In this document: positions 1 to 64,000 of the stretch, in pieces
How the letters are laid out: every line of letters begins with the position of its first letter
Position numbering within the stretch: position 1 is the first letter of the stretch
Source of the DNA: Candidatus Vogelbacteria bacterium
GTDB lineage: Bacteria > Patescibacteriota > Minisyncoccia > Phycocordibacterales > XYD1-FULL-46-19
Length of the DNA stretch: 64,000 nucleotides
Assembly: GCA_903864935.1 (NCBI GenBank)
Contig: CAIPHT010000005.1
Coordinates: 9,867-73,866 of the forward strand
Reading direction: 5' to 3'
Translations under genes and position numbers: made by a program
The notes under the pieces: generated by a model
Databases searched by the model: none
Told to the model about the DNA's origin: nothing
Seen by the model: the letters and a program-made list of their open reading frames with translations, nothing else

Positions 1-758
1 ACAGATGATCCTGAGATATCTATCGAGGGATAGCATCGGTGCCCTGGAGGAAAGAAATGCTCTTCTTTAGCAGGTGCCGCTAGACCAACCAGATAGCCGT
101 ATTCCTTGAGAAATCCCTTTCCTTTCCTTGCCCTGGAACATACTTCCGCATGGAAGCTGTGCAAAAGCTCGTCGGATTTCCTTATCGCCGAAGCAAAAGA
201 GAGAACGTCTTGCCGGTTGGCATGACGACTAGACTTCTCGATTACTCCTCTGTCTCTTGCTATCTCCACAAGGCTGAGCGCAGAGAGGTCGTCGATCAGG
301 CATGTTCGGAAGCGAATAATCTGGAATCTCCGCCTGGTCGGCCTCACTTTCTTCATCAGGCTCTCTCTGGCATTGTTTTTGGAGCCAATCGTGGAAAAGA
401 AAATCCACAAAGTCAGCAACCAGATGTAAGCCTTTGACCCCTTTGGCGGGCAATCGAGATCAATCACACTTGATACCGCAGCCTCGTCGGCCATTTTTTC
501 TGCCCAAGTCCGGCGGTCTTTCTTGGGCGGGGCGACAGTCTTTTCTTGGACTTTCTTCATTGTCATATTCCTTTCTTTGCTTACCCCAAGAGGGGAGCGG
601 TTTTCAATGTTTCTGGTCGAATTATGTAACGGCAAATCAAATATGTAAAGTAGCTTCGTCAGAATTGACGAAAAGATGTTAAAGGTGGTAAAATATGTGT
701 GTAAAACAAGGTTAGATTTATCAATAAATGACTAAAGTTATTTCGTCACTTTTATAAA

Positions 759-1502
759 ATGAGCTTCGATCGATTATTAAAACAACTCGGTTTCTCACAA
801 AATGAGACAAAGGTTTATCTGGCTGGCCTAGAGTGTGGGCTGAGTTCAGCTCAAAATATTGCCGAGAAGGCGGGCCTTGAACGCACCACAACCTACTCGG
901 TCCTTGGGCAATTGGTTAAGAGGGGAGTTGTGGCTAAGACTAAAGATAAGGGGAAGAGCCGTTTCTTAGCGGAATCACCCAGTAAATTGATGTCTTTACT
1001 TAATGAGCTTAAAGAGAATTTGAGTAAGACCTTGCCTGAGTTAGAGGCTATTTATAATAAGAGCCAAATTAAACCCAAAATTATTTTCTATGAAGGGGAT
1101 CGGGCGATTCAGAAAGTTTATGACGATACTTTAGCGGAGAAGCCTGAAGAGATTTTGGAATGGAACACTAATGCCTTCTTTGACAATGCTAAAGTAGATC
1201 GAGACTACATTAAGAAGCGGGTGGGCCTTGGCATCTATGCCAGGCGTCTGGCTGGTGAGGGCTCAATCTGGGCCAAGAAGAATAAACTAAAAGACGAACA
1301 GGAGCTGGCCGAGACACTAATTGTGCCTAAAAACATTTTCTGGCCGGGGATTGAAGTTAATATTTACAACAATAAAGTGGCTTTTCTTAACTATGAAGAA
1401 AATATGTCGGTAATTATTGAGAGTAAGGCAATTGCCGATGCGATGAAACAAGTTTATCGCTTGTCCTGGCTTGGGGCGCGAACCGTAGAGGCTAAAAAAT
1501 AA
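759..1502 (+). CDS. TrmB-family HTH transcriptional regulator (paralog 1 of 3)
   Basis: N-terminal wHTH resembling the TrmB family (LGFSQNETKVYLAGLE...AQNIAEKAGLERTTTYSVLGQLVKRGVV). Length ~250 aa is typical. Two paralogs with the same architecture lie at 10972 and 21461. Confidence 0.72.
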   Translation: MSFDRLLKQLGFSQNETKVYLAGLECGLSSAQNIAEKAGLERTTTYSVLGQLVKRGVVAKTKDKGKSRFLAESPSKLMSLLNELKENLSKTLPELEAIYNKSQIKPKIIFYEGDRAIQKVYDDTLAEKPEEILEWNTNAFFDNAKVDRDYIKKRVGLGIYARRLAGEGSIWAKKNKLKDEQELAETLIVPKNIFWPGIEVNIYNNKVAFLNYEENMSVIIESKAIADAMKQVYRLSWLGARTVEAKK

Positions 1503-1602
1503 GGGCCGAATTAAGTCTTGGCGAAGCAGGGGATTATGTGCTAAGATATTCTTGCTGAAACAGGTTGAAAAACGCTTTTTCAGATTCAAGTTCAATTTCT
1601 AA

Positions 1603-1674
1603 CGGGGTGTAGTGCAACGGCTAGCACGAGTCCTTTGGGAGGATTTAATCCGAGTTCGAATCTCGGCACCCCGA
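1603..1674 (+). tRNA. tRNA-Pro(TGG)
   Basis: Cloverleaf read by eye: acceptor CGGGGTG/CACCCCG, D-arm GTGC..GCAC, anticodon stem AGTCC/GGATT with loop TTTGGGA (anticodon TGG), T-arm CCGAG-TTCGAAT-CTCGG, discriminator A. Confidence 0.85.
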
Positions 1675-1683
1675 CACAAAAGA

Positions 1684-1712
1684 AAAAACAGGATTTATTT
1701 CCTGTTTTTTCT
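1684..1712 (+). terminator. Rho-independent terminator hairpin (AACAGG-atttattt-CCTGTT + T-tract) after tRNA-Pro
   Basis: Stem-loop followed by TTTTTT directly after the tRNA. It sits at the centre of a ~30-nt-arm inverted repeat formed by the tRNA 3' half and its downstream antisense copy. Confidence 0.6.
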
Positions 1713-1767
1713 TTTGTGTCGCGAGATTCGAACTGAAGAGGGGGTCGGGGAGAGGGTAGGGTTTCTC

Positions 1768-1796
1768 TTGACTTCTAAACCAATATTTGCTATAAT
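1768..1796 (+). promoter_or_regulatory. sigma70-type promoter TTGACT-N17-(tgc)TATAAT upstream of the DEAD-box helicase leader
   Basis: TTGACT at 1768-1773, 17-nt spacer ending in TGC (extended -10), TATAAT at 1791-1796. About 180 nt of leader with a stem-loop (1851-1884) precedes the ATG at 1978. Confidence 0.55.
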
Positions 1797-1977
1797 TTAA
1801 GTATCGATTAACTGTTCTAAGAAGTCTGACTTAACACTCATATATTCTCAAGGGCTGTTTCGAAAAATGCGTTACAGCCCTTTTCTGTATTCGCGAACCC
1901 TGCTAAGCCTAAAGCTAGACAGGATTGTGATTATTCGTAATGTATCCCAAAAAAACGGGGTATTTAGATAAATAATA

Positions 1978-3252
1978 ATGTATAACTTTAATAACAATAA
2001 GCGTTTTGGTGCTAAGAAACCCCTCTCAAGCAGGGGAGCTCCTTCGCGTCTCGGCTCTCGCGTGATGGGCCGTTCTTCGAGTGCCTCACGACCTTCTCGT
2101 TTCTCTAGTTCCTCGCGCCCTACTTTTAAGAAAAAGATGCGTGGTGAGTATATTGATATCGCCCGCTTCGTTAAGAAAGCGGTGGTTGGTGTTGTCTCCG
2201 AACCGGTAGTCATCGAGCACGTTTTTGCCGACTTCGGCTTCACTCCTCAATTGCAGAAGAATCTTGAAACAAGAAATTATCTTAATCCGACCCCGATTCA
2301 GGATCAGTCTATTAAGCATACTATGGCCGGCAAGGATATGATTGGTCTCGCTAATACTGGTACCGGTAAGACCGCGGCCTTTCTTCTCCCGATGATTAAC
2401 AAATGTTTCCTTGATAAGCAACAGGGTGTCTTGATTGTGGCTCCAACTCGTGAGCTCGCCATCCAGATTGACGATGAATTTAAGAAATTTACCGGTGGTT
2501 TAGGCCTCTTCTCAGCAGTATGCGTTGGTGGTGCACCTATCTATAGACAAATTGCTGACCTTCGTCGTAATCCAAACTTCGTTATTGGTACCCCAGGGCG
2601 CCTTAAGGATCTTAAGGATAGGGGAGTGATCCACTTTGCTGATTATCAAAATATCGTCTTGGATGAGATCGACCGCATGCTCGACATGGGCTTCGTGGAG
2701 GAAATTCGTCGTATCTTGGCGGAGATGCCTAAAGAGCGACAATCCCTCTTCTTCTCCGCTACCCTGCCTCCTAAGATTAGAGAATTATCCCAAGCCTTCT
2801 TGACCGACCCCGTGGTTGTCAAAGTGACAACGGGCGAGACTTCGGAGAATGTTGATCAAGATATTGTTAAGCATAATAAAGAAAATAAATTTGAGAAATT
2901 GCGTGACTTGCTCGGGACTAAGGCTCTTGGCAAAGTCCTTATCTTCTCCGAGACCAAGAGGGAGGTGGATCGCTTGGCGGTGAGCCTCTCTAAAGAAGGC
3001 TTTAAGGCTGACTCTATCCATGGTGATAAGCATCAGAGCCAGCGTGAGAAAGCTCTTCGTCGCTTCAAAGAAGATCATGTGAATATCCTTGTGGCGACTG
3101 ATGTTGCCGCTCGTGGCCTAGATATCAAGAACATCACTCACGTGATCAACTATTCCTTACCTCAAACTTATACTGATTATGTCCACCGCATTGGCCGTAC
3201 TGGTCGTGGTGACACTAAGGGCTGTGCCTTGACCTTTGTTGAGGTGAATTAA
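1978..3252 (+). CDS. DEAD-box ATP-dependent RNA helicase
   Basis: Q-motif (TPIQ), motif I AxTGTGKT, motif II DEID, SAT, and HRIGRTGR motif VI. Arg/Ser-rich N-terminal tail. Confidence 0.9.
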   Translation: MYNFNNNKRFGAKKPLSSRGAPSRLGSRVMGRSSSASRPSRFSSSSRPTFKKKMRGEYIDIARFVKKAVVGVVSEPVVIEHVFADFGFTPQLQKNLETRNYLNPTPIQDQSIKHTMAGKDMIGLANTGTGKTAAFLLPMINKCFLDKQQGVLIVAPTRELAIQIDDEFKKFTGGLGLFSAVCVGGAPIYRQIADLRRNPNFVIGTPGRLKDLKDRGVIHFADYQNIVLDEIDRMLDMGFVEEIRRILAEMPKERQSLFFSATLPPKIRELSQAFLTDPVVVKVTTGETSENVDQDIVKHNKENKFEKLRDLLGTKALGKVLIFSETKREVDRLAVSLSKEGFKADSIHGDKHQSQREKALRRFKEDHVNILVATDVAARGLDIKNITHVINYSLPQTYTDYVHRIGRTGRGDTKGCALTFVEVN

Positions 3253-3273
3253 AAAAAAGATTATACTCTTGGT

Positions 3274-3978
3274 GTGCCTCAGGAAGGTAAGCCATTTTTA
3301 AGCGATAATATTCATCTTGCTAATTTTGCCGAGGGTAAGGGCGATTTTGTTACCGTTAAGGAATTAAAGAATAAAATTGCTGATCCAAGTTTGGGTGGTG
3401 AAGGGAAGTTTGTTTTAAAAGAATATAATAAGGATCCTGTTAGCGACCTTTTTGCCCAGAAAAATCTTACGTTAGAAAAAATGGCCTCTTTATTAAAAAG
3501 ACGGCAAGAATTTACCCGGGCTTACTATAAGGAACTTCCTGAGTTGGTCGTGGAAAGCCAGTTTTTGATTGCTGAAGGAGAAAATGGTCAACCGACAATC
3601 TATGAATTTCAGGAGAAATTAAATAATTTCCACGAAACTAGTTCCGAGGGGATTGATAATATTGTAAAAAGTTTGGATCACGAGCAAAAAGAGGTTTTGA
3701 TAAAAGAGCTTAGGTATTTTGTAGAGAGGACAAACGATTTTATTGAACAAAAGAATTTGCCTGAAGGTTTTGAAGAATACGAATCTTTTTTTCCTGATCT
3801 CGGTGAACAAAATTTAGTTGTCACCGCTGATGGTCATTTAAGGGTTATTGATACTAACATGTACCATAATCTTTGGGAACAGGACGGTACTTTTGAATCA
3901 AGCGAGCAACTTCTTTTTGGTTTGCGCATGATGACAAGGGAATTGGTTTTATCTATCAAAAAATCCCAAAAAGACTAG
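3274..3978 (+). CDS. hypothetical protein (GTG start), co-directional with the helicase
   Basis: Long ORF 20 nt after the helicase stop. No motif recognised; a ...TADGHLRVIDTN... segment is vaguely kinase-like. Confidence 0.45.
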   Translation: MPQEGKPFLSDNIHLANFAEGKGDFVTVKELKNKIADPSLGGEGKFVLKEYNKDPVSDLFAQKNLTLEKMASLLKRRQEFTRAYYKELPELVVESQFLIAEGENGQPTIYEFQEKLNNFHETSSEGIDNIVKSLDHEQKEVLIKELRYFVERTNDFIEQKNLPEGFEEYESFFPDLGEQNLVVTADGHLRVIDTNMYHNLWEQDGTFESSEQLLFGLRMMTRELVLSIKKSQKD

Positions 3979-4008
3979 ACGTTTTTGTCCCCGGTCTTTT
4001 TTTATGTC

Positions 4009-4036
4009 TTGACATTGTGCGTACATTGTATATACT
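4009..4036 (+). promoter_or_regulatory. promoter TTGACA-N16-TATACT for the dinJ-yafQ module, overlapping a GTACA..TATAC palindrome (likely operator)
   Basis: Consensus -35 and -10 hexamers 10 nt upstream of the antitoxin ATG. Confidence 0.5.
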
Positions 4037-4045
4037 TAAGACATT

Positions 4046-4294
4046 ATGACGACTCTAAATATAAGGATTGAGGAGAAAGCTAAAGCTGATGCCAATAAGA
4101 CCCTGGCTCGTCTTGGCCTTGATATGTCGAGTGCCGTGAAGCTTTTTCTCTATCAAGTGGTAAAGGAGGATGGCTTACCTTTCTTGCCGACCAACAATCT
4201 CTCTACTATCAAAGCGCGTTTTGATGCCCAGGTGTCTGAGGCAAAGAAAAGCCGTGGGTTTAAAACTGCTAAACAAGCTCTTAAGGGACTATAG
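4046..4294 (+). CDS. dinJ: type II antitoxin, DinJ/RelB family
   Basis: MTTLNIRIEEKAKADANKTLARLGLDMSSAVKLFLYQVV is a ribbon-helix-helix antitoxin signature. It is immediately followed by a YafQ-like ORF. Confidence 0.75.
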   Translation: MTTLNIRIEEKAKADANKTLARLGLDMSSAVKLFLYQVVKEDGLPFLPTNNLSTIKARFDAQVSEAKKSRGFKTAKQALKGL

Positions 4295-4300
4295 TTAATT

Positions 4301-4588
4301 ATGACTTTTCTCATTAAACGAACTAAGGATTTTGAGAAGTCTTTCAAAAAAATTAGCCGTTCTGGTTTGAATTTAAAAACAAGAGAGAAATTAGAATTTA
4401 TTATTGATGCTATTGCTTGCGAGAGAAGATTAGACATAAAGTAAAAGAATCATAGATTAAAAGGGGAATTAAAAGATTACTACGAATGTCATGTTGTCCC
4501 AGATCTTTTGCTTATTTACAAAATAGAAGAGGAAGTAAATTTCTTGATTTTGGTGGATATAGGAAGCCATAATCAATTGTTTGGGTAG
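4301..4588 (+). pseudogene. yafQ: YafQ/RelE-family toxin gene interrupted by an in-frame TAA (4442-4444)
   Basis: N part MTFLIKRTKDFEKSFKKISRSGLNLKTREKLEFIIDAIACERRLDIK, then a stop, then in the same frame KNHRLKGELKDYYECHVVPDLLLIYKIEEEVNFLILVDIGSHNQLFG. Together these match the YafQ consensus (...GxxKGxRECHIxPDxLLIYK...). The catalytic C-terminal half lies after the stop. Confidence 0.65.
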
Positions 4589-4635
4589 CCTTTTGTCCCA
4601 GGTCTTTTTTTGTGTTAAGTTGTATTTGTTAATTT

Positions 4636-4825
4636 CGGAGTGTAGTGTAACGGTAACATCCACGACGCGCCCCCACACCTTTTTAACGGGGCATAGTGTA
4701 ACGGTAACATCCACGATTCGGGTTCGTGGGACTCTGGGTTCGAGTCCCAGTGCCCCGACAGGAACGTAAAAAAGGTGTGGGGGTGAAGGTTCGTGGGACT
4801 CAGGGTTCGAATCCCTGCACTCCGA
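4636..4825 (+). tRNA. tRNA-Pro-like gene whose anticodon loop holds a 125-nt insertion (4666-4790) containing a complete tRNA-Pro(CGG)
   Basis: 5' part CGGAGTG-TA-GTGTAACGGTAACATC-CCACGA (4636-4665) and 3' part TCGTGG-GACT-CAGGGTTCGAATCCCTG-CACTCCG-A (4791-4825). Acceptor is perfectly complementary and the D-arm is identical to the nested tRNA. The insert has 10-bp perfect inverted repeats CCCCCACACC (4670-4679) and GGTGTGGGGG (4774-4783). Uncertain whether functional, spliced or a pseudo-tRNA. Confidence 0.5.
4687..4758 (+). tRNA. tRNA-Pro(CGG), nested inside the outer tRNA-Pro-like gene
   Basis: Acceptor CGGGGCA/TGCCCCG, anticodon stem CCACGA/TCGTGG, loop TTCGGGT (anticodon CGG), T-arm CTGGG-TTCGAGT-CCCAG, discriminator A. 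Confidence 0.8.
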
Positions 4826-4840
4826 CAAAGCGAAGCATTT

Positions 4841-5016
4841 GGCGGAGTGAGCGAGCCAACTGCTTGGCTTGCGTCTGGGATTCGAACAGCGGAGTGATAT
4901 TTTTTCAGCAGAAAAAATTAGCGAGCTGGTGCCTAGACAAAGTTTTGCGACGGCAAAACTTTAGTCGAAGGAGAATCCCTGCACCGTAGTAGTGATATTT
5001 CCTGCACTCCGACAAA
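4841..5016 (+). repeat. tRNA-flank mimic element copy B (~175 nt), immediately 3' of the outer tRNA-Pro-like gene
   Basis: Homologous to the minus-strand segment 9201-9354. It starts with a GGCGGAGTG acceptor-like 5' end and contains three hairpins: GCGAGCCAA-ctgc-TTGGCTTGC; TTTTTTC-agca-GAAAAAA; AAAGTTTTG-cgacggc-CAAAACTTT. It ends with GAATCCCTGCAC...TCCGACAAA, a direct repeat of the tRNA 3' end plus 4 nt of flank. Confidence 0.5.
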
Positions 5017-5091
5017 TTTCTTTACTTTTTCTCTCTTGTCGTTGATAATTGGGTGGGTTTTTGGGTCTCTATCAACAACAGGAGTTTTCTT

Positions 5092-5541
5092 ATGAATAAC
5101 ACGTCCGTTGCTATTGCGAGCGTTCAGCTTCAACGCTGGGCAACCATCCGTCTCAACCATTGCCGGTTGGAGACGGAATGGAGAGCGAGGTTTCGTTTTT
5201 CTCCCACAAGGAGAAACCTCTCTGCCCTTCCTTCGCTTACCCTTGGGGAGTATGTTATCGGTCTTGATCTCGAGGGAGGGAATTTTGACATCAGTTCAAG
5301 ACTCCCTCTTGAAGATTTTTCTCACGGGGTGGCAATCTATCTCTCGTCTCCTGATTGGGGAGAGGGCGAGGTGGATTCTGGGGCTGGGGTCTCGGGACGT
5401 TTCTTCCAAAGGTTCTATTCTTCTGAGGAAGAGAACCAGGGGCTCTCGGTCGGGGTGTTCCTTGATTTTCCTTCCCGACGAATTTGCCACTTTTTCTTCC
5501 GAGGAGAAAATGGGGGGATGGTGAGAAAAACTTTCAAGTAG
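5092..5541 (+). CDS. hypothetical protein (149 aa), or alternatively part of a structured non-coding region
   Basis: ATG with AGGAG 7 nt upstream, and a terminator right after the stop. However, three overlapping ORFs of similar length occur in different frames and strands here, and the region is rich in hairpins. Confidence 0.3.
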   Translation: MNNTSVAIASVQLQRWATIRLNHCRLETEWRARFRFSPTRRNLSALPSLTLGEYVIGLDLEGGNFDISSRLPLEDFSHGVAIYLSSPDWGEGEVDSGAGVSGRFFQRFYSSEEENQGLSVGVFLDFPSRRICHFFFRGENGGMVRKTFK

Positions 5542-5555
5542 GGTTAAGCCCCGTC

Positions 5556-5595
5556 GGCACATTGCGTGCTGGCGGGGCTTTCTTTTTCTAAACTG
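5556..5595. terminator. bidirectional intrinsic terminator (AAGCCCCGTCGGCAC...GTGCTGGCGGGGCTT + T-tract)
   Basis: Long GC stem flanked by A/T tracts on both sides, lying between convergent genes. Confidence 0.6.
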
Positions 5596-5599
5596 TTTT

Positions 5600-5926
5600 T
5601 TACTCTCTTAGAACGAGAGTCTCTTGATATTCCAAGAAGTGTTTCCAACACTCCTCAGCCGATGGTTCGTATCCGAGCTTTAGTCCGGCGTAGTAGCGGT
5701 TGAGTTCCTCTTGGCCTTGTTCGTAGGCGACCCTGAACATGGCGGCGTAACCCATGCTGATGTACCAGAAGACAACTTCGTTGTTCGTCAGTTTTCTGTC
5801 TCCCATCTCTTCGGCGAGTTTGCGATAGCGCATGGCGTCAACGTATTGGGTAATGTCCCGCTCTACCCTTTTCATTCGCTCTTCTTCGGTGAGCTCAGGA
5901 ACACCTTCGACATTTGGGTCTATCAT
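5600..5926 (-). CDS. hypothetical protein (108 aa), GC-richer than its neighbours
   Basis: RBS AAGGAG 7 nt upstream of the ATG at 5926, clean ORF, terminator downstream. No recognisable domain. Confidence 0.5.
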   Translation of the reverse strand: MIDPNVEGVPELTEEERMKRVERDITQYVDAMRYRKLAEEMGDRKLTNNEVVFWYISMGYAAMFRVAYEQGQEELNRYYAGLKLGYEPSAEECWKHFLEYQETLVLRE

Positions 5927-6066
5927 TTCGGCACTCCTTTCTTGGTTATGACTGATGAGACCAAAAATCTGCCCTTAGTCTAACACCAACCTTTAATTTA
6001 ACAAGCATCAAAAAACTCACCATCAATTGGCGAGTTTTTTGATTTACGAAAATTAATATCTTCTAA

Positions 6067-6321
6067 TTATTTCTTGCCCCACTTCTTCTTGTAAGCATAG
6101 AAGTAGTAGAGGATGTCCAAGATGCCCAAGGTGTTAACCAAGAGAAGCACCACGAACCAAACCTTAGCGCCACTACGAGCAGCGCGCCACATGGCCAAAC
6201 CTTTCCAAAGAAGGTTCCAGGCAATGAGGACAATTAATAAAGTGGTTAGACCAGCGGTGCTGGCGATAACCGTACCCCATGTTGATGGAGGTAACGTACC
6301 CAATTTATAAATGCTTTCCAT
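6067..6321 (-). CDS. small membrane protein with a PLDc_N-like motif (cardiolipin synthase N-terminal-like)
   Basis: Two TM helices and the motif KVWFVVLLLVNTLGILDILYYFYAYKKK, matching the PLD-nuclease N-terminal small-protein family (W..vllL....G...Y...). Confidence 0.55.
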   Translation of the reverse strand: MESIYKLGTLPPSTWGTVIASTAGLTTLLIVLIAWNLLWKGLAMWRAARSGAKVWFVVLLLVNTLGILDILYYFYAYKKKWGKK

Positions 6322-6386
6322 GTTTTGAATTATACCATATGGTTCAGAAATTTGACGAGACTTTTATCCACATCTATCATTAACTC

Positions 6387-7259
6387 ATGTTAACGCAAAT
6401 CCAAAAAGAATTAAGAAAAGTGGCCGACAAAGACAAGGCAAAAATTTTGGCGCGGTTTTTCAAAACTGGGAAAGGCGAGTATGGTGAGGGTGATAAATTC
6501 TTAGGGGTGGTGGTGCCGGAGCAAAGACGGATTGCAAAAGAATATTTGCGAGACGAGAACGTTGTGAGAAGTCGTTTTTCAAGTGAGCCCGAAATGCGAC
6601 TTCGCACAATGTTCGCTGACCTTCAAAATCTTTTGCGAAGCGAGTATCACGAAGACAGGTTAACCGCCCTTTTGGTTTTAGTGGAGCTGTATCGACTTAC
6701 TCAAAAAAATGACCCTACTTCGCCGAGGCTTCGCAGGGTTAATTCGCGCAAGATTTTTTTGTTTTACATAAAAAATCTTGCGCGAACTTGCCCCGTGAGA
6801 GCGAAGCGATTTTACGGGGTTAACAATTGGGACTTAGTAGATTTAAGTGCCCCTAATATTGTCGGCGATTATCTGTTTACCCTGAGTGAAGTCGAAGGGT
6901 TGAATAATTTTTCTAAAATTCAAATAAAAACATTTTTGCTTAAATTAGCTAAGTCAAAAAATCTTTGGTCGCGTCGGGTGGCGGTGCTTGCCACCTTCCC
7001 CTTTATCAAAAATAAAAAGTTCGAAGAAATTTTAGAGTTGACCAAGTTCTTACTTTTCGAACAAAAAGAAAATCATGACCTAATGCACAAGGCTCTTGGT
7101 TGGGCGCTCCGCGAAGTGGGGAAGAGGGAGTTGGGAGTTTTGAGGAACTTCCTTGATCACTATGCGGGAGTCTTGCCTCGGACCACTCTTCGTTACTCAA
7201 TTGAGAGATTGCCTCAAAAGGAGAGGCTCGAGTATCTAGCTAGGCCCAAAATCGCTTGA
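6387..7259 (+). CDS. DNA alkylation repair protein (AlkD-like HEAT-repeat glycosylase family) carrying in-frame palindromic inserts
   Basis: N-terminus MLTQIQKELRKVADKDKAKILARFFKTGKGEYGEGDKFLGVVVPEQRRIAKEY and later ...NNWDLVD..., ...LWSRRVAVLA... are typical of the DNA_alkylation repair family. Extra segments VRSRFSSEPEMRLRT and DPTSPRLRRVNSRK.../...ARTCPVRAKRFYGV coincide with DNA palindromes. Confidence 0.7.
   Translation: MLTQIQKELRKVADKDKAKILARFFKTGKGEYGEGDKFLGVVVPEQRRIAKEYLRDENVVRSRFSSEPEMRLRTMFADLQNLLRSEYHEDRLTALLVLVELYRLTQKNDPTSPRLRRVNSRKIFLFYIKNLARTCPVRAKRFYGVNNWDLVDLSAPNIVGDYLFTLSEVEGLNNFSKIQIKTFLLKLAKSKNLWSRRVAVLATFPFIKNKKFEEILELTKFLLFEQKENHDLMHKALGWALREVGKRELGVLRNFLDHYAGVLPRTTLRYSIERLPQKERLEYLARPKIA
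6564..6607. repeat. 44-nt palindromic element GTGAGAAGTCGTTTTTCAAGTGAGCCCGAAATGCGACTTCGCAC inserted in-frame in the AlkD-like CDS
   Basis: Nucleotide-identical to 45454-45497 inside comEC. Imperfect hairpin (11-bp outer stem plus inner TTTC/GAAA). Encodes VRSRFSSEPEMRLRT in both hosts. Confidence 0.8.
6716..6820. repeat. composite nested palindrome inside the AlkD-like CDS (17-bp perfect stem TTCGCGCAAGATTTTTT/AAAAAATCTTGCGCGAA plus outer CTTCGC..GCGAAG arms)
   Basis: Read directly from the sequence. It stays in-frame (...NDPTSPRLRRVNSRKIFLFYIKNLARTCPVRAKRFYGV...). Confidence 0.6.
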
Positions 7260-7338
7260 GATATAAGGGTTACACGGTTATGGTCGTTCTGCGTCACAAC
7301 TTCTTGGCGAAGATTATTAAAAGAGTATAATTATCTAT

Positions 7339-8241
7339 ATGAAAAAATTAATTAATCTTAAGAAACTTCTTCGACAATCTCGAGCGGTTTATCGAGCGAA
7401 GTTTCCTGTTCTCTTTGGGCTCCTTGTTTTGCCCTTCACCCTCTTTATTATTAGTCCGCTCTTGGTTCAAAGTTTTGATTTTCTTTATCTGCCACTCTCG
7501 CTCTTGCTCACAATCCTGGGCCTCTTCTTGTTGCTCTGGGGTGGGACAGCGGCCATTATTGTTATTCGCGACCGTGATGAGAATCTCTCAATCAGAGAAG
7601 CACTTGAGCGAAGTAAGGGAAAAATTTGGCCCCTTCTCTGGGTCTCAATTATTGTTGGCTTCATTGTTGTCGGGGCTTCAATTTTATTTTTAATCCCTGG
7701 TTTAATTTTGGCCGTCTATTTTATCTTTGCCAAAATTATTGTCGTGGCTGAAGATGAGACTGGTCTCGTCGCTTTGGCCAAGAGCCGTGAATATGTTCGA
7801 GATTATTTCTGGCCAGTTCTTGGACGTTACTTGGTGATTGTTATTCTTACTACAATTGTTGTTGCTATTTTTGCTGGCATTATCTCAGCCCTCAGCCAAG
7901 CCCTTATCTCTGTCTGGGGGCGAGCGGTGAGCGAGGCATTAGTGATTATCTTGCAAGCCTTAGTAAATGCAATTATTTTTCCTTTTGTTTTGTCGGCAAC
8001 TTATTTGCTTTATGAGAATGTGAGAGAAGTTAAGGGTGAGGTGTCTGTTGAAGAAAAAAATAATCAAGCGTGGATTTATCTTGGCGTGGGTTTGGCCGGT
8101 TGGATTTTCTTAGCGGTCTTAATTGTTTTGGCGATTGTCATTCTCACGACCGCTATTGGTGGTTATGTTCTTGGTGCCTTTGCTTCGAATATTTTTAATA
8201 GCCAAGCGTTAATTAAAGCGACGAGTACTCTCGCACAATAA
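7339..8241 (+). CDS. polytopic membrane protein, hypothetical
   Basis: About 6 hydrophobic helices; no catalytic motif recognised. Confidence 0.5.
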   Translation: MKKLINLKKLLRQSRAVYRAKFPVLFGLLVLPFTLFIISPLLVQSFDFLYLPLSLLLTILGLFLLLWGGTAAIIVIRDRDENLSIREALERSKGKIWPLLWVSIIVGFIVVGASILFLIPGLILAVYFIFAKIIVVAEDETGLVALAKSREYVRDYFWPVLGRYLVIVILTTIVVAIFAGIISALSQALISVWGRAVSEALVIILQALVNAIIFPFVLSATYLLYENVREVKGEVSVEEKNNQAWIYLGVGLAGWIFLAVLIVLAIVILTTAIGGYVLGAFASNIFNSQALIKATSTLAQ

Positions 8242-8245
8242 AATT

Positions 8246-8464
8246 ATGTCTTACGGCTTCCTCATTATTTTTCTCGCCTGGCTCTGGCAATGGTATAAGT
8301 TTGGTCAAGGTCATCGCTCGATGGATCCATGGTTTCTTCGCCTCTTTGCGCTTGGGATGTTGGTCTTAGTTCTCGACACTTTCAGAATTTCTAATTGGCT
8401 CACTTGGGCCAATGTCGCCACTCTTGTCATCACTATTTTCTTCATCTGGAAATTCAGACGATAA
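8246..8464 (+). CDS. small 2-TM membrane protein, hypothetical
   Basis: 72 aa ORF 4 nt after the previous stop, with two hydrophobic segments. Confidence 0.35.
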   Translation: MSYGFLIIFLAWLWQWYKFGQGHRSMDPWFLRLFALGMLVLVLDTFRISNWLTWANVATLVITIFFIWKFRR

Positions 8465-8483
8465 AATCCTACCAATCTTTATC

Positions 8484-9104
8484 ATGAAGACTTTCGCTTT
8501 TATTGACGCTTCTAATCTTTTTTATGGTGGTGAAAAAAGTTTAGGTTGGAAGATCGATTATCAAAAATTACTCGCTTATATTAAAGAAAAATACGAAGCG
8601 GAAAAGGTCTTTTATTTTGGAGGAGTGGAAATTCACGATTTTCTCTATGACTATCAAAAAGAAGAAACCGTCAATTTATCGGAGTTAGAGAAACATTTGT
8701 TGTTGATAATCAAAAATGAAGAGAATAATTTTAACGAAGCTCGGTTAATTCTTTTTGGTCACCATCTTCAGCGTGTTCGTTTTTACAAAAAGCTAGAATC
8801 TTTTGGTTACAAAATGTTTCTCAAGCCGGTTAAACTTTTTGAGCAGGAAGATGAATCAACTAAAAGAAAAGCTGATTGCGATGTTGATATGACAGTAAAA
8901 ATTATCAGAGAAAAAGATAATTTTGACCGAGCTCTTATTTTGTCTGGTGATGGAGATTTTTTGCCTACCCTAAAATATCTGAGAGAATTAGAAAAAGAAG
9001 TTGTTATCTTGGCACGTGGGCCTAGGACAGCACGAGAAATTCGCCAATTTGCTGGCAGTAATTTTAGAGACTTCGAGTATCTTCGAGAGCTATTAAAAAG
9101 GTAA
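8484..9104 (+). CDS. NYN-domain (LabA/PIN-like) protein
   Basis: MKTFAFIDASNLFYG ... ILSGDGDFLPTLKYLRE is a NYN/LabA-like nuclease-fold signature. The ATG at 8484 is preferred over the longer upstream extension. Confidence 0.65.
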   Translation: MKTFAFIDASNLFYGGEKSLGWKIDYQKLLAYIKEKYEAEKVFYFGGVEIHDFLYDYQKEETVNLSELEKHLLLIIKNEENNFNEARLILFGHHLQRVRFYKKLESFGYKMFLKPVKLFEQEDESTKRKADCDVDMTVKIIREKDNFDRALILSGDGDFLPTLKYLRELEKEVVILARGPRTAREIRQFAGSNFRDFEYLRELLKR

Positions 9105-9200
9105 TAGAAACACAAACGGCACCCATTTAGGATGCCGTTCAAGTTTAGTACCTTAAGTTTACTTGATTGACGAAAATTGTCAATCGTTGTTTGCAATTTT

Positions 9201-9354
9201 TGCGAGGGATGGGAGAAAACCGTCGCCCGCGACTCAAGTCTCGCCGTCGCTCAACTTGGTCTGGGCACCAGCTCGCTAGTTTTTGTTGGTACAAAAACAT
9301 CGCTCCGCTGTTCGACTCTCCACGCAAGCCAAGCAGTTGGCTTGCTCATCCCGC
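9201..9354 (-). repeat. tRNA-flank mimic element copy A, immediately 3' of tRNA-Gly(TCC)
   Basis: Read on the minus strand: GCGGGAT (the tRNA-Gly acceptor 5' strand), then hairpin GCAAGCCAA-ctgc-TTGGCTTGC, then GTGGAGAGTCGAAC (antisense to the tRNA-Gly T-arm), then AGCGGAGCGAT, then hairpin GTTTTTGT-acca-ACAAAAAC, then TAGCGAGCTGGTGCCCAGAC, then a hairpin with loop CGACGGC, ending CTCCCATCCCTCGCA (a near-copy of the tRNA-Gly 3' end). Core is homologous to 4841-4975. Confidence 0.5.
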
Positions 9355-9356
9355 AA

Positions 9357-9380
9357 AAGAGCCTCCTTGTGGAGGCTCTT
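9357..9380. terminator. bidirectional terminator hairpin AGAGCCTCC-ttgt-GGAGGCTCT flanked by A/T tracts, between tRNA-Gly and element A
   Basis: Perfect 9-bp stem with T-runs on both strands. Confidence 0.55.
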
Positions 9381-9386
9381 TTTCTG

Positions 9387-9457
9387 TGCGGGATGGGAGA
9401 GTCGAACTCCCGACCTCAGTTTGGAAAACTGATATTTTACCGCTAAACTAATCCCGC
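9387..9457 (-). tRNA. tRNA-Gly(TCC)
   Basis: Minus strand: GCGGGAT-TA-GTTTAGCGGTAAAAT-A-TCAGT-TTTCCAA-ACTGA-GGTC-GGGAG-TTCGACT-CTCCC-ATCCCGC-A; anticodon TCC. Confidence 0.8.
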
Positions 9458-9544
9458 CTTCGCTGAAGCTTCGGCGGGCAGGCCCGCTCAGCTAGCTTTG
9501 ACTTCAATACTTTAGCAGGAAAATTGAGTATTTTCAATATAAAA

Positions 9545-9585
9545 AATACGCCGAGGACATTTCTGTCCTCGGCGCTTAATCGTTC
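9545..9585 (-). terminator. intrinsic terminator (GCCGAGGACA-tttct-GTCCTCGGCG + T-tract on the minus strand) after the REC gene
   Basis: Strong stem with an A-tract on plus and T-tract on minus, directly 3' of the 9597 stop. Confidence 0.6.
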
Positions 9586-9596
9586 TCGGCGTGTGG

Positions 9597-10133
9597 CTAA
9601 CGGTGACGGAAACGTTGCTCGTATTTGCTCAGGTCATGGGAGCAAGAGAAACTCTTTCCTGTGTCTGGGTCCTGCCAGAAGTCTTCTGCAAATGCAAGTC
9701 CCCAGTCCTTGCCTGGCTTAGACCCCTCTTCTCTGTTCCAGCGAGGAAGAGCTTGTTTGAAAAAGACTCTCTTCCCACCAACAAGGAATCTCCCCATGCT
9801 GACAATCATCTCGCAAATCGGGTCGGAATGTTGTGTCGAAGTGAAGAGACCCACTCCTTTAACGCAAGGCTTGCTCAGGGCCTCCAACATCACGAGCAGG
9901 CCACTGGGCACAAGCTTCGGCGGGCCGGTAGTGACAGACTTGTTGATGAAGGTTTTGTCCGGGGGCATGTAGAGGTCGGTCATCACCCAGTCGAAGTCTT
10001 GTTTGTCCAGCAGGTCCACCGCTTCTTTGTAGCCCGTCGCGGAGACAATGTCGTAGGCTTCGGGGGAGATTGTCTCCCTGGTAGACTCGATATTCTCTGG
10101 GCTGTCGTCAACAATCAGAATGCGCTCTCTCAT
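9597..10133 (-). CDS. response-regulator receiver (REC)-like domain protein with an uncharacterised C-terminal domain
   Basis: MRERILIVDDSPEN...YDIVSATGYKEAVDLL...FDWVMTDLYMP shows a CheY-like beta1-alpha1-beta2-alpha2-beta3 pattern with the DD pair and a phospho-acceptor Asp. The ATG at 10133 is chosen because it abuts the upstream gene's stop. The C-terminal ~100 aa are unknown. No histidine kinase nearby. Confidence 0.45.
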   Translation of the reverse strand: MRERILIVDDSPENIESTRETISPEAYDIVSATGYKEAVDLLDKQDFDWVMTDLYMPPDKTFINKSVTTGPPKLVPSGLLVMLEALSKPCVKGVGLFTSTQHSDPICEMIVSMGRFLVGGKRVFFKQALPRWNREEGSKPGKDWGLAFAEDFWQDPDTGKSFSCSHDLSKYEQRFRHR

Positions 10134-10134
10134 C

Positions 10135-10770
10135 TTAGGTCTCCTTTTCAAAGTTCTGGTTTTTGTTATCTTCTTCTGAGACGATGAAGGCGAATCCGTT
10201 CGCTCGACTAATCTTCCTTTTTTCGCTCTCAAAAAAGATCGTGTCTAGACTGGGCCGGATCAGGCGGCTGCCGAATCTTCCTTCAATCAGCTTGCCGGGG
10301 AAAAGGGTGAGAATATACTGACCATTTTCGCTACTGAAGTTGGGCAGAGGGTCATGCATAACGACAACGCAATTTGCCCTCATGTAAGACAAGTCTTCGT
10401 CGGAGAGACTTTTGCGGAGAAGGCAGGCAACTTCTGGTGTGGCCTCTCTCCAACCTCGCTCCTTCGCTTCTTGGCGGATATTTTCCACTGTGCACCATTC
10501 AGCCTTGTCGATGTTCCAGCCATCAAGAATGGCGATTTCGTACTTCTTTCCTCTCGTTGGTTTGAAGTCCTCTGATTCGATAATTCTCTCGGCGCAGCCC
10601 TGGATTATGGGGGACTTGTCATCTTCCGAATAAAAGTTACGGAAGGATTCTTCGCACCATTCTTTTCCGGTTTTCCCGTCAGACGTTACGGAGAGGTAGT
10701 AAACCCCATCTTTCCAGGTAAAATGTTCATGGGTCGAGGTCCTTCCTGCCCACGGCTGAGAAATAATCAT
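10135..10770 (-). CDS. hypothetical protein (211 aa), GC-richer, co-transcribed with the REC-like gene
   Basis: Clean ORF with a 1-nt gap to the downstream gene. No recognisable motif. Confidence 0.5.
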   Translation of the reverse strand: MIISQPWAGRTSTHEHFTWKDGVYYLSVTSDGKTGKEWCEESFRNFYSEDDKSPIIQGCAERIIESEDFKPTRGKKYEIAILDGWNIDKAEWCTVENIRQEAKERGWREATPEVACLLRKSLSDEDLSYMRANCVVVMHDPLPNFSSENGQYILTLFPGKLIEGRFGSRLIRPSLDTIFFESEKRKISRANGFAFIVSEEDNKNQNFEKET

Positions 10771-10971
10771 GGTTCATCTCCTTTTCAAGGTTCTTGTTTT
10801 TTGCCTAAATCAACCATTGATTCAGGTATTCACTCTTGCCAATGTTCTGATTATATTTTACAACGAAGACTACATTCTGTCATATTTGTCAACAATTCTT
10901 TATTTTTGACTTATTTTACCTTTATTTATATAATTAAAATGTTGACAATATTTTAGACAAAAACTAAAAAT

Positions 10972-11712
10972 ATGGAAAATAAACTCCTAAATACCCTTAC
11001 AAACATTGGATTATCTGATAAAGAAGCTCGGGTCTATATGGCGACAATGGCTCTAGGGCCTAGTAAAGTCCAAGCTATCGCTAAGGCTGCCGAGGTAAAA
11101 AGGACGACCGTTTATGTTATTTTGGAGGCGCTTAAGTCTAAGGGGTTAATAAGGGTGGAGCTTTCGGGTTGGAAGACTCTGTATGTGGCTGAGAGCCCAG
11201 ACAAATTGGAGTCTCTGGTAGAGCAAATGCGCCATCAGGTTAAGAAGACTCTGCCAGAATTTTCTGCCTTATATAATCTCCACTCCAGCGGCGCTTTTAT
11301 CAGTTATTACGAAGGACTTGAGGCGGTGAAGAACGTCTATGAGGGACTGCTTCGCGATATCAAGCCCCATGAGGACTATCTAGTTATTGGTGATTTGAAT
11401 CAGTGGCTAGAACAAGATAGGGACTTTTTTCTCGATTTTACCAAGCGTAGGGCTAAATTGGATATAAATATCAGAATCTTAATGCAAGAATCGCCTCTAG
11501 CTCATGAGCACAAAAGGTTGGAGAGAAATTTTAATGAAATTGTTAAGATTATGCCTCCAGAGTATAAACTGACAACTAATATGGTCATTATTCCGCATCG
11601 AGTCGTAATAAATCAGCTAACCCCACCCCTCCTTGCAATGGTCATAGAAAATGACAACATTGTCAAAATGAATAGGGAGTTATTCGAAATGATCTGGAAG
11701 TCAATTCCTTAA
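10972..11712 (+). CDS. TrmB-family HTH transcriptional regulator (paralog 2)
   Basis: LGLSDKEARVYMATMALGPSKVQAIAKAAEVKRTTVYVILEALKSKGLI, with the same architecture as 759-1502. Confidence 0.72.
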   Translation: MENKLLNTLTNIGLSDKEARVYMATMALGPSKVQAIAKAAEVKRTTVYVILEALKSKGLIRVELSGWKTLYVAESPDKLESLVEQMRHQVKKTLPEFSALYNLHSSGAFISYYEGLEAVKNVYEGLLRDIKPHEDYLVIGDLNQWLEQDRDFFLDFTKRRAKLDINIRILMQESPLAHEHKRLERNFNEIVKIMPPEYKLTTNMVIIPHRVVINQLTPPLLAMVIENDNIVKMNRELFEMIWKSIP

Positions 11713-11764
11713 ATTGATTATTTACTAAATTTGCCCTTCTCTTCATTTTTGGTATTATTCAAAA

Positions 11765-12907
11765 ATGGTAAATAAAAAAACTCTCCGAACTTGGGTTGAG
11801 ATAGACAAGAAAGCCCTCGTTCATAATTATAAAATGTGGCGGCGTTTTATCGGCCCCAAGAAAAAACTCCTCTCGGTGATTAAGTCTAATGCCTATGGCC
11901 ATGGCCTTGTTGATTGTGCTAAGATTTTTTCTAAACTCGGGGCAGACTGGTTGGGGGTGGATGCGATCGAAGAGGCACTAGTTTTGAGGCGGGCCGGTAT
12001 TAAGAAACCGATCTTGGTCTTGGGCCATACTCGTCCGGCTAACTTCAAGCTCGCTGTTGAAGACAATATTGTTATTACTATTTCTTCCCCCGAATCTCTT
12101 AAAGAGATTGTGTCACTTGATAAGAAGTTGACTGGTAGCCAAGAGCTCCGCTTCCATCTCAAAATTAATACCGGCATGAACAGACAGGGCTTTGCTGTTT
12201 CTGATTTGCCCAAAGTCCTAAAAATTGTTTCTAGTTTAAAAAAAGTTAAGTTGATAGGAGTTTATAGCCACTTGGCTAGCCCTTGTAGTAAAGAAAACGA
12301 AACGAGAACTAAGTCTCAGGTAAAACTCTTCAAACAAGCGGTGCAAATTCTCGAAGAAGCCAGTTTTAATAACTTGATTCGACATCTCTGTGCCACGGGA
12401 GCCACCACCTTCTATCTTGATGATTCCTTAGACATGGTGCGAATTGGCATTGGCTCTTATGGCCTCTGGCCTGACGAGGCGGCTAAGAAGTATCTGGCCA
12501 AGACGGCCAAATGGTTCTCACTTAAGCCAGCTCTTACTTGGAAGGCGGTGGTGAGCGAGATTCATGGAGCGAAGAAGGGCGAGGCCGTTGGTTATGATTT
12601 CACCCATGTTTTCAAAAAAGATTCTAAATTGGCTATTTGCGCCGTCGGTTATTGGCATGGCTATAATCGCATACTCTCCAATCGGGGTTACGTAATGATC
12701 AAAGGAAAGAAGGCCCCTCTCGTCGGGCGAGTCTCGATGGATATGATTATTGTTGATGTGACTAATATCCCTCAGGCCAAAGTTGGTGATGAAGTTATCA
12801 TTATGGGGCCCGGCATTAGTGCTTATGATTTTGCCAAACTCTCTGACACTTCTCCCTATGAAGTAATCACCCGTATTAATCCAGATATTCCTAGGTTATA
12901 TAAATAA
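11765..12907 (+). CDS. alr: alanine racemase
   Basis: PLP-lysine motif VIKSNAYGHG near the N-terminus, length 380 aa, C-terminal beta-domain pattern. Confidence 0.88.
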   Translation: MVNKKTLRTWVEIDKKALVHNYKMWRRFIGPKKKLLSVIKSNAYGHGLVDCAKIFSKLGADWLGVDAIEEALVLRRAGIKKPILVLGHTRPANFKLAVEDNIVITISSPESLKEIVSLDKKLTGSQELRFHLKINTGMNRQGFAVSDLPKVLKIVSSLKKVKLIGVYSHLASPCSKENETRTKSQVKLFKQAVQILEEASFNNLIRHLCATGATTFYLDDSLDMVRIGIGSYGLWPDEAAKKYLAKTAKWFSLKPALTWKAVVSEIHGAKKGEAVGYDFTHVFKKDSKLAICAVGYWHGYNRILSNRGYVMIKGKKAPLVGRVSMDMIIVDVTNIPQAKVGDEVIIMGPGISAYDFAKLSDTSPYEVITRINPDIPRLYK

Positions 12908-13297
12908 AAAATCTTTTACTTCTTTGCTCGAAGCTAGTTTTAGGATGATAAGGCCAATTATTACTCCAATGATAATGTTTTGGAGTTTTGTGTTAGATGA
13001 GGCGGAGTTAATTTGATAGAAAAATTCACCAACTGGCAAAATTATGAGAATTAATCCTTCAAAAATAGCCAGTTTTTGCCCGAGCTTCTTTTTCTTAGCT
13101 AATAAGATCCCGGCAAAGAGAGGCAACCCTATTGAAAAAATTAAGGATGATAAAAAGGTTATGATTAAAATCGAGCCATTACCACCTGTCAAAGATAAGA
13201 AGGCTGGGATTAGCAATAGGGAAAGAGCTAACCCAAATATTCCAATTGCCGTCTCTATAGAAAGTAGGATGAGTAGGACTTTTAATTTTGTCGGCAT
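12896..13297 (-). CDS. small polytopic membrane protein, hypothetical
   Basis: 4 hydrophobic helices in 133 aa, convergent with alr. Confidence 0.4.
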   Translation of the reverse strand: MPTKLKVLLILLSIETAIGIFGLALSLLLIPAFLSLTGGNGSILIITFLSSLIFSIGLPLFAGILLAKKKKLGQKLAIFEGLILIILPVGEFFYQINSASSNTKLQNIIIGVIIGLIILKLASSKEVKDFLFI

Positions 13298-13355
13298 AAT
13301 TTTATCTGTTAAGTTATTAATCTCTTTAATTATACAACCGTTAGCTTAAAATCAA

Positions 13356-13395
13356 AAAACCAGCCGGTGTAAGGGCTGGTTTTTTGATGGTTTGG
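13356..13395. terminator. bidirectional intrinsic terminator AAACCAGCCGGTGTAAGGGCTGGTTTTTT
   Basis: GC stem with an A-run upstream and a T-run downstream, between convergent genes. Confidence 0.6.
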
Positions 13396-13427
13396 CTAAA
13401 AGCTATTAGCTAAAACCTAGAAGCTTT

Positions 13428-13700
13428 CTACTTAACAGCGTCCTTCAAGGCCTTAGCAGGCTTGAACTTAGGCACGTTCATAGCAGGAACGTGGACTGCC
13501 TCGCCGGTGCGAGGATTACGAGCCTCACGAGCCTTGCGGGCCTTAACAGCGAAGATACCGAGACCGGCGATAGAGACGTCATTACCTTTCTTAAGGCTTG
13601 AGATGATCGCATCGATCATTACGTCGACGGCTTTCTCGGCGCTGGCCTTGGTTGTACCAATCGCTTCGGCGACCACTTCGACAATTGCTTGCTTATTCAT
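13428..13700 (-). CDS. hup: DNA-binding protein HU
   Basis: MNKQAIVEVVAEAIGTTKASAEKAVDVMIDAIISSLKKGNDVSIAGLGIFAVKARKAREARNPRTGEAVHVPA is a classic HU/IHF fold sequence, 90 aa. Confidence 0.9.
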   Translation of the reverse strand: MNKQAIVEVVAEAIGTTKASAEKAVDVMIDAIISSLKKGNDVSIAGLGIFAVKARKAREARNPRTGEAVHVPAMNVPKFKPAKALKDAVK

Positions 13701-13797
13701 AGTGTTGTTTTTCCCTTTTAACGGGGATATTTTTGTTAATGTGTAAACAACTTATAATGAGGCCATTGTAATACAAGGCTATTTGGGTGTAAAGGGT

Positions 13798-15792
13798 CTA
13801 GAACCAGATCTTGAGCAGGAGCGGGATGATCAAGAGGGCGACAATATTTAAGATTTTGATCATTGGGTTGATGGCGGGACCGGCGGTATCCTTGTAAGGA
13901 TCACCCACGGTGTCACCAGTAACGGCGGCTTTGTGCGCATCGCTACCTTTGCCACCAAAATTACCTAACTCGATGTACTTCTTAGCATTATCCCAAGCCC
14001 CACCACCAGAGGTCATCGAGATAGCGACGAAGAGACCCGTTACAATACTACCCACCAAGAGGCCACCCAAGGCAACTGGGCCAAGGATTAACCCAACAAG
14101 GACAGGAGCGAGAACGGGGATAAGGGCAGGGATAATCATCTGTCTGAGAGCAGCCGAGGTCACAATGTCGACAGCCTTGGCATAATCAGGCTTGGCGGTG
14201 CCAGCCATAATACCAGGAATCTCGCGGAATTGACGACGAACTTCCTCCACAACTTCGCCAGCGGCTTTGCCCACGGCCTCCATGGAGAGGGCGGCAAAAT
14301 AATAAGGGAGAAGTCCTCCAATGAAGAGGCCAACAATAACTTTAGGATCAGAGAGGGAGAAAGCAAGGTTGCCAGCTTCTTGAGTGTAAGAGGCGAAGAG
14401 GACAAGTGCCGCGAGACCAGCCGAACCAATGGCATAACCCTTGGTGACGGCCTTGGTGGTGTTGCCCACGGCATCAAGCGGGTCGGTAACATTGCGAACT
14501 TCTTCAGGCAACTCGGCCATCTCGGCAATACCACCGGCATTGTCGGTGATTGGACCATAGGCATCGATGGCAACAATAATACCAGCCATCGAGAGCATGC
14601 TCATGGCGGCAATCGCGATACCGTAGAGTCCGGCGAGATCATAGGCGGCTAAGATACCAATAACGATGGAGATAAGAGGGAGAGCGGTCGACTTCATCGA
14701 CATGGCGAGGCCTTGGATAATGTTGGTGCCGTGACCAGAGACAGAAGCCTTGGCAATGGACTGGACAGGATAATACTTGGTAGAGGTGTAGTACTCAGTA
14801 ATGATAACGAGAGCGCCAGTGACAAGGAGTCCCACAATAGCTGAACCAAAGAGGGCGGCGACTGGATAGAGACCGTTACTTCCCATCATCAGGTCGGTGA
14901 TGAAGTAGAAGGCGACAGCTGAGATGAGTCCAGAGGCGATAAGTCCCTTATAGAGAGCCCCCATAATATTCTCTGATTTGCCCATCTTTACAAACCAGGT
15001 ACCAATAATTGAGGAAATAATAGCCGCACCACCTAAGACGAGAGGGTAAGTAATGGCAATGCTCCCCGCTTTGAAGAGGGAGAGACCAATAATCATACAA
15101 GCAATAGTGGTAACAGCGTAGGTTTCGAAGAGGTCGGCAGCCATACCAGCACAGTCACCAACGTTGTCACCAACGTTGTCAGCAATAACCCCAGGGTTAC
15201 GAGGATCATCTTCGGGAATGCCAGCCTCAACTTTACCGACGAGGTCAGTACCAACATCAGCGGCTTTGGTAAAGATACCGCCACCGAGACGAGCGAAGAT
15301 AGAGATTAAAGAGGCGCCGAAGCCAAGACCAATTAAAGAGGCGACATCCTTGGTGATGGCGTAGAAGCCGGTAACACCCAAGAGAGCGAGACCAACGACA
15401 AGGAGGCCAGTAACTGACCCGCCACGGAAGGCGAGTTTGAGAGCGGCATCTAAACCATCACGGGCGGCCTCGGTGGTGCGCACGTTGGTGCGAACCGAGA
15501 CATTCATCCCGATATAGCCAGTCGCGGCGGAGAGAAGGGCCCCAACCAAGAAGCCAATGGCCAAAGTTAAGCCGAGGGCGACCCAAAGGATAACAAAAAG
15601 GATGGCCGCAATGATGGCAATCGTCTTGTATTGACGATTGAGATAGGCGCTTGCGCCTTGCTGAATAGCGAGGGCAATCTCTTGCATGCGAGCGTTGCCG
15701 GCCGGCTTCTTCATGATCAAACTGGCCAAAAAGAGACCATAAACGATGGCCAAAATGGCGGTCACGAGAGCAAAAATGATGTATGGATCCAT
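13798..15792 (-). CDS. hppA: membrane-bound proton/sodium-translocating pyrophosphatase
   Basis: 664 aa polytopic protein with signature [21 protein letters not shown] and multiple conserved acidic loops ([24 protein letters not shown]). Confidence 0.9.
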
Positions 15793-15913
15793 AAAAATTT
15801 ATAATTAATAATTGCTAAATAATGGCTATATACTAACATATTTTGGCTTTTTGGCTAGTTTATGCTAATAATTAAGTCAGGTCTGAACACTCTAGAGAGA
15901 AAGGAATAACAAG

Positions 15914-16132
15914 ATGTTTTATGTTGGTTGCGCCTCTAAAAAATGGGAGGAAATGACTTCTGCGGAGAGGCTGCAAGCTCTCCGTCGGGATAGTTACGCT
16001 GATCCGATGCCGACACCAGAAGGAGTCTGCGGAATTTGCTTTGAAACGAGTGAGGATCGTGACAAGTTTCGCTCGTCTCGTGCCCAGGAATACCAAGATA
16101 AACTTGACGACGAGGAGAGAGCCAATTTGTAG
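15914..16132 (+). CDS. small hypothetical protein (72 aa)
   Basis: RBS GAAAGGAA upstream, followed by two tandem terminators (16138-16195 and 16205-16240). No domain recognised. Confidence 0.4.
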   Translation: MFYVGCASKKWEEMTSAERLQALRRDSYADPMPTPEGVCGICFETSEDRDKFRSSRAQEYQDKLDDEERANL

Positions 16133-16261
16133 CTCTGCCCGCTTCGTGCAACAGCAAAGCCCCTCTGTCTGTACGAAGCGGGTTTTTGTTTTAGCAAGAA
16201 AGCAAAAAGCTGTCGGATCTGGCTCGACAGCTTTTTTGGGTGGACAGTTTTCCGTTTCTAA

Positions 16262-16909
16262 TTAATTAGTGGTGCGGAAGGAAGCTGGCCAAGTGACACT
16301 CACATTACCCTGTTGATCGGTGGAGTAGATCAAGTAGTAATAAGTAGTGTTGGATTGAAGACCGGAGAGGCTCACGCCTTGGAAGTTGCGATAATTAGAG
16401 TCAGTTCGCGCAATGTTACCGCTAACATCAACAGAGTTTGGATGCTCGTAGGTGGTAAGGGGGCTAGTGCTGTAGTAGACCTGGCCCTTAGCACTCTCGT
16501 TGGTCATCCAGCTAACAACAGCATTATTGCTATTGGTGCTGATGCCGACATTGCTGATAAGTGGAGCCGAACCAGTTGTCCCACTTCCACTACCATCATC
16601 ATTGGCCATCTTGTCGTTAAGAACGGGGAGGGTGGCGGGTCCAACACGACCAACTGAAGGAAGGCCATTGGCACTCTGGAAGTTGGCCACGGCCGACTTG
16701 GTCAAGAAACCGAAGTAGCTGGTAACCAAACCTTGAGGGTAGATAGTTGGATCTTCTGCAAGATAACTTTGCATAGCACCAACATCAGAGCCAGACATTC
16801 CCACTTCGAGCTGGCGATTTATTGCGGCGGCTGAAGCTGTGGCAGGGGAGCTCATTAAGAAGAGGGCCATAAGCATTAAGCCGGTTCCGAAAATTAAAGT
16901 TTTTGTCAT
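16262..16909 (-). CDS. secreted protein with a peptidoglycan-binding (PG_binding_1-like) domain and an FN3-like domain
   Basis: Signal peptide MTKTLIFGTGLMLMALFLMSSPATASA. Then LEVGMSGSDVGAMQSYLAE...GLVTSYFGFLTKSAVANFQSANGLPSVGRVGPATLPVL, which is PG-binding-like. Then a beta-rich ...YYYLIYSTDQQGN... FN3-like region. Confidence 0.6.
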   Translation of the reverse strand: MTKTLIFGTGLMLMALFLMSSPATASAAAINRQLEVGMSGSDVGAMQSYLAEDPTIYPQGLVTSYFGFLTKSAVANFQSANGLPSVGRVGPATLPVLNDKMANDDGSGSGTTGSAPLISNVGISTNSNNAVVSWMTNESAKGQVYYSTSPLTTYEHPNSVDVSGNIARTDSNYRNFQGVSLSGLQSNTTYYYLIYSTDQQGNVSVTWPASFRTTN

Positions 16910-17205
16910 AATATTTTATTTTAAGTTATTTTTTATTTACTGGTATGAATATTCGACCTTATATCTCATACCTCCATTTGCTACGTACCTGATGCCGTGG
17001 CTTGCCCGAAAAAATTACAGACCCCATTACAAATTAGGGATAAACTTTTTACTATGCTAGGCTTAATATCTCAGCAATAACTCTATTTTAGTGGTCTCTT
17101 TTGTAATTAATCTTGTCTCCCACGGCTTCATAAATAGTTAATGTCTCAGGCGTAATATTGAAGACATGACCTCAAAACAAGAAACAGAAAAAAGGCAGGG
17201 GGGTA

Positions 17206-17682
17206 ATGGCCACTGCTCACCACGACTTTGAGAAAGGTCTTAAAGCTCGGGCCTTGTTTAAGGTTCATGACAAGGTTATGAGTGATGACTTAGTCCAAGA
17301 TACTTTTATGAAAACGTGGAGCTATTTGGTAAAAGGAGGCAAAATCGATATGATGAAGGCCTTTCTCTATCATGTTCTCAATAATCTTATTATCGATGAG
17401 TATCGTCGGCACAAGACAAACTCGCTTGAGGTTTTGCTCGAAAAAGGTTTTGAGCCCGCCTCTGATCATTCGCGTATCTTTGAAATTCTTGATGGTAAAG
17501 CAACCATTCTTCTCATCCAACTTTTGCCGGATAAATATCAGAAAGTTGTCCGCATGCGTTACATCCAAGACCTCTCGCTTGATGAGATTGCTGTTCTCAC
17601 CGGAGAAACCAAGAACGCCGTTGCCGTACAATTGCATCGCGGGCTTAAGAAGTTAAGGGACCTGTACGAACACCGTTTTTAG
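17206..17682 (+). CDS. ECF-type sigma-70 family RNA polymerase sigma factor
   Basis: Region 2 (DLVQDTFMKTWSYLV...YHVLNNLIIDEYRR) and region 4 HTH (LPDKYQKVVRMRYIQDLSLDEIAVLTGETKNAVAVQLHRGLKKLR). Confidence 0.75.
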   Translation: MATAHHDFEKGLKARALFKVHDKVMSDDLVQDTFMKTWSYLVKGGKIDMMKAFLYHVLNNLIIDEYRRHKTNSLEVLLEKGFEPASDHSRIFEILDGKATILLIQLLPDKYQKVVRMRYIQDLSLDEIAVLTGETKNAVAVQLHRGLKKLRDLYEHRF

Positions 17683-17732
17683 TTTATAATATCCCAGGGT
17701 TTGTAACTTTTTCTTAAATATGGAGATCGGTC

Positions 17733-17960
17733 ATGACTACGCCCATAGCTATTCACACCAGACTAAAAGATTTGCCCGAGGGCACCCGCTTTAAGATCTC
17801 TGGCTGTCATAGTCGGGGAGTTTTTGTTCGCGTTTGCAACAAAGGAGTCCGAACAGCTTGTTCCGAAGCCTCTGGCCGGGAAGTTGTCCTCCATTTGGAG
17901 AACTTTGTCGACCCTGTCCCGACTTCGGAAGAGGCTCTTGCTCCCACTTTGGTCGAGTAG
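17733..17960 (+). CDS. small hypothetical protein (75 aa) downstream of the ECF sigma factor; possible anti-sigma or partner
   Basis: RBS GGAG 9 nt upstream; Cys/His-containing segment GCHSRGVFVRVCNKGVRTAC; terminator 17970-18015 follows. Confidence 0.4.
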   Translation: MTTPIAIHTRLKDLPEGTRFKISGCHSRGVFVRVCNKGVRTACSEASGREVVLHLENFVDPVPTSEEALAPTLVE

Positions 17961-18133
17961 CCTTCTTACAGAAAATCCCGCACGGCGCGAAGCGCCGTGC
18001 GGGATTCCTTTTTTTGTTCGTAACTATGTCATAGATTGACATAAACAATGTTATTAAGTAGGGTTGGTTTAGAAATCGGTAGGCTTAAGCTGGAATAGGC
18101 CAGCAAGGAGTAGACCGTAGAAAGGACATTGTC

Positions 18134-18874
18134 ATGTCGCTTGATTCGCATATTGCCGCAGATGCCTTCGAAATTGCGAAGGTTATCAAGGCCCTCACTG
18201 AGGGTGTCAAAGACGCTGGGGGTAATCCTGACTTGGACTTGGGATTGCTCTGTGATAAGGAGACGAAGCACGAAGTGGGGAAGTTGATTGCCCGCAAGAT
18301 GTTTCGGGTTTGCTACGAAGCGAAAGTTTCTGCTTTCGGCAAAGAGTTTGACGCAGCCTTCTCTTTTGTTGCGAATCTCCCCAACGTGAAAGGGCAAAAC
18401 TGGCCTGCTTTGACTGATTACAAGACCGAGCCAATCTTTTTGCCCGGAGATCTCCGGGATGGCCAGTTCCGCAGTCTGAAGTTCCTCAGATTTTACCGGG
18501 GGTTCGAACAGCAGCGTGAAGTGCAAAAGGTTCTTGGCTCGGCTGGGTTGAGGCTTGCCTCCTTCGAACAGCTGGCATTGTTTCTTCACGGTCTGGCTGA
18601 TGGCTCGAGTGACCTCATCCTTCCTGAAGAGTTACAACCTGGAGAGGTGAAAAACAGCTCCACTGTGTCCTTTATTTCCGCCGACCATCACTGGGAGGAG
18701 GCCGGTCACTACTGGACGCCGGTCATGTTCAAGAAGGTCTTCTACATCTCGCTCGAAAGCAATGTTAGGACGATGAAGGTTCTCTATGAGCTTCGCCCCT
18801 TTGATCACCAGCGACTCGAAGAGGACAAACCCAACAACCGGACATTCGTGGTTGCGGTCGACAAGGTCGCCTAG
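18134..18874 (+). CDS. hypothetical protein (246 aa), GC-richer
   Basis: Longest ORF in a region with overlapping antisense ORFs; RBS AAAGGA upstream; strong terminator 18878-18916 right after the stop. Confidence 0.45.
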   Translation: MSLDSHIAADAFEIAKVIKALTEGVKDAGGNPDLDLGLLCDKETKHEVGKLIARKMFRVCYEAKVSAFGKEFDAAFSFVANLPNVKGQNWPALTDYKTEPIFLPGDLRDGQFRSLKFLRFYRGFEQQREVQKVLGSAGLRLASFEQLALFLHGLADGSSDLILPEELQPGEVKNSSTVSFISADHHWEEAGHYWTPVMFKKVFYISLESNVRTMKVLYELRPFDHQRLEEDKPNNRTFVVAVDKVA

Positions 18875-18971
18875 TTTTTGTCGCCCCGAGGAGCGTCCCG
18901 CTCCTCGGGGCGTTCTTTGTTTAACGAAAAGCCCCTGGCTCGCGAAGCGAACCAGAGGCTTTATCTTGTTT

Positions 18972-20501
18972 TTATCTCGCGTAATCGATAACTCTTGTTT
19001 CTCTAATGACGGTAATTTTAATTTCGCCAGGATACTTGAGTTCTTGCTCAATTCGCAGAGCAATGTCTCGGGCAATTTTGCGAGCTTCGAGGTCATTAAC
19101 CTCTTCTGGGCGAATGAAGACGCGGATCTCACGACCGGCGGCAATAGCATAAGTTTTCTCAATACCTGAGAAAGAGTTGGCAATGTCTTCAAGGTCCTTC
19201 AAACGCTTAAGATAATTCTCTAGGCTGTCACGACGAGCGCCGGGGCGAGAACCGGAGATGGCGTCGGCCACCTTCACAATCACAGCCTCCAAGCTCTCAT
19301 AAGGATATTCTTCGTGGTGACTCTTCATAGCTGAGACAATCTTAGGGTCAGCACCAAATTTCTCTAAGATGCGCTTGCCAATCTCCACGTGAGTTCCAGG
19401 GATCTCGTGGTCGACGGCTTTGCCCAAGTCATGGAGGAGGGCTCCGGCCTTAGCGACTTGAACATCGGCTCCGAGCTCTTCAGCCAACATGCTGGCCAAG
19501 TGAGCCATCTCAATGGAGTGTTGGAGAACATTCTGACCGTAAGAGGTGCGGAAGTGGAGGCGACCTAAGATGATAAGAACACGAGGGTCAAGATTCAAGA
19601 CACCCACTTCATAAGCGGCCGACTCACCCTTCTCTTTAATAATTTTAGAAATTTCTTCGCGCGCCTTCTCAACTGTCTCTTCAATCTTGGCTGGCTGGAT
19701 ACGGCCATCGGCAATGAGGTTGGTGAGGGCAACTTTGGCAATCTGGCGACGCACTGGGTCGAAGGAGGAGAGGACAATTGAGCCTGGGGTGTCATCAATG
19801 ATAACTTCGACACCGGTTGCTTTCTCGAAGGCGCGGATATTACGTCCTTCTTTACCAATAATCTTGCCCTTTAAGTCATCGGAGGAGATATCAATGATTG
19901 TCGACATCGTCTCAGCGACCGTGGAGGTGGAGAGACGTTGGAGGACAGTGCTCATGGCCTCCTTAGCCTTCTGTTCTAGGCGTTCAGCTCCATCAATCTC
20001 AAATTTCTTAAGACGAGAGAGGATATCCTCTTCGTATTCGCGCTCAGTGACTTTAATTAATTCAGTCTTAGCCTCTTCAATAGAGAGGCGACCTACGCGC
20101 TCGAGCTCCTTCTTCTTAATTTCTTCAGCTTGAGCGAGACGCTCTTTAATCTCTTTAACCTCTTCGATTTTTTTCTTGATCTCTTCAGTTTCACGGTCAA
20201 TATCCCCCTGCCTCTTGTCGAGGAGCTCATCTTTGTTGAGGAGGCGGTCCTCCATCTTCTTGAGCTGGGTCTCTTTTTCTTCGGCCTTAAGCTTGGCTTC
20301 GTTGGTAATTTTGTTGGCTTCTTCTTCGGCCTCGGCGACAATTTTTTGAGCTTTGTCTTTGGCTTCGAGGAAGGCTTGCTTGACCTGCAACTCCATTGAC
20401 CCCTTCTGAGCGGAGAGAATAAGGTAACGCAAAAGATACCCAACGGCGATACCGAGGGCTCCAGCTGCTCCAGCGAGGAGGAATACTATTTTTAAACTCA
20501 T
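18972..20501 (-). CDS. rny: ribonuclease Y
   Basis: N-terminal TM helix, long coiled-coil (EEKETQLKKMEDRLL...), a KH domain, and an HD domain (HSIEMAHLASMLAEELGADVQVAKAGALLHDLGKA). 509 aa. Confidence 0.9.
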   Translation of the reverse strand: MSLKIVFLLAGAAGALGIAVGYLLRYLILSAQKGSMELQVKQAFLEAKDKAQKIVAEAEEEANKITNEAKLKAEEKETQLKKMEDRLLNKDELLDKRQGDIDRETEEIKKKIEEVKEIKERLAQAEEIKKKELERVGRLSIEEAKTELIKVTEREYEEDILSRLKKFEIDGAERLEQKAKEAMSTVLQRLSTSTVAETMSTIIDISSDDLKGKIIGKEGRNIRAFEKATGVEVIIDDTPGSIVLSSFDPVRRQIAKVALTNLIADGRIQPAKIEETVEKAREEISKIIKEKGESAAYEVGVLNLDPRVLIILGRLHFRTSYGQNVLQHSIEMAHLASMLAEELGADVQVAKAGALLHDLGKAVDHEIPGTHVEIGKRILEKFGADPKIVSAMKSHHEEYPYESLEAVIVKVADAISGSRPGARRDSLENYLKRLKDLEDIANSFSGIEKTYAIAAGREIRVFIRPEEVNDLEARKIARDIALRIEQELKYPGEIKITVIRETRVIDYAR

Positions 20502-20751
20502 AAGCGTGCTGCCGCTCGGTATTTTTACACGGTAATTTTAGACAACGAAAGAGAAATCAAGGTTTTTGCCTTAACTTTAAGGGGATTTGAGATGGTAATT
20601 GATTTCTGGGCCATGACCGGTTAGAGACCAAACGGACTTTAGGTTAATGTTTCTAATAAATTTACAACCAATTTGATTTAATATCGAATGACTTAATGAT
20701 ACCACACCCCTCGTCAGACCTCAAGTCCCAAACTTGCTCAGTAAAACAACA

Positions 20752-20797
20752 CAGAAAACCCCTCCAGCGAGGGGTTTTCTGTGTTGTTTAGGCTAAC
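20752..20797. terminator. intrinsic terminator AACAACACAGAAAACCCCTCCAGCGAGGGGTTTTCTGTGTTGTT (near-identical copy at 53963-54003)
   Basis: Long perfect stem GAAAACCCCTC/GAGGGGTTTTC, downstream of clpP on the minus strand. Confidence 0.65.
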
Positions 20798-20809
20798 AAG
20801 GTTGACGGC

Positions 20810-21394
20810 CTACTTTCCCTTGCTCTTAATTATCTCATCGATAATCCCGTATTTTTTGCCTTCTTCGGCCGAGAGATAGAAGTCGCGGTCGAGGTCTTTC
20901 TCGATTTGGGTCTCACTCTGTCCAGTGTTCTTTGCCATTATCTTAGTGAGGTTCTTCTTTGTCTTGATGATATGTTCCGCCGTGATTGCAATGTCGGAGG
21001 CTTGTCCCTCAGTTCCACCGAGTGGTTGGTGAATCATTATCTCGGCATTAGGGAGAGCCAAGCGCTTACCTTTAGCGCCAGAAGAGAGAACCCAAGCCCC
21101 ACCTGAGGCGGCCATGCCCACACAGACAGTGGAGACATCAGGCTTGATATAATTCATTGTATCTATAATAGCGAGGGTTGAAGTGACGGAACCTCCAGGG
21201 GAATTAACATAAAGAGTAATATCCTTAGAGCCATCTTCGGCTGCTAAGAAGAGGAGTTGAGCAATAATGATATTGGCGAGATTGTCATCAATAGCGCCAC
21301 CTAAGAAGACAATGCGGTCCTTCAAGAGGCGTGAATAGATATCGTAGGCGCGTTCGCCTTGAGGGGATTTCTCAATAACGGTTGGGATTAACAT
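20810..21394 (-). CDS. clpP: ATP-dependent Clp protease proteolytic subunit
   Basis: [19 protein letters not shown]...MIHQPLGG with the Ser-His-Asp triad context, 194 aa. Confidence 0.92.
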
Positions 21395-21460
21395 ATTGAA
21401 TAGTATTAAGTAATAAGTAGTAAATAATAAGTTAGATTAAAGCATAAAAAAGACAGATAA

Positions 21461-22216
21461 TCAATTTTGCCAATTTGAGTTCTGGTCGAGAAGTTTCCAG
21501 AGTAAATCAAATTTGTCTCGTTCATCAGAGGCAATATCATCGCTCTCTATGACTATTGTTATTAAATCCTTTTGGCTCGAGGTAATAACTACCTTATTCT
21601 CATAAATCAACATCGCCGTTTTTAACTTATAGTCCTTAGGCAAGAAACGCATTTCTCTTCGCTCCGAGTTATTCATTTTTTTGAATCCGACGCTTGTGTC
21701 GTCGGTGTAGATAGCCCTTATCGAGATATGCCTTTTGACTCTAGTCGGGATATAGTGTTCGAGATCATATTTTTCGCCAACAATGTGGTGGAGCTCTGTG
21801 AGTGATCCAATGTGCCTGAGGGTGATATGGGGCTTTTTAAGCGAATCTTCACAGGCTGTTATGTAACCCTCGCGACCTTCATAATAAGTAATCTTCGGTT
21901 TCTTGTCGGCATTGTTGGCAATTGCCCTCAATTCGGGGATTATTTTTTTTAGATCACCTAAATCTTTCTCGGTTTTAATAAGAAGGGCTTCTGGCTTGGT
22001 GGCGACGAACTTCATCCCACTTTTCATCTTGAAGCTACCCATTAAGCCCCTCTGCTCTAGAGATTTGAAGGTCATATAAGCGGTAGTCTTCTTTAGTTCA
22101 GCCTTTTTGGCCAAATCTGTGATCCCAGAGTCACCCAATTGAAGGGCGGCCATATATAGGGATATCTCTTTATCGGAGAGCCCCATTGATTTTAGAGTTT
22201 GCTGTGCTTCTCTCAT
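21461..22216 (-). CDS. TrmB-family HTH transcriptional regulator (paralog 3)
   Basis: MGLSDKEISLYMAALQLGDSGITDLAKKAELKKTTAYMTFKSLEQRGLM, with the same fold as the other two paralogs. Confidence 0.72.
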   Translation of the reverse strand: MREAQQTLKSMGLSDKEISLYMAALQLGDSGITDLAKKAELKKTTAYMTFKSLEQRGLMGSFKMKSGMKFVATKPEALLIKTEKDLGDLKKIIPELRAIANNADKKPKITYYEGREGYITACEDSLKKPHITLRHIGSLTELHHIVGEKYDLEHYIPTRVKRHISIRAIYTDDTSVGFKKMNNSERREMRFLPKDYKLKTAMLIYENKVVITSSQKDLITIVIESDDIASDERDKFDLLWKLLDQNSNWQN

Positions 22217-22437
22217 TGGGTGTTTTTATTAAAAACGTCGTCTTTTATGACGTCATCATAACACGGTACATAAAATAGTACAAATCTCTTTAATTAGCAA
22301 CATATTTAAGATATTAGAAAATGTCTACTTCCTTTAAATCTAGACATATTTTTTGACCATATCTCAATACTACGACACAATTAAGATATATTATCAAGAG
22401 TTTAATAGTCGTCAGTGCCATTAATTGCTTATAGAAT

Positions 22438-23544
22438 ATGTCTAAATTAACAAAGTGGGTGCTCGGGATCATTGTTCTGGTTTTTGTTGTAGGGGGAATC
22501 TGGTTTTCCTCAAAAGGGGCTTTAGTTTTATCTGATAACGGCCCGATTAAAATTGGTTTTATCTCGGCCTTGTCAGGGGACGGTGCTCTTTGGGGTCAGA
22601 ATGTGAGGACCGGTTTTGACTTTGCCCTAAAGGAGATTAATGATAAGGGTGGAGTAAATGGAAGAAAAATCGAAGTCTATTACGATGATGACAAATGTGA
22701 TGCCACGGCTGGTGTCACGGCCTTCAATAAGGCCGTTGATATTGATAAGTTAAAAATTATAACGGGGTCGGTCTGTTCATCGGTCGCCATGTCTGTTGCC
22801 AAGAAAACTCAAGATAATGACGTTCTTTATATCGCCTCCGGAGCTACCAATCCAGATGTTCCCAAGCAGGGAGATTTAGTCTTCCGCCTTTGGGTATCTG
22901 ACGCTTATGAAGCTAAGGCTATCGCCAACTATGCGACCAAGACATTGGGGTTGAAGAGCTTCGCTATTGCTCATATGAATGACAATCCCGCTGGTCTGGC
23001 TCTAAGAGATGAGTTTAAGACTGTGGCCGTAGCTAATGGTGGTGAAATTAAGGGAATTGAGAGTTTCTCTTCTAAGGAGAGAGATTATAAAACTTCTCTA
23101 ATTAAGTTGATGGCTAGCAAGCCAGATGCTCTCTATCTTGTTACCTTGCCAGAGTCAATGCCGATTATTATTAATCAAGCTCGGGTCCTCGGGTATAAAG
23201 GGGTTATTCTTGCTTATAGCCCGGCTATAGTGGCTGATGGTGTTATCTCTAAGATAAAGAATAAAGATAATCTCTACTACTCGACCCCGATTGAGAAAAA
23301 GGAGACAAATTTCTGGTCTGATTATCGTTCGTCAACCGGGAAAGAGGCTGACATGCTTACCGCTTTGGGCTATGACAGTATGAAGGTTATCGAAGCTGGC
23401 CTCCTAAAGTGTGGGGAAGACAATCAGTGTATAAAAAATTATCTACTTAATCTCAAGGATTACCAAAGTTCAAGAGGAAAATTAAACTTTGACCAGTATG
23501 GGGATTTAACCAACATTGAGTTCAATACGATTAAGGTTAAATAA
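22438..23544 (+). CDS. ABC-transporter periplasmic substrate-binding protein, Leu/Ile/Val-binding (LivJ-like, PBP type I); orphan
   Basis: N-terminal TM/signal, IKIGFISALSGDGALWGQNVRTGFDFALKEINDKGGVNGRKIEVYYDDDKCDA matches the Peripla_BP_6 family. No permease or ATPase genes are adjacent. Confidence 0.72.
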   Translation: MSKLTKWVLGIIVLVFVVGGIWFSSKGALVLSDNGPIKIGFISALSGDGALWGQNVRTGFDFALKEINDKGGVNGRKIEVYYDDDKCDATAGVTAFNKAVDIDKLKIITGSVCSSVAMSVAKKTQDNDVLYIASGATNPDVPKQGDLVFRLWVSDAYEAKAIANYATKTLGLKSFAIAHMNDNPAGLALRDEFKTVAVANGGEIKGIESFSSKERDYKTSLIKLMASKPDALYLVTLPESMPIIINQARVLGYKGVILAYSPAIVADGVISKIKNKDNLYYSTPIEKKETNFWSDYRSSTGKEADMLTALGYDSMKVIEAGLLKCGEDNQCIKNYLLNLKDYQSSRGKLNFDQYGDLTNIEFNTIKVK

Positions 23545-23564
23545 AAATTCTTGTGGCTTAACAA

Positions 23565-23605
23565 AGAACCCCCCCCACGCGACAATTGGTCGCGTGGGGG
23601 GGGTC
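23565..23605. terminator. bidirectional terminator AACCCCCCCCACGCGACAATTGGTCGCGTGGGGGGGGTCTTGTTT
   Basis: Very strong GC stem between convergent genes. Confidence 0.65.
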
Positions 23606-23617
23606 TTGTTTCTCCTT

Positions 23618-24718
23618 TTACTTTAATCCTTCAAGAAATTCAAAAACTTTTTCGTTTACAATTAGACCGGCGGCGTAGGAGCGAAGGCGGTCTTCGGGGA
23701 CATCTTTATATTGATTCTTGAGATAATCTACTTCGTTCTTTAATTCATCTTCAGGTGCAGTGATTCCTTCTAAGTGGGCGATCTCGTTTAAGATGAGACC
23801 GAAGGCGACACGCTCACGGGCTTGCTTCTCCCAGGAGTCGCGCAATTCCTCACGAGTTTTCTTAAGATGAGTGAGATAATCTTCGAAGTCCATACCCATA
23901 TAGCCAATTTGCCCTTCCATCTCGGCCAGCATCTTGTCTTTCTCGTTCTCGATGAAGACTTTCGCCATCTTGATCTCAGACTTGGCAATCACGCCCTCGA
24001 TAATCCCAACTCGTCTCTTGTCCTTGGCTTTATTAGCCTTCTCGAGAGCCAGATTTTCTTTAATTTTGGCTTTTAGCTCATCAAGAGTCTCAAATTGGCC
24101 GAGACTTTTGGCAAAATCATCATTAAGCTCGATTTCATGTCCCGCTTCCGCAGAATGCTCCGGCGAGGCGAGGTCACATTTCTCGCCCTCTTTGTGCTCG
24201 TGGTGGCTATGCTCGGCGCTCGAACGGCTTTTGCGTAATTCTTCGAGGACGTTGGTAATTTCTTCTTCTTTGACGGCCAAAGGCGAGTCCTCAAGTGAGC
24301 CCGAGGTCTCTCCTTGGGTCGTCACGGTGTTCTTGGCAATCGCTTTATAATCCCCAATTTTTACCTCCGGCATAATAGCGGTATTGATCTTGAAGCCGAG
24401 CGGGTTGCCGGGAGCGAGCTTGGTAATAGTAATCTCGGGGCGGCCAAGCGCCATAATTTTATTGTCGGTAATTATCTGCAAGTACATCTCGGAGATTGCC
24501 TGCTGAGCCATTTCCCAGAGAATTTTTTCTTCACCCAACTTCTCAACAAGAACGTTCTCGGGGATGTGGCCAGGGCGGAAGCCGTCTAACTTAGCATCTT
24601 GGCCCAGAGTTTTGAGGGCTTTCTCTCGATAGGGGGCAAATTCGGTGACGGCTAATTCGCCAGTGATTTCGAGTTCACCTTCTTCAGCCGGATTTATTTT
24701 AAGATCGGTAATTGTCAT
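23618..24718 (-). CDS. tig: trigger factor (short form, 366 aa)
   Basis: N-terminal ribosome-binding domain with the GFRPGHIP signature (cf. GFRKGKVP), followed by a PPIase-like and C-terminal helical region. Near clpP, as in the conserved tig-clpP neighbourhood. Confidence 0.7.
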   Translation of the reverse strand: MTITDLKINPAEEGELEITGELAVTEFAPYREKALKTLGQDAKLDGFRPGHIPENVLVEKLGEEKILWEMAQQAISEMYLQIITDNKIMALGRPEITITKLAPGNPLGFKINTAIMPEVKIGDYKAIAKNTVTTQGETSGSLEDSPLAVKEEEITNVLEELRKSRSSAEHSHHEHKEGEKCDLASPEHSAEAGHEIELNDDFAKSLGQFETLDELKAKIKENLALEKANKAKDKRRVGIIEGVIAKSEIKMAKVFIENEKDKMLAEMEGQIGYMGMDFEDYLTHLKKTREELRDSWEKQARERVAFGLILNEIAHLEGITAPEDELKNEVDYLKNQYKDVPEDRLRSYAAGLIVNEKVFEFLEGLK

Positions 24719-24726
24719 AGACTATA

Positions 24727-24879
24727 TTATTGGATTGGTAATTCCTGAGTGGTTGTGGCGGTCTGGTCAGTAGAACTTTGGTTATAGAGTTGGCCGAAGA
24801 CGAGATACCAACCACCAAAGAAGATGGCCACGACGAGGAGAGCAATAATGACGGCGATATTTGTGTGTTCTTTGTCCAT
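24727..24879 (-). CDS. small membrane protein (50 aa), possibly translationally coupled to nusA
   Basis: ATG 2 nt after the nusA stop; one TM helix (IAVIIALLVVAIFFGGWYLVF). Below the ORF-track size cutoff. Confidence 0.3.
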   Translation of the reverse strand: MDKEHTNIAVIIALLVVAIFFGGWYLVFGQLYNQSSTDQTATTTQELPIQ

Positions 24880-24881
24880 AT

Positions 24882-26009
24882 TTAATTTGGGGTTTCTTCC
24901 TCTTCTTCACTTTCTTCGACTTCAGGAGAGCTAATGTCGATCTTCCAGCCGGTTAATTTGGCCGCGAGACGAGCATTTTGCCCACCTTTACCAACCGCGA
25001 GAGAGAATTGGTCGGCATCCACTTCAATTTGGGCCTCCTTATTTTCCTCATCAAGAGAGAGGCTGTTGACCTTAGCTGGAGAAAGGGCGTTGGCGATGAA
25101 GGTCTCTGGAGCCTCGGACCATTCAATTATATCAATTTTCTCACCCCCAAGCTCGTTGATGACGGCTGTGACACGAGCACCTCGTTGACCGACACAAGAA
25201 CCCACCGGGTCAATGTTGGGAGCATTAGAAGCAACGGCGACCTTAGAACGAGAACCGGCTTCACGAGCGACGGCCTTGATTTCTACTACCCCGCTAGCAA
25301 TTTCTGGAGCTTCGGCGGAGAAGAGGAGTTCAACAAATTTAGGATGAGAACGGGATAGGCGAAGGTTGATACCACGGGGGGTCTCTTCTACTTGATAGAG
25401 ATAAGCGCGAATACGCTCACCGGGGCGATAGAATTCGCCTGGGATTTGGTCGTCACGCAAGAGGACACCAACGGCGCGACCGAGGTCGACGAAGACTGTC
25501 CCACGATCTACCTTCTGAACTGAACCGCTCAAAATAACACCAACTTGGTCTTGGTATTCGCCTAGAGTGCTTTCTTTCTCGGCTTCGCGGAGACGTTGGA
25601 TAATAACTTGTTTGGCTGTCTGAGCAGCGATACGGCCATAATCATCCTTAGTTTCTAATGGGAAGACGACTTCGTCCCCAACTTGAGAATCTTTTTTAAT
25701 TTTCTTGGCGTCTTCTAAGGTAATGTGGTGCTCAGAATTGAATTTTGGACGCTCATCATCATCGTCCTCTCTCTCTTCATCATCCATGCGAGCGGTAGTG
25801 GCGTCGGCCACAATTTTGACCTGATAGAAGCTGGTGACACCGGTCTCGAGGTCGAATTTGGCCCTAATAATCTGGCCTTTTTTGCCATAGTCCTTCTTAT
25901 AGGCAGCAACAAGAGAATCCTCAATGGCCGTGAGGATTTTCTCTTTAGGAATGTGACGCTCCTCTTCCATTTGGTCGAGGCCGGCGCGTAGAGCTTTAAG
26001 ATCAATCAT
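24882..26009 (-). CDS. nusA: transcription termination/antitermination factor NusA
   Basis: N-terminal domain, an acidic insert (DDEEREDDDDER), S1 and two KH domains (GxxG motifs), 375 aa. Confidence 0.9.
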   Translation of the reverse strand: MIDLKALRAGLDQMEEERHIPKEKILTAIEDSLVAAYKKDYGKKGQIIRAKFDLETGVTSFYQVKIVADATTARMDDEEREDDDDERPKFNSEHHITLEDAKKIKKDSQVGDEVVFPLETKDDYGRIAAQTAKQVIIQRLREAEKESTLGEYQDQVGVILSGSVQKVDRGTVFVDLGRAVGVLLRDDQIPGEFYRPGERIRAYLYQVEETPRGINLRLSRSHPKFVELLFSAEAPEIASGVVEIKAVAREAGSRSKVAVASNAPNIDPVGSCVGQRGARVTAVINELGGEKIDIIEWSEAPETFIANALSPAKVNSLSLDEENKEAQIEVDADQFSLAVGKGGQNARLAAKLTGWKIDISSPEVEESEEEEETPN

Positions 26010-26161
26010 AATTTATTTATTATCTTTTAAAAAAAATGGTCCGTTGGGACACAACAGACGACTGATATAATAATAATACTTTTAGGTAATATGTCAAACT
26101 TATCAACAGTTTCTACTCTAACTGATTGTCCTTCTCTTAATTTCTGCGATATAATTAAATT

Positions 26162-26443
26162 ATGGAATTTTCCCAACCAAATTTTCCTGTGGTCAATAAC
26201 CCAGGCAAGCGACATCTTGGTTTGATTGTGTCTATGGTTGTTGTTTTGGTTGTGGCCGTGATTCTTCTTATACTATTGAATGGTAAGGCAAGCTTACCTG
26301 AATCTTCCCCAGCAATTTCTTCTGAAACTTCTCTCACAGAAGAACAACAAACAATAATGACGCAGAATCTGAGCCAAAAAGTTGAACCTTTAACTTCCTC
26401 ACAAAAAAATAATATGGCCAAGAATTTGGGAGCTGTTCAATAA
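26162..26443 (+). CDS. small membrane-anchored hypothetical protein
   Basis: One TM helix (LGLIVSMVVVLVVAVILLILL), immediately upstream of the pilus locus. Confidence 0.35.
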   Translation: MEFSQPNFPVVNNPGKRHLGLIVSMVVVLVVAVILLILLNGKASLPESSPAISSETSLTEEQQTIMTQNLSQKVEPLTSSQKNNMAKNLGAVQ

Positions 26444-26482
26444 ATATTAAGTCAAAATTTATTATTAACTATTTTAAAAAAA

Positions 26483-27721
26483 ATGTTTACAAAAAATATT
26501 AATCTGCTCCTTTTGATCCTCATCATCGCTCTCTTCCTCATCGTCGGTCAGAATGTTTTTGCTGCCACTGTCGAGCAAAATTATCCTTGGACCGCGCCAC
26601 AGAGCACCCCTCCTGATTGTTATCCTAGTAAAGATGGCCTTGGCTGTTTCTCTCCTGTGAATGTTGGCAATGTCCTTCAAATTAAAGCTGGGAGCCTTGG
26701 TTTGGGTGGTGATTTGGGCTTGACTCCTGATAAAGCCGTTGATTTTGCTTCAACCTTAGCGATGCCGGGAGAGCGTGCTAATTATGCTGGTCGCATTGCC
26801 TATAAGAAGAGTTACGATTTGGATTGGAACGGTGTCGCTCCTTATACCGAGGTCCATACCGGAGTGCTTCGTAGTCTCCTGAACATTATTGGTGGCGGGA
26901 TGAGAGAAGGTGACCGCTTGGTGAAGATTTGGGATAATCTTGATGTGGTAGGGACAACAACGACCGGCAGTCTCTATGCTCAAAATTACTATGTTTGTAA
27001 TAGCTCGGGAGCTTGTAGTCCACTTACTACCTCTTCTGGCTCAACCAATTTTTGGACGGCTCTTGGTACAGATGCTATTACCAGCGCTCGTCGCGTTTTT
27101 GTGAATAGTAGTTCTGAAGTTTCTGGAGCTGGTGGTTCTACTTTTCAGGTTAAATTAGCAAATTCAGTTAACAATGGTTTGGCTTTTCAAACAGCTGATG
27201 GCTCTAAGACTTGGCGTTTTATCTTCGGTCGGGCTAATGTTGCTGGGGACACTAATCCTGGAGGTTTTAGTATCTACAACGGTATTTCCAATGTTTTCAA
27301 TATCAAGGACCCTAATTCTAACTCACACAATGCCAGTAACGTTGTTATAACGAGCGGTCTGGTTTTGAGTAATGGTCTGTTAAATAAGGGTGAGCCAGAA
27401 GCAGCCGCCGGAGAGTTGTGTTTAGGTGGGGTGTGTAAAAATGCTTGGCCTTCAGCCTCTGCTCCCGTGGTGAAGAGATGTGTCTATTATTTAGATGGGA
27501 GGGCAAATCAGGCCGCAGATTGTCCTGCTCCTAGCTATTCTGCTTCTTCTGACTCTGGCACGATGTATTGTCCTGCTGGTTATACTGTCATGAGTGGTGG
27601 GGTCGCTTGTTCCAAGGGCAATAGAATTGAATCGAGTGTTCTTACCTCAACAAATTCTTGGTTTGTTAATTGCCAGAATTCAATCGTGAGCGCCTCAATT
27701 TCTTGCCTCAAGACTAATTAG
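26483..27721 (+). CDS. secreted Cys-rich protein, hypothetical (possible pilus-associated adhesin)
   Basis: N-terminal signal/TM, Gly/Ser/Thr-rich beta-like body, and a Cys-rich C-terminal ~90 aa. Terminator 27740-27775 follows. Sits directly before pilB. Confidence 0.5.
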   Translation: MFTKNINLLLLILIIALFLIVGQNVFAATVEQNYPWTAPQSTPPDCYPSKDGLGCFSPVNVGNVLQIKAGSLGLGGDLGLTPDKAVDFASTLAMPGERANYAGRIAYKKSYDLDWNGVAPYTEVHTGVLRSLLNIIGGGMREGDRLVKIWDNLDVVGTTTTGSLYAQNYYVCNSSGACSPLTTSSGSTNFWTALGTDAITSARRVFVNSSSEVSGAGGSTFQVKLANSVNNGLAFQTADGSKTWRFIFGRANVAGDTNPGGFSIYNGISNVFNIKDPNSNSHNASNVVITSGLVLSNGLLNKGEPEAAAGELCLGGVCKNAWPSASAPVVKRCVYYLDGRANQAADCPAPSYSASSDSGTMYCPAGYTVMSGGVACSKGNRIESSVLTSTNSWFVNCQNSIVSASISCLKTN

Positions 27722-27815
27722 AGAGTAAAAATTTATCAAAACAAAAAAGAGCGGACTTATCCGCTCTTTTTTGTTGGGAATAAAAAATATTTGCGTTATA
27801 ATTTAGGTAAAGTTT

Positions 27816-29576
27816 ATGCTAGTTAGTTTGGAAAGTTTAAAAAATTTTTTGATCGACGCGCGTCTCATCACGTTGCGAGATTTTGATGCGGTGATGACCG
27901 AAGCGGGAGGAGATTCTCGCCGGGCGGAGGACTTACTTTTGAGCAAGGGACTCTTGACCGAGGACGATCTGCGTCGAGCCAAGTCTTATATTTTGGGCAT
28001 CCCTTTTGTGAATTTGAGCAAAGAGCGCATCCCTAAAGAAGTTCTCTTTTTAATTCCTGAGCCAATTGCTCGTAAGCACAATATTGTCGCTTACAAGAAA
28101 GGGACCGATACACTTGAGGTGGCTATGCTTGACCCGCTTGATCTGGAGTCAATTGATTTTGTGAAGAAGGGGACGGGGCTTAAGATTTTGCCTCGTTTAA
28201 CCGACAATGAGTCGATCAAGAGCATCTTGGTTCAATACCAGAAGAGTCTTAAGGCGGAGTTCGGCGATTTGATCCAGAAGGAGTCTCTTGCGATTAAGAA
28301 TCAGGCCAGCGGTGCTCCTCTTGAGGAGCCAACGGGTGATGATCTTAAGAAATTGGCCGAGGGGTTGCCGGTGGTGCGTATTGTCGATTCGCTCTTAGAG
28401 CATGCCATTATGCAGAAGGCCTCGGATATTCATATTGAACCATTCGAGAATGAATTGGTTATTCGTTATCGTATTGATGGAGTTTTGCATGATGCGATGA
28501 TTTTGCCTAAGGAGACGGCCTCGGGAATTGTCGCTCGTATTAAAGTCTTGGCCAATTTGCGCTTGGATGAGAAACGTTTGCCTCAAGATGGACGTTTCAA
28601 GACAACGAGCCATGGGGCCAACGTTTCTTATCGTGTCTCGACTTTGCCAATTCAATTTGGTGAGAAGGTGGTGATGCGTCTTCTCCCCGACTCTGTCCAT
28701 GGTCTGACTCTTGAGTCTGTCGGCTTCCATGGTGAAGGCTTAGAGAAAATTCAGAAAGCAATTCAGCGCACAACAGGTATGCTCTTAGTGACGGGGCCAA
28801 CTGGTTCGGGTAAGTCTACCACTCTTTATGCGCTCTTAGATATTCTTAATACCCCAGATGTTAATATCTCTACGGTTGAGGATCCGGTCGAGTATCAGAT
28901 CAAACGCGTTAATCAAACACAGGTTCGTCCGGATATTGGTCTGACCTTTGCCAGTGGTTTGCGTACCCTTGTTCGCCAGGACCCGGACATCATTATGGTG
29001 GGGGAAATTCGCGATCAAGAGACGGCGAGTCTTGCGATTAACGCTTCTCTTACTGGTCACTTGGTGCTCTCGACTCTCCATACCAACTCGGCGGCGGGGA
29101 CTATCCCACGCTTGCTTGATCTTGGGGCCGAGGCTTTCTTGCTTGTCTCAACGGTTGAGGTTATCGTCGCTCAGCGTTTGGTGCGTAAGCTCTGTGAACC
29201 GAAGGAGCCTTATGTTATGACCGAGGCAGAGCTCAAGTCTTTTGGTGAGAAGGCCGACCTGCCTAAGGTTCTCGCCTGTTTAAAAAAAGAAAATATTATT
29301 AAAGAGACAGATGATTGGGCTAACATTACTTTCTACCGTCCCAAAGAATTACCAGAATCGGCTCACCCCGATGGTTATGCTGGCCGCTTGGCTATTGTTG
29401 AGGTCTTGACCATGTCACGCATCTTAAGAGAGATGATTATTAAGAATGCTACCGCCGATGATCTTAATATCGAGGCTCGTAAGGAGGGGATGCTTACTAT
29501 GCTTGAGGACGGGCTCTTCAAGGCGGCGCAGGGTTTAACTTCGGTCGAAGAGATTTTGCGGGCGGTGACAGAATAA
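27816..29576 (+). CDS. pilB: type IV pilus assembly ATPase PilB (GspE family)
   Basis: N-terminal GSPII_E_N-like region, Walker A GPTGSGKSTT, Asp/His boxes, and a tetracysteine-free C-terminus; 586 aa. Confidence 0.9.
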   Translation: MLVSLESLKNFLIDARLITLRDFDAVMTEAGGDSRRAEDLLLSKGLLTEDDLRRAKSYILGIPFVNLSKERIPKEVLFLIPEPIARKHNIVAYKKGTDTLEVAMLDPLDLESIDFVKKGTGLKILPRLTDNESIKSILVQYQKSLKAEFGDLIQKESLAIKNQASGAPLEEPTGDDLKKLAEGLPVVRIVDSLLEHAIMQKASDIHIEPFENELVIRYRIDGVLHDAMILPKETASGIVARIKVLANLRLDEKRLPQDGRFKTTSHGANVSYRVSTLPIQFGEKVVMRLLPDSVHGLTLESVGFHGEGLEKIQKAIQRTTGMLLVTGPTGSGKSTTLYALLDILNTPDVNISTVEDPVEYQIKRVNQTQVRPDIGLTFASGLRTLVRQDPDIIMVGEIRDQETASLAINASLTGHLVLSTLHTNSAAGTIPRLLDLGAEAFLLVSTVEVIVAQRLVRKLCEPKEPYVMTEAELKSFGEKADLPKVLACLKKENIIKETDDWANITFYRPKELPESAHPDGYAGRLAIVEVLTMSRILREMIIKNATADDLNIEARKEGMLTMLEDGLFKAAQGLTSVEEILRAVTE

Positions 29577-29582
29577 ATTTAA

Positions 29583-30812
29583 ATGACAATGATTAACTTT
29601 TCCTATCGAGCAAAAAAAGAGGATAACGAAGAGGTTGTTGGGGAGCGACAGTCTACTGATCGCTTTGCTTTGGCTCGCGAATTGCGGAGTGAAGGCCTAA
29701 CAGTTATTTCGGTTAATGAGATAAGGGCTAATCGAGGGTTTAATCTTCTTTCCAGTTTTAATATCTTTGGGCACCGAGTTAAGTTAAAAGATAAAATTAT
29801 TTTTGCCAGTAACTTAAGTGCGATGTTATCAGCGGGCCTCTCTTTGTCGCGAGCGCTCACCGTTCTTTCTAAACAGACTAACAGCAAACATTTCAAAGAA
29901 ATTATTGATCAAGTCGGTCAGAAGATAAATAAGGGTGATAGTTTTAGTCGTGCCCTCTCATCTTATCCTAAGGTTTTTCCTGAAGTCTTTGTGGCAATGG
30001 TGGAGGCAGCCGAGGAGTCAGGTAAGCTGGCTGAGGCTCTTAAATTAATTGCTGAACAATTGGATAAGAGTTATGGTCTTAGGCGCAAGATTATGGGGGC
30101 GCTTATTTACCCGGCGGTTATTGTGGTGGCGATTGTGGTAATTGGAATTTTAATGATGGTCTTCTTAATCCCAACCTTGTCGGCCACCTTCCGTGAGCTT
30201 AATGTTCCCTTACCAATAACAACGAAGTTGGTCATTGGGCTGTCTGATTTTCTCGTTAATAACCTTTTGCTGGTTGTTGGTCTAATTTTTGCCGTGGTTG
30301 TTTCGACAGTGATTACTTTGCGCTCGACTTGGGGGCAAAGGTATGCCTCGTTGGTCTTTTTGCATGTCCCCTTTATTAATAATCTGACTCGTCAGTCTAA
30401 TTCGGCCACTGTTTTGCGAACAATTTCTTCGCTTATTGCGGCTGGTGTCAGTATGACCGAGACAATTGAGATCACAGCACGCGTTGTTCAGAATCATTAT
30501 TACCGTGAAGTTTTAATTGAGGCTTACGATAAAGTGCAGAAAGGTTTCTCTCTCTCTGCTGTTTTTGCCGCCCATCAAAATCTTTTCCCTATTTTTGCTA
30601 GCGAAATGGCCGCCGTGGGTGAAGAGACAGGGCAATTGCCCGAACTTCTGCTCAAAGGGGCCCTTTTCTTCGAAGATGAGGTTGATCAGGTAACGAAGAA
30701 CTTGTCGACAGTTATTGAACCAGTCTTGATGATTGTCATTGGTGTGGCGGTCGGCTTTTTTGCCATCTCGATGATTGGCCCAATGTATTCTCTTTCCAAT
30801 GCTATTAAATAA
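29583..30812 (+). CDS. pilC: type IV pilus platform protein PilC (GspF family)
   Basis: Two T2SSF repeats with three TM segments, 409 aa, directly after pilB. Confidence 0.9.
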   Translation: MTMINFSYRAKKEDNEEVVGERQSTDRFALARELRSEGLTVISVNEIRANRGFNLLSSFNIFGHRVKLKDKIIFASNLSAMLSAGLSLSRALTVLSKQTNSKHFKEIIDQVGQKINKGDSFSRALSSYPKVFPEVFVAMVEAAEESGKLAEALKLIAEQLDKSYGLRRKIMGALIYPAVIVVAIVVIGILMMVFLIPTLSATFRELNVPLPITTKLVIGLSDFLVNNLLLVVGLIFAVVVSTVITLRSTWGQRYASLVFLHVPFINNLTRQSNSATVLRTISSLIAAGVSMTETIEITARVVQNHYYREVLIEAYDKVQKGFSLSAVFAAHQNLFPIFASEMAAVGEETGQLPELLLKGALFFEDEVDQVTKNLSTVIEPVLMIVIGVAVGFFAISMIGPMYSLSNAIK

Positions 30813-32574
30813 TAAGAAAAAGGGTTTCACTCTTATTGAGTCGATGGTCGCGACTGTTATTTTTGCGATGTTGGCGGTGGGGGTTTATCAGGCCCTTGGG
30901 AGCCTGGCGAGCCTTGTCCAGATGTCTAAACTTAAGGCGGCGGCTATTGCTTTGGCCAACGAGCAATTAGAAGTGGCGCGTAATTTGCCATATTCGGATG
31001 TTGGTATTGCTGGTGGTTGGCCCGTGGGGAAGATCCCTTACCAGAAGACAGATGTTAGGAGTGGGGCTAATTTTATTGTGACAACTACGGTTCGCGAAAT
31101 TGACGACCCTTTTGACGGGGTAATTGGCAGTTCGACGAAGAACGATCTTAACCCGGGCGATTACAAACTTGTCGCGGTGGAGATTACTTGTCCAACTTGT
31201 CTCCACTACTCGCCCTTAACCTTGACGGCTCAGGTGGCTCCGAAGAATTTAGAGACGAGTTCGGGTAACGGCGCTCTCTTTGTTCAGGTTATTGATGCCA
31301 ATGGTCAGGCGGTAGTGGATGCTGATGTTAAGGTGACGAGGGTTGTTGGTACGACCACGATGGTTATTCGAGATTCAACCAACAATGTTGGACTTTTGCA
31401 GTTGGTGGATTTGCCAACGGGAAATCTCGCTTATCGAGTTGAGGTGAGTAAGACCGGCTACTCGTCTGATCGAACTTATGCTGCGGGCGAGAATGGTCTG
31501 ACCAAACCAGCTAAGCCTAATGCCACGGTTCTGGCTGGGCAATTAACCCGTTTGACTTTGGTGATTGATAAACTTAGCAATTTGCAGGTTAAGACCATTG
31601 ACCAGTATTGTCAGCCCGCTGGACCCTTCTCCTTCCGTTTACAGGGGAGCAAATATATGGACGCTGATAATACTATCTTGCGCTATAGCCAGAACCTAAC
31701 CGTCCCTGTTGCCGGCCTTCTCAATCTTATTAATATGGAGTGGGATACTTATAAATTTACTCCCAATGATAGTGCTTGGGCGATTGTCGGGTCTTTTCCC
31801 TTGCAATCAGTACTCTTACCTCCAGGGGTGACGAGTGAGGTTAAGTTGCTCCTGGCCCCGCCGTCTGGCCGTGGACTCTTGGTGTCGGTGAAGGATGGCT
31901 CAACTCGTCTTCCTTTGTCTGATGTTACGGTCACTCTTAGTAAGGTGGGGGAGACAAGCAAGTCGCAAGGCACAAGCCGAGGCTTCTTCAGAGATACCGA
32001 CTGGTCTCTCGGCAGTGGGACAACTGATGGCAATATCGAAATTAATAATCCGGCCGGTGATATAAAATTAAAAAATACTCTCGGTCTCTACGCCAGTAGC
32101 GGTTATTTGATTTCTCGAGTTTTTGATGCAGGGACCGCCTCGACAACTTTTTATAATTTGAATTGGCAACCGGCTGATCAAGCCTCATCAACGGGCTCGG
32201 GTAGCGTTCGCCTTCAACTGGCTTCAAGCAATGATCCGGCAACTACAACTTGGAATTTTGCTGGTCCGGATGGAACAGCAAGCACCTTCTACACTGTCTC
32301 GGGCAGCAATATAAATGTTCAACATAATAACAAGCGCTATCTGCGCTATAAAATTTTCTTAGCTACGACGAACCGTAGTTTCACCCCTAATATCTCAGAA
32401 ATTACGGTTACCTATAGTTCCGAATGTTTACCTTTTGGCCAGGTCTTCTTTTCCGATTTAAGTCTTGGGACTTATAATTTACTAACTCAAAAGACGGGCT
32501 ACCAAGCTTATAATGGTTCGGTAACAATGAGCAGCAATTGGCAGATTTTAGAGATAACTCTTAATCCGCAATAA
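30799..32574 (+). CDS. large prepilin-like protein (N-terminal KKGFTLIESMVA class III signal; ~590 aa)
   Basis: Prepilin cleavage/methylation motif G|FTLIE with a hydrophobic helix, then a long beta-rich C-terminus. The ATG at 30799 overlaps the pilC stop. Confidence 0.7.
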   Translation: MLLNNKKKGFTLIESMVATVIFAMLAVGVYQALGSLASLVQMSKLKAAAIALANEQLEVARNLPYSDVGIAGGWPVGKIPYQKTDVRSGANFIVTTTVREIDDPFDGVIGSSTKNDLNPGDYKLVAVEITCPTCLHYSPLTLTAQVAPKNLETSSGNGALFVQVIDANGQAVVDADVKVTRVVGTTTMVIRDSTNNVGLLQLVDLPTGNLAYRVEVSKTGYSSDRTYAAGENGLTKPAKPNATVLAGQLTRLTLVIDKLSNLQVKTIDQYCQPAGPFSFRLQGSKYMDADNTILRYSQNLTVPVAGLLNLINMEWDTYKFTPNDSAWAIVGSFPLQSVLLPPGVTSEVKLLLAPPSGRGLLVSVKDGSTRLPLSDVTVTLSKVGETSKSQGTSRGFFRDTDWSLGSGTTDGNIEINNPAGDIKLKNTLGLYASSGYLISRVFDAGTASTTFYNLNWQPADQASSTGSGSVRLQLASSNDPATTTWNFAGPDGTASTFYTVSGSNINVQHNNKRYLRYKIFLATTNRSFTPNISEITVTYSSECLPFGQVFFSDLSLGTYNLLTQKTGYQAYNGSVTMSSNWQILEITLNPQ

Positions 32575-32578
32575 TAAA

Positions 32579-33184
32579 ATGATTAAAAAAGGTTTTACTC
32601 TTATCGAAATATTAGTTGTTGTTGGCATTTGTGCTGTCGTGGGCTTAGCTGTCTCCAACTTTGGGCGAGATATTTTTGTGCAGAATTATGTTGTGTCCAA
32701 ATCGCTGGTGGCACAAAGTGATGCCAATATGGCGATTTCTCGCATGATGACCGAGCTTCGTCGGGCTCAGCCAGCTTCGAATGGGGCTTACCCAATAGAG
32801 GCGGCGGCTTCCTCGACCATTACATTTTATAGTGACGTTGATAATAATGGCATAAGAGACAGAATCCGTTATTGGCTTGAGGGTAAGGTTTTGAAGCGAG
32901 GGGTTATACGCCCGACAGGTCAACCCTACGTTTATCTTCAAAGTAATGAGAGCATCGGGACAGCCGCTAACGATCTTGTTAACTCAAACGGTTTAATTTT
33001 TAGTTACTATGACAAGAATTATGACGGCACCGCTTCGAGTTCGCCCCTTTCTTATCCGATTGACCTCAAGGCCGTACGTTTGATTAAAGTTGAATTATTA
33101 ATTGATGCCAACCCGACTCGTTCACCGGCTCCGCTCTACTTGAGTAGTCAAGTGATGCTTCGTAATTTGAAAGATAATTTATGA
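32579..33184 (+). CDS. type IV pilin / pseudopilin-like protein
   Basis: MIKKGFTLIEILVVVGICAVVGLAV is a class III signal peptide; 201 aa. Confidence 0.7.
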   Translation: MIKKGFTLIEILVVVGICAVVGLAVSNFGRDIFVQNYVVSKSLVAQSDANMAISRMMTELRRAQPASNGAYPIEAAASSTITFYSDVDNNGIRDRIRYWLEGKVLKRGVIRPTGQPYVYLQSNESIGTAANDLVNSNGLIFSYYDKNYDGTASSSPLSYPIDLKAVRLIKVELLIDANPTRSPAPLYLSSQVMLRNLKDNL

Positions 33185-34599
33185 GATTAAAGACTTTAAA
33201 TTCTGGCTACTTATTAATCCAAGTTCTCGTTTTTGGAGCCATTGGAGTGGTTATTATTACGGGTCTTCTTGGTTGGGCCGGGACAAGTCTGCGTTACTCC
33301 AAACTTCTTAATTCTCGAGAACAAGCCTTAGCCATTGCCGAGTCTGGCCTTGATTATTATCGTTGGCACTTGGCCCATGCTACCAAAGACTTCCAAGATG
33401 GCACGGGGCGTGTGGGTCCTTATGTCCACTCTTTTGCGGATAAGGACGGTAATGTTATTGGTCAATTCACTCTTACAATTACACCGCCAATTGTCGGCTC
33501 GACGATTGTTACAATTGTTTCTAAAGGAGAAGTTTTTGACGGGTCCAAGGCGGTACGAACCTTAGAAAGTAAATTAGCAATACCTTCTCTCGCGAAGTAT
33601 GCGATGGTGGCTAATACCGATATGCGTTTTGGTGAGGGGACCGAAGTCTTTGGCCCCGTTCATTCCAATGGTGGTATCCGTTTTGACGGCTTGGCTCATA
33701 ATTTGGTCACTAGTGCCCGAGCGACCTACTCTGACCCGGATCATGTTGGTGCCGATGAATACGCTGTTCATACTCACTTGGGAACGGTTGATCCACTCCC
33801 TAATGCTACTTTGCCAGCACGAACAGATGTCTTTATGGCGGGGAGGCAGTCTCCCGTGCCAGCGGTAGATTTCGTTGGCTTGTCGGCCGATTTGGCCACA
33901 ATTAAGGCCAGTGCCAACACCTCGAGCGGTAAGTACCTTGCCAATTCTGGGTCGCAGGGTTATCACTTAATTTTAAAAACCAACGATACCTTTGATGTTT
34001 ATAAAGTTACTTCGATCATCTCTACTCCTAGGAACTGTGATGACCCTGGTAACCAGGATGATTGGGGAACCTGGAGCATCAACAAAGAGACCTATGTGAC
34101 TAATTACCCTTTCCCATCCAATGGTTTGATTTTTGTTGAGGATAATGTCTGGGTCTCGGGACAAATCAATACGGCGCGAATTACAATTGCCTCGGCCCGT
34201 TTCCCTGAGAGTACCAACACCAACACTAGCATTACTATTAATAGTGACCTTAAATATACAAACTTCGATGGGCAAGATGTGATCTCGCTCGTGGCTCAAG
34301 ATAATATTAATGTTGGAGAATATAGTGATGATGACTTGGAGATTGACGGGGCCCTCGTGGCTAAGGGTGGGCGAGTTGGTCGTTATTACTATGAAAGTGC
34401 TTGTGATAATGCTGATCGACACAGCCTTACCCTCTTTGGTATGATTGCCACTAAAGAACGTTACGGTTTTGCTTATACTGATGGTCGTGGCTATGATATC
34501 CGCAATATCACCTATGATGGCAACCTCTTGTATGGTCCGCCGCCATCCTTCCCTCTGACTTCTGACCAGTATCAAACAATTTCTTGGCGAGAAATTTAA
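33181..34599 (+). CDS. PilX-like minor pilin / pilus-associated protein
   Basis: Hydrophobic N-terminal helix (GYLLIQVLVFGAIGVVIITGLL) like PilX-N, a large beta-rich body, ATGA overlap with the previous gene, and a terminator at 34612-34645. Confidence 0.5.
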   Translation: MRLKTLNSGYLLIQVLVFGAIGVVIITGLLGWAGTSLRYSKLLNSREQALAIAESGLDYYRWHLAHATKDFQDGTGRVGPYVHSFADKDGNVIGQFTLTITPPIVGSTIVTIVSKGEVFDGSKAVRTLESKLAIPSLAKYAMVANTDMRFGEGTEVFGPVHSNGGIRFDGLAHNLVTSARATYSDPDHVGADEYAVHTHLGTVDPLPNATLPARTDVFMAGRQSPVPAVDFVGLSADLATIKASANTSSGKYLANSGSQGYHLILKTNDTFDVYKVTSIISTPRNCDDPGNQDDWGTWSINKETYVTNYPFPSNGLIFVEDNVWVSGQINTARITIASARFPESTNTNTSITINSDLKYTNFDGQDVISLVAQDNINVGEYSDDDLEIDGALVAKGGRVGRYYYESACDNADRHSLTLFGMIATKERYGFAYTDGRGYDIRNITYDGNLLYGPPPSFPLTSDQYQTISWREI

Positions 34600-34667
34600 T
34601 TCAAAAATAGTAATGGCCCGCGCAACGGATATTGCGCGGGCCATTGTTTGACCGGGGGAGAAGGCCA

Positions 34668-34895
34668 TTATCTCAGAGTCTTCTGGGGTTCGATGAAGAG
34701 TCCTTGTTCCACGAAGGGGCAGACACCCTTGGCCTTTATTTCCGTGCAGCCACTCTGGTGAAGCTCCCCGTTTGGTTCGCCATCTGTCAACCAGGTGCAC
34801 CCTCTTAGTTTTTCGACTCCGTCCACAGTCTCAAAGTTGACCTTGTGACCAGCGTTGTGGTCACAATCTCTGCGCGTCTTCTTGTTCATGGCCAT
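34668..34895 (-). CDS. small Cys-containing hypothetical protein (75 aa), GC-richer
   Basis: RBS AAAGGAG upstream of the ATG at 34895; four Cys residues; shares the 34612-34645 terminator. Confidence 0.4.
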   Translation of the reverse strand: MAMNKKTRRDCDHNAGHKVNFETVDGVEKLRGCTWLTDGEPNGELHQSGCTEIKAKGVCPFVEQGLFIEPQKTLR

Positions 34896-35132
34896 GACTC
34901 CTTTGTTGTCTGAAAGAACAATTTTGACTTAAACGAAAACGATCCGCCTACAGGGCGGATCGTCTGATTTCGTGAAGTCTTTGATTACACGAATAAACTT
35001 TCCGCCTGAGGCAGACAGTAGCTAAACCAGAAGCTAAAGTTTATTCGATTAATCATACTATATTTAGTCTAACTTATATATGTAAAAAGGCAAGACGGAC
35101 TGTTTATGTCTATTAAAATAAAATTGCAATAT

Positions 35133-35175
35133 CATATATGGTAACATTTTTTACAATTGTAAAAAATGTTACCAA
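35133..35175. promoter_or_regulatory. 36-bp perfect palindrome TGGTAACATTTTTTACAATTGTAAAAAATGTTACCA (copy 1, downstream of the PaaX-like gene)
   Basis: Perfect dyad symmetry. A second copy at 35737-35774 differs by a single centre base. Confidence 0.6.
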
Positions 35176-35194
35176 TTTGGAAGGTTAAAGAAAA

Positions 35195-35713
35195 TTAAAC
35201 AATTTCTTTCTCTTTGACCTCAAAAAATTTGAGGTGGGGGAGAAGGTCCATTGTTTTTAGATGCTCAATAAATTCCTTGGGTAGGGGAGCGGGTCCAAGC
35301 CAAACGCTTTTTTGTAGTAGCTTAAATCCGAGCCCAACCAGTTCTACTCTTAGCCAGTAACGACTTCTTTTCTTGTCTTCTGGGATATCGAAAGCAATGA
35401 TAACTTTTTTGTCCGTTTTGTTCCCTTTAATTGGTGTAGTGTGATTTTTGTATAATTTTTGGCTCTTAAATTTTCTTAGCCCTTCAATTGTCAGACTCCA
35501 ATTTTGCCCATTTTCTTTAAGTAGCCCGTTTTCCTTGAGACGATATAGTGTTGATTTTAATACTTTTTCTTGGGCATATTTCGCTCTTCTTTGCGTTGAT
35601 ACTTTTTCCATCTCCTCTTCTATTCGAGGATCTCCCATCATGTGTAACCGCAAATTACGGTAATTACCTGGATGATTAGATAAAAAGAGAAATATTTGGT
35701 CGGTTAGTTTCAT
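35195..35713 (-). CDS. PaaX-like transcriptional regulator (wHTH + PaaX-middle-domain-like), truncated form
   Basis: N-terminal wHTH (...KVLKSTLYRLKENGLLKENGQNWSLTIEGLRKF). Then DKKVIIAFDIPEDKKRSRYWLRVELVGLGFKLLQKSVWLGP, which resembles the PaaX central domain (GKWLLLLSEGLDKS...QLIWQGFGALAPSLMASP). Confidence 0.55.
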   Translation of the reverse strand: MKLTDQIFLFLSNHPGNYRNLRLHMMGDPRIEEEMEKVSTQRRAKYAQEKVLKSTLYRLKENGLLKENGQNWSLTIEGLRKFKSQKLYKNHTTPIKGNKTDKKVIIAFDIPEDKKRSRYWLRVELVGLGFKLLQKSVWLGPAPLPKEFIEHLKTMDLLPHLKFFEVKEKEIV

Positions 35714-35736
35714 TATTATTATCTATTTTAACAAAT

Positions 35737-35774
35737 GGTAACATTTTTTACAATCGTAAAAAATGTTACCAGAA
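35737..35774. promoter_or_regulatory. 36-bp palindrome copy 2 in the divergent intergenic region between the PaaX-like gene and tpiA (putative operator)
   Basis: GGTAACATTTTTTACAATCGTAAAAAATGTTACC, 60 nt upstream of the tpiA ATG. Confidence 0.55.
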
Positions 35775-35834
35775 AAACAACTTTTTAATAACGGCTCTTT
35801 TTTGTTTATTTTTGTTTTGGTCTATAATAACCCT

Positions 35835-36602
35835 ATGTCTACAAAAATTATTGCTGGGAACTGGAAGATGAATCCGGTGACCCTTAAGGACGTTAAGTCC
35901 ACTTTTGCGGGAATTAAGCGTTCGGTGAGTAAGGTTCGTGGGGTCTCGGTGCTTATTTGCCCACCTTTTATCTATTTACCAGAACTTAAGAAAATGGCGA
36001 TGGGGGGCAAGGTTGAAGTTGGAGCTCAGGACGTGAGCGACAAGGACCAAGGCGCGCAGACGGGGAGTGTCTCGGCTTATATGGTGCGAGACCTTGGCGT
36101 TAAGAGCACAATTATCGGTCACTCCGAGCGACGAGCGGGTGGTGATACCGACGAGATTGTGAACCAGAAGGTCCTGACCGCCCTAACCGCGGGTCTTAAG
36201 GTCATACTCTGTATTGGTGAGAAGGTCCGCGATGAGAAGGGGCAATATCTTGAAGCTTTGCAGAAGCAGCTCGAGAAGGCCCTAGCTGGCTTCCCTGTAA
36301 AATTAGCTGACCGCTTGATTGTCGCCTATGAGCCGGTTTGGGCGATTGGCAAGAATGCGACAGGTGTTGAGACCCCCGACGGCTTTCTTCATAATAAAAT
36401 TTTTATCCGCAAGGTTCTCTCGGGCATACTCGGCAAGAAGAAGGCCCTCGCCGTGCCAGTTCTTTATGGCGGTTCGGCGAATGCCCAAAACGCTGGTGAT
36501 TTTCTTGGTGCCGGTCAGGCCGATGGTCTCTTGGTGGGCCGCGATTCCTTGAATCCTAAGAATTTTGCCGAGATTATTAAGATTGCCTCATTGTCTAAAT
36601 AG
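35835..36602 (+). CDS. tpiA: triosephosphate isomerase
   Basis: IIAGNWKMN, IGHSERR, AYEPVWAIG and YGGS motifs. The ATG at 35835 is preferred over the upstream in-frame extension. Confidence 0.9.
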   Translation: MSTKIIAGNWKMNPVTLKDVKSTFAGIKRSVSKVRGVSVLICPPFIYLPELKKMAMGGKVEVGAQDVSDKDQGAQTGSVSAYMVRDLGVKSTIIGHSERRAGGDTDEIVNQKVLTALTAGLKVILCIGEKVRDEKGQYLEALQKQLEKALAGFPVKLADRLIVAYEPVWAIGKNATGVETPDGFLHNKIFIRKVLSGILGKKKALAVPVLYGGSANAQNAGDFLGAGQADGLLVGRDSLNPKNFAEIIKIASLSK

Positions 36603-36605
36603 ATT

Positions 36606-37676
36606 ATGAAATTCCTTAATCAATTAAAAAAGAAAGATCTCCTAAATAAGAAAGTTCTTGTTCGTGTCGATTATAATGCTCCGATTAAGGCTGGTAAAAT
36701 CACCGAGACAACAAGAATTGATGAGAGTTTGCTGACCATTAATTATCTCTTAGAGAAGGGAGCAAGGGTAATCTTGGTTAGCCATATGGGAAACGATGGG
36801 AGCAAGAGTTTGGCTCCAGTCGCGAAGTATCTTGGAAAATTCTTTGGTGTTCAGTTGGTTAAAAAAATAAATGATCCCAAGCTTGAGAGTTATTTGTTGT
36901 CAGGCCAAATTGTTCTCTTAGAGAATATCCGTCAATATGAAGGAGAGAAAAAGAATGATCCCGCTTTTGCAAAGCAATTAGCCGGTCTTGCCGATATTTA
37001 TATTAACGATGCCTTCTCGGTTTCGCATCGGGCTCACGCCTCCGTCTCGGCCATTACTAAGTACTTGCCAAGTTATGCCGGCCTACTCTTTGCTAAAGAA
37101 TTTAAAAATTTAAGTTTGGCCCTTAAGCCTAGACAGCCTCTCACGGTAATTTTGGGCGGTATCAAATTCGAGACCAAGATTCCGCTCATTAAGAAATTTT
37201 TGAAGACGGCTGACCAAATTTTTATCGTTGGTGCTTTTGCCAATTCCTTTATGAAGGCGATGGGTTGTGATATTGGTGCTTCGATTGCCGATGATGATGT
37301 GAGTTATATTAAGCCGTTCTTGAAAAATAAAAAAATTGTAGTGCCATCAGATGTGGTGACTAATAAAAAAGACCAGATTGTTGATATTGGCAAAGATACT
37401 CTAGAGGTTATTGAAGAGGCTGTGAAGAAATCTAAGATGATAATCTGGAATGGTCCCGCGGGTTGGTTTGAGGTTGGGGCTAAGAAGGGGACACTAGAGT
37501 TGGCCAAAATAATTGCTGAAGCCAAAGGCTTCTCAATTGTTGGCGGTGGCGATACCTTGGCGGCGATTCATGAACTTAAAATTGATAAAAAATTCAACTT
37601 CGTCTCCACTGCTGGCGGGGCGATGCTCGATTTTCTCTCTTCCGGCACCTTGCCGGGGATCAAAGCATTAAAATAA
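36606..37676 (+). CDS. pgk: phosphoglycerate kinase (compact, 356 aa)
   Basis: VRVDYNAP, ILVSHMG, and a hinge plus C-terminal nucleotide-binding motif (GGGDT..A); directly after tpiA. Confidence 0.85.
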   Translation: MKFLNQLKKKDLLNKKVLVRVDYNAPIKAGKITETTRIDESLLTINYLLEKGARVILVSHMGNDGSKSLAPVAKYLGKFFGVQLVKKINDPKLESYLLSGQIVLLENIRQYEGEKKNDPAFAKQLAGLADIYINDAFSVSHRAHASVSAITKYLPSYAGLLFAKEFKNLSLALKPRQPLTVILGGIKFETKIPLIKKFLKTADQIFIVGAFANSFMKAMGCDIGASIADDDVSYIKPFLKNKKIVVPSDVVTNKKDQIVDIGKDTLEVIEEAVKKSKMIIWNGPAGWFEVGAKKGTLELAKIIAEAKGFSIVGGGDTLAAIHELKIDKKFNFVSTAGGAMLDFLSSGTLPGIKALK

Positions 37677-37682
37677 ATTATT

Positions 37683-39236
37683 ATGAAAGAAGGGCAACTA
37701 GATGATTTTAGAAATTTTCGCCAAGCTTCTAAGGAAGTTGGTTATGATGACGACGAACGAAAGCTGATTGCGGTAGAGCCATCTCTAGTCCTAGAGGAAG
37801 CCAGTGATTCTTTGAGAGAAAAAGTGACACCCGAAATAATTTCCTCTTTCTTCGAGGCAATAATGGGTAAAAAAGATATCGACGATAATAATCTTGTTGC
37901 ATTAGGTCGTTTTCTTTATAATTTTCGGCCAGATATTAAAGCGCCGAATATGTTTGAGGAAAAAGATGTTCGGTTGATTAACCTCGGTTGTGTATTACTA
38001 GAAAATTCTTTCTATTCTGGACAGATTTTTAATCTTGATAAAAAGGCTACAGCGGCAATGGCTTTTGTGGTTAATGTTTTGGCTAAAATTTTTGAAAGAG
38101 ACGATTTACCCAGTGGCCTAATCGGCTTCAAAAAGGAGAAGTTGGAGGACTTTGTTACTAGTGTTCGTCAATTTGAGGAAAAAGAACTTTTTCCCGATGG
38201 ACCGGATCCAGAGAGAAAGGCCTCTGCTCGCCGTCGAACGATAGAGGATCTCGATCGAGAAATATTAGACCTTTTGAATCAAGCCAAAGAAACTCTGGCT
38301 AATACTAATTGGGAAGATTATTTTTACTATGAGGCCTCTGACCGACTAATGAAAGATTATGACCTTTTGGCCAGTCAAGGCAAAGATTTTAGGCTTTGGC
38401 TTAATGACATAATACATTTTCGTGACTTTATTGCCCTCCCTTCCTTTCGAGAGAGGTTAATCGGCCAGATTAGAGTTGGAATCAGGGCCCTTGAAGCGGA
38501 AGAAAAAGGAGTGGTTGGTCTAAACCGCCAAATTAACACATCCGAAGACACTTTTTTGTTCCGTCGGGGCTCTATCCACCGTATTGTCCATGAAGATATC
38601 ATGACAGAAGACGAGCGCTATGAGTATGGATGTTCCCCGGATACTTTTGCTGCTCTGTTAAAAAAGATCCAGCAAAAAATAGATCAAACACAAAAAGAGG
38701 AAGGAGGAAAGAAAAAACAAATTATCTCAAGTTTTGCTGAGCTCGGGCAAAATTTGGCGCCGCAGATATTGCCCGAGATTTTAGCTGATCTCCAATCTTT
38801 TGTGGGAGAATATGGAGATGATGTGCTTGGTAGTTTGTTGAAGAAATGTCGAGAGGTGGGCCGTCTGATTGTCCAAAGGGAAAGTCTAAAGAATAAAGAC
38901 AATAATTATCAAATCGCCGAACAACGTCTGCGGCAGGGAATGGACGGCAACTTATCCTCAGCCCTTCTTTATTTGTTAAAAACGTCGCTGATTGTGAAGG
39001 ATATGATTGCCGATGAAGAAGGGAAATGGGATCCAAATAGTTTTGGAGGGAGGGATTTAGCCAGCGGAAGAAAAGGCGAAAGTCTTTATCGTTATTCTGG
39101 TGGCCAGACTCCGGTCCATGACTTTCTTCTCTCAAAGGGTGACTCTGGGCCGGCCTATGCGAGGTTACATATACTCCCAGAAGATATTCCTCTTTCCTTC
39201 TGGATCCTGAATTATTTTGACACAAGATCTAAGTAA
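37683..39236 (+). CDS. hypothetical protein (517 aa)
   Basis: Long clean ORF 6 nt after pgk; helical, acidic; no motif recognised. Confidence 0.5.
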   Translation: MKEGQLDDFRNFRQASKEVGYDDDERKLIAVEPSLVLEEASDSLREKVTPEIISSFFEAIMGKKDIDDNNLVALGRFLYNFRPDIKAPNMFEEKDVRLINLGCVLLENSFYSGQIFNLDKKATAAMAFVVNVLAKIFERDDLPSGLIGFKKEKLEDFVTSVRQFEEKELFPDGPDPERKASARRRTIEDLDREILDLLNQAKETLANTNWEDYFYYEASDRLMKDYDLLASQGKDFRLWLNDIIHFRDFIALPSFRERLIGQIRVGIRALEAEEKGVVGLNRQINTSEDTFLFRRGSIHRIVHEDIMTEDERYEYGCSPDTFAALLKKIQQKIDQTQKEEGGKKKQIISSFAELGQNLAPQILPEILADLQSFVGEYGDDVLGSLLKKCREVGRLIVQRESLKNKDNNYQIAEQRLRQGMDGNLSSALLYLLKTSLIVKDMIADEEGKWDPNSFGGRDLASGRKGESLYRYSGGQTPVHDFLLSKGDSGPAYARLHILPEDIPLSFWILNYFDTRSK

Positions 39237-39807
39237 TCTTTAAAATAATTTTTTTAGAATTACAAAGCCGCCAGAGGTCCTAAGACATGGCGGCAAACGG
39301 GGCCCCTCGAGGGGGCAAAAGCAGTGAGCAACGAAATCCAGACGCATGAACTTCGTTGCCTAATCTAAATAAAAATTGAAAGTTAGGGCACTTTCGTGGC
39401 GTCGTCCGTGGGCCTACTACTCCGAGCGATTCGGAGTGCAACTACGCGAGCTCTCGCAGTTGCTACGGCCTTTCTTTATTTATAGAACAGAGAAGATTGC
39501 TGGGGTGGTCTCATCGCTAACTCGCAATTGGGCGAGCGAGGGGTCAGCAAACTTCTTAGAGGAGCATCTAAGTTAAGTATATCATAACCACAAAATTTGT
39601 CAAGGATAAAAATAGAAACCGCCAGGTCTCGCAATGCGGTGGGACCCCAAGGGGGTGGTCGCGTTACGAAAAACTGGCGGCGGTAGCCGGTGGCATCCGG
39701 CCACGCGGGGAGCATTCAGATAGAGCTTGGGCCCCAATGCCCTTCTTTGTGGCATCCCTCTGCCCTTTAGTGTGTCATAACTTCAAAATTCGTCAAGTAT
39801 AAAAACA

Positions 39808-39843
39808 CCGCCCAGGTTTCGGACTCACTTGAGGCCTGGGCGG
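39808..39843. repeat. GC-rich hairpin of the CCGCCCAGG...CCTGGGCGG family (3' of the HIT gene)
   Basis: CCGCCCAGGTTTCGGACTCACTTGAGGCCTGGGCGG. Related copies at 48441-48476, 54947-54986 and 59543-59580. Confidence 0.6.
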
Positions 39844-39859
39844 GGAGAGGAGAAATGGC

Positions 39860-40276
39860 TTAAATTAAAGATTTTTTGATAGCTTCTTGAGTCTCGGCAA
39901 AATCTTCTTTGGTATAGCCACCTTGGCCATGCCAATGGATGAAACCGTCGCCGTCGAAGCGGGGGATGAGGTGTACATGGGAGTGGAAGACGAGTTGGCC
40001 GGCAGCCGGTTCGTTATTCCAACCAATATTTAAGCCATCGGCTTTGGTTCCGTCTTTGATTGCTCTGGCCAGTTTTTGTAAGACTGGGCCTAGTTTGATG
40101 AGAAGTTCTGCGGGTAGGTCGAAGAGGTTGCGGTGGTGTGCCTTAGGTAAGAGCAAGGTGTGGCCAAGATTAACAGGGTTGATATCGAGAACGGCCAGCC
40201 AGTCGTTATCCTCATAAACTTTGTCAGCCGGGATATCGCCGGCGATAATTTTGCAAAAAATACAGTCTGTTTCCAT
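39860..40276 (-). CDS. HIT-family (histidine triad) nucleotide hydrolase
   Basis: GHTLLLPKAHH...HSHVHLIPR: an HxHxHxx histidine triad with the N-terminal CIFCKII motif. Confidence 0.85.
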   Translation of the reverse strand: METDCIFCKIIAGDIPADKVYEDNDWLAVLDINPVNLGHTLLLPKAHHRNLFDLPAELLIKLGPVLQKLARAIKDGTKADGLNIGWNNEPAAGQLVFHSHVHLIPRFDGDGFIHWHGQGGYTKEDFAETQEAIKKSLI

Positions 40277-40326
40277 AATTTTATATATTAGCTCTTATAT
40301 AGTATATTGTATAACAATAAAGACAA

Positions 40327-42081
40327 ATGATTAAGAAAAAATGGGCCCTGAGGAAGGCTATACCGAAGAAAGTTGAGAAAGAATTAACCAATTACCCCGA
40401 ACTTGTTCGGAAACTTCTTTTTTATCGTGGTATCACTACGGCCAAGGACGCCGAGCTCTATCTTAATCCCGACTATGAACGTGACCTTCTCGACCCATTT
40501 CTTATGCAAGATATGAAAAAGGGTGTCGATCGGCTACTGTTGGCGATTGAGAAGGGCGAGCGAGTTGTTATCTTTGGTGACTATGATGCTGATGGTATCC
40601 CCGGTTCGGCTATTCTCTCCTCGTTTTTTGACGAGGTTAAATTTACTAATTATGAAGTTTATATCCCCGATCGGCACAATGAGGCCTATGGTCTGAATGA
40701 GAAGAAGATTGGCGACTTTATCAAAGAAGGGGTCAAAGTCGTCATCACCATTGATTGCGGCATTACTGACGTGAAGGAAGTGGCGATGGCTCAAGCGGAG
40801 GGGATTGATGTGATTATTACCGATCATCACCTTGTCCCACCTATTGCCCCACCCGCCTTTGCCGTGATTGATGCGAAGCGTAGTGATGATGAATATCCTT
40901 ATAAACTTTTGGCTGGCGCGGGTGTCATGTTTAAATTTGTGTGCGCGGTGCTCGCGACCAAGCGCTTCGATCTCCCCGTTGGTTGGGAGAAATGGTTGCT
41001 CGACCTTGTCGCTATCGCCACAGTCTCGGATATGGTGGCGCTCACGGGAGAGAATCGAATGCTGGTCACCTATGGACTTAAAGTTTTGCGTCAGACTCGT
41101 CGCCTTGGCCTCCAGACCCTTCTCTCTCAAATCAAACTCCGCCCGGCGAATATTGTTGAAGATGACATTAGCTTTATGATTGGGCCGCGTATCAACTCGG
41201 CTAGTCGCATGTCGCACGCTTCGCAGGCTTATTATCTCTTAACCACTAAAGATCAAGCCGAGGCCCGGACTATTGCCGATCACCTTGAGGGGAAGAATCA
41301 AGAGCGCAAAGAGGCTGTTGAGAGAATTGTTAAAGATATTGGAGAAAAGTTGGACGGCTTAGCTAGTTTGCCCGAGATTATTGTGATGGGTTCGTCGGAT
41401 TGGGGCCTTGGTGTGCTTGGTATGACCTCGTCCAAAATAACCGAGAAATATGGTCGCTCCGTTTGGCTTTGGAGTAAGAATGACGCTGGGACGATTAAGG
41501 GTTCGTGTCGTTCTGATGGCTCACTCAATGTGGTGGAGGTGATGGCTGGTGCGGGCGATAAATTCTTCAATGATTTTGGCGGACATCCAATGGCGGGTGG
41601 CTTTTCTCTCTCTGGTGACAAAGGAAAAGATTTGGAGAAGAAGCTTGTCGCCTCAGCTAAAAAAGCGAAGAAAAAAGATGTCGTCACTGAGCTCTTGGCA
41701 GACGAAGAGCTTTCTCTTGATCAATTAACTTGGGAGACCTATAAATTGATAGAACCCATGGCTCCTTTTGGGATGGAGAATCCTAAACCCATCTTTTGGT
41801 TAAGAGCGATAGAAATTGACGAGGTAAAATATTTTGGTAACGGAGGTTTGCATCTAGAATTGATGTTTAAAAAGTCTGACGGGAAGAAGATTCCGGCCAT
41901 AGGATTTTTTGTGAGTCCTACTCCCAATGACCCAACCCATATTTTTGGTGATATTAAATTAGAGAAAGGGGAGAAGATTGACCTGCTGGTAACTCTTGAG
42001 AAATCAATGTTTAAAAATTATCCTGAATTGCGTTTACGTATCATAGATCTCAAAAAACCTGAGGGAAAAGTTAAGCCTTAA
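40327..42081 (+). CDS. recJ: single-stranded-DNA-specific exonuclease RecJ
   Basis: DHH motifs (VIFGDYDADGI, TDHH) and a DHHA1 region (GGHPMAGG); 584 aa. Confidence 0.88.
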   Translation: MIKKKWALRKAIPKKVEKELTNYPELVRKLLFYRGITTAKDAELYLNPDYERDLLDPFLMQDMKKGVDRLLLAIEKGERVVIFGDYDADGIPGSAILSSFFDEVKFTNYEVYIPDRHNEAYGLNEKKIGDFIKEGVKVVITIDCGITDVKEVAMAQAEGIDVIITDHHLVPPIAPPAFAVIDAKRSDDEYPYKLLAGAGVMFKFVCAVLATKRFDLPVGWEKWLLDLVAIATVSDMVALTGENRMLVTYGLKVLRQTRRLGLQTLLSQIKLRPANIVEDDISFMIGPRINSASRMSHASQAYYLLTTKDQAEARTIADHLEGKNQERKEAVERIVKDIGEKLDGLASLPEIIVMGSSDWGLGVLGMTSSKITEKYGRSVWLWSKNDAGTIKGSCRSDGSLNVVEVMAGAGDKFFNDFGGHPMAGGFSLSGDKGKDLEKKLVASAKKAKKKDVVTELLADEELSLDQLTWETYKLIEPMAPFGMENPKPIFWLRAIEIDEVKYFGNGGLHLELMFKKSDGKKIPAIGFFVSPTPNDPTHIFGDIKLEKGEKIDLLVTLEKSMFKNYPELRLRIIDLKKPEGKVKP

Positions 42082-42247
42082 AACATCTTGCATTTTCTTA
42101 ATAATTATGTTGTAATCTCGACAGACGAGGCTTAGTAGCCTCTTTTTATCTTTGGTCTCTGACAATTGAGGATACGACGCTCACGAAGCTTGTCTGCTTC
42201 GTGAGCGAGAAAATAAATGCTGAAACATAAGGTTAAGGAGAAAAGTT

Positions 42248-43108
42248 ATGGAGTCGAATGGAGAGACATTTCAATCTCAACCCCAACACAAGCCTGTGCC
42301 GGGTGCCCCAATTGCTGAGAAGATACATCCTCCCAAGAAGGGGGGATGGAGGGCGAAGCTACTCTTTGCCTTCAGTCGCCATCAGGACGAGAATTCGATC
42401 GTGTTCCACTCATACCCGAAGTTTGTTTTCTGCTGGCCGATCCTGTTCTTGGGTTTGGTCGGCTACTTGTGGAGTCTGGTGGGGACACCTCCGTCGGCTC
42501 TTTCCTGGGTCTATGTCTTGGCCATGACGGTGGTGCTTCTGGCCATTAGTTTCGACATGGGGCGCAACTGGGTGGCCATATGGTCCCTCGTCGTAATGGT
42601 TTTTGTGTTCTGTGCCCTGTGGTTGGGGTCGGTTTATGGGGTTCCCGTTTTTCGGACTATCGGCCACTGGCTGGGAACACGAGAGATGGATTATCCCGTG
42701 GGCCTGACCTCGACGATCAGCTTGATCCTTGCCCCGATATTTCTGGGCATGGTGATCTCTGTTCGACTCAATCAGAAATGGCGGATGACGCACAATGAGA
42801 TAGAACGTTTCGTGTTTTGGTCAAGCAGCGACTCTTTCGGGCGTGGGTCCAAACAGTTCACCTTTACCTTTCCGGACGTTCTCGAGCGACTACTGCTCTT
42901 CTCTGGGACGATTACAGTGAAGACGAACAATGGGAAGTTTCTGAAGGCCATCCCTGATGTTCCAGGACTAACGCTCAAGATGAGGAAGTTTGATCGTATT
43001 TTGGCTGCAGTGGCCATGTCTCCGCACCTTGATGAAGAGGATGATGGGGATCACGGTGACGCTGATGGCCACGACTCGGAAGATGAAAACAATGACGGCC
43101 ACGATTGA
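42248..43108 (+). CDS. hypothetical membrane protein (4-5 TM) with an acidic His-rich C-terminal tail, GC-richer
   Basis: RBS AAGGAGAAAAG upstream. An 11-bp perfect hairpin (GCTCACGAAGC-ttgtct-GCTTCGTGAGC) at 42168-42195 precedes it. The tail ends ...EEDDGDHGDADGHDSEDENNDGHD. Confidence 0.5.
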   Translation: MESNGETFQSQPQHKPVPGAPIAEKIHPPKKGGWRAKLLFAFSRHQDENSIVFHSYPKFVFCWPILFLGLVGYLWSLVGTPPSALSWVYVLAMTVVLLAISFDMGRNWVAIWSLVVMVFVFCALWLGSVYGVPVFRTIGHWLGTREMDYPVGLTSTISLILAPIFLGMVISVRLNQKWRMTHNEIERFVFWSSSDSFGRGSKQFTFTFPDVLERLLLFSGTITVKTNNGKFLKAIPDVPGLTLKMRKFDRILAAVAMSPHLDEEDDGDHGDADGHDSEDENNDGHD

Positions 43109-44078
43109 GCGCCCTCGGAAGAGGTTGAAAGGACAAACGCCAAACCTCATGGCCAAGCGAGAAGTCCCTTCGGACTTGGTTGACGCTTTGATGGCGTTGA
43201 CCCCGGCGAATGTCTGCAACCTTGCCTACAGCATGTACGTGTGTACGGCTGAAGAAGAAAAGGGTAAGGTCACTTCGATTGGGCGAACCGCTCGTGAGGC
43301 CGTTAAGGTCTTCGAGGCCCTTGAGAAATGGGTTGAGCGTCGTGGCGGACCGAGGGAGAAGAAATTTCTCTTCCTCATCCGCCTCTCGGCAGTGTCTTTG
43401 TCTCGTGGGCTATTTCGGCGCAAGCAGGAACAGCACGTTCGGACCGAGGCAGCTATCGAGGAACGAGCTCGCAGTATTAAGCAGGCCCAACTTTCGACGA
43501 GTCGAGGAGTCTTCCTCACAACTGCATGGAAGGCGGCTATGACCGGAGGTGTTGGCTTTCTCTTCGCGAAGACCTTTGCGCCGGATTTCTTGAGTGAATC
43601 TGGCCATGGTCCGACGGTCTTCTCTATGGGCGTCGGCTTTGCTTCTCTCTTGGCGTACTATTACTTCCGTTCCTTTTACCTGCAGAGGGTGGACCGGCGG
43701 ATATATACGCTCTATGAGATGGCAGAACGTTTTGCCGTTGAGGAGAATGAGGTCGGTTCGCGGGGTGAGTACATTCGTGCTCGACGTGAAGTGACCGAAG
43801 CTTGGAAGGGTTACTTTGGACATGCTCCTAAGGGTAACACTTTGGACTTTGGGCATGTGCTCGAGGACAATATCGAGCGTCGCCGTGATCATGAGCGCCA
43901 AATCCAGAGGGTTCGCATGGGTGAATGGTATTATTTCGTGACCTTTGTCTCGGCGACTTATCGCGAGGCAAGGAAGTTGCGGAAGACCGCCACGAAGGCC
44001 ACCAACGGCTGGCTCCAGAAGCGGCATCGCAAGCAGGAAGCTCTTAAGGTAGCTAAGGCGAAGCGAATCGAGAAGTGA
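43083..44078 (+). CDS. hypothetical protein with a central two-TM hairpin flanked by charged helical regions; overlaps the previous gene (operon)
   Basis: ATG at 43083 overlaps the upstream stop by 26 nt. TM pair ...GGVGFLFAKTFAP... and ...VFSMGVGFASLLAYYYF.... Terminator at 44095-44135. Confidence 0.45.
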   Translation: MKTMTATIERPRKRLKGQTPNLMAKREVPSDLVDALMALTPANVCNLAYSMYVCTAEEEKGKVTSIGRTAREAVKVFEALEKWVERRGGPREKKFLFLIRLSAVSLSRGLFRRKQEQHVRTEAAIEERARSIKQAQLSTSRGVFLTTAWKAAMTGGVGFLFAKTFAPDFLSESGHGPTVFSMGVGFASLLAYYYFRSFYLQRVDRRIYTLYEMAERFAVEENEVGSRGEYIRARREVTEAWKGYFGHAPKGNTLDFGHVLEDNIERRRDHERQIQRVRMGEWYYFVTFVSATYREARKLRKTATKATNGWLQKRHRKQEALKVAKAKRIEK

Positions 44079-44160
44079 TATCCTCAATTAAGTACCGCCC
44101 CGGGCCAAATGGCACGGGGCGGTTTTCTGTTGTCTAGGAAGTTATTGAGCTGGAGAGAAA

Positions 44161-44544
44161 CTAGTGTCTGAAGTAGTAGATTGATTTGGACTTATTGCCC
44201 CCTAAGAACTCACGGCAGAATTTCTCGGCCTCCTTGTGATCGAAGAATTTGCAACTGAATATGTCGATGAAGGCACGATTGTCGTGTTGGTCGTCGAAGT
44301 GCATGGTAATACTCGAGGTCTCGATGAATTGCATGGCCGAGTGACCAGCGAGTTCCCCTTCGGCAAAGCGCTCGATCAAGGTTGGTCCGTGACGCTTCAT
44401 GTCAATATGCTTGCAGAGCTCAATGACGAACTTTTGGATTTCTTTTTTACTAGTAATCTTCTTGGGGTTGCATTTGTAGACATCGATGGAGGAAACCATG
44501 CCCCAACATTTTTTCTTATTATATTCTTGTTCGATTTTTTTCAT
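44161..44544 (-). CDS. speH: S-adenosylmethionine decarboxylase proenzyme, prokaryotic class 1B (SpeH-like)
   Basis: ~125 aa with ...FIETSSITMHFDD... resembling the self-cleavage/pyruvoyl site (..SESHLTIHTWPE..) of small AdoMetDCs. Confidence 0.65.
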   Translation of the reverse strand: MKKIEQEYNKKKCWGMVSSIDVYKCNPKKITSKKEIQKFVIELCKHIDMKRHGPTLIERFAEGELAGHSAMQFIETSSITMHFDDQHDNRAFIDIFSCKFFDHKEAEKFCREFLGGNKSKSIYYFRH

Positions 44545-44631
44545 TTTTTAGTGCGTTTTTAGTATAGTAGAAATGGCCAGAATTACAATAGAAAGTGTTG
44601 ATAACTTAGATGTCCTTGTTATAATAAAAAT

Positions 44632-45084
44632 ATGAATACAGACAAAATATTTATGTACACCGATGGCGGTTCACGTGGCAATCCGGGTCCGGCCGGTGCA
44701 GGGGTCTATATTTGCAATGAGAAGAAGGATGCGGTGCGTACGGCCAAACTTTTTTTAGGCAAGGTGACCAATAACGAAGCTGAGTATCAAGCGGTAATTT
44801 TGGGCTTAGAGACTCTTAAAAAAGTCTTTGGCAAAGATAAGATCAAAGATTTGCCGGTCGAGATTCGTATGGATAGCGAGTTGATTTGCCGGCAGTTAAA
44901 AGGGGAGTATCAGATAAAAGATGATAATCTGGCCAAACTCTTTATGAAAATTTGGAATGCCCGCGTCGCCGACTTCCATAACCTGTCCTTTGTGCATATT
45001 CCCCGCGAAGAGAATCATGAGGCCGACAAGCTGGCCAACGAAGCCATGGACGAGGGAAGTAATTCTCAGTCGGGGTTGTTTTAA
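44632..45084 (+). CDS. rnhA: ribonuclease HI
   Basis: YTDGGSRGNPGPAG, NNEAEY, MDSELI and a C-terminal HEEAD-like motif; 150 aa. Confidence 0.88.
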   Translation: MNTDKIFMYTDGGSRGNPGPAGAGVYICNEKKDAVRTAKLFLGKVTNNEAEYQAVILGLETLKKVFGKDKIKDLPVEIRMDSELICRQLKGEYQIKDDNLAKLFMKIWNARVADFHNLSFVHIPREENHEADKLANEAMDEGSNSQSGLF

Positions 45085-45093
45085 AAAAGAAAA

Positions 45094-46641
45094 ATGAGCA
45101 TGGCTAATTTGAGAAAAAATTTAGCCCTGCTCATATTTGGTTTTTTGAGCGGTGTCACCTTGGGTGGTCTTATCTCTTGGGCTTTGCCGTGGGTGGGGCT
45201 ATTTTTGGTTCTCGCTCTGGCTTTCTCGGCCCTGTTTCTCAAACTTAAGCGCCAAAAGCTTTTTTTAGCTCTCGCCATAATTTTTGTTGGAGTGATTCTC
45301 GGCCTGATTAGATTTAACTTTAGCCAAAAAACTGACCAAGCTTTGCCCGATTGCTCATCTTCGTCTAGGCCTTGCCTAGCCATGGTTGTCGCTGACCCAG
45401 ACCGGCGAGATGCTTCAACGAGGTTGGTGATTGAGCTTATGGAGTCCGAGTTTGTGAGAAGTCGTTTTTCAAGTGAGCCCGAAATGCGACTTCGCACGAA
45501 CTCGAGAGTTCTAGCTATTATTGACAACTTCACCGACTACTCTTACGGCGACAAAGTGGAGCTCGTTGGTAAAGTAGAAAAGCCTCAGAACTTTTTGACT
45601 GAACAAAACACCGTCTTCGATTATCAAAATTATTTATTAGTCCGCGGCATAGAACAAACAGTTTATCAGCCCAAACTTAAAATCATTTCTCGGGGTAACG
45701 GTTCTACTGTTAAGGCTGGTCTCTATTCTTTAAAAAATAATTTCTTAGGCAATCTTCGTCGTACTTTGCCCGAGCCGGCTGCCTCGTTAGCTGGCGGTCT
45801 CATCTTGGGGGACAAGGGCGGCTTAGGTAAGAAGACTGAAGATGAGTTTAGGCAAGCCGGGGTCTCGCACATTATTGTCCTCTCTGGCTATAACATTACG
45901 ATTGTGGCCGAGAGTGTGCTCTATTTCTTCGCTTGGCTCACACCGGCTTTCTCCTGGCTCCTTTCTATTGGTTCAATCTTTCTTTTTGTCCTGATGACCG
46001 GTGGCGAAGCTGCGGCCGTGCGCTCGGCGGTGATGGGCGCCATCGCGCTCATAGCAAGGCGTTATGGTCGCACCTATGATGCGGGAGTGGCCTTAATTGT
46101 TGCCGGCTTCTTGATGATAGTTTGGAATCCAAGGCTTCTCGCCTTCGACCTCGGCTTTCAACTCTCCTTCCTCGCCACATTGGGTTTGATATATTTGTCA
46201 CCCGTGGTGGAGAAGCTTTTGGATATCGGTTCGGGATTTCTGCGAAGTCGCATCTGGCTACGCGAGAAACGACTTCTCAAAAATCCCGAGCTTTTGAGAA
46301 GTTGGACTTCAAGAGAGCCCGAAGTCCAACTTCGCGGAAGCGGGGAGAAAAAGTTTAACAAGGATGTTTGGTCCGGTCTCAAAGAGCTCATCTGCACCAC
46401 CACCGGCGCCCAACTCGCCGTCTACCCTTGGCTCCTCTATAAAATGGGCAACGCTTCGCTCGTTGGTTTCATCTCCAACATCTTCATTCTCCCACCTATT
46501 CCCATTGCCATGTTCTTAAGTTTCTTAACGGGTATTACTGGTTTTATTTCCTCCTTCCTATCTCTTCTCATCAGTTATCCTACTTATTTCCTCCTCGCTT
46601 ATATCCTCAAAATGGCTCATATCTTTGCGAGTTTGTTATAA
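45094..46641 (+). CDS. comEC: ComEC/Rec2 competence protein, membrane channel part (DUF4131 + Competence domain), with in-frame palindromic inserts
   Basis: Multi-TM with IIVLSGYNITIVAES (competence domain signature). Contains the 44-nt palindrome at 45454-45497 and a related one at 46297-46335. Confidence 0.8.
   Translation: MSMANLRKNLALLIFGFLSGVTLGGLISWALPWVGLFLVLALAFSALFLKLKRQKLFLALAIIFVGVILGLIRFNFSQKTDQALPDCSSSSRPCLAMVVADPDRRDASTRLVIELMESEFVRSRFSSEPEMRLRTNSRVLAIIDNFTDYSYGDKVELVGKVEKPQNFLTEQNTVFDYQNYLLVRGIEQTVYQPKLKIISRGNGSTVKAGLYSLKNNFLGNLRRTLPEPAASLAGGLILGDKGGLGKKTEDEFRQAGVSHIIVLSGYNITIVAESVLYFFAWLTPAFSWLLSIGSIFLFVLMTGGEAAAVRSAVMGAIALIARRYGRTYDAGVALIVAGFLMIVWNPRLLAFDLGFQLSFLATLGLIYLSPVVEKLLDIGSGFLRSRIWLREKRLLKNPELLRSWTSREPEVQLRGSGEKKFNKDVWSGLKELICTTTGAQLAVYPWLLYKMGNASLVGFISNIFILPPIPIAMFLSFLTGITGFISSFLSLLISYPTYFLLAYILKMAHIFASLL
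45454..45497. repeat. 44-nt palindromic element, identical to 6564-6607, in-frame inside comEC
   Basis: Exact 44/44 nt identity. Encodes VRSRFSSEPEMRLRT in the same frame as in the AlkD-like gene. Flanks form extra complementary arms (CGAGTT / AACTCG). Confidence 0.8.
46297..46335. repeat. diverged member of the same palindromic element family inside comEC (GAGAAGTTGGACTTCAAGAGAGCCCGAAGTCCAACTTCGC)
   Basis: Shares the GAGAAGT...TTCAAG.GAGCCCGAA...ACTTCGC framework, with a compensatory inner stem TGGACTTC/GAAGTCCA. Confidence 0.6.
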
Positions 46642-46649
46642 TCAGAACA

Positions 46650-47504
46650 ATGAAATATCGCTGGGGCTTTATTTTTTTACTTTTAATTTTTACCGTCACT
46701 ACTTGGCTGGCGGTTTGGTATGAGACGCCGAGTAAGTATTTAACAGTAGACTTTCTTGATGTCGGCCAAGGCGATGCCATCTTAATCACGGCGCCCAACG
46801 GCAACCAAGTTTTGATTGATGGGGGTCCAGACCGGAGTGTGATACGCGCCCTTGGTCAAGCCATGCCCTTCTTTGATCACTCCATTGATCTTGTTTTAGA
46901 ATCTCATCCCGACCAAGACCATATTGGTGGTTTGCCCGAAGTCTTTGATCGTTATAATGTGGCTGGTTTTATTGAGCCACTCTTCACGGCCGAGACTTCT
47001 GTCTATAAAACTCTTGAGCAAGATGTAATAAAAGAAAAATCTTCGCACCTGATTGCAAAAAGGGGAACAAAAATTACTCTAAGCCCTGGCGTCTATCTCA
47101 GTATTATCGAAGCCCATCCTGCCACTTGGGGTCCGAGGGGAGGGAAGCCGGATTCTAATTATAGTTCGATTATTGCCAAGCTCACTTATGCCTCCACCTC
47201 CTTCCTCTTCATGGGTGATGCGTCTATTAAATTAGAGAATCAATTACTAACAGCTAAAAGCTCTGACCTAAAAGCTACGGTGCTAAAAGTTGCCCACCAT
47301 GGCGCGAAGAGCTCTAATTCCCTAGCTTTCTTCAGGGCGGTTAAACCAGAGCTGGCGATAATCTCTGTTGCGGAGAAGAACCGCTATAACCACCCAAGCC
47401 CCGAGACTATCGGTTGGCTAAAAATGGCCGGCATCCAAACTCTCCAAACCAAGGACCTCGGCACCATCAAACTAAAATCCGACGGTATTAGTGTCGGATT
47501 TTAG
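46650..47504 (+). CDS. ComEC C-terminal metallo-beta-lactamase domain encoded as a separate ORF with its own N-terminal TM helix
   Basis: HPDQDHIGG and VAHHGAKSS motifs (MBL fold); begins 9 nt after the comEC stop. Confidence 0.78.
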   Translation: MKYRWGFIFLLLIFTVTTWLAVWYETPSKYLTVDFLDVGQGDAILITAPNGNQVLIDGGPDRSVIRALGQAMPFFDHSIDLVLESHPDQDHIGGLPEVFDRYNVAGFIEPLFTAETSVYKTLEQDVIKEKSSHLIAKRGTKITLSPGVYLSIIEAHPATWGPRGGKPDSNYSSIIAKLTYASTSFLFMGDASIKLENQLLTAKSSDLKATVLKVAHHGAKSSNSLAFFRAVKPELAIISVAEKNRYNHPSPETIGWLKMAGIQTLQTKDLGTIKLKSDGISVGF

Positions 47505-47520
47505 CAATGTCTTTTTGAAT

Positions 47521-47739
47521 TTATTTTGCCTTAACTTTAGCAGAAGTAACCGTGAGATTCTTGCCAGCCTTTAAACATCGGGTGCAAAGCTTAATGCGGG
47601 AACCGTCGGCGGTTTTGCCCCATTGCAAGTTAGGCTGCTTGCGCTGCTTAGGGATGGGGTTATATTTGGTCGCGCGCACGCGGTTGGAGTAACCACCAAC
47701 CATGAGGGAACCTTTGTCGCAAATTAAACAAGTTTTCAT
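47521..47739 (-). CDS. rpmB: 50S ribosomal protein bL28
   Basis: 72 aa, basic, with ...ATKYNPIPKQRKQPNLQW... matching the L28 core (..RrwlPNLq..). Carries an N-terminal CxxC and a later CxxC pair (zinc-ribbon form). Confidence 0.7.
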   Translation of the reverse strand: MKTCLICDKGSLMVGGYSNRVRATKYNPIPKQRKQPNLQWGKTADGSRIKLCTRCLKAGKNLTVTSAKVKAK

Positions 47740-47804
47740 ATAAGTGGTTACATGCTATCATTATATAGTTAATTTGGCAACCCTTTAATCTTTATCTATA
47801 AATT

Positions 47805-48425
47805 ATGGACGTTATATCATTAAGTTTTATATTCTCCTTGGCCATTTTGGTCATTTCGGTCATTGTTCATGAGGTCTCTCATGGCTGGATGGCCTATGTT
47901 TTGGGTGACCCAACGGCCAAATTGGCGGGGCGCTTAACTCTGAACCCGATTCCTCATATTGACCCGATTGGTTCTATTCTTGTCCCTCTTGTCTTGTCTC
48001 TTATCCCTGGGGGTATCGTTTTTGGCTGGGCCAAGCCGGTGCCTTATAACCCCTACAACCTCAAGGCGGGGAAGTATGGTCCGGCTTATGTGGCGGCCGC
48101 TGGTCCCGCTTCCAACTTGCTCTTGGCTTTGATCTTTGGTCTTCTTATCCGTTCTGGTATTGCCGTCGCCTACTTGGGAGCCTCGGTAACTCCCATACTT
48201 TCGGCCATTGTAATTATTAATATAATGTTGGCCCTCTTCAACCTCATTCCGGTCCCACCCCTTGATGGCTCCACCATCCTCTTCTCGGCCTTGCCTTATC
48301 GTTCGCGGATTGCCCATTTCTTCTCCCGTTATCAAATTATTGTTATTTTGGCCGTCATCCTCGCCGCCGGCGCTATTATCGACAAGCTTGTCGGCTCTAT
48401 CTATTACCTAATCACGGGGCTATAG
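47805..48425 (+). CDS. site-2 protease (peptidase M50)-like membrane metalloprotease
   Basis: HEVSHG (HExxH) in the first TM helix, a second motif NLIPVPPLDGS (LDG), 206 aa polytopic. Confidence 0.72.
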   Translation: MDVISLSFIFSLAILVISVIVHEVSHGWMAYVLGDPTAKLAGRLTLNPIPHIDPIGSILVPLVLSLIPGGIVFGWAKPVPYNPYNLKAGKYGPAYVAAAGPASNLLLALIFGLLIRSGIAVAYLGASVTPILSAIVIINIMLALFNLIPVPPLDGSTILFSALPYRSRIAHFFSRYQIIVILAVILAAGAIIDKLVGSIYYLITGL

Positions 48426-48440
48426 AAATTCACCTAAAAA

Positions 48441-48476
48441 CCCGCCAGGCCTCGGGCTCACTTGAGGCCTGGCGGG
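48441..48476. repeat. GC-rich hairpin of the CCGCCAGG...CCTGGCGG family (terminator for the S2P gene)
   Basis: CCCGCCAGGCCTCGGGCTCACTTGAGGCCTGGCGGG. Confidence 0.6.
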
Positions 48477-48499
48477 GGAGAAAGGGGGAGTTTTTGCCC

Positions 48500-48528
48500 T
48501 TGACAGAAATAACCTGTTATGCTATACT
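48500..48528 (+). promoter_or_regulatory. extended -10 sigma70 promoter TTGACA-N17(..TGC)-TATACT
   Basis: TTGACA 48500-48505, TATACT 48523-48528 preceded by TGC. An RBS AAGGAG and the ATG at 48601 follow. Confidence 0.6.
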
Positions 48529-48600
48529 AGACGTTAGGTAAGGTAATATTTGGTGTTCTCTACAAAAGGCCTTTTGGCCAGAAAATAAGGAGATAGAGTC

Positions 48601-48888
48601 ATGAGCCGAGAGGAGCAATTTGCTCAGATTTTGGAACGTGTGTGTGGTCGCAACATCGGTTGCCTTGTCTGCTATGCGGGTAGCCACGGAAACTGGTTGG
48701 TGGAACTCCAAGACGCGCTTGAAGACATGGGCGTGTCGGTAGAGGAGTTCGCCTCGACCCGCAGCGACCAAGCAGGAATTTTGTTCACTGTCACTCGGGG
48801 CCGCCTCAGGTTGCTTCACCCCGGCCAGTGCGTCGACTCCAAGGCGATCATGAGCATTTTTCTCCGGCTCGAGAAGGCAGAGGATTAG
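48601..48888 (+). CDS. small hypothetical protein (95 aa), GC-richer, inserted just upstream of rpsL
   Basis: Own promoter, RBS and terminator (48896-48936). No domain recognised. Confidence 0.45.
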   Translation: MSREEQFAQILERVCGRNIGCLVCYAGSHGNWLVELQDALEDMGVSVEEFASTRSDQAGILFTVTRGRLRLLHPGQCVDSKAIMSIFLRLEKAED

Positions 48889-49015
48889 GCTCAAACACCG
48901 CCCACAACGGAAAACCGTTGGAGGGCGGTTTTCTTTTTGCCCAAACAGTTGCATTTTCTAAGCATTTATATTAAAGTAGTGCTTACCTGGCCGAGAGGTC
49001 ATTTTTATTGTATTT

Positions 49016-49447
49016 ATGCCAACAATCAATCAATTAATTAGGAAGCCTCGCAAAATCGTTAAGCGCAAGTCTAACACGGTGGCTTTGGAGCGTGGTTTTA
49101 ATACTATCAAGAACAAGCCTGTTTTTTACCCATCACCTTTCAAACGAGGTGTCTGTTTGCAGGTTAAGACTACTACCCCTAAGAAGCCTAACTCCGCTTT
49201 GCGTAAGATTGCCCGTGTGCGTTTGACCAACGGTATGGAAGTGACCGCCTATATCCCAGGTGAGGGCCACAATTTGCAAGAGCACTCCGTCGTCATTATC
49301 CGTGGCGGTCGTGTGAAGGACTTGCCAGGTGTTCGTTACCACATTGTTCGCGGTCTCTTGGATACCGCTGGTGTAGAGAAGCGCCGTCAGGGCCGTTCTC
49401 TATATGGTAACAAGCGTCCTAAGGCTGGTGATGCCAAGAAGAAATAG
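49016..49447 (+). CDS. rpsL: 30S ribosomal protein uS12 (with a ~12 aa insertion near the N-terminus)
   Basis: PTINQLIRK...[27 protein letters not shown] core. The extra segment [13 protein letters not shown] is not in canonical S12. Confidence 0.9.
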
Positions 49448-49462
49448 TATATTAAATAAATC

Positions 49463-49942
49463 ATGCGACGACCTACTAAAAAATTAGTTAAATTACAGCC
49501 TGACCATCAATACCAGTCTCTTAAGGTTGAGAAGCTTATCAATTATATAATGGAGCGTGGCAAGAAGAATGTCGCTCGCACCATTGTTTATAACGCCTTC
49601 GATATCATTAAGGAGAAGACTAAGGAGGAGCCAATTGAAGTCTTCGAGACCGCTATTCGTAATGTTTCCCCACAAGTTGAAGTTCGTTCCCGCCGTGTCG
49701 GTGGTGCCAACTATCAGGTTCCTCACGAGGTTCGTCCTGAGCGCAAGATTGCTTTGACCTATCGCTGGATTATTGAGGCTGCCAAGGGTAAGAAGGGTAA
49801 GCCAATGGCCGAGAAACTTGCTGATGAATTGATCGGTGCCTATAAAAATGAAGGTGAAGCAATCAAGAAACGTGAGAACGTTCATCGCATGGCCGAGGCC
49901 AACCGCGCTTTTGCTCACTTTGCCCTTGCTCGCAAGAAGTAG
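49463..49942 (+). CDS. rpsG: 30S ribosomal protein uS7
   Basis: Classic S7 sequence throughout. Confidence 0.92.
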   Translation: MRRPTKKLVKLQPDHQYQSLKVEKLINYIMERGKKNVARTIVYNAFDIIKEKTKEEPIEVFETAIRNVSPQVEVRSRRVGGANYQVPHEVRPERKIALTYRWIIEAAKGKKGKPMAEKLADELIGAYKNEGEAIKKRENVHRMAEANRAFAHFALARKK

Positions 49943-50031
49943 ATTAATAAAGTAACCTAATTTCTAATTGGTCTAATTGACCTAAATTACAAGCCTTAGA
50001 AATTAGAATAATTAGAAATTAGAATAATTTT

Positions 50032-52173
50032 ATGCGTGACTATCCGCTCGATAAAGTTCGTAACTTCGGTATTATTGCCCACATTGACGCTGGTAAGACA
50101 ACTGTCTCCGAGCGTATTCTTTATTATACTGGTGTTTCTCATAAGATTGGTGAAGTTCACGAAGGGGAGGCGACCATGGACTGGATGGATCAAGAGCGTG
50201 AGCGTGGTATCACCATTTGTTCGGCTGCGACCACCGCTTTTTGGACACCTACCTATGATCTCCTAAATCCTGAGCGCAAGCACCGCTTGAATATTATTGA
50301 TACCCCAGGGCACATCGACTTCACTGTTGAGGTTAAGCGCTCTCTCCGCGTGCTTGATGGTGCTGTCGTTATCTTCGACGGTGTCGCTGGTGTGGAGCCT
50401 CAGTCTGAGACCAACTGGCGTTATGCTGATGAGGCTAAGGTTCCTCGTATGTGCTTCATCAACAAGCTCGACCGTATGGGTGCCTCTTTTGATAAATCCT
50501 ATCAGACCATTCTTGACCGTCTCTCTAAGAAAGCGGTTCGCACTCAGATCCCGATCGGCGTTGATTCTGAACACGAAGGCGTTATTGATTTGTTGAAGAT
50601 GAAGGGTTACCTCTTCGAAGGCGATAAAGGTAAAGAAATTAAAGAAATTGAGATTCCCGAGAAATATCTTGAGGATGCCAAAACTCTTCGCGCCGAGCTC
50701 GTTGAGCGTATTGTTGAGAATGATGACGCTCTAATGACCGATTTTCTTGAGGGTAAGGAGATTGCCATCGCTGATCTTAAGCGTGTTTTGCGCAAGGCGG
50801 TTATTGCTAATGAAATTTTCCCAGTCATGTGTGGTTCAGCTCTTAAGAACAAGGGTGTTCAGCTAATGCTTGATGCCGTTGTTGATTATTTGCCAAGTCC
50901 ACTCGACATGCCCGCTATCCACGGCTTCCACCCCGTCACTGGCGAAGAGGAATTCCGCAAGACCTCTGATGATGAGCATTTCTCTGCTCTTGCTTTCAAA
51001 ATGCAGGCTGACCCCTTTGTTGGGCAGTTGACCTTCTTCCGTGTCTACTCCGGCGTTCTTAAATCCGGTTCTTATGTCTACAACTCGATCAATGATGAGA
51101 AAGAGCGTGTTGGCCGTATCGTCCGTCTCCATGCTAACCATCGTGAAGAAGTTCCCGAGGTCTATGCTGGAGAAATTGCCGCTATCGTCGGATTGAAGAA
51201 TACCAAGACTGGTCACACCCTTTGTGACGAGAATTTCCCCATCGTACTTGAAGGTATCAAGATTCCTGAGCCGGTGGTGGAGATGCGCATTGAGCCTAAG
51301 ACCAAGGTTGACCAAGAGAAGATGGGTATTGCGCTTAAGAAACTTTCTGACGAAGATCCAACCTTCCGCATCAAATCTGATCCTGAGACTATGGAGACTA
51401 TTATTGCCGGTATGGGTGAATTGCACTTAGACGTTCTCGTTGAGCGTATGAAGCGTGAGTTTGGTGTAGAGGCGAATATTGGTAAGCCACAGGTCGCTTA
51501 TAAAGAAACAATCACTGCCGAGGCTGAGGCTGAAGGCAAATATGTTAAGCAGTCTGGTGGTAAGGGTCAATACGGTCACGTTCGTTTGCGCATTAAGCCG
51601 ATGGAGAAGATTGTTGACCCCGATGCTAAGGTGGCCAAGAACATTAAGCGTGAAGCTAATTTTGAATTCATCAATAATATTAAGGGTGGCGCTATCCCTG
51701 GTGAATATATCCCAGCCGTGGAGAAGGGTGTGCGCGAGGGTCTCTCCCGTGGTATCTCAGCGGGCTTCGAAGTTGTCGATGTCTCTGTCGAGCTCTATGA
51801 TGGTTCTTATCACGAAGTGGACTCCTCCGAAATGGCCTTCAAGATGGCCGGTTCGATGGCTCTCCAAGATGCCGCTCGTCGCGCCAAGCCAGTGCTCCTT
51901 GAGCCAATTATGAAAGTTGAGGTCGTGGTGCCTGAGAAGTTCATGGGTGATATCACTGGTCACCTCTCCTCCAAGCGTGGCCAGATTGAGGCGATGGAAG
52001 AAAGAGGCGACCTCAAGGTTATCAATGCCAAGGTACCGCTCTCCGAAATGTTCGGCTATGTCACCACTCTCCGCTCGATGACCGAAGGCCGTGGTAATTA
52101 CACAATGGAATTCCTCGAGTATGCCATTATCCCTAACTCGGTGGCCCAGGCGATTATTGAGGCGAGAAAATAA
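50032..52173 (+). CDS. fusA: elongation factor G
   Basis: G-domain [22 protein letters not shown]; domains II-V; 713 aa. Confidence 0.95.
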
Positions 52174-52327
52174 GACTTAAAAATTAGCCAAAGCCCCGCT
52201 GGATATGTCCATATCCAGCGGGGCTTTGCTTTTATTGACTTATCTTTGGATTTTGCTAATATAAGTGTTGCGTTTGTGCGCAGTCTTTTAATTTGTATTT
52301 ATTATTAATCGTTAATTTTAATTAATT

Positions 52328-53533
52328 ATGGCAGCAGAAAAATTTGATCGTTCCAAGCCACACGTTAACGTCGGGACCATTGGCCACGTTGACCACGGCA
52401 AGACCACCCTCACCGCCGCTATCTTGTACACTCTAAACATGGCCGCTGGCCAGGGTTATAGTGCACGCGTAGAAGGTGTTGATGGTATTGATAATGCCCC
52501 TGAAGAAAAAGCTCGTGGGATCACGATTGCTCTTCACCACTCCGAGTACGGTACTCCTAAGCGTCACTATGCTCACATCGACGCCCCAGGTCACGCCGAC
52601 TATATTAAGAACATGATCACTGGTGCTGCCCAGATGGATGGCGCTGTTATCGTTGTTGCTGCGACTGACGGTCTTATGCCTCAGACTCGTGAGCACATTC
52701 TTTTGGCTCGTCAGGTTGGTGTACCTAAGATTATTGTCTTCATCAACAAGTGCGATATGGTTGATGATCCTGAACTTATTGACTTGGTTGAGGAAGAAGT
52801 TCGCGAACTTCTTACCAAACAAGAATTCGATGGTGCCAACTGCCCAGTTATCCGTGGCTCCGCTCTTAAGGCTCTTGCCGCCACCAGTCTTGATGACGAG
52901 TGGTCCAAGAAGATTATGGAGTTAGTCCAAGCGATGGATGACTATATTCCTGATCCTGTTCGTGAAGTTGACAAGCCTTTCTTGATGCCGATTGAAGATA
53001 TCTTCTCTATTGAAGGTCGCGGTACTGTCGTTACTGGCCGTATCGAGCGCGGTGTTGTGAAGGTTGGTGAAGATGCTGAGATTGTTGGTCTTAAGGACAC
53101 TGTCAAGACCACCATTACCGGTATCGAAATGTTCAACAAGCAACTCGATGAGGGTATGGCTGGCGACAACGCTGGTATTCTCTTGCGCGGTCTTAAGAAG
53201 GATGATGTCACTCGTGGTCAGGTTTTGGCCAAGGTTGGTTCTATCACTCCTCACACCGAATTTACTGCTGAAGTTTACATTTTGACTAAGGAAGAAGGTG
53301 GTCGTCACACCCCATTCTTCGCTGGTTACAAACCACAGTTCTACATCCGTACCACTGACGTGACTGGTGAGGTTATCCTCCCAGAGGATGTGAAGATGGT
53401 TATGCCTGGCGATACCATTAGCATTACTGTTAAGTTGATTTCTCCGGTTGCCTTGGAAGACAAGCAACGCTTTGCTATCCGCGAGGGTGGTAAGACTGTT
53501 GGAGCCGGTGCCGTTAACAAAATTATTGCTTAA
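52328..53533 (+). CDS. tuf: elongation factor Tu
   Basis: [22 protein letters not shown], and the remainder canonical; 401 aa. Confidence 0.95.
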
Positions 53534-53566
53534 GTTCGCTTAATCAATCAAGCACCTTACAAAATT

Positions 53567-53941
53567 ATGGAAAACGAAACAAAAACAACCAAAGCCAAGA
53601 AGCCGGTGAAGGCCAAGAAGGATGAGGTAAAAGAATTGGCCAAGTTGCGCATCCGTGTCTCAGCTTATGAGCACAAAGTGCTTGATGCTTCGGTGAAGCA
53701 GATTGTCGATACCGCGACTCGTTATGATGGTAAGATTGAGGGCCCTATCCCTCTTCCTACTGAGTTCAAGAAGTATACGGTTAACCGTAGCTCCTTCATC
53801 GACAAGAACTCCCGCGAGCAGTTCGAAATGCGTATCCATAAGCGCTTGATTGATATCTCTAACCCCTCTCCGAAGTTGATTGAGAGCCTCACAAATCTCA
53901 ATCTTCCATCCGGAGTTAACATTGACGTAAAGATGATGTAA
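53567..53941 (+). CDS. rpsJ: 30S ribosomal protein uS10 with a Lys-rich N-terminal extension
   Basis: [37 protein letters not shown]... with an extra ~25 aa [12 protein letters not shown] at the N-terminus. Confidence 0.9.
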
Positions 53942-53962
53942 AGTCGCTCGACTTACTTCAGT

Positions 53963-54003
53963 TAAACAACACAGAAAACCCCTCCAGCGAGGGGTTTTCT
54001 TAC
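53963..54003. terminator. intrinsic terminator, near-identical copy of 20752-20797
   Basis: AAACAACACAGAAAACCCCTCCAGCGAGGGGTTTTC. Confidence 0.6.
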
Positions 54004-54412
54004 GCTCCGCATCGGCCATTTTGCCATTGTTCTCGCTTTGCTCGAACATAAATGATGGCAAAAACCGGCTGGCCGTAGCTACGCGAGGTTGTTTAACTGA
54101 AGAAGTCTCGCTTAACTGCAAACCGCCACTGAGAGGCGAAGCCTCTCAGTGGCGGTTTGCTAGAAACTCGAAACCCTACCAATCGGTAGGGTTTCTCGGA
54201 GGCCGGAGCCACTAATACATAAATTGTAATACTGGGCATTTGAAAGTCAAATCAAAAAAAAGGCCCCCGATGCAGACGTGTCTGCATAAGGGTCCTCTCC
54301 GTAGTGATGTGTATATTATACCCCCGGGTATTAAAAAGTCAAGAAATGGAAAACCCGCCGGCGGCAAGCGGGAAATCCGTTTGCGCGCGCGGCGGGTGTG
54401 TGGGCAGTGAAC

Positions 54413-54829
54413 TTAGCTGAGGTCGACGCCAGCCTCTTTCATGGCTTTGGCGAGGGCCTTTTCGACGAGGGTGGGAAGTTTTTTCTTGAACTCTTCGACC
54501 AGGGCCAGGGCTCTTGCCGGAAGGTCTTCAAGGTGAGATCTCTTCAACTCGTCACCGTCCCTTCTGTGCTTCAGTGAAATCTTGCTCATCTCGGCGCAGA
54601 GGATTTTGACCTGCTCCAATTCCTGGAGGTCCTCTTTCGGGATGTCCTTGCTGAGAAAATGGTATTTCGAGGCCATGTCTCTGCCGGCATCTTCCACTGT
54701 GTGCACCAAACGCCAGTCGTCTTTCCCTTCCCAGTTGGTGAGTCTCTTGAGGGGGTTACCGAAGTGTTCTGTTGAGCGTGTTGGTTGGCTTCGGTATTCT
54801 TCAACTAAACGCCTGAAGTTTATCATCAA
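54413..54829 (-). CDS. hypothetical protein (138 aa), GC-richer, inserted between rpsJ and rplC on the opposite strand
   Basis: Own consensus promoter (54902-54930, minus), RBS AAGGAGAA, and several downstream terminator hairpins (54120-54400). Confidence 0.5.
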   Translation of the reverse strand: MMINFRRLVEEYRSQPTRSTEHFGNPLKRLTNWEGKDDWRLVHTVEDAGRDMASKYHFLSKDIPKEDLQELEQVKILCAEMSKISLKHRRDGDELKRSHLEDLPARALALVEEFKKKLPTLVEKALAKAMKEAGVDLS

Positions 54830-54901
54830 CTTTCTCCTTCTTCTTTCTGACCTTATCTCAAAAGCACCCTACTTGTTCGGGCACCTTACTCTCTATAATT
54901 A

Positions 54902-54930
54902 AGTATAGCACAATAGGTTCTATATGTCAA
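54902..54930 (-). promoter_or_regulatory. extended -10 sigma70 promoter TTGACA-N17(..TGC)-TATACT on the minus strand
   Basis: Reverse complement reads TTGACAtatagaacctattgtgcTATACT; drives the 54413-54829 gene. Confidence 0.6.
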
Positions 54931-54946
54931 TGGCTCTACATTCAGA

Positions 54947-54986
54947 CCCCGCCCAGGTCTCGGGCGACCTTGAGGCCTGGGCGGGG
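54947..54986. repeat. GC-rich hairpin CCCCGCCCAGGTCTCGGGCGACCTTGAGGCCTGGGCGGGG between divergent promoters
   Basis: Same family as 39808, 48441 and 59543. Confidence 0.6.
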
Positions 54987-55003
54987 GAAAGGAGGGGTAA
55001 ATA

Positions 55004-55032
55004 TTGACTTTAAATGACATTCTGGTAGTATA
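55004..55032 (+). promoter_or_regulatory. putative promoter TTGACT-N16-TAGTAT for the rplC-rplB segment
   Basis: Hexamers read by eye; weaker than the others. Confidence 0.35.
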
Positions 55033-55067
55033 AACCAGAGCTCGTAGGGGCTATTATTTTTACTTTT

Positions 55068-55721
55068 ATGAAATTCATTCTCGGCAAAAAGGAATACATG
55101 ACCCAGCTCTTCGATGAGTCTGGTAAGGTTGTCCCTGGGACGGTTGTTTCGGTTGGGCCGATGTCTGTTCTAGAGATTAAGAAAGGCAAGCCTTCTACGA
55201 CTAGATCCAAGACTGGTACTTACGATTCAATGGTTATTGGTTATGGTGAGCGCAAACTCTCTAATGTTAATAAGCCTCAGAAAGGTTTGATTAAGAAGGC
55301 CCTGGCTGATAAGGAAAAGGGTTTTGCCGTTATTCGTGAGTTCAATAATAAGAAAAGCGAGTTACCAGCTGTTGAAGTTGGCTCAACTATCGATGCCTCG
55401 GTCTTCGCTGTCGGCGATAAGGTGGTTGTGAGCTCTATTTCTAAGGGTAAGGGCTTCCAAGGTGTCGTCAAGCGTCACGGCTTCAAGGGTGGACGTCGTT
55501 CTCATGGTCAGAAGCACTCTGAGCGTGAGCCAGGTTCTATCGGTGCTGGTGGCAAACAACGTGTTCTTCCTGGTATGCGCATGGGTGGCCGTATGGGTAC
55601 TGATCGTATTACTGCTAAGAATTGCATCGTTTCCCGTGTTGATGCCGAGAAGAATTTGATTTTTATAAAGGGGGCCATTGCCGGTCGCAAGGGGACGTTG
55701 GTTGAGATAATGAGCAAGTAG
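55068..55721 (+). CDS. rplC: 50S ribosomal protein uL3
   Basis: Canonical L3 sequence (..GKGFQGVVKRHGF.GG...HG...). Confidence 0.92.
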   Translation: MKFILGKKEYMTQLFDESGKVVPGTVVSVGPMSVLEIKKGKPSTTRSKTGTYDSMVIGYGERKLSNVNKPQKGLIKKALADKEKGFAVIREFNNKKSELPAVEVGSTIDASVFAVGDKVVVSSISKGKGFQGVVKRHGFKGGRRSHGQKHSEREPGSIGAGGKQRVLPGMRMGGRMGTDRITAKNCIVSRVDAEKNLIFIKGAIAGRKGTLVEIMSK

Positions 55722-55750
55722 TAAAAGTAGTAGAGTAGTAAAGTAATATC

Positions 55751-56419
55751 ATGATTGACGCTAAAGTATACAATTTTGAAGGAGTAGAGTCAGGGAAGGC
55801 GAGTTTGCCTGAAGCAGTTTTTGGCGTTAAGTGGAACAATGATCTTGTTTATCAAGTGGCTGTTGCTATGCAGGCTAATCTTCGCCGCGTGACCGCTGAT
55901 ACTAAAGACCGCGCTGAAGTTCGTGGTGGTGGCAAGAAGCCTTATCGCCAGAAGGGTACCGGCCGCGCTCGTCACGGGTCCTCTCGTTCACCAATCTGGA
56001 TTGGTGGTGGTGTTACTCATGGACCGCTCGCCGAGAAGGATTATAGCCAGAAGATTAATAAGAAAATGAAATCCAAGGCCTTCTTCATTGTTTTGTCTAA
56101 GAAATTAGCTGATGGTGAAGTCGTTTTTGTCCAAGATTTGCCTCTAACTGTGGCTAAGACTAAGCAAGCTCAAGCTTATTTGAATAATTTTGCTAAGGCT
56201 GGCTTCGAGAAAATCAACTACAAGAAGGGCAAGCGTGCTCTTATCACTACCGCCAAGAAGGATGAGAAGACCTCTAAGAGTTTCAAGAATATTCCTAGCG
56301 CTACTGTCACTGACTTGCGCGACGTGAACATGCTTGATTTGTTGAATTACAAGTATTTGGTCATTACTAATCCGGCTGACAGTTTGGCTGTTCTTAAAAC
56401 AAGAGCTAAAGCAGAATAG
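55751..56419 (+). CDS. rplD: 50S ribosomal protein uL4
   Basis: Canonical L4 (..RGGGKKPYRQKGTGRARHGS..). Confidence 0.92.
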   Translation: MIDAKVYNFEGVESGKASLPEAVFGVKWNNDLVYQVAVAMQANLRRVTADTKDRAEVRGGGKKPYRQKGTGRARHGSSRSPIWIGGGVTHGPLAEKDYSQKINKKMKSKAFFIVLSKKLADGEVVFVQDLPLTVAKTKQAQAYLNNFAKAGFEKINYKKGKRALITTAKKDEKTSKSFKNIPSATVTDLRDVNMLDLLNYKYLVITNPADSLAVLKTRAKAE

Positions 56420-56447
56420 TTCGATAAACTCACTATAAATAATTATT

Positions 56448-56750
56448 ATGTCTAAGATTGGCAAAGAAAATAAAACCCAGATTGTCCTGAAGTCACCTCG
56501 CGTCACCGAGAAGTCGACCGATTTGTCTGTCCGGACGAACCCCGCTTATGTCTTCGAAGTTGCTCGTGAGGCCACCAAGCCGATGATTGTTGCCGCTTTT
56601 GAAGCGAAGTATAAGGTCAAGCCGGTCAAGGTCAACATTGTTAATTTGCCAGCCAAGAAGACCATGGTCCGCGGTAAGCGTGGCTCTAAGAGCGCGATCA
56701 AGAAGGCGATGGTTTTTATTAAAGCTGGTGAGAAAATAGAAATTGTCTAA
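56448..56750 (+). CDS. rplW: 50S ribosomal protein uL23
   Basis: Canonical L23. Confidence 0.9.
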   Translation: MSKIGKENKTQIVLKSPRVTEKSTDLSVRTNPAYVFEVAREATKPMIVAAFEAKYKVKPVKVNIVNLPAKKTMVRGKRGSKSAIKKAMVFIKAGEKIEIV

Positions 56751-57591
56751 TATGAAAAAATACGCCCCAACAACTCCATCCCGTCGCAACATGACCACGA
56801 TCAACTATCGTGAGTATTTGACCGTTTCTGAGCCACATAAGCCTCTCACCAAAGGGGTGAAGCGAGATGTTGGCCGTAATGGTGATGGTCGCATCACTGT
56901 CCGTCACAAGGGGGGTGGACACAAGCGCCTCTATCGCGACATTGATTTTAAATATACTAAGGTTGGTATCCCGGCCAAGATTGAGACTGTGGAGTATGAT
57001 CCTAATCGCTCTGGCTTCATTGCCCTTGTCTGTTACAAGGATGGGGCTCGTGCTTATCACTTGCTTCCTAAGGAGCTCAAGGTTGGTGATGTTATCTTGA
57101 ATGATGCTAGCGCTGATGTGAAGACCGGCAACCGTTTACCACTTTCTAAAATTCCTGTTGGTACCTTTATTTACAATATCGAGACCAAGCCGGGGAGTGG
57201 AGCTAAGTTTGTCCGTTCGGCTGGTTCTTATGCTGAGGTTGTCTCTCATGATGCTGGCTATACCGCCATCAAGATGCCTTCAACTGAAGTTCATAAATTA
57301 CTTGATACCTGTTCCGCTTCGATTGGGGCCGTTTCTAATGATGAACACAAATTAGTTAAGTATGGTAAGGCCGGCCGTTCTCGCTGGAAGGGTATTCGCC
57401 CAACTGTCCGAGGCACCGCTATGAACCCAGTAGATCATCCATACGGAGGAGGTGAAGGTGTCCAAGGCCGAGGTACTCGTCGTCCTAAGACCATGTGGGG
57501 TAAGGTTACCGGTGGTAAGAAGACTCGTCACCCTAAGAAATACTCTAACCACCTCGTTGTTTCTCGCCGTAAGGTTGGGAAAAGAAAGTAA
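56743..57591 (+). CDS. rplB: 50S ribosomal protein uL2
   Basis: Canonical L2 (..GGGHKRLYR.., ..RGTAMNPVDHPYGGGEG..). Confidence 0.93.
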   Translation: MSNMKKYAPTTPSRRNMTTINYREYLTVSEPHKPLTKGVKRDVGRNGDGRITVRHKGGGHKRLYRDIDFKYTKVGIPAKIETVEYDPNRSGFIALVCYKDGARAYHLLPKELKVGDVILNDASADVKTGNRLPLSKIPVGTFIYNIETKPGSGAKFVRSAGSYAEVVSHDAGYTAIKMPSTEVHKLLDTCSASIGAVSNDEHKLVKYGKAGRSRWKGIRPTVRGTAMNPVDHPYGGGEGVQGRGTRRPKTMWGKVTGGKKTRHPKKYSNHLVVSRRKVGKRK

Positions 57592-57602
57592 AAACTCAGA
57601 AC

Positions 57603-57645
57603 TGCCCTTGGCCTTCGGTCAAGGGCAGTTTTACTTTTCCCCCTT
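57603..57645 (+). terminator. intrinsic terminator CTGCCCTTGGCCTTCGGTCAAGGGCAG + TTTT immediately after rplB (inside the S10 operon)
   Basis: Perfect 9-bp stem plus a T-run. Confidence 0.6.
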
Positions 57646-57750
57646 TTTTTCTTTTCCCTCATGTCCCTCAATGCTATTATTAACCTAGGCCTAAAGTGCC
57701 TAACGTGTTTTTATTATAAATTTATTAGTAACCAATTTTTTATTAAACAA

Positions 57751-59511
57751 ATGAAAAAGTATCTTTTTGGAGCCCTCTTGGCCTTAGCGCTAGTTGTTGC
57801 TCCTTTTGTGTCTAGTGCGGCAACTACCCCTGTGGCAAATCAAGGCAAGCCAGTTGTTAAGTTGGCCACCGGGTCAGTATCTCTAAAAGATGGGCGGGTT
57901 GAAGCCGTTTTTAATGGTTACGTTTCCTCTTCTGGCGGGGAGGCCTACATTGATAAGAACAATCCCTTTAACGTTCGCCTGATTAATTATTCGGGAAAGG
58001 GCCTAAATAATAATAGTTGTAAAGTTGTGTCATATGATTATGATAAAAATTTGTCTAGCGTAAAGGGTAAATGGGGGCAATTAATTACAGTTTTGAAAAA
58101 TGGCACAAATGCTCGATATAGAGTTGTGGTTAGTTGCGACACTAATGGGTTATTAGCTGGAGTTTACTATGCAGAATTATCCTATTTATATTATTGGCCA
58201 ACTATCATGAGTCAATATGGGGCTCATCTAAATATCAATAATAAGTCAAATGATTATGTTTATGTGTCTGGTGATAAATCATCCCCTTGGATTTCCAATG
58301 TAAATAATCCTGTTGAGAACGGAGGCAAAGTTGCTCTAAGTGGTTTCAATTTGGGTAATATTAACGCTGTCTATGTCGATGGTCTTCCGGTTTCCACTGA
58401 ACATAACACCTCTGACCCTAACAATCTTTCGTTTAATTTGGCAGAAGACCTTACTGTTGGTCATCATGAATTTCAAGTGGCCAACGTTAATGGGCGAAGT
58501 AATTTAGGCGACTTAATTATTAAACCCCGTGTTATTATTGTAAGCCTTCTCTTTGCTCCATCGACCTTTATCCCTACCAGTCAGACCCTTAAGGGGGGAG
58601 ACTCAAAGTCGATTATTGCGATTGATCTCAGCGTCTACAGGTCAAAGCTGGCTGTTAGCCGTTTAGATGTTCATTTTACCGAGCGCCCATGGCTTAACTT
58701 CAGTGAAGTTAGCTTAAGAGATATCAATGGTACGATTATTGCTCGCAAAACCTTATCAGGACCTAATGACGCGACAGAAGTCTCGGCTGGTTCTGAGTAT
58801 TTTGTTCGTTTTGATAACATTGATTATCCCGTTATTCCTGGTAACAAGTCTACTCTCGTTGCTTGGGCCAATGTCCGCCCTATTGCTAAGTTTACGGCTG
58901 GAGAGAAGGTTGGAGTTAGTATTCCTGCTGGTTCCGTCCAGTATTTTAGTGGCCTAAGCACGACGACTGTTGGCTTGGGTTCTGCTTTTCGGATTGGCGG
59001 GGCCTATGTCAATACTTTAACCATGCTTGATACGGTCTCCTCTCCGGTTATTACTCCAACCCCTGCACCAGTCACTCCAGTTACTACCGGTTCGGTTGTT
59101 ACTCCAACCCCAGTTTCAACTCCAGCCCCTACTACCGTTACGGCTGAAGTTTCCCCTCGCGTCTCGGCTATTGCCGGTAACCTTTACCCAGGTGGGTGGG
59201 TTAAGTTGAGTGGGGCTCGCTTAACGACGGACGTCAAAATTGTAGATAATTATGACCCTAGTAAGATTGTGGTGCCACTGAGCCTCTCCGATGTTAATGG
59301 TGACGGGACACGCATTGATTTCAAGTTGCCTTCGGATATGAAGATCGGGGCCTATTACCTTAATGTTTACAGCAAGACGGGCATGAAGAGCCCAACCATG
59401 CCTTTCCCAGTCACTGCCAAACCTGTCACTTCGGCTCAAGCTAAGGTTAACCAGCTCGCGGCCACGGCCAGTGCCCTACAGGCTATTCTTGATAAAATGA
59501 TGGGGCAGTAG
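57751..59511 (+). CDS. secreted surface protein (signal peptide, Ig/IPT-like beta domains, Pro/Thr-rich linker) inserted between rplB and rpsS
   Basis: MKKYLFGALLALALVVAPFVSSAA signal, PTPAPVTPVTTGSVVTPTPVSTPAPTT linker, and 586 aa of beta-rich sequence. The ATG at 57751 is preferred over the upstream extension. Confidence 0.6.
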   Translation: MKKYLFGALLALALVVAPFVSSAATTPVANQGKPVVKLATGSVSLKDGRVEAVFNGYVSSSGGEAYIDKNNPFNVRLINYSGKGLNNNSCKVVSYDYDKNLSSVKGKWGQLITVLKNGTNARYRVVVSCDTNGLLAGVYYAELSYLYYWPTIMSQYGAHLNINNKSNDYVYVSGDKSSPWISNVNNPVENGGKVALSGFNLGNINAVYVDGLPVSTEHNTSDPNNLSFNLAEDLTVGHHEFQVANVNGRSNLGDLIIKPRVIIVSLLFAPSTFIPTSQTLKGGDSKSIIAIDLSVYRSKLAVSRLDVHFTERPWLNFSEVSLRDINGTIIARKTLSGPNDATEVSAGSEYFVRFDNIDYPVIPGNKSTLVAWANVRPIAKFTAGEKVGVSIPAGSVQYFSGLSTTTVGLGSAFRIGGAYVNTLTMLDTVSSPVITPTPAPVTPVTTGSVVTPTPVSTPAPTTVTAEVSPRVSAIAGNLYPGGWVKLSGARLTTDVKIVDNYDPSKIVVPLSLSDVNGDGTRIDFKLPSDMKIGAYYLNVYSKTGMKSPTMPFPVTAKPVTSAQAKVNQLAATASALQAILDKMMGQ

Positions 59512-59542
59512 AGTATTGAGATTGTCCTGAAATTAAGAAAAC

Positions 59543-59580
59543 CGCCCAGACCTCTAGTTTCCCGAGGTCTGGGCGGTTTT
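59543..59580 (+). terminator. intrinsic terminator of the CCGCCCAG hairpin family (CCGCCCAGACCTC...GAGGTCTGGGCGG + TTTT)
   Basis: 13-bp stem plus a T-tract after the surface-protein gene. Confidence 0.65.
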
Positions 59581-59616
59581 TGCTTGCCCCGTGGGGGTGA
59601 AGTCCCTCTACGGGGT

Positions 59617-59644
59617 TTGACATTATCCCCAATTTTGCTATGCT
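59617..59644 (+). promoter_or_regulatory. promoter TTGACA-N16(..TGC)-TATGCT re-starting transcription for rpsS...rplE, followed by a leader hairpin GTCCGCC-gact-GGCGGAC
   Basis: Hexamers at 59617-59622 and 59639-59644, with about 100 nt of structured leader before the rpsS ATG. Confidence 0.5.
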
Positions 59645-59746
59645 ATCCCTAGCTCAAATAAGGGGCGTCTGTCCGCCGACTGGCGGACTAAATTTTGCTC
59701 GTCAGGGTGTGCCGGTAGGCCACTTCAACGGGCGTTTAAAATATTT

Positions 59747-60085
59747 ATGGCACGATCATTATCTAAGGGTCCCTATGTGGACGAAAAACTTTTAAAGAAA
59801 CTTGTCGGTAAGAAGGCAAGTGAATCTGGCGTAATTAAGACTTGGGCCAGACGTAGCCAAATCTCCCCAGAGATGATCGGCTTTACTTTTGGTGTTCATA
59901 ATGGCAAGAGCCACTTGGAGGTTTTCGTGACCGAAGAAATGGTGGGCCACCGCTTAGGCGAATTTTCCCCAACTCGCAAGTTTACCAAACACGGCGGTAA
60001 GATGCAGAAGGAGATAGAGCAGAAGAAGAAGGAGGCTGAGATTAGCGCGGCTAAAGCGGCTAAGGACTCCCCAGCTAAGAAATAG
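59747..60085 (+). CDS. rpsS: 30S ribosomal protein uS19 with a Lys/Ala-rich C-terminal extension
   Basis: Canonical S19 core (..GPYVD..L...........IKTWSR.S.I.PEM.G..F.VHNG..) plus a ~25 aa extension. Confidence 0.9.
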
Positions 60086-60110
60086 TTCGACCCGCTCACT
60101 ATAAATAATC

Positions 60111-60461
60111 ATGAAAGCTTTTCTTAAAAACCATCATCAGACTCCACGCAAGACCCGTCTCATCGCGGATCTTATTCGTGGCAAGAAGGTCTCGGTCGCT
60201 TTGGCTGAGCTTGATTTGGTAATTAAGAAGTCAGCGGCTCCAATCAAGAAGCTTATTGAGTCCGCCGTAGCGAATGCTAAATCTAATTTTAAGGCTAACG
60301 AGGAGGATCTCTATGTTAAGAATTTGACCGTCGATAAGGGTAATGTTATCAAGCGTTCTCAGCCGATGTCCCGTGGTCGCGCTTTCCCTATTCGTCACCG
60401 CTTGAGCCACATTCAAGTTGAATTAGAAGCTAAAAGCTCAAACCTTAACCCTAAAAGCTAA
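60111..60461 (+). CDS. rplV: 50S ribosomal protein uL22
   Basis: Canonical L22. Confidence 0.9.
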   Translation: MKAFLKNHHQTPRKTRLIADLIRGKKVSVALAELDLVIKKSAAPIKKLIESAVANAKSNFKANEEDLYVKNLTVDKGNVIKRSQPMSRGRAFPIRHRLSHIQVELEAKSSNLNPKS

Positions 60462-60465
60462 TATT

Positions 60466-61131
60466 ATGACACACCGCGTCCATCCATATGCACATAGACT
60501 CACTATCATTCGCGACTGGCAGTCACGTTGGTTTGGTAAGGGTCCTAAGTATGTTGAGTTCCTAAAGGCTGACGTTCTCCTTCGTGAGTATCTCACCAAG
60601 CGTTTGCGCGGTTTTTATGTTGATCGTGTTGATATTGAGCGCGGTGAGAATTTCTATAAAATAATTATCCGTACTTCTCGCCCTGGTATGATCATTGGCC
60701 GTGGGGGAGATGGTATTACTAAACTTAAGACTGAGATTATCTCCCAATTGTTAAAGACGGGGACCACTTTGCCTAAGGATGTTCAGGTTGATATCCAGGA
60801 GGTTAAAGAACCGGAGGCCAGCGCCGCTATTGTTGCTTATATGATTGCTGAGGGCTTAGAGAAGCGTTTGCCTTTCCGTCGTGTTTTGAAGCAGACGGTT
60901 GAGAAGGTTTTGAATAGCAAATCCGTGAAGGGAGTTAAGGTTACCTTGTCTGGCCGCCTTGGTGGTGCTGATATGGGTCGTACTGAGACCTTGCGCAAGG
61001 GTCAAGTACCGCTTCAGACTTTGCGCGCTGATATCGATTTTGCTCGTGAGAAGGCCTATATGTATTACGGCGTGACCGGTATTAAGGTCTGGATTTATCG
61101 AGGCGAGATTTTTAATACTGAGAATAAATAA
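60466..61131 (+). CDS. rpsC: 30S ribosomal protein uS3
   Basis: KH domain and C-terminal domain (..GIKVWIY.GE..). Confidence 0.92.
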   Translation: MTHRVHPYAHRLTIIRDWQSRWFGKGPKYVEFLKADVLLREYLTKRLRGFYVDRVDIERGENFYKIIIRTSRPGMIIGRGGDGITKLKTEIISQLLKTGTTLPKDVQVDIQEVKEPEASAAIVAYMIAEGLEKRLPFRRVLKQTVEKVLNSKSVKGVKVTLSGRLGGADMGRTETLRKGQVPLQTLRADIDFAREKAYMYYGVTGIKVWIYRGEIFNTENK

Positions 61132-61137
61132 ACTACC

Positions 61138-61554
61138 ATGTTATTACCAAAAAAAGTAAAATTCAGAAAGTGGCAGACGATGCGGACTAATCCTAATAAG
61201 ATTAAGACGGAGACTCGCGGGACTAAATTATCTTTTGGTAATTTTGGTTTGAAGGCTGAGACCCCCGGCCGTATTCGTTCTAACCAAATTGAGGCTGCCC
61301 GTAAGACGATTGCTCGCCAAATGCATAAGACCGGCAAACTCTGGATTCGTATTTTCCCCGATATGCCTTTTACTGCTAAAGCGGCTGAGGTGGGTATGGG
61401 TAAAGGTAAGGGAGATCCACAGGGTTACCAGATTCAAGTTTGGCCTGGCCGTTTGATCTTCGAAGTTGATGGTTTGACCGATGAGATTGCCAAGGAGGCT
61501 CTTCGCAAGGCCGGTGCTAAATTGCCTATTAAAACCAAAATAGTCAGTCGATAG
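61138..61554 (+). CDS. rplP: 50S ribosomal protein uL16
   Basis: Canonical L16 (..MLLPKKVKFRK.Q.MR..). Confidence 0.92.
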   Translation: MLLPKKVKFRKWQTMRTNPNKIKTETRGTKLSFGNFGLKAETPGRIRSNQIEAARKTIARQMHKTGKLWIRIFPDMPFTAKAAEVGMGKGKGDPQGYQIQVWPGRLIFEVDGLTDEIAKEALRKAGAKLPIKTKIVSR

Positions 61555-61570
61555 GGGAATAAATAAAAAC

Positions 61571-61750
61571 ATGAAGAAAACAGATTTTAAAAAAGAGACA
61601 GAGGCCGCGTTGAAGAAAACCCTTATTGAGAAGCGTGATTCTTTGGCTAAATTCAAGTTCGGCATGACTGGATCCCGCACCAAGAATGTCAAAGAAGGGC
61701 GCAATACTCGTCGAGATATTGCCAGAATCTTAACCGCCCTAAAAAAATAA
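61571..61750 (+). CDS. rpmC: 50S ribosomal protein uL29
   Basis: 59 aa (MKKTDFKKETEAALKKTLIEKRDSLAKFKFGMTGSRTKNVKEGRNTRRDIARILTALKK); below the ORF-track size cutoff but in the canonical position. Confidence 0.85.
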   Translation: MKKTDFKKETEAALKKTLIEKRDSLAKFKFGMTGSRTKNVKEGRNTRRDIARILTALKK

Positions 61751-61751
61751 T

Positions 61752-61997
61752 ATGAAAACAGAAATAGCAAACAAAAAAATATTAAAGGGAAAGGTTGTCT
61801 CGGACAAGATGGACAAGACTGTTGTTGTTGAGATTAAGCGCTTCGTTAAGCATCCTAAGTACGGCAAGTTCTTCAACCTCTCTAAGCGTCACAAGGCTCA
61901 TGATCCAGAGAATAAGGCCAAGATTGGAGATGAGGTTGAGATCCGTGAGTGTCGCCCAATGTCTAAAGACAAGCATTTCGAAGTAATTTATAAATAA
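61752..61997 (+). CDS. rpsQ: 30S ribosomal protein uS17
   Basis: Canonical S17 (..GKVVSDKMDKTVVV.., ..HDPENKAKIGDEVEIRECRP.SK.K.F.V). Confidence 0.92.
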   Translation: MKTEIANKKILKGKVVSDKMDKTVVVEIKRFVKHPKYGKFFNLSKRHKAHDPENKAKIGDEVEIRECRPMSKDKHFEVIYK

Positions 61998-62003
61998 ACT
62001 ACC

Positions 62004-62375
62004 ATGATTCAGCCACAATCCATTGTAAAAATTGCCGATAACACGGGCGCCAAGATTGGACGCGTCTTCAAGGTGCTTGGCAGTTCGAAGAAGCGCTATG
62101 CTCGGATTGGTGAGCTGGTTATTCTTTCCGTGCAATCTGCTGAACCTCGTAAGGCGGTTAAGAAAAAGGAAGTTCTTCGTGCTCTTGTTGTTCGTCAGAA
62201 GTCTCCCTTCCGTCGTGCCGATGGTACCTATCTCCGTTTTGACGAGAATGCCGTTGTGATTTTAGACAAGACCAAGCCTGAGCCACGTGGTGGCCGTATA
62301 TTTGGACCTATTCCTCGCGAGATTGGCGAATTGGGTTATCAGAAAATTGTGTCATTAGCGCCAGAAGTGGTATAA
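62004..62375 (+). CDS. rplN: 50S ribosomal protein uL14
   Basis: MIQPQSIVKIADNTGAK...; canonical. Confidence 0.93.
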   Translation: MIQPQSIVKIADNTGAKIGRVFKVLGSSKKRYARIGELVILSVQSAEPRKAVKKKEVLRALVVRQKSPFRRADGTYLRFDENAVVILDKTKPEPRGGRIFGPIPREIGELGYQKIVSLAPEVV

Positions 62376-62387
62376 AAAAATACGAGT

Positions 62388-62693
62388 ATGAAAATCAAAA
62401 AGAATGACAATGTAATAATCATCACCGGTAAGGACCGCGGTAAGCAGGGCAAAGTTTTGCGCGTGTTGGCGGAGGATGAGAAGGTCTTAGTGGAGGGGAT
62501 GAATCTTCGCAAGAAGCACCAGAAGCCTCGCAAAGAAGGGGAGAAGGGTCAGATGATTGATATGCCACATCCTGTTCATATATCTAATGTTGCCCTTTAT
62601 TGCTCAAGTTGTGGCAAGGGTGTTCGTATGGGCGCTAAGGTTAACGGCAAGAAGAAGATTCGCGTTTGTAAGAAATGCGGTAAAGAAATTTAA
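62388..62693 (+). CDS. rplX: 50S ribosomal protein uL24 with a C-terminal C4 zinc-ribbon variant
   Basis: KOW domain (IKKNDNVIIITGKDRGKQGKV) then ...YCSSCGKGVRMGAKVNGKKKIRVCKKCGKEI (CxxC-x17-CxxC) in place of the usual Cys-free C-terminus. Confidence 0.88.
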   Translation: MKIKKNDNVIIITGKDRGKQGKVLRVLAEDEKVLVEGMNLRKKHQKPRKEGEKGQMIDMPHPVHISNVALYCSSCGKGVRMGAKVNGKKKIRVCKKCGKEI

Positions 62694-62695
62694 AT

Positions 62696-63244
62696 ATGAA
62701 AAAATTAAAGGAAAAAATTGAATCAATTACACCTGAGCTTAAAAAAGAGCTTGGTGTTAAGAATAAAATGGCTACCCCTCACTTGGTGAAGGTGGTTGTT
62801 AACTCTGGCACCGGTAAGGCTAAGGACAAGAAGCGCAATGAACTCGTCGAGAATCGTCTCGCCAAGATCACTGGTCAGAAGGCTTCACCTCGTGGTGCCA
62901 AGCAATCTGTGGCCTCCTTCAAAGTTCGTCAGGGTGATATCATTGGTTTTGCGACCACTCTCCGTGGTCAGCGCATGTATGACTTCCTTGATCTCCTCTT
63001 CAATGTCACTATCCCTCGTATCCGTGACTTCAAGGGTTATGATGAGAAAATTGTTGATGAAGTTGGGAACTTAACCTTGGGGGTCAAAGAGCACACCGTC
63101 TTCCCTCAGACCGCTGATGAAGAACTTAAGGATGTCTTCGGTCTCGCTATCACTATTGTTACTTCTGCCAAGGATAAGGAATCGGCTCTCGCTTTCTTTA
63201 AAGCTATCGGCTTTCCTTTTAAGAAAAAAGTGGCTGCTAAATAA
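62696..63244 (+). CDS. rplE: 50S ribosomal protein uL5
   Basis: Canonical L5. Confidence 0.92.
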   Translation: MKKLKEKIESITPELKKELGVKNKMATPHLVKVVVNSGTGKAKDKKRNELVENRLAKITGQKASPRGAKQSVASFKVRQGDIIGFATTLRGQRMYDFLDLLFNVTIPRIRDFKGYDEKIVDEVGNLTLGVKEHTVFPQTADEELKDVFGLAITIVTSAKDKESALAFFKAIGFPFKKKVAAK

Positions 63245-63347
63245 ATATCGCTCAGGTTGTTGTTTATAAAACCTCGAAAAATCCCCCTAGCCGGGGCTTT
63301 TTTGTGCTATAGTAAATTAAGCAAATTAATAGTCTAATTATAAAATA

Positions 63348-64000
63348 ATGAAAAAATATTATGTTCTCGTTGCGATAATTATTGTTCTAGTCATTGCTGT
63401 TGTTTATTTCGCTTTTTTTAAAAAGGTGGGGCCTATTGAGCAGCCTGTGGTGACCTCGACTCCGGCACCTGTTCAAGAAAACCCAATTGTTAACGCTCCA
63501 ATTAAAACAACATTGCAAAAAGAAGGGTGGAGGACTTATGAAAATTCAAAATATGGTTTTTCTATTCAATATCCTTGCGATGAGAAGTGTCAGGCTGATT
63601 TACCAGTCCCATCTAAAAGTGATTATTTCTGGGAGACAAATTGGTTACCTACGGGAACAAGAGCTAGTGTTATTGTGAGCTCTTTTACTGATGAAAGCGT
63701 TAAAGCTTGGAATGACTCACTTAAAAACTCTGGCGAAGAAGCAGCTATCCCTTTTCAGTTTAGTTTGTCTTCTTTTAGAGAAGCTTTAAATTTACCTTTA
63801 AATTCGAAGTGTAAAATAGCCAGTTATTTTGGGGGTGATGTTTCCTTTGGCTGTAGCATTGTTTCGTTGGGAGGGAAGAAGGCTGTCAAATTCGATAACG
63901 GGGTCATTCATTCTTTTGATGGGGATCCTCATCAATACTATTATGTTAATCTTGGGGGAAATAATTGGCTAACTATTAATGAAGCTTACAATCTGATAGA
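63348..64000 (+). CDS. membrane-anchored hypothetical protein, 3'-truncated by the window end
   Basis: ATG at 63348; N-terminal TM (YYVLVAIIIVLVIAVVYFAFF); open to 64000 with no stop. Follows a weak terminator after rplE. Confidence 0.5.
   Translation, partial: MKKYYVLVAIIIVLVIAVVYFAFFKKVGPIEQPVVTSTPAPVQENPIVNAPIKTTLQKEGWRTYENSKYGFSIQYPCDEKCQADLPVPSKSDYFWETNWLPTGTRASVIVSSFTDESVKAWNDSLKNSGEEAAIPFQFSLSSFREALNLPLNSKCKIASYFGGDVSFGCSIVSLGGKKAVKFDNGVIHSFDGDPHQYYYVNLGGNNWLTINEAYNLI

Follow-up and report, generated by a model that had tools for sequence, protein, structure and literature searches.

The window, the whole 64-kb stretch of DNA analysed here, carries on its minus strand a tRNA-Gly(TCC) gene (9387..9457; ARAGORN and Rfam place this boundary at 9386 or 9387), recognized by ARAGORN and by the Rfam tRNA model (68.8 bits). 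Its minus-strand 3' end reads ...CTCCCATCCCGCA, with the discriminator A at 9387. Upstream of the gene, a consensus scan reports a promoter-like site (9509..9537, minus strand) composed of TTGAAA, 17 nt and TAAAGT, with a TG, and a similar TTGAAAATACTCAATTTT box is located upstream of the same tRNA in the related locus L053. This site is likely the start of a transcript that would cross tRNA-Gly and the element behind it, hereafter copy A. Beyond the tRNA are the two GC-richer genes noted in the initial annotation: the REC-like gene is assigned a Response_reg domain by Pfam (E = 6e-9), the 211-aa ORF returns no Pfam match, and the region has about 50% G+C. The neighbours of copy A are the NYN and REC-like genes; an exact-protein look-up of the NYN neighbour returned no record. 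The proposed minus-strand order, tRNA-Gly (9457-9387), a hairpin, a 150-nt non-coding element and a 16-nt segment nearly identical to the tRNA 3' end (9216-9201), was confirmed, the coordinates being right to within 1-2 nt.

The spacer hairpin P (9355..9385, minus strand) comprises an A-run (9385-9379), a stem formed by GAGCCTCC (9378-9371) and GGAGGCTC (9366-9359) around an ACAA loop (9370-9367), and TTTT (9358-9355). It had been taken, at 9380-9357, for a bidirectional terminator, but the terminator scan returns no call between tRNA and element, either here or for copy B, the second copy in the window. The scan defines an intrinsic terminator as a GC-rich stem with 5 or more T among the 8 bases after it, and hairpin P is left uncalled because only 4 T follow its stem. 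The first terminator-like site that the scan reports after the element on the minus strand (9113..9141) is also located where the convergent NYN gene ends.

Copy A proper lies between this hairpin and the distal repeat (9354-9217, minus strand, as are all its parts). Its 5' arm is in two pieces: GCGGGAT (9348..9354), the complement of the tRNA acceptor 3' strand ATCCCGC, and GGAGAGTCGAAC (9310..9321), the complement of tRNA GTTCGACTCTCC, that is the T-loop and the T-stem 3' strand. The hairpin H1 (9324..9345; GCAAGCCAA, loop CTGC, TTGGCTTGC) interrupts the arm at the acceptor/T-stem junction. Core arm 1 (9269..9310) consists of a CAGC/GCUG stem, a GGA/GA internal loop, a GC/GC stem and then the variable hairpin H2, while core arm 2, or H3 (9226..9265), exhibits a CCC/GGG base, GACC/GAGUC, a variable stem and the apical motif GA-GC-GACG-GC-GAG. 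The core end and a filler (CGACGGTTT, 9217..9225) precede the distal direct repeat TCTCCCATCCCTCGCA (9201..9216), which was delineated from the sequence, the fold, family-wide repeat statistics and covariation of the closing pairs. Apart from a 2-nt insertion, this repeat corresponds to tRNA-Gly from the 3' strand of the T-stem through that of the acceptor to the discriminator, and direct repeats of the tRNA 3' end flank the insert (9216-9201 vs 9399-9387). The initial annotation had read it as a duplicate of the tRNA 3' end, which holds and which recurs family-wide. The 3' third of tRNA-Gly (T-loop, T-stem 3' strand, acceptor 3' strand and discriminator A) is the sequence that copy A both complements and copies. 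In the predicted fold, the distal repeat pairs with the 5' arms and closes the element. The segment of ~170 nt was also correctly called non-coding, with only short overlapping mechanical ORFs across it.

A covariance model of this structure, which the copy A segment matches, gave matches in the 64-kb window and 28 Patescibacteria MAGs. There are 52 in all, 45 of them strong (E < 1e-10), and 40 of the 52 lie at most 330 nt downstream of a same-strand tRNA, with at least 15 tRNA species represented. The units, of about 150-190 nt, share a common plan: a split complement of the tRNA acceptor and T-stem 3' strands, a three-way-junction core, and a direct copy of the same tRNA's 3' end. The family is conserved from Saccharibacteria to Paceibacterota, and junction and loop bases are invariant over that range, among them the GACG apex and the GUG and UCGAA junction strands, part of this core conservation being ascertainment because the search pattern itself required 21 conserved bases. 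Searches of Rfam 15, at gathering thresholds and at E values up to 10, returned no family for the element, the only hits being spurious sub-threshold matches to the spacer hairpin (Phe_leader, 24 bits vs a threshold of 55). BLAST against phage and plasmid collections and pattern scans of viral contigs gave no element match, and literature searches found no description of the element family.

Copy B, which had been anticipated as a second family member, is located at 4843..5014 on the plus strand, 3' of a disrupted 'outer' tRNA-Pro (covariance model, 144.5 bits), and shares 80% identity with copy A across the common part. It comprises, in order, the 5' arm CGGAGTG, H1, CTGGGATTCGAAC, the core, ATCCCTGCAC-CG and a second repeat CCTGCACTCCGACA. 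A candidate remnant of a third copy was read by eye after tRNA-Pro(TGG) (1717..1733, plus strand): a palindromic hairpin is followed by TGTCG and CGAGATTCGAAC, the complement of tRNA-Pro(TGG) CGACA and GTTCGAATCTCG. It is probably a relic that has lost its core; the covariance model returns no match for it. The copy A core is closer to that of a copy behind tRNA-Lys in another genome, L044 (89.6% identity), than to copy B in its own (80%), and in both pairs the arms are entirely different. With the copy at L018, copy A shares 97% identity, homology stopping at 9222. Units may also be stacked behind one tRNA: two are identical in L004, three have different cores in L051, and L034 holds a threefold tRNA/element array with a third core type, in which the units fit between adjacent tRNAs only 100-200 nt apart.

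The fold is more stable than that of shuffled sequences (z = -4.7 for copy A and -6.0 for copy B). The core forms a conserved three-way junction in which 25 of 27 pairs show double changes and 98.3% of cells are paired, a level reached by none of 500 shuffles and compared with 30-40% in slid controls. Among 44 distinct copies, H1 displays both-side changes in all nine of its pairs (98.4% of cells paired), and core arm 2 does so in 12/12 pairs (93-99% of cells paired). The helices of core arm 1 correspond to alignment columns 61-64/106-109 and 68-69/102-103, with a compensatory CACC/GGUG in L061. The sequence of H2 is variable, yet it folds in 38/38 copies tested. The closing pairs beside the core covary as well, for instance columns 55/168 (AU 12, UA 12, CG 10, GC 5). 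For the closing helices, a crude 'best duplex' statistic was uninformative, the controls reaching almost the same values, and was replaced by exact-match statistics and in-register pair counts; the MAFFT alignment leaves H2 and the outer closing stems out of register. The tRNA-sense strand folds better than its reverse complement in 36 of 37 copies and holds more G-U pairs (91 vs 66). Compensatory changes above controls and strand asymmetry, the marks of a structured non-coding RNA, are both present. The reverse complement displays a textbook GTTCGAAT T-loop, so the opposite strand was also considered as the functional one; it was rejected because both the numbers of G-U pairs and the folding energies point to the tRNA-sense strand. 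Inspection of the junction sequences gave no fit to hammerhead, HDV-like, group II domain V, SRP or tmRNA motifs. Plain intergenic DNA with a terminator and a chance likeness to the tRNA end would be favoured by nothing except the shortness of copy A's single repeat. It is already refuted by the fold z-score, the 45 strong homologues, the covariation and the cognate-specific repeats described below, and we give it virtually no credence. The earlier picture of a plain, cargo-less segment is replaced by a strongly covarying, strand-specific structure, and that picture had also missed the inverted tRNA copy.

Each element matches its own tRNA. The longest exact direct repeat between the element 3' end and that tRNA has a median of 13 nt and a maximum of 21, against a mean of 5.4 nt and a maximum of 9 for non-cognate tRNAs, and for the inverted match the median is 11 nt with the cognate tRNA vs 5.9 nt with non-cognate ones. 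The 5' arm, split by the conserved H1, is complementary to the tRNA 3' third by Watson-Crick pairing. At positions where the tRNA forms a G:U pair it places A against the U (L032, L034), which shows it to be the complement of the tRNA 3' strand and not a copy of the 5' strand, and it extends further, to complement the discriminator and trailer as well. The T-loop complement tracks unusual T-loops elsewhere, such as TGCAAGT in L034, and the direct repeat takes in CCA and trailer bases where these are gene-encoded (L004, L027, L035, L047). In many members, one hairpin arm is continuous with the tRNA 3' end and the other with its complement. The orthologous copies L015 and L039 follow the changes of their tRNA. 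In L025 the closing T-stem has diverged from the tRNA yet still self-pairs, so identity to the tRNA is not strictly required. The acceptor part of the closing helix is absent from a whole subfamily (L004, L009, L035) and from L018, L002 and L032. An origin from mature tRNA, akin to a primer-binding site (PBS), was rejected, since the 5' arms follow the gene trailer and not the added CCA.

These matches bear on the proposal that copy A is a decayed tandem tRNA duplicate, whose D and anticodon arms have shrunk to H1 and whose T-loop has received an insertion. The order of parts is indeed tRNA-like (acceptor 5' strand, hairpin, T-stem 5', then T-stem 3', acceptor 3' and discriminator). A pseudogene is nevertheless highly improbable: H1 and the core are homologous among copies at unrelated tRNAs, which already contradicts this reading, and the 5' arm carries A, not G, at G:U positions and runs into the discriminator and trailer complement. 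ARAGORN calls only three tRNAs in the window, and neither ARAGORN nor Rfam makes a tRNA or tmRNA call on the element (Rfam on 9201-9354, E up to 10). The arms, which differ per copy and match the local tRNA, are likewise not the constant terminal inverted repeats of a MITE with its short target-site duplication.

The initial annotation had viewed the flanking repeats as attL and attR of a tRNA-integrated element. The direct repeat is real, and the trailers, considered below, obey the same logic; no integrase or recurrent gene accompanies the units in 38 loci, and hence this is not a classical tRNA-integrated island. When all ORFs within 3.5 kb of 40 family copies were clustered, no integrase, transposase or recurrent protein family emerged, nor was any recombinase, transposase or reverse transcriptase linked to the copies, and the insert itself contains no ORF. 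A related proposal is that copy A is the scar of an integrase island or prophage, the direct repeat being attR and the conserved 150 nt an attP arm remaining after deletion of the island. The tRNA 3'-end direct repeats, the variable GC-richer genes by the tRNA (REC-like, 211-aa, NYN and RelB-like ORFs) and the unlike gene content of the window and L018 would agree with it. We consider it very unlikely in view of the missing integrase, the L034 units squeezed between close tRNAs, the RNA-type compensatory changes and G-U strand bias, unexpected for protein-binding att arms, and the lack of matches in phage, plasmid and viral collections.

The tRNA-Gly locus was compared among 13 independent metagenomic loci with an identical tRNA-Gly 3' half (14 matches, L055 and L062 being the same sequence). 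The element is present only in L058, on the same contig as L018, and in L061, and is absent from 10 of the 13; L065 stops 3 nt past the tRNA and is uninformative. The suggested comparison of related loci confirms that the segment is variably present among close relatives, but it does not yield a clean excision footprint: in L053, syntenic and with the same NYN-gene flank, 37 unrelated nt replace the element where it would have about 200 nt. At the same tRNA-Gly end, L055/L062 carry a genuine MITE-like insert with 20-bp terminal inverted repeats and a CCCGCAC repeat. CC follows the tRNA in nine element-less tRNA-Gly relatives, element-less trailers being mostly CC(A), while in element-bearing loci the functional tRNA is followed by a new A-rich trailer, CA(A/G), and CC is found after the distal repeat (L061, L001, L024, L041). 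In L061, the sequence beyond the distal repeat (CCCACACC) is matched by the L055 trailer. This arrangement follows attL/attR logic, the proximal end having been brought in and the distal end being the original one. The tRNA neighbourhood had further been suspected to be a recombination hot spot, in agreement with gene surroundings that are rearranged between relatives; the window and L018 differ in gene content. A single inversion event involving copies A and B was rejected as the cause of this difference, since the intervening genes keep their orientation.

Our preferred reading, held with about even confidence, is that the copy A family represents miniature, protein-free insertion elements at tRNA 3' ends in Patescibacteria, probably co-transcribed with the tRNA. 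A unit would enter by recombination within the last 16-20 nt of the tRNA and would supply a replacement 3' end, a new A-rich trailer, a hairpin, the H1-split strand complementary to the 3' end and the three-way-junction core. The tRNA would remain intact, and its original 3' end, displaced beyond the element, would become the distal direct repeat. In the tRNA-sense single strand, the complementary arm could pair with the tRNA 3' end or with its distal copy, and the resulting helix would have the sequence of the tRNA acceptor/T minihelix, i.e. a copy of the target duplex. The element has no promoter of its own, read-through from the tRNA promoter being most likely. Co-transcription is plausible from the lack of a terminator call for copies A and B and from the L034 array, whose internal spacer hairpins have no U-runs. 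Units would be inserted and lost as DNA, moved by a recombinase or other machinery encoded elsewhere, and the active folded form may be RNA or single-stranded DNA.

Several observations weigh against insertion. No linked recombinase, transposase or reverse transcriptase and no circular or other free form of the units was observed. Three tRNA-specific patches (acceptor arm, T arm and distal repeat) would need re-matching at each new tRNA, for which the model gives no route. A near-identical core from Saccharibacteria to Paceibacterota fits a cellular function equally well or better than selfish spread, and the 97% identity of copy A and L018 could reflect purifying selection on an RNA. The sole syntenic empty site, L053, is a 37-nt replacement, and the L025 closing T-stem keeps its pairing despite drift from the tRNA. 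The main rival takes the element for a resident RNA, a structured 3' external transcribed spacer co-transcribed with the tRNA and putatively excised by RNase P and RNase Z (perhaps with the CCA-adding enzyme), since its closing helix mimics the acceptor/T minihelix. Its core would bind a conserved cellular partner, the copies would be old and inherited with each tRNA, absences would be deletions between the direct repeats, and the arms would match the tRNA because they originated as copies and both they and the tRNA change slowly. The very strong covariation and strand bias, the invariant junction and loop bases, the still-paired L025 stem, the L015 and L039 orthologues that track tRNA changes, the L034 units within a tRNA array, the missing terminator call in the window and the copying of discriminator and CCA all argue for such an RNA. 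It leaves unaccounted for, however, the origin of units with matched arms behind at least 15 unrelated tRNAs and the L051 stack of different-core units behind one tRNA. The CC trailer of element-less relatives sits after the distal repeat and not after the tRNA, most relatives with the same tRNA-Gly manage without the element, and the acceptor part of the closing helix is dispensed with in the copies listed above. Judged by eye, many spacer hairpins of the family resemble strong terminators with long U-runs. RNase P measures a 12-bp minihelix, which the combined helix of 16-18 bp exceeds. We regard the resident RNA as possible, if rather doubtful.

Taking the insertion reading further, the family may be a viroid-sized mobile element of about 170-190 nt without proteins that parasitises tRNA genes, its folded strand rebuilding the target duplex and its arms being re-templated from each new tRNA at insertion by host machinery only. 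This version we deem unlikely; if true, it would mean nucleic-acid-guided or target-templated insertion and a mobile-element class without earlier description. The genomes of CPR/Patescibacteria are tiny and contain little spare DNA; even so, a conserved folded appendage of 150 nt, annotated in no database, is attached to many of the tRNA genes in them. If mobile, the units would be among the smallest insertion elements known, gene-less, with the matching of three arms to each new tRNA as the key puzzle, and would explain tRNA neighbourhoods as rearrangement hot spots in these genomes. If they are cellular RNAs, they would make up a new and widespread RNA class connected with the maturation of tRNA in a major but poorly understood bacterial branch. 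On either reading, the covariance model lets annotators label such regions and flags tRNA loci with possible confusion in assembly or tRNA prediction.

Among known systems, MITEs and REPINs resemble the family in being short, non-coding, multi-copy, intergenic, hairpin-rich and non-autonomous. They differ in that the terminal inverted repeats of the family vary per copy with the local tRNA, its 'duplication' consists of 13-21 nt from the end of a specific gene, and its interior covaries like an RNA. The 3'ETS-leuZ of E. coli, a short single-locus sponge derived from a tRNA trailer, is likewise a functional RNA from the trailer of a tRNA transcript, but it exhibits neither the tRNA mimicry nor the conserved multi-copy core of the family. 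Plant mitochondrial t-elements and the MALAT1 mascRNA carry an acceptor/T-arm-like helix within a longer transcript as a tRNA-like processing signal, and no bacterial examples of this type are known. The family shares this helix and might serve as a substrate of tRNA end-processing enzymes, helix mimicry being what is seen here; unlike the family, t-elements and mascRNA do not copy a neighbouring tRNA or form multi-copy families with an extra core. Tyrosine-integrase islands and prophages also insert in the 3' part of tRNA genes, keep the tRNA intact with a brought-in 3' end and leave the original as a distal repeat, and they too stack serially at one tRNA and vary in presence among relatives. 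In contrast, the family insert is only 150-190 nt, without a gene or a nearby integrase, adds an inverted target copy and a covarying strand-specific fold, and places one core lineage at many tRNAs with arms matched each time. Lastly, integron attC and CTX phage att sites are small, structure-defined, strand-specific recombination substrates that may be ORF-less, form arrays and depend on a recombinase encoded elsewhere. Inspection finds no GTTRRRY/RYYYAAC attC core in the family, which has GTTCGA/TCGAAC derived from the T-loop; no recombinase is linked within 3.5 kb, no intI or dif context is known, and the targeted tRNA changes from copy to copy. The likeness resides in a small, structure-defined, strand-specific, ORF-less and arrayed unit, and in the Xer-exploiting CTX phage the att site is a folded single strand whose hairpin imitates the duplex target.

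The tRNA-Gly(TCC) gene (9387-9457, minus strand; ARAGORN and Rfam), whose 3' end reads ...GGGAGTTCGACTCTCCCATCCCGCA, is followed on the same strand by copy A of the element, the parts of which are read from the sequence. A spacer hairpin with an A-run and a short T-run (9385-9355) leads into the acceptor part of the 5' arm, GCGGGAT (9354-9348), a 9-bp hairpin, H1 (9345-9324), the T part of the 5' arm, GGAGAGTCGAAC (9321-9310), a core of ~90 nt (9309-9217), and the distal repeat, TCTCCCATCCCTCGCA (9216-9201). The order given by the initial annotation (tRNA-Gly, hairpin, element, near-copy of the tRNA 3' end) holds in ARAGORN, Rfam and the minus-strand reading, and the last segment is indeed such a near-copy, comprising the T-stem 3' strand, the acceptor 3' strand and the discriminator of tRNA-Gly with a 2-nt insertion. 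The acceptor 3' strand of the tRNA is complementary to GCGGGAT, and its GTTCGACTCTCC to GGAGAGTCGAAC, so that copy A opens with an inverted copy of the tRNA 3' third, split by H1, and closes with a direct copy. A closed RNA fold is predicted for the segment (z = -4.7 versus shuffles), and the same plan is found in copy B (4843-5014, plus strand; z = -6.0).

A pattern made of the two blocks common to both copies (GAACAGCGGAG, 20-50 nt, AGCGAGCTGG) matches 52 loci in species-representative genomes. Thirty-six of them, every one at a 44-53-nt spacing, come from Taylorbacteria, Nomurabacteria, Paceibacterota, Saccharibacteria and unnamed Patescibacteria MAGs, with one bin labelled Gammaproteobacteria that is probably mislabelled; the remaining matches, at other spacings, are chance ones, located in unrelated phyla in DNA that looks ordinary and coding. 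The covariance model made from 34 copies reports 52 matches in the window and these loci, 45 of them with E < 1e-10, including more diverged copies overlooked by the pattern; loci fetched from other genomes and metagenomes are designated L001-L066. The family is large and, in the searches made, confined to Patescibacteria. Rfam 15 returns no similar family, even at E = 10, phage records, plasmids and viral contigs hold no similar sequence, and no description of such an element was found in the literature.

A same-strand tRNA lies at most 330 nt upstream of 40 of the 52 covariance model matches, and the tRNAs bearing elements include Thr, Leu, Ser, Arg, Met, Gly, Ile, Ala, Asp, Lys, Phe, Tyr, Gln, His, Val and Pro. 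Matches devoid of such a tRNA are weak or fall at contig ends or N-gaps, apart from L016 and L029, which have ~10 nt of a tRNA end left upstream. Every copy is fitted to its own tRNA: the longest exact direct repeat between the element 3' end and the cognate tRNA has a median of 13 nt (maximum 21), versus a mean of 5.4 nt (maximum 9) for non-cognate tRNAs, and the longest exact inverted match of the 5' arms has a cognate median of 11 nt versus a non-cognate mean of 5.9 nt. The 5' arm complements the tRNA 3' strand by Watson-Crick pairing and is no copy of the tRNA 5' strand, with A opposite the U of a G:U pair where the tRNA has G (tRNA-Ala in L032, tRNA-Asp in L034); an origin as a decayed duplicate of the tRNA is contradicted by specific results of this kind. 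The complement of the discriminator and trailer is usually also present in the 5' arm, and many loci (L002, L008, L015, L025, L031, L039, L042, L048, L049) have a near-perfect single inverted repeat with arms of 25-35 nt, one arm running from the tRNA 3' end through the trailer and spacer hairpin and the other being the complement. Unusual T-loops are tracked by the T-loop complement (e.g. TGCAAGT, tRNA-Met of L034), and CCA, where gene-encoded, lies with a few trailer bases within the direct repeat (L004, L027, L035, L047). One acceptor arm is missing from a subfamily (L004, L009, L035) and from single copies (L018, L002, L032), and the closing T-stem of L025 has drifted from its tRNA while retaining its own pairing.

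Pairing statistics from the covariance-model alignment of 44 distinct copies report standard pairs in 98.3% of cells and changes on both sides in 25 of 27 pairs. None of 500 shuffles attains any observed pairing measure, and sliding the 3' partners by 1-3 columns leaves a pairing of only 30-40%; that the fold and the matches to the tRNAs arose by chance is contradicted by specific results such as these. The supported helices are the 9-bp H1, a stem CAGC/GCUG with an internal loop GGA/GA, and a second arm composed of CCY/RGG, GACC/GAGUC, a variable stem and a small apical motif with a GACG loop. Core-closing pairs covary too (e.g. columns 55/168: AU 12, UA 12, CG 10, GC 5). A further hairpin, H2, is out of register in the alignments, yet folds in 38 of the 38 copies tested, with unrelated sequences. 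An optional fourth hairpin, A(A/T)GYGTAMTCRCG, occurs between the core and the T-stem 3' strand in L025, L029, L016 and L050, with compensatory changes ATG/CAT, GTG/CAC and GCG/CGC. In 36 of 37 copies the better fold is that of the tRNA-sense strand and not of its reverse complement, and the tRNA-sense strand also has more G-U pairs (91 versus 66 overall, 15 versus 0 in H1); what is selected is therefore one strand, of tRNA polarity, as RNA or single-stranded DNA. Scans report a promoter-like site 5' of tRNA-Gly (9537-9509, minus strand), no terminator call for the copy A spacer hairpin or between tRNA-Pro and copy B, and the next terminator-like site past the element (9141-9113, minus strand). 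U-runs are missing from the internal spacer hairpins of the L034 array, and long ones follow the spacer hairpins of many other copies. With no terminator called between tRNA and element and no U-runs in L034, co-transcription with the tRNA is plausible for copies A and B and for the L034 array.

A metagenome scan with the exact 3' half of tRNA-Gly returns 14 loci, L055 and L062 being one sequence. Comparing this locus among relatives, as the initial annotation had suggested, reveals the segment as either present or absent: the element is found only in L058 (same contig as L018) and L061, the L065 sequence stops 3 nt past the tRNA and so says nothing on the element, and other DNA directly follows the tRNA in the remaining 10 independent loci. 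Among fetched loci, L053 is syntenic with the window, with an identical tRNA and an NYN-gene flank visibly conserved along the aligned stretch, and carries 37 unrelated nt in place of the hairpin and element (~200 nt). Nine element-less relatives have CC or CCA after the tRNA, and element-bearing loci have CA(A/G) and an A-run there. CC follows the distal repeat in L061 (CCCACACC), with a trailer identical to that of L055, and likewise in L001, L024 and L041, whose own tRNA genes are devoid of CC, as expected of an element that brought in the proximal tRNA end and left the original one as the distal repeat. L061 and L065, from one sample, have identical upstream flanks and tRNAs and then diverge before L065 ends 3 nt on, only a hint that they may be coexisting alleles. 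At the same tRNA end, the ~200 nt following tRNA-Gly in L055/L062 hold a different, MITE-like insert, with 20-bp terminal inverted repeats (CCACACCAATAATGGCATT...) around ~110 AT-rich nt, then a partial repeat of the tRNA end (CCCGCAC). Immediately 5' of tRNA-Gly, a conserved leader, GAGCGGGCCTGCCCGCCGAAGCTTCAGCGAAG (9458-9495, minus strand), also precedes the same tRNA in L056, L057, L059, L064 and L066, is absent from L053 and L018, and may be another small optional module.

Units are also stacked: two identical ones lie behind tRNA-Arg in L004, three behind tRNA-Gln in L051, the first with a different core, and L034 reads tRNA-Met, unit, tRNA-Met, unit, tRNA-Asp, unit, the first unit having a third core type. 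The copy A core is 97% identical to that of the copy at tRNA-Gly in L018, 89.6% to that of a copy at tRNA-Lys in another genome (L044) and only 80% to that of copy B in its own genome, the arms being unrelated in each comparison. In L018, the tRNA-Gly/element module is flipped relative to conserved flanking genes, and its homology with the window ends exactly at the tRNA 5' end and the core end. The same tRNA-matched arms and H1 carry other cores, of at least two more types, in L051 (2414-2556), the L017 3' flank and L034 (986-1111), which makes the family a superfamily whose cores are exchangeable. A small insert, GGGTGARGTCGGGATAGGRACCYGAC...CAAGACC, recurs in or beside elements of three genomes (L026, 3' end; L046, inside H1; L025, flank). 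The main rival to an insertion element, considered less likely, is a resident tRNA-like RNA of the 3' spacer, which the enzymes of tRNA processing would excise and a conserved partner would bind, loci devoid of it having undergone deletion. This reading explains the deep core conservation, but accounts less well for the stacks, for the trailers and for the large number of tRNA species.

When every ORF lying up to 3.5 kb from any of 40 copies is clustered, there is no integrase, transposase or reverse transcriptase, and no recurrent gene family except housekeeping genes common to close relatives. Of the attL/attR arrangement at a tRNA end proposed initially, the tRNA 3'-end duplication stands, while no integrase-bearing insert is found within 3.5 kb of these 40 copies; a scar left by integrase-bearing islands is contradicted by specific results. 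The neighbours of copy A are a NYN-domain gene (8412-9104), a truncated response-regulator-like gene (9597-10232) whose match to the receiver domain covers its first half only, and a 211-aa ORF overlapping the latter, without a Pfam match, in agreement with the REC-like and 211-aa genes annotated earlier. Variable genes lie beside both tRNAs (3274-4294, with a RelB-antitoxin-like ORF at 4046-4294, and 8412-10770), and neither region has a nucleotide match in L018, where the tRNA modules are also inverted.

Other tRNA and repeat features occur in the window. A tRNA-Pro(CGG) gene (CGGAGTG...CACTCCGA; 4636-4827, plus strand), intact in L018, is split in the anticodon loop, nt 32-35 (TTCG) being swapped for a 122-nt insert in which a perfect 15-bp inverted repeat (4670-4684, 4769-4783) surrounds a second, complete tRNA-Pro(CGG) (4687-4759). 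The whole is predicted to fold as a nested cloverleaf (z = -5.0), and the insert, not found in viral contigs or fetched loci, looks like a tiny cassette disrupting a tRNA gene while supplying its replacement. At 1676-1740 (plus strand), a long palindromic terminator after tRNA-Pro(TGG) is followed by TGTCG and CGAGATTCGAAC, which complement the 3' end and T-loop of this tRNA, then by a G-rich stub and the perfect TTGACT-17-TATAAT promoter of the helicase gene; this stretch is probably a decayed third copy of the element. Two short repeat families (6562-6607, 45452-45497; also 39803-39848, 48436-48481, 54944-54989) comprise a 46-nt repeat with two 100% identical occurrences 39 kb apart and a GC-rich hairpin (CCGCCCAGG...CTCACTTGAGGCCTGGGCGG). 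Near-identical perfect palindromes of 37-39 nt (ATGGTAACATTTTTTACAATTGTAAAAAATGTTACCA; 35138-35177, 35733-35771), 597 nt apart, flank a short segment.

The behaviour of inserted DNA (target-end duplication, presence/absence, stacking, rearranged surroundings) and the conserved folded single strand are both strong lines of evidence, and are joined in the preferred model, held with about even confidence: a miniature, non-autonomous insertion element of tRNA 3' ends, of which selection sees the folded single strand. If the element were permuted or free, a single long helix with the sequence of the target duplex would arise from the proximal tRNA end, the trailer, the hairpin and the complementary arm, the hairpin loop capping one end and the core closing the other. 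The insertion model accounts for the seamless palindromes, the CC trailers, the stacks and an inverted repeat better kept than the distal repeat, and leaves the enzyme and the re-matching of acceptor arm, T arm and distal repeat at a new tRNA unaccounted for. If the arms are re-templated at each insertion, this would be a new class of mobile element. By the tests applied, the element belongs to no Rfam family and is neither a tRNA or tmRNA nor a MITE or an attC site, and it is filed as a tRNA-end insertion pared to a protein-free structured unit with copy-specific arms. It has the attL/attR logic in common with tRNA-integrating islands, without their defining integrase-bearing insert. The att sites of integron cassettes and of the CTX phage are folded, and the long helix proposed for the element may be likened to both.

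Follow-up and report, generated by a model that had tools for sequence, protein, structure and literature searches.

Rickettsia palindromic elements (RPEs) lie in frame within Rickettsia genes, and intragenic REPs, often in repair genes, are reported from other bacteria (PMC10969869, PMC3733652). The hairpin repeats described here, from a window of 64 kb (the whole stretch of DNA analysed) and from related Candidatus Paceibacterota, form a new and real family of this already known kind. In these two articles (relaying Ogata et al. 2000, 2002), RPEs are, like our repeats, dispersed palindromes of a reduced genome with many in-frame copies in unrelated housekeeping genes; the host proteins are apparently functional, the additional peptide occupies surface loops and no linked transposase is known there. 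However, classical RPE-1 measures about 100-150 bp, compared with 44 nt in our case (about 51-60 nt with the flanks), and RPEs belong to Alphaproteobacteria whereas the present repeats belong to Patescibacteria/CPR and have a conserved loop and site-specific inverted-repeat flanks. The likeness is one of kind; the differences in size and phylum make sequence homology to RPE-1 to RPE-10 unlikely.

The REP/REPIN repeats with their RAYT (Y1/HUH) partner (PMC3733652) are also short imperfect palindromes with many copies, found as singles and head-to-head doublets, and some of them lie at gene ends in terminator-like form. A RAYT-like gene does exist in one relative, but with a different flanking hairpin. 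REPs measure 20-40 nt, which makes the 44-nt core slightly long for this class, and they bear at one end a tetranucleotide tag, GTAG or CGTC (PMC3733652), that is absent here; moreover, about 77% of our copies are genic, not extragenic. The SPRITE or terminator-like repeats, as named in PMC10969869, resemble four of our copies (39804-39847, 48437-48480, 54947-54986 and 59538-59580) in being GC-rich repeated hairpins at gene ends. The gene-end hairpins of our family share their apex with its genic copies. To our knowledge, such an apex common to terminator-like and genic copies has not been described for SPRITE.

MITEs (Correia, ERIC, BOX) are small, non-autonomous and occasionally in frame within genes; our unit is a single hairpin throughout, with no internal region framed by terminal inverted repeats, and it has no direct target-site duplication. 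Mitochondrial hairpin elements and GC clusters (PMC2800124) are likewise short mobile hairpins of compact genomes, sometimes genic and without flanking duplications, but these hairpin elements have conserved stems and variable loops, the reverse of what we observed. Finally, the palindromic amphipathic repeat coding elements (PARCEL, PMC2996958) are palindromic coding repeats open in both orientations, which build surface proteins as intragenic tandem repeats, as opposed to the single short inserts in housekeeping enzymes reported here.

Hairpin repeats in comEC and elsewhere in the window

The window contains nine copies of the family, three of them in comEC:

45094-46641, plus strand: comEC/Rec2 ORF (515 aa), intact, with three in-frame hairpin repeats at two loop sites (ORF listing and homologue alignment)
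45447-45504, plus strand: copy c2, with the "type A" 44-mer core at 45454-45497 and site-specific paired flanks CGAGTTT/GAACTCG
46233-46287, minus strand: copy c3, core 46240-46280, with the type-A stem, the shorter alternative loop CTCGCGTAGCCAG and flanks GGGATTT/AAATCCC
46287-46344, plus strand: copy c4, core 46294-46337, with the compensated mid-stem GTTGGAC/GTCCAAC and loop AAGAGAGCCC

The domains PF03772 and PF13567 are present in homologues of this ComEC, and an alignment with 22 relatives placed the inserts at two variable sites of the protein. Copy c2 is translated as (EF)VRSRFSSEPEMRLRT(NS), c3 as LRSRIWLREKRLLK and c4 as LRSWTSREPEVQLRG; c3 and c4 form a head-to-head doublet. The remaining copies are the following:

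6557-6614, plus strand: copy c1 in AlkD, whose core (6564-6607) is identical to that of c2 and whose flanks GAACGTT/AATGTTC are different and still paired
24276-24319, plus strand: diverged copy lying in frame within the gene for trigger factor (23618-24718, minus strand); its loop matches the motif exactly and its stem is different
39804-39847, minus strand: GC-rich hairpin with a T-run behind it, its loop being the same but for 1 mismatch; the minus-strand ORF 39860-40276 lies 13 nt upstream
48437-48480, minus strand: GC-rich hairpin CCCGCCAGGCC-TCAAGTGAGCCCGA-GGCCTGGCGGG with the exact loop motif
54947-54986, minus strand: GC-rich intergenic hairpin of the same stem family, loop motif with 3 mismatches
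59538-59580, no strand assigned: GC-rich and terminator-like (CCGCCCAGACCTC...GAGGTCTGGGCGG with a T-run after it), a hairpin of the same stem family with the degenerate loop TAGTTTCCC

An earlier note had reported one identical 44-nt palindrome in AlkD and comEC, and the 44-mer GTGAGAAGTCGTTTTTCAAGTGAGCCCGAAATGCGACTTCGCAC does occur at 6564-6607(+) and 45454-45497(+) with 0 mismatches, 0 occurrences being expected (100 shuffles). The diverged second comEC copy announced there corresponds to the family member at 46294-46337(+), and its stem changes are compensatory as claimed, with GTTGGAC/GTCCAAC where the 44-mer has GTCGTTT/ATGCGAC. What had been taken for a further degenerate relative, CTGCGAAGTCGCATCTGGCTACGCGAGAAACGACTTCTCA (46240-46279), turned out to be a genuine member in reverse orientation, with the stem of the 44-mer and a different, shorter loop. 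The degenerate pattern GAGAAGTYG-N14-30-CRACTTCKC retrieved four copies in the window (the two 44-mers, 46296-46335(+) and 46242-46278(-)), against 0 expected.

AlkD (6387-7259, 290 aa) is an uninterrupted ORF in which c1 is translated as VRSRFSSEPEMRLRT. In the AlphaFold model of this protein, pLDDT falls below 50 at residues 60-62, 109-111 and 134-143, which correspond to three inserts between helices; the block of residues 61-70 at the c1 insert, with a mean pLDDT of 55, joins two helices and is modelled partly as a helix extension. The trigger factor ORF is also intact and its copy is read as TQGETSGSLEDSPLA. Among the intergenic copies, that at 39804-39847(-) looks like a terminator, and both it and 59538-59580 fit by eye the form of a hairpin followed by a T-run. 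The hairpin 48437-48480, located between an M50 peptidase gene and a strong promoter-like site (48500-48528), does not have this form on the strand of the gene. The terminator scanner accepts loops of 3-8 nt only, so the hairpins of this family lie beyond its scoring. Rfam covariance models retrieved only three tRNAs at gathering scores in the window, and nothing meaningful at E<=10 over 45400-46400. Several other identities were considered and dropped: a CRISPR array, as the copies are dispersed and not arrayed; an integron attC site, as the stem base is not of the R''/R' type; and an intron or intein, as the frame is open and no splicing signals were seen.

Conservation of the hairpin and of the reading frame

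The hairpins extend beyond what the earlier note had described, reaching 7 nt past the 44-mer on each side into site-specific flanks (6557-6614, 45447-45504, 46233-46287 and 46287-46344). RNA folding gave -29.7, -38.7 and -61.8 kcal/mol, the last value for the pair at 46225-46350, with z-scores of -3.5 to -6.6. Across 39 distinct copies, the conserved part is the loop and not the stem: the unit is a hairpin of ~44 nt whose apex, the loop AAGTGAGCCC closed by TC/GA, is conserved in sequence, and the 10-nt loop with its closing pairs (TCAAGTGAGCCCGA) is the most conserved segment. Only the two pairs closest to the loop are invariant among the 23 of the stem. The mid-stem varies freely while pairing holds, and the base of the stem is conserved (GTGAGAA...TTCGCAC), including a retained A:G mismatch near it. 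Paired cells amounted to 84.9% (62.9% in shuffles; 36-45% in slid controls) and double-sided changes to 212, as compared with 72 in shuffles. Covariation and pattern counts thus agree with the earlier description of a dispersed palindromic repeat in coding sequence whose diverged copies are kept paired. The 4-7 nt directly outside the 44-mer are specific to each site and yet complementary, with 79% of these outer positions paired versus 53% for shuffled partners (0 of 2000 shuffles were as high).

The same loop is present in the terminator-like intergenic hairpins and in the diverged trigger factor copy, that is, in hairpins with unrelated stems. The loop motif matched six times in the 64 kb with <=2 mismatches (0.46 expected) and is essentially confined to hairpin apices. 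An alternative-loop subfamily has kept the stem and dropped the motif, and it is equally conserved. No consistent direct target-site duplication was detected, whichever boundary offset was taken (a shared 3-mer in 5 of the 30 copies at most), nor a GTAG or CGTC tag at either boundary of the 30 core-type copies, which begin with GTGAGAA... and end with ...TTCGCAC.

Genic copies are always read in a stop-free frame, namely V-R-S-R-F-S-S-E-P-E-M-R-L-R-T in forward and V-R-S-R-I-S-G-S-L-E-K-R-L-L-T in reverse orientation. Of the forward frames, 2 and 3 are interrupted by stops. Each of the 26 genic copies of types A and B uses frame 1; reverse-orientation copies use only frame 1 as well (12:0), although their frame 2 is also open. 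With respect to the gene, 16 genic copies are sense and 14 antisense, and mispairs on the sense strand are divided between 28 G:U and 26 A:C. Translation of the inserts in ComEC or AlkD would give peptides such as VRSRFSSEPEMR. The repeats had also been described as a trap for gene callers, and spurious antisense ORFs do exist:

6380-6607, minus strand: spurious ORF (75 aa); the repeat supplies its start codon GTG and its opening 15 codons (MRSRISGSLEKRLLT)
45081-45533, minus strand: spurious ORF (150 aa) running through copy c2 (VRSRISGSLEKRLLT), the repeat being stop-free in that frame

The claim that both were created purely by the repeats holds for the first ORF, which starts on the GTG of the repeat and is therefore repeat-dependent. 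It does not hold for the second, which starts upstream and merely crosses the repeat.

Distribution and variation among relatives

The 39 distinct copies come from ~330 kb of sequence (the window plus related Paceibacterota contigs), and 30 of them (about 77%) lie, in either orientation, inside ORFs of 254-1001 aa. A search with the degenerate pattern against the genomes of 185,579 species yielded 22 matches, all in about seven related Paceibacterota MAGs, whereas viral contigs gave no match to the repeat pattern. We found no paper describing this repeat family in these bacteria. Besides ComEC, AlkD and trigger factor, the host genes with intact ORFs encode NifS, UvrC, LeuRS, Dus and PrmC.

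Identical cores recur at unrelated sites, the exact type-A 44-mer at five of them in four genomes and the exact type-B core at three, in genomes whose ComEC proteins are only 70-82% identical; in three relatives with such cores (L001, L026 and L027), ComEC is 73-82% identical to that of the window. Similarly, the 37-nt core of c3 recurs unchanged in L015 (uvrC) and in L003, L005 and L027 (comEC), each time with an adjoining second copy. More generally, an alternative-loop copy always has a second copy in opposite orientation 8-16 nt away (in comEC of five genomes and uvrC of another).

At one and the same protein loop, orthologues differ by presence or absence of the repeat, by its orientation and by its core. 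The orthologous comEC loop of different relatives has a type A, a type B, a reversed B or an alternative-loop copy, or is empty, P0006 being the closest ComEC with neither insert, and NifS, AlkD, UvrC, LeuRS, Dus and PrmC show a similar mosaic of presence/absence and core types. Relatives without inserts otherwise align gap-free. When six syntenic 20-kb loci were compared protein by protein for insertion polymorphisms, comEC was the sole carrier of an element. Empty and filled sites in NifS and PrmC are compatible with a native flank plus its inverted copy, in genomes too diverged for this to constitute proof. In the rpsG-fusA spacer, three relatives have an element and three others, the window among them, have none, with boundaries blurred by divergence. 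A proposed pair of orthologous loci, L008 and L011, was rejected as they correspond to LeuRS and NifS, respectively, and share no more than the element plus 7 nt of flank on one side.

We found no empty/filled pair of alleles at high identity, and the insertion event was never directly observed. A metagenome scan with the ComEC protein recovered two loci and no new empty or filled alleles, and a query of concatenated element peptides had no match. The 36-aa doublet peptide, compared with 1.84 billion representatives, matched a single unrelated repeat protein; protein searches are in fact unfit for a census of a 15-residue insert.

Probable origin and proposed spread of the repeats

We consider it probable, at roughly 70%, that these sequences are a small non-coding, self-complementary repeat family of a narrow Candidatus Paceibacterota clade and represent selfish mobile DNA of the REP or Rickettsia-palindromic-element type. 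The data show a repeat family with a conserved hairpin, in-frame placement, presence/absence polymorphism and restriction to one clade, whereas its mobility and mechanism are what we infer. Identical cores at unrelated sites and the mosaic of types at orthologous loops count as signs of mobility or turnover. A DNA-level process acting on the hairpin itself would spread copies to new places or overwrite older ones, and a genic insertion would survive only if the added length were a multiple of three, the frame free of stops and the surface loop tolerant, so that the surviving insert would amount to 15-17 extra hydrophilic residues in such a loop. The GC-rich intergenic relatives occupy the positions expected of terminators. 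As for the mechanism, the most likely would be either a trans-acting enzyme recognising the single-stranded hairpin or short-patch template switching/gene conversion at replication forks, one or the other of which might be the reason why the flanks become complementary.

Several observations fit less well with mobile DNA. The window contains no detectable transposase or other mobilising gene, which speaks against mobility, and tblastn retrieved no Y1 gene in it. Direct target-site duplications and empty/filled alleles of high identity were likewise not found. The sole candidate mobiliser seen is a RAYT-like Y1_Tnp gene of 220 aa in L003, which scored 43 bits on NF047646 (cut-off 80) and is flanked by the unrelated hairpin GGGGGAGGTTGAGCCTCCCCC, absent from the window. 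The exclusive use of frame 1 by reverse copies is not predicted by random insertion followed by a stop-codon filter. Furthermore, a loop more conserved than the stem is the pattern expected of a functional structure recognised by a protein, so a host function is conceivable.

If the repeats are selfish mobile DNA, genomes of CPR/Patescibacteria, which are among the smallest and most gene-dense, would still harbour a selfish hairpin within genes for DNA uptake, repair, translation and protein folding. This would extend the Rickettsia phenomenon of the "protein-coding palindrome" to another lineage with reduced genomes and account for part of the variation in CPR protein length. The conserved loop and the complementary site-specific flanks provide leads to the mobilisation mechanism, which is not understood for any intragenic palindrome family. 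Rather doubtfully, we may envisage a mechanism new for bacterial repeats, in which the conserved apex would be the recognition determinant and the unit would home into, or overwrite, the centres of existing hairpins, with inverted instead of direct duplication of the flanks. If this were true, it would explain why a constant loop, a subfamily-specific stem and a site-specific outer stem are layered on one another, why cores and orientations turn over at fixed sites, why each orientation uses a single reading frame and why insertions are nested in the loop. The process could act on single-stranded DNA at the replication fork or on DNA imported through ComEC, and CPR housekeeping proteins would then be a substrate for continuous loop remodelling.

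A DNA signal beneficial to the host is unlikely. The 10-14 nt apex would in that case be a recognition site working in either orientation, in duplex or extruded DNA (a type IV pilus/ComEC uptake sequence, or the site of a nucleoid or replication protein), and both the surrounding hairpin and the presence of copies in genes would be of secondary importance. The orientation-independent conservation of the loop across unrelated stems, terminator-like ones included, and the excess of its motif in the window would suit such a signal, as would the presence of AlkD, UvrC and ComEC among the hosts. Uptake sequences of Neisseria and Haemophilus are also found in terminators and are enriched in genome-maintenance genes. 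Nevertheless, at ~1 per 7-10 kb the motif is roughly ten-fold sparser than known uptake sequences, its confinement to hairpin apices is needless for a site recognised in duplex DNA, the alternative-loop subfamily is equally conserved without it and no protein is linked to it.

It is more improbable that regulatory selection maintains a cis-acting mRNA structure, whether for processing (by RNase III, for instance), for translational pausing or for attenuation or termination within the gene. Each hairpin is highly stable (-30 to -39 kcal/mol), covariation is strong, the loop shows the conservation familiar from RNA hairpins bound by proteins and the intergenic relatives resemble terminators. However, both orientations relative to the gene are almost equally frequent (16:14), and therefore the RNA loop would be AAGUGAGCCC in half of the copies and GGGCUCACUU in the other half. 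In addition, G:U shows no excess over A:C on the sense strand (28:26), orientation flips among orthologues at one site, the host genes are functionally unrelated and Rfam gave no match.

Slightly less probable still is a mutational by-product without any mobile unit, in which intra-strand template switching (quasi-palindrome correction) would create palindromes and enlarge them on the spot, the lineage being tolerant of hairpins. This would leave unexplained why identical 44-mers and 37-mers, and one and the same loop, recur across genomes and at numerous unrelated sites. The site-specific yet complementary flanks (79% versus 53% paired) do point to such a process, and orthologous flanks co-vary even with amino-acid change: in NifS, the left flank differs synonymously (ATT GGT to ATC GGC) and the right one replaces T-K with P-R. 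AlkD also has a roughly 110-nt hairpin around the native codons KIF/KNL. Template switching may well act secondarily, lengthening and repairing the hairpins.

Selection on the 15-residue peptide as a protein-level module, for example a charged surface tag with incidental palindromy, is highly improbable: the peptides are always in frame and recurrent in many proteins, but forward and reverse copies encode different ones, some copies are intergenic, changes in the stem freely replace residues but preserve the base pairing and the inserts are modelled as low-confidence loops.

An artefact of sequencing or assembly (a repeat-induced chimera, an adapter hairpin) is the least probable reading of all; the earlier note had considered its finding refutable by such an error. 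Against it, identical ComEC and AlkD proteins occur on 3-4 independent contigs (NCBI, ENA), the longest of 86.8 kb, relatives assembled at JGI, ENA and NCBI have orthologous copies in frame, and reading frames are kept everywhere. A SMRTbell or other adapter artefact was dropped, the copies being in frame, orthologous and present in many assemblies. One observation does favour assembly problems: the short public contigs L028 and L029 are 99.9% identical to 44794-46282 and then continue with another hairpin copy and an RNase HII gene. They diverge from the comEC of the window exactly at the end of copy c3 (46240-46280), and the repeats therefore cause either rearrangements or local mis-joins. 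In practice, the family gives rise to false antisense ORFs with peptides in common, breaks contigs or joins them wrongly, and makes unrelated proteins look "homologous".

Copies in the window and in related genomes

The 44-mer GTGAGAAGTCGTTTTTCAAGTGAGCCCGAAATGCGACTTCGCAC is present in two exact copies, one within the AlkD ORF (6387-7259, 290 aa) and the other within the comEC ORF (45094-46641, 515 aa, uninterrupted), with none expected in shuffled sequence. The earlier note, made by a model from the sequence alone, had reported this identity, and the two copies indeed show 0 mismatches. A looser stem pattern, GAGAAGTYG...CRACTTCKC, occurs four times in the window (0 expected). It recovers the second comEC copy that the note had described and shows that what it had called a further degenerate relative in the same gene is a true family member in reverse orientation. 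Within comEC, each of the three copies is in frame. In total, the window contains nine hairpins of the family, four of which (in AlkD and comEC) are type A, type B or alternative-loop versions:

6564-6607, plus strand: exact 44-mer, AlkD
24276-24319: diverged copy, in frame in the trigger factor gene
39804-39847: GC-rich hairpin at a gene end
45454-45497, plus strand: exact 44-mer, comEC site 1
46242-46278, minus strand: reverse copy, comEC site 2
46296-46335, plus strand: copy found by the stem pattern, comEC site 2
48437-48480: GC-rich hairpin at a gene end
54947-54986: GC-rich hairpin at a gene end
59538-59580: GC-rich hairpin at a gene end

The four GC-rich hairpins share the apex, in exact or degenerate form, and a T-run follows two of the four. 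The palindromic feature is real, as first proposed. Of the two antisense ORFs attributed to the repeats, both exist and 6380-6607 (minus strand) starts at the repeat's own GTG, but 45081-45533 (minus strand) only traverses the repeat.

The ComEC homologs place the source organism in Candidatus Paceibacterota (Parcubacteria, CPR), close to Vogelbacteria. Across ~330 kb (the window and fetched loci) we counted 39 different hairpins bearing the loop motif, 30 of them within ORFs of 254-1001 aa, namely those for ComEC, AlkD, trigger factor, NifS, UvrC, LeuRS, Dus and PrmC, and the rest intergenic. A degenerate 40-nt pattern searched in one genome per species for 185,579 species gave only 22 matches, in about seven related Paceibacterota MAGs, and viral contigs gave zero matches to the repeat pattern. 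One matching MAG (GCA_964639285.1; CAZXCI01) is titled 'uncultured Candidatus Saccharibacteria', yet it has the same repeats, matching gene order and a ComEC 73% identical to the Paceibacterota one of the window; its label is probably wrong.

Hairpin anatomy and base pairing

In a gap-free alignment of the 39 sequences folded as a 23-pair hairpin, standard pairs filled 84.9% of paired cells (62.9% after shuffling), with 212 double-sided changes (72 after shuffling) and a covariation score of 0.586 (0.193); sliding the partners, as a control only, left 36-45% of cells paired. None of 500 shuffles matched the observed pairing level or number of double-sided changes, and such changes affected 21 of the 23 pairs, only the two loop-closing pairs being invariant. 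This is the reverse of the pattern in mitochondrial hairpin repeats, where stems are constant and loops drift (PMC2800124), whereas here the loop-closing pairs are fixed and the stem varies. The apex TCAAGTGAGCCCGA, in which T-A and C-G pairs close a loop of 10 nt, is almost invariant and the core base GTGAGAA/TTCGCAC is conserved with its A:G mismatch retained, while seven mid-stem pairs vary freely. The two main versions are an exact exchange of 13-nt arms (GTGA-X-loop-Y-GCAC versus GTGA-Y-loop-X-GCAC), and a third has an identical stem with a shorter loop, CTCGCGTAGCCAG. This alternative-loop copy never stands alone: in comEC (five genomes) and in uvrC (one further genome) it always has a head-to-head partner copy at a distance of 8-16 nt, an arrangement resembling REP doublets.

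Each hairpin is larger than the 44-mer, with ~7 nt on either side also complementary: GAACGTT/AATGTTC in AlkD, CGAGTTT/GAACTCG at comEC site 1, and GGGATTT/AAATCCC and CGAGCTT/AAGCGGG in the site-2 doublet. Folding energies of -29.7 and -38.7 kcal/mol, and of -61.8 kcal/mol for the doublet, were unmatched by any shuffle. Since these flanks are complementary yet site-specific, the two identical cores of the window carry different but paired flanks. Among 30 copies of the core type (window plus relatives), 79% of flank cells over six positions were paired, against 53% when left and right flanks came from different copies (0/2000 shuffles reached the observed value).

Turnover at fixed sites in host proteins

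The ComEC inserts occupy two variable loops, which in relatives hold forward modules (VRNATSSEPEVVFRT), reverse ones (VRKTTSGSLEVAFLT), alternative-loop ones (VRSRIWLREKRLLT), doublets, or nothing; the homologs P0006 and P0007 lack both inserts. Site 1, compared across orthologs, is of type A in the window, type B in the related loci L001 and L026 and reversed type B in L003 and L005; in L027 it holds a reversed copy whose loop encloses a second GC-rich palindrome. This nested palindrome, CCTGCCCGCAATGCTTTGCAACGCAAGGCAGG (L027:10370-10410, CAZXCI010000002.1), differs from the element and apparently comes with a CGG duplication, and the resulting composite peptide TSACPQCFATQGRRGS is also present in the AlkD homolog P0128. 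The exact type A 44-mer recurs at unrelated sites of different genomes, namely AlkD and ComEC of the window, Dus (SO_2016_GW1_29), UvrC (AMR_MDS_3160) and PrmC (LW4_71), and near-exactly in LeuRS, a second UvrC site and ComEC site 2 of L001. The ComEC proteins of L001, L026 and L027, which carry such cores, are only 73-82% identical to that of the window, so that neutral vertical descent fails to explain 44/44 core identity. Either strong constraint on the cores or their continual re-copying accounts for this; of the two, re-copying is favoured by the mosaic seen at fixed sites.

Outer flanks co-vary at orthologous comEC sites (GAGCTT/AAGCTC, GAGTTT/GAACTC, GAGCCT/AGGCTC), and in NifS synonymous changes in the left flank (ATT GGT to ATC GGC) go with right-flank changes that replace Thr-Lys by Pro-Arg, so that pairing is preserved at a cost to the protein. 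Compared with empty homologs, comEC site 1 and NifS site 1 are longer by ~17 residues net (51 nt = 44 + 7). In this comparison with highly diverged empty alleles, such a gain would fit a core accompanied by one flank's inverted copy. No direct target-site duplication was found at copy boundaries. Between rpsG and fusA, the spacer holds an AT-rich imperfect hairpin with 29-nt arms in the window (49950-50013), a family copy with base GTGTTCGAAG instead in L001, L026 and L027, and neither of these in L003 and L005.

AlkD has 290 aa, versus ~235-250 aa in shorter homologs without its three inserts (the element site and two further sites); AlphaFold models it with a mean pLDDT of 77.5, and of the four segments that drop below pLDDT 50, three fall within these inserts, which are located between helices. 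The further inserts lie at 6711-6746 and 6783-6818, and relatives have one or the other singly. Both are in frame; one, DPTSPRLRRVNS, holds a direct repeat of CTTCGC, and the other, RTCPVRAKRFYG, contains GTGAGAGCGAAG flanked by CCCCGT and ACGGGG. The native codons for KIF...KNL are mutual reverse complements, and together with the inserts they form one long hairpin (~6709-6820, 29-nt arms, -60 kcal/mol over 6678-6839).

Nature of the family and neighbouring repeats

The evidence best supports a family of selfish, mobile palindromic repeats, new but of a known kind. We found no corresponding family in Rfam, and no description of such repeats among the papers searched for Patescibacteria, the candidate phyla radiation or Parcubacteria. 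In its mode of working it can be likened to Rickettsia palindromic elements and to the REPs that Di Nocera et al. described within genes (PMC10969869, PMC3733652). Frames 2 and 3 contain stops in forward copies. Reverse copies could be read through in frame 1 or frame 2, but frame 1 is the one used by all 26 A/B-type genic copies (12:0 for reverse ones). On this reading, gene copies persist through one stop-free frame per orientation, encoding a short hydrophilic peptide tolerated by surface loops. From the conserved apex and A:G mismatch, the complementary but site-specific flanks, the turnover of core and orientation at fixed sites, the single-frame use and the nesting in a loop, we infer a process that operates directly on the hairpin; candidates would be an enzyme recognising single-stranded DNA and, alternatively, short-patch template switching or gene conversion.

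The family does not qualify as a strict REP, having no GTAG or CGTC tag and being mostly intragenic, with the RAYT-like gene of one relative beside a different hairpin; a MITE was ruled out by the lack of direct duplications. That gene (L003:17516-18178, between fusA and tuf) encodes a 220-aa Y1_Tnp/RAYT-like protein scoring 43 bits on NF047646 (cut-off 80). It has on both sides the hairpin GGGGGAGGTTGAGCCTCCCCC, which differs from the element and is absent from the window, and could be the REPtron of a second repeat family in the clade.

A host function of the apex, for example as an uptake or binding signal, seems to us improbable. Action of the hairpin at the mRNA level is unlikely because copy orientation is random (16 sense versus 14 antisense genic copies), and the near-equal G:U and A:C mispairs on the mRNA sense strand (28 versus 26) also argue against it. 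Nor are the repeats assembly artefacts: 3-4 independent contigs, the longest of 86.8 kb, encode the identical ComEC and AlkD proteins, and orthologous in-frame copies are present in unrelated assemblies. Two short contigs from another sample (L028:1-2056 and L029:1-1826), 99.9% identical to window 44794-46282, do leave the window's comEC sequence precisely at the last base of the reverse copy, continuing into another hairpin copy and then an RNase HII fragment, with comEC cut to 427 aa. Since the switch falls at the repeat end, the repeats either mediate rearrangement or cause local mis-joins, and the junction represents either repeat-mediated recombination or a chimeric join.

More short loop inserts occur at columns 209-231 of our ComEC alignment and in LeuRS, RNase R-like and Dus ORFs of relatives (L008, L017, L013), with peptides such as PNASARQSK, GAGQAAQGK and STSSGQA-type ones, suggesting further hairpin repeat families that may write into this clade's proteins. 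Two copies, ~600 nt apart (35139-35174 and 35736-35771), of a perfect AT-rich palindrome, TGGTAACATTTTTTAC...GTAAAAAATGTTACCA, look like operators. The two longest inverted repeats of the window (20729-20804 and 57579-57651; arms of 36 and 35 nt, 81% and 71% complementary) show no sequence relationship to the element family.

What the first reader, a model, noticed from the sequence alone, without database searches (positions are those of the whole stretch)
48441..48535. Family of GC-rich CCGCCCAGG...CCTGGGCGG hairpins, twice coupled to near-identical consensus extended -10 promoters (cassette-like)
Hairpins at 39808, 48441, 54947 and 59543 share the outer stem CCGCC(C)AGG/CCTGG(G)CGG and, in three copies, the inner loop region CTCGG.C.ACTTGAGG. 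The copies at 48441 and 54947 are followed by a purine-rich stretch and then TTGACA-N17-tgcTATACT promoters that drive GC-richer small genes inserted into the ribosomal cluster (48601-48888 on the plus strand; 54413-54829 on the minus strand). The copy at 59543 is followed within about 40 nt by TTGACA-N16-tgcTATGCT. The dinJ promoter shares the TTGACA...TATACT form. The repeated hairpin-plus-strong-promoter arrangement next to acquired genes suggests a portable terminator/promoter module or an insertion hot spot, rather than independently evolved signals.
Basis: seen in the sequence. Interest (0 to 1): 0.55.

Follow-up and report, generated by a model that had tools for sequence, protein, structure and literature searches.

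The report
Dispersed palindromic repeat elements, not promoter cassettes
The GC-rich hairpins are real copies of one short palindromic repeat family that is scattered through this candidate-phyla-radiation (Paceibacterota) genome, including in-frame copies inside protein genes, and their closeness to strong promoters is a by-product of sitting at operon boundaries rather than a portable terminator-promoter module.

Summary
The hairpins at 39808, 48441 and 54947 are true repeats (about 50 nt, nhmmer E about 1e-16). The hairpin at 59543 is a diverged sibling. They are one sub-family of a larger family with a conserved 10-nt loop, GGGCTCACTT, closed by YTC/GAR, and arms that differ between sub-families and covary strongly.

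The window holds nine copies. Five lie in frame inside intact genes: AlkD, trigger factor and ComEC (three copies). This resembles Rickettsia palindromic elements. Related Paceibacterota/Vogelbacteria contigs carry copies at the same coding sites, sometimes inverted, and at other intergenic sites.

A close relative (L019) lacks both the hairpins and the small genes at M50|S12 and S10|L3, yet keeps the L3 promoter. The S19 promoter is also conserved in L019. Those promoters are therefore ancestral and not part of the repeat.

The two near-identical TTGACA-N17-tgcTATACT promoters are real. They lie on opposite sides of their hairpins, and their similarity continues into the 5'UTRs of two unrelated accessory genes.

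No transposase gene is in the window, so how the elements spread is unknown. Locally they probably act as strong hairpin terminators or insulators.

This is a new variant of a known kind of element, apparently undescribed in this bacterial group.

The parts
48430..48487 (+). Sub-family A copy, the finding itself. Hairpin 48441-48476, loop GGGCTCACTT, purine tail GGAGAAAGGGGGAG 48477-48490. It sits 16 nt after the stop of the M50 peptidase gene.
   Evidence: 63.8 bits; RNA -41.6 kcal/mol on +, -31.8 on -. The site is empty in L019 and L018.
39797..39854 (+). Sub-family A copy. Hairpin 39808-39843, loop GGACTCACTT, three G.T pairs that form only on the + strand, tail GGAGAGGAGAAATGG. It lies just past the 3' end of the HIT gene (39860-40276, minus strand). 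On the minus strand it is followed by a T-run.
   Evidence: (56.4 bits)
54938..54995 (+). Sub-family A copy. Hairpin 54947-54986, loop GGGCGACCTT, tail GAAAGGAGGGG. It lies between the divergent promoters of the 137-aa gene (leftward) and rplC (rightward).
   Evidence: (54.5 bits). The site is empty in L019 and L035.
59531..59587 (-). Diverged A-like copy. Hairpin 59542-59576, loop GGGAAACTA read on the minus strand, flanked by an A-run and a T-run, so it is a bidirectional terminator after the 616-aa gene. The ortholog in L019 (14338-14376) has the loop in the opposite orientation.
   Evidence: I11; 29.5 bits. The same stem with the canonical loop occurs in L033 18684-18741.
6557..6614 (-). 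Sub-family B copy, in frame inside the AlkD (DNA alkylation repair) gene 6387-7259(+). It encodes NVVRSRFSSEPEMRLRTMF.
   Evidence: (62.2 bits). The insert is absent from distant AlkD homologs. In the AlphaFold model, the first half of the insert (aa 57-67) is coil and the 10-residue block 61-70 averages pLDDT 59; from aa 68 it runs into a helix.
24269..24326 (-). Copy with its own arms, in frame inside the trigger factor gene 23618-24718(-). It encodes GETSGSLEDSP. The same site in L001, L032 and L033 carries the element inverted (GETSSEPEVSP). The closest homolog, P0242/L038, lacks it.
   Evidence: (53.5 bits)
45447..45504 (-). Sub-family B copy, in frame in ComEC 45094-46641(+), around aa 118-136 (EFVRSRFSSEPEMRLRTNS). 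Copies at the same site in L019 and L035 have swapped arms or are inverted.
   Evidence: (65.3 bits)
46233..46286 (+). Copy with B arms and a second loop type (CATC-TGGCTACGCG-AGAAA), in frame in ComEC (GFLRSRIWLREKRLLKN).
   Evidence: (19.2 bits). The same variant occurs in L035 1262-1316 and in AlkD of L032, L033 and L034.
46287..46344 (-). Sub-family C copy (arms GAAGTTGGACTTC / GAAGTCCAACTTC, loop GGGCTCTCTT), in frame in ComEC (ELLRSWTSREPEVQLRGSG). The same arms occur in the S7|EF-G spacer of L017, L018 and L019.
   Evidence: I9; 65.5 bits
48500..48528 (+). Promoter-like site TTGACA-N17-(tgc)TATACT driving the 95-aa accessory gene. It is not part of the repeat.
54902..54930 (-). Twin promoter-like site TTGACA-N17-(tgc)TATACT driving the 137-aa accessory gene. 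It is 24/29 identical to 48500-48528 and the similarity extends through the 5'UTR.
   Evidence: (score 83 against 44 +/- 5 for shuffles)
55004..55031 (+). rplC promoter-like site TTGACT-N16-(tg)GTAGTAT. It is ancestral: conserved in L019 and L035, which lack the hairpin.
59617..59644 (+). rpsS (S19) promoter-like site TTGACA-N16-(tgc)TATGCT. A counterpart, TTGACA-N16-TATGAT, lies 27 nt after the orthologous hairpin in L019.
48601..48888 (+). 95-aa accessory gene (GC 0.566, no family match). It is absent from L019, and other genes occupy this junction in L018 and L021.
54413..54826 (-). 137-aa accessory gene (GC 0.519, no family match; the ATG start is at 54826). It is absent from L019, and other genes occupy this junction in L017, L018, L021 and L035.

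Best explanation
The hairpins are intergenic copies of a dispersed family of short (about 40-60 bp), non-autonomous palindromic repeat elements. The family belongs to a Paceibacterota (CPR) lineage related to Candidatus Vogelbacteria.

Anatomy (shown). The family has a 10-nt loop GGGCTCACTT closed by YTC/GAR. At least four arm types keep complementarity while their sequence changes. Copies occur between genes and also, in frame and without stop codons, inside genes, much like Rickettsia palindromic elements. Between relatives, copies are gained, lost, inverted in place and recombined (the same arms with different loops, the same loop with swapped arms).

Local effect (inferred). Intergenic copies settle where insertions are tolerated. 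Those places are operon boundaries, and they are also where accessory gene cassettes land and where promoters sit, so hairpin and promoter end up as neighbours without being one unit. Once present, an intergenic copy gives a very stable RNA hairpin (-28 to -42 kcal/mol). It most likely works as a terminator, read-through barrier or 3'-end stabiliser. The 59543 copy can do this in both directions. The 39808 and 48441 copies have a T-run only for minus-strand transcripts.

Spread (inferred, weakest step). The element probably acts as a single-strand hairpin whose loop is the recognition feature for a factor supplied in trans, for example a RAYT-like HUH/Y1 enzyme. Alternatively it spreads by template switching or gene conversion between copies.
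For: Repeat status:
- Three A copies score nhmmer E about 1e-16.
- The 14-mer TCGGGCTCACTTGA occurs four times exactly, and GGCTCACTTG is the top non-AT 10-mer of the window.

Structure:
- On 16 distinct copies, 77% of cells pair against 56% in shuffles.
- 21 of 24 pairs show double changes.
- Covariation is 0.60 against 0.23, with 0 of 500 shuffles reaching it and slid controls at most 0.23.

Census with covariance model R1:
- The window holds 7 strong copies plus 2 weaker ones.
- Copies occur in L001, L002, L003, L017, L018, L019, L032, L033, L034 and L035. L021 has none.

Coding copies:
- All 18 examined are in frame and lack stop codons, in four host genes.
- ComEC of the window and of L019 align with near-complete identity apart from gaps at the elements.
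- The AlkD insert is present in close homologs and absent from distant ones. Its first half sits in a low-confidence coil between helices.
- In trigger factor, about 19 of the top 50 homologs carry the element in sense, antisense or decayed form. The closest homolog (83% identity) lacks it.

Mobility and turnover:
- L019 and L035 have empty sites at M50|S12 and S10|L3.
- Copies lie at other places in relatives: upstream of nusA in L001, after rplB in L017, in the tig 5'UTR in L032 and L033.

Promoters:
- Promoters are independent of the repeat.
- Only 7 of 14 intergenic copies have an outward strong promoter-like site within 45 nt, and it can be on either side.

Strand asymmetry:
- The loop-sense strand folds 8-10 kcal/mol better because of G.U pairs.
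Against: - No transposase, no clear target-site duplication and no defined termini were found. Mobility is inferred only from presence/absence and inversion between relatives.
- Only about 350 kb of related sequence was sampled. Exact-pattern scans of 185,579 species genomes and of JGI metagenomes found sub-family A in only two other genomes. Copy number per genome and taxonomic range are therefore extrapolations.
- The loop is more conserved than the arms and survives at orthologous coding sites across deep divergence, whatever its orientation. This points to a selected function and not to pure selfishness.
- At the trigger factor site the element replaces a linker of similar length and is not cleanly added.
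- On the + strand the three A copies lack an adjacent U-tract, so their terminator activity is not assured.
- No expression data exist.
Confidence: 0.75

Rival explanations
1. Portable terminator-plus-promoter cassette. In this reading the hairpin and a strong extended -10 promoter move together as one module, as promoter-bearing Correia elements do, and drive newly acquired genes.
For: - Two A copies lie 16-22 nt from near-identical TTGACA-N17-tgcTATACT promoters.
- L002, L003 and L001 also have a strong promoter-like site 12-16 nt from the hairpin.
- The adjacent genes are lineage-specific.
Against: - The twin promoters lie on opposite sides of the oriented hairpin.
- Repeat similarity stops before the -35.
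- Promoters next to L001, L002 and L003 have unrelated spacers.
- The rplC promoter exists without a hairpin in L019 and L035.
- Cassettes in L018 and L021 have no such hairpin.
- 7 of 14 intergenic copies have no nearby promoter, and every coding copy lacks one.
Confidence: 0.05
2. A selected cis-acting nucleic-acid signal rather than selfish DNA. In this reading the hairpin with the GGGCTCACTT loop is a binding or processing site for a host protein, kept by selection wherever it lies. Candidates include a nucleoid, recombination or replication factor, a DNA-uptake or self-recognition tag in these ComEC-dependent bacteria, or an RNase or RNA-binding protein site.
For: - The loop is nearly invariant: 9 invariant and 2 near-invariant columns among 16 copies whose arms differ.
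- It is kept at orthologous sites in tig, ComEC and AlkD across relatives with only 55-70% protein identity. It is kept in either orientation, although inversion changes the encoded peptide from SGSLE to SSEPE. The constraint is therefore on the nucleic acid and not on the protein.
- The loop-sense strand folds better.
Against: - Density is low (about 1 per 7 kb) compared with known uptake sequences.
- Some orthologous copies have swapped to other loops, TGGCTACGCG and GGTTACAC.
- Many close relatives lack the element at the tig site without any obvious replacement.
- There is no orientation bias relative to genes or to GC skew.
- No candidate binding protein was identified.
- Concerted evolution among copies could also keep the loop uniform.
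Confidence: 0.17
3. Ordinary, independently evolved intrinsic terminators, or a structured small RNA or leader, that merely look alike because GC-rich stems converge.
For: - They sit at gene ends, and 59543 is a textbook bidirectional terminator.
- Strong predicted folding.
Against: - Identity extends through loop and tail.
- The same loop with different arms occurs inside ORFs.
- The + strand of the three A copies has no adjacent U-tract.
- There is no Rfam match, even at E up to 10 around 48441 or E up to 1 around 39808 and 54947.
- The elements are absent from the orthologous spacers in L019 and L035, so they are not a conserved leader.
Confidence: 0.03

Closest known systems
Rickettsia palindromic elements (RPE)
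   Same: Both are hairpin-forming repeats without a transposase. Both are inserted in frame into unrelated housekeeping genes without destroying them, as well as between genes. Both are patchy between related genomes and sit in tolerated protein loops. RPE facts are from review PMC10969869; the features here are.
   Different: These elements are about three times shorter (40-60 bp against about 100-150 bp). There is no sequence relation and the host phylum is different (CPR). This family is defined by a conserved loop with interchangeable arms, and copies invert in place. Neither is a described RPE feature, to my knowledge.
REP / BIME elements with RAYT (REP-associated tyrosine transposase)
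   Same: Both are short GC-rich imperfect palindromes at operon ends that can terminate or stabilise transcripts. A single-strand hairpin is the likely active form. A related genome (L021) has a Y1_Tnp gene that matches the RAYT model only below its cut-off (43 bits against 80), flanked on both sides by one identical hairpin.
   Different: REPs are extragenic by definition, whereas half of these copies are intragenic. No conserved flanking tetranucleotide was seen. There is no Y1 gene in the window. The L021 hairpin (GGGGGAGGTTGAGCCTCCCCC) belongs to another family, and L021 lacks the GGGCTCACTT family.
Correia / CREE elements of Neisseria (promoter-bearing MITEs)
   Different: Here the promoters lie outside the repeated unit and are either ancestral (rplC, rpsS) or belong to the accessory-gene cassette. 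These elements are also much shorter than Correia (about 100-200 bp).
[quoted passage not shown]
   Same: Both are repeated hairpins that look like intrinsic terminators and sit at gene ends. SPRITE is listed in PMC10969869. The 59543 copy, L033 11717 and L017 8008 have T-runs.
   Different: The three A copies of the window have a purine-rich tail instead of a U-tract on the + strand. The family also has coding copies.
Hairpin-forming repeats and coding palindromes of organelle genomes (sponge RHE, PMC2800124; Nematomorpha coding palindromes, PMC6649704; yeast mitochondrial GC clusters and chloroplast hairpin-loop 'minute inversions', from my own knowledge)
   Same: Both are short palindromes that invade small, compact genomes, including coding regions. 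In both, the loop flips between the inverted-repeat arms.
   Different: Those systems are organellar and unrelated in sequence. The comparison rests only on titles and abstracts and on memory, and was not tested.

Membership tests
Rickettsia palindromic elements (RPE-like in-frame palindromic repeats) | Repeated element able to fold as a stable hairpin | tested here: met
   Covariation is 0.60 against 0.23. DNA fold z-scores range from -3.6 to -5.5.
Rickettsia palindromic elements (RPE-like in-frame palindromic repeats) | Copies inserted in frame in unrelated protein genes, leaving the ORF intact | tested here: met
   All 18 coding copies examined, in AlkD, tig, ComEC and UPF0102, are in frame and lack stop codons.
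Rickettsia palindromic elements (RPE-like in-frame palindromic repeats) | Sequence homology to an RPE family and a length of about 100-150 bp | tested here: not met
   Length here is 40-60 bp. The host is a CPR bacterium. No RPE consensus was available for alignment, so only the length criterion was truly tested.
REP / RAYT system | Short imperfect palindromes confined to extragenic space | tested here: not met
   5 of the 9 window copies are intragenic.
REP / RAYT system | Cognate RAYT (Y1 HUH transposase) gene flanked by the same hairpins | tested here: inconclusive
   There is no Y1_Tnp gene in the 64-kb window (tblastn). The rest of the genome was not available. A gene in L021 that matches the RAYT model only weakly (43 bits, cut-off 80) is flanked by a different hairpin.
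MITE (miniature inverted-repeat transposable element) | Terminal inverted repeats plus target-site duplication and a related autonomous IS | tested here: inconclusive
   The arms act as inverted repeats. No convincing duplication was found: filled and empty sites at M50|S12, S10|L3 and tig show no clean duplication. No IS was found.
Intrinsic (rho-independent) terminator | GC-rich stem-loop immediately followed by a U-tract on the transcribed strand | tested here: inconclusive
   The feature is met for 59543 on both strands, and for 39808 and 48441 on the minus strand only. It is not met on the + strand of the three A copies, where the U-run of 48441 starts 14 nt after the stem.
Any curated RNA family (Rfam 15) | Match to a covariance model at the gathering score | tested here: not met
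   Searches returned only tRNAs and chance-level hits.

The most novel reading that the evidence does not exclude
The hairpin is not merely selfish DNA. It would be a functional single-strand signal of this CPR lineage. Its 10-nt loop is kept by selection at the nucleic-acid level, even inside genes and in either orientation. It would be read by a dedicated enzyme, such as a domesticated HUH/RAYT-like nuclease or a competence or recombination factor. That enzyme would also drive in-place inversion and the spread of the hairpin, turning protein linkers of housekeeping genes (ComEC, trigger factor, AlkD) into switchable segments.
Probability: 0.17. Interest if true: 0.8.

Novelty: new variant of a known kind. 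Interest (0 to 1): 0.55.

Why it matters
CPR/Patescibacteria genomes are tiny and streamlined, and they are usually described as poor in repeats and mobile DNA.

- A palindromic repeat family that reaches about one copy per 7 kb would be a previously unrecorded force shaping both their proteins and their operon boundaries. It writes itself in frame into core genes (the DNA-uptake channel ComEC, trigger factor, a DNA repair glycosylase), flips orientation at fixed sites and marks variable junctions inside the ribosomal protein cluster.
- It gives a practical marker for strain-level variation in metagenomes.
- It is a caution for gene callers and protein-family alignments, because lineage-specific 19-aa inserts are DNA-driven and not functional.
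- It is a tractable case for asking how hairpin repeats spread without a linked transposase.

For the original question, the result shows that the neat hairpin-plus-promoter picture is coincidental co-location and not a module.

Tried and rejected
1. Rfam search at the gathering threshold on the whole window, and in permissive mode around 48441, 39808 and 54947. It found only tRNAs and chance hits.

2. Exact-pattern scan for sub-family A (CCAGGNNTCGGNCNNNCTTGAGGCCTGG).
- The genome collection gave 3 loci in 2 MAGs.
- The metagenome collection gave the same two contigs again.

3. Viral contigs scanned with YTCGGGCTCACTTGAR. This gave nine bare 16-mers without stems, which are chance matches. 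There is no phage link.

4. Search for a transposase.
- tblastn of the L021 Y1_Tnp protein against the window and the loci held at that point (L001-L022) found nothing.
- The L021 gene matches the RAYT model only below its cut-off (43 bits against 80) and is flanked by another hairpin family.

5. The TTTTTGCCC direct repeat flanking the 95-aa cassette (48491-48499 and 48934-48942) was considered as a target-site duplication. It was rejected as weak evidence because the 9-mer occurs five times in the window.

6. A conserved TTGCAT...TATTAA upstream of rpsL was first read as an N17 promoter. Recounting gives a 14-nt spacer, so it is reported only as conserved spacer sequence.

7. The two accessory proteins were compared with each other and with Pfam, PHROGs and NCBIfam. 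They are unrelated and match no family.

8. The 9-mer CCGCCCAGG alone is not enriched.

9. Extending the window through its L5 protein returned only short contigs.

10. Simple inversion cannot explain the arm swap between the window and L019 at ComEC site 1. That relation is left undescribed mechanistically.
Full report
**Observation**

Three of them are unmistakable copies of one sequence of about 50-60 nt, all in the + orientation:
- 39797-39854
- 48430-48487
- 54938-54995

Each has a 13-15 bp GC-rich stem, a 10-nt loop (GGGCTCACTT or a near variant) and a purine-rich tail (GGAGARRGRG). A profile built from them finds each at E about 1e-16 and nothing comparable elsewhere on that criterion.

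The stems contain a CG-to-GC compensatory swap and T.G pairs that form only on the + strand.

The fourth hairpin (59542-59576) shares the stem (12/13, with a compensatory change). It has another loop and an A-run/T-run frame.

The window has many other, unrelated terminator hairpins.

The promoter-like sites are as described, with one correction.
- The TTGACA-N17-tgcTATACT site near 54947 is on the other side of the hairpin and fires leftwards (54930-54902).
- What follows the purine tail there is TTGACT-N16-TAGTAT, the rplC promoter (55004-55031).

**Organism and neighbourhood**

The genes are typical of a CPR bacterium. The str/S10 ribosomal cluster runs from 49016 onwards, with RecJ, HIT, ComEC and an M50 peptidase nearby.

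The closest public relatives are MAGs named Candidatus Paceibacterota and Candidatus Vogelbacteria.

**The hairpins belong to a bigger family**

A k-mer count showed that GGCTCACTTG is the most frequent non-AT-rich 10-mer of the window (6 occurrences). TCGGGCTCACTTGA occurs four times exactly.

Listing all near matches revealed further hairpins that share the same loop and closing pairs (YTC-GGGCTCACTT-GAR) but have quite different arms:
- Sub-family A: CCGCCCAGGYCTC / GAGGCCTGGGCGG.
- Sub-family B: GTGMGAAGTCGCATTTC / GAAAAACGACTTCTCAC.
- Sub-family C: GAAGTTGGACTTC / GAAGTCCAACTTC.
- A private arm pair in the trigger factor gene.

Sixteen distinct copies from the window and five relatives align without gaps.
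- 77% of stem cells pair, against 56% in shuffles.
- 21 of 24 pairs show changes on both sides.
- The covariation score is 0.60 against 0.23. No shuffle of 500 reached it, and all slid controls were at or below 0.23.

A covariance model finds seven strong copies in the window (53-65 bits). It also finds 59531-59587 (29.5 bits, minus strand) and a variant at 46233-46286.

That the 59543 hairpin is a true member is shown by L033 18684-18741. That copy has exactly its stem (CCGCCCAGACCTC / GAGGTCTGGGCGG) with the canonical loop.

**Half of the copies are inside genes, in frame**

The intragenic copies in the window are:
- 6557-6614, in an AlkD-type DNA glycosylase gene.
- 24269-24326, in trigger factor.
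- 45447-45504, 46233-46286 and 46287-46344, in ComEC.

All 18 coding copies examined in the window and relatives keep the frame and have no stop codon. They are read either as ..SGSLE.. (loop sense) or as ..SSEPE.. (loop antisense).

ComEC of the window and of L019 are nearly identical throughout the alignment. The only gaps, and most of the mismatches, lie at the elements.

In AlkD the 19-aa segment VRSRFSSEPEMRLRT and its variants are present in the closer homologs. They are absent from typical 235-250-aa AlkD proteins. An AlphaFold model (pLDDT 81) places the first half of the segment in a low-confidence coil between helices.

In trigger factor, about 19 of the 50 most similar homologs carry the element in sense, antisense or decayed form. 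The others, including the closest (83% identity), have an ordinary acidic linker. DNA of that homolog shows no palindrome at the site.

This is the behaviour described for Rickettsia palindromic elements (review PMC10969869).

**Turnover and inversion**

At orthologous sites the element is found in opposite orientations:
- Trigger factor: the window has GETSGSLEDSP; L001, L032 and L033 have GETSSEPEVSP.
- ComEC site 1: L019 against L035.
- The hairpin before rpsS: the window loop TAGTTTCCC against L019 GGGAAACCA.

Arms and loops also occur in different combinations.
- B arms occur with a second loop, TGGCTACGCG, in five loci.
- A third loop occurs in L035.
- At ComEC site 1 the arms are swapped around the same loop between the window and L019.

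Sub-family A copies lie at different places in different genomes:
- Upstream of nusA in L001.
- After rplB in L017.
- Immediately before the tig start codon in L032 and L033.
- Between unrelated genes in L002 and L003.

L021 has none in 20 kb.

**Test of the terminator-promoter module**

Relatives give empty sites. In L019 (L3 88% identical), M50 is followed after 80 nt by rpsL, and rpsJ after 94 nt by rplC. There is no hairpin of this family and neither small gene.

The rplC promoter TTGACw-N16-TAGTATAAA is nevertheless present in L019, and in the more distant L035. It predates the hairpin.

The rpsS promoter downstream of 59543 has a counterpart in L019.

Other relatives have different accessory genes at the same junctions, without this hairpin.

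Among 14 intergenic copies, seven have an outward strong promoter-like site within 45 nt, and it can be on either side. Seven have none.

The repeat similarity ends before any -35.

The junctions are therefore hot spots for both cassettes and hairpins, but the hairpin and the promoter are not one unit.

The two promoters 48500-48528 and 54930-54902 are a unique pair in the window. They are 24/29 identical, and their similarity continues through the 5'UTR to the ribosome-binding site (alignment score 83 against 44 +/- 5 for shuffles).

They drive two unrelated proteins with no family match. They were found only in contigs of this same species.

A promoter-plus-leader segment has evidently been duplicated between two accessory genes, independently of the hairpin.

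**Likely function and mechanism**

Shown:
- The family exists.
- Its structure is conserved by covariation.
- It has intragenic in-frame copies.
- Its presence, absence and orientation differ between relatives.

Inferred:
- The elements are non-autonomous. No transposase gene is in the window.
- They persist where insertions are tolerated, namely protein linkers and operon boundaries.
- In transcripts the A copies form hairpins of -28 to -42 kcal/mol on the + strand. That is 8-10 kcal/mol more stable than on the minus strand.
- They should therefore block read-through or protect 3' ends. A canonical U-tract is present only for 59543 (both strands) and for the minus strand of 39808 and 48441.

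How the elements spread is open. The better folding of the loop-sense strand and the invariant loop suggest a single-strand hairpin recognised through its loop.

A Y1/HUH gene that matches the RAYT model only weakly (43 bits, below the 80-bit cut-off), flanked by its own hairpins, exists in a related genome. It belongs to another hairpin family, so it is only a precedent.

Template switching or gene conversion between copies is the alternative.

The strong conservation of the loop at orthologous coding sites, regardless of orientation, is not explained by pure selfishness. It keeps open a functional reading, treated here as a rival with about 0.17 confidence.

**Novelty**

Full-text searches found no description of palindromic or REP-like repeats in CPR/Patescibacteria. 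The 2024 MITE review does not list the group.

The kind of element is known (REP, RPE, terminator-like repeats). The variant is new in three respects: it is very short, it is defined by its loop with interchangeable arms, and it flips in place within a CPR genome.

**Verdict**

- Observation: essentially right.
- Module interpretation: wrong.
- Insertion-hot-spot idea: right, but not caused by the hairpin.
- The underlying phenomenon is moderately interesting (0.55).

Noticed in passing
window 6690-6820 (inside AlkD gene 6387-7259): AlkD carries two further lineage-specific in-frame inserts, DPTSPRLRRVNSR and ARTCPVRAKRFYG. DNA 6731-6759 and 6770-6798 form a 29-nt inverted repeat. Its left arm is conserved coding sequence (SRKIFLFY) and its right arm is the insert, so this looks like an inverted duplication created inside a gene. 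Relatives have other small inserts at other AlkD positions.
   Followed up: partly
window 39237-39796: A 560-nt stretch with no convincing ORF, GC 0.50 and visibly structured. It contains a lone A-type arm, CCGCCAGGTCTCG at 39621, that can pair with CTGGCGG at 39676. There was no Rfam or ARAGORN hit. It may be an unrecognised ncRNA.
   Followed up: partly
window 53942-54412: The spacer between rpsJ and the 137-aa gene has no ORF of note. It has several strong hairpins, including a perfect 20-bp stem at 54118-54160. There was no Rfam match.
   Followed up: partly
window 20729-20804 and 53960-54000: A second repeated hairpin family, AAACAACACAGAAAACCCCTC ... GAGGGGTTTTCT, occurs at two unrelated places.
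   Followed up: no
window 35139-35174 and 35736-35771: Two near-identical perfect palindromes, TGGTAACATTTTTTAC / GTAAAAAATGTTACCA, flank the ORF 35195-35713 (minus strand). They look like operator sites or another repeat.
   Followed up: no
window 48500-48600 and 54830-54930: Two unrelated accessory genes (95 aa and 137 aa) share a duplicated promoter plus 5'UTR, TTGACA-N17-tgcTATACT ... GTAAGGT ... CAGAAA..AAGGAGA. The pair was found only in this species.
   Followed up: yes
L021 4749-5510: A Y1_Tnp gene (Pfam hit passes; RAYT model match only 43 bits against an 80-bit cut-off) sits between EF-G and EF-Tu in a related genome. It is flanked on both sides by the hairpin GGGGGAGGTTGAGCCTCCCCC, the classic arrangement of a RAYT with its REPs.
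   Followed up: partly
L033 18684-18741; L032 18924-18981: In two relatives an A-like hairpin ends only 10-13 nt before the trigger factor start codon, where a ribosome-binding site would be expected.
   Followed up: no
window 57661-59511 and relatives (L017, L019, L021, L035 between rplB and rpsS): Every relative has one to three large, poorly conserved genes wedged between rplB and rpsS inside the S10 operon. Some carry PG_binding_1, Kre9_KNH or PKD hits. In the window this is a 616-aa protein with no family match.
   Followed up: no
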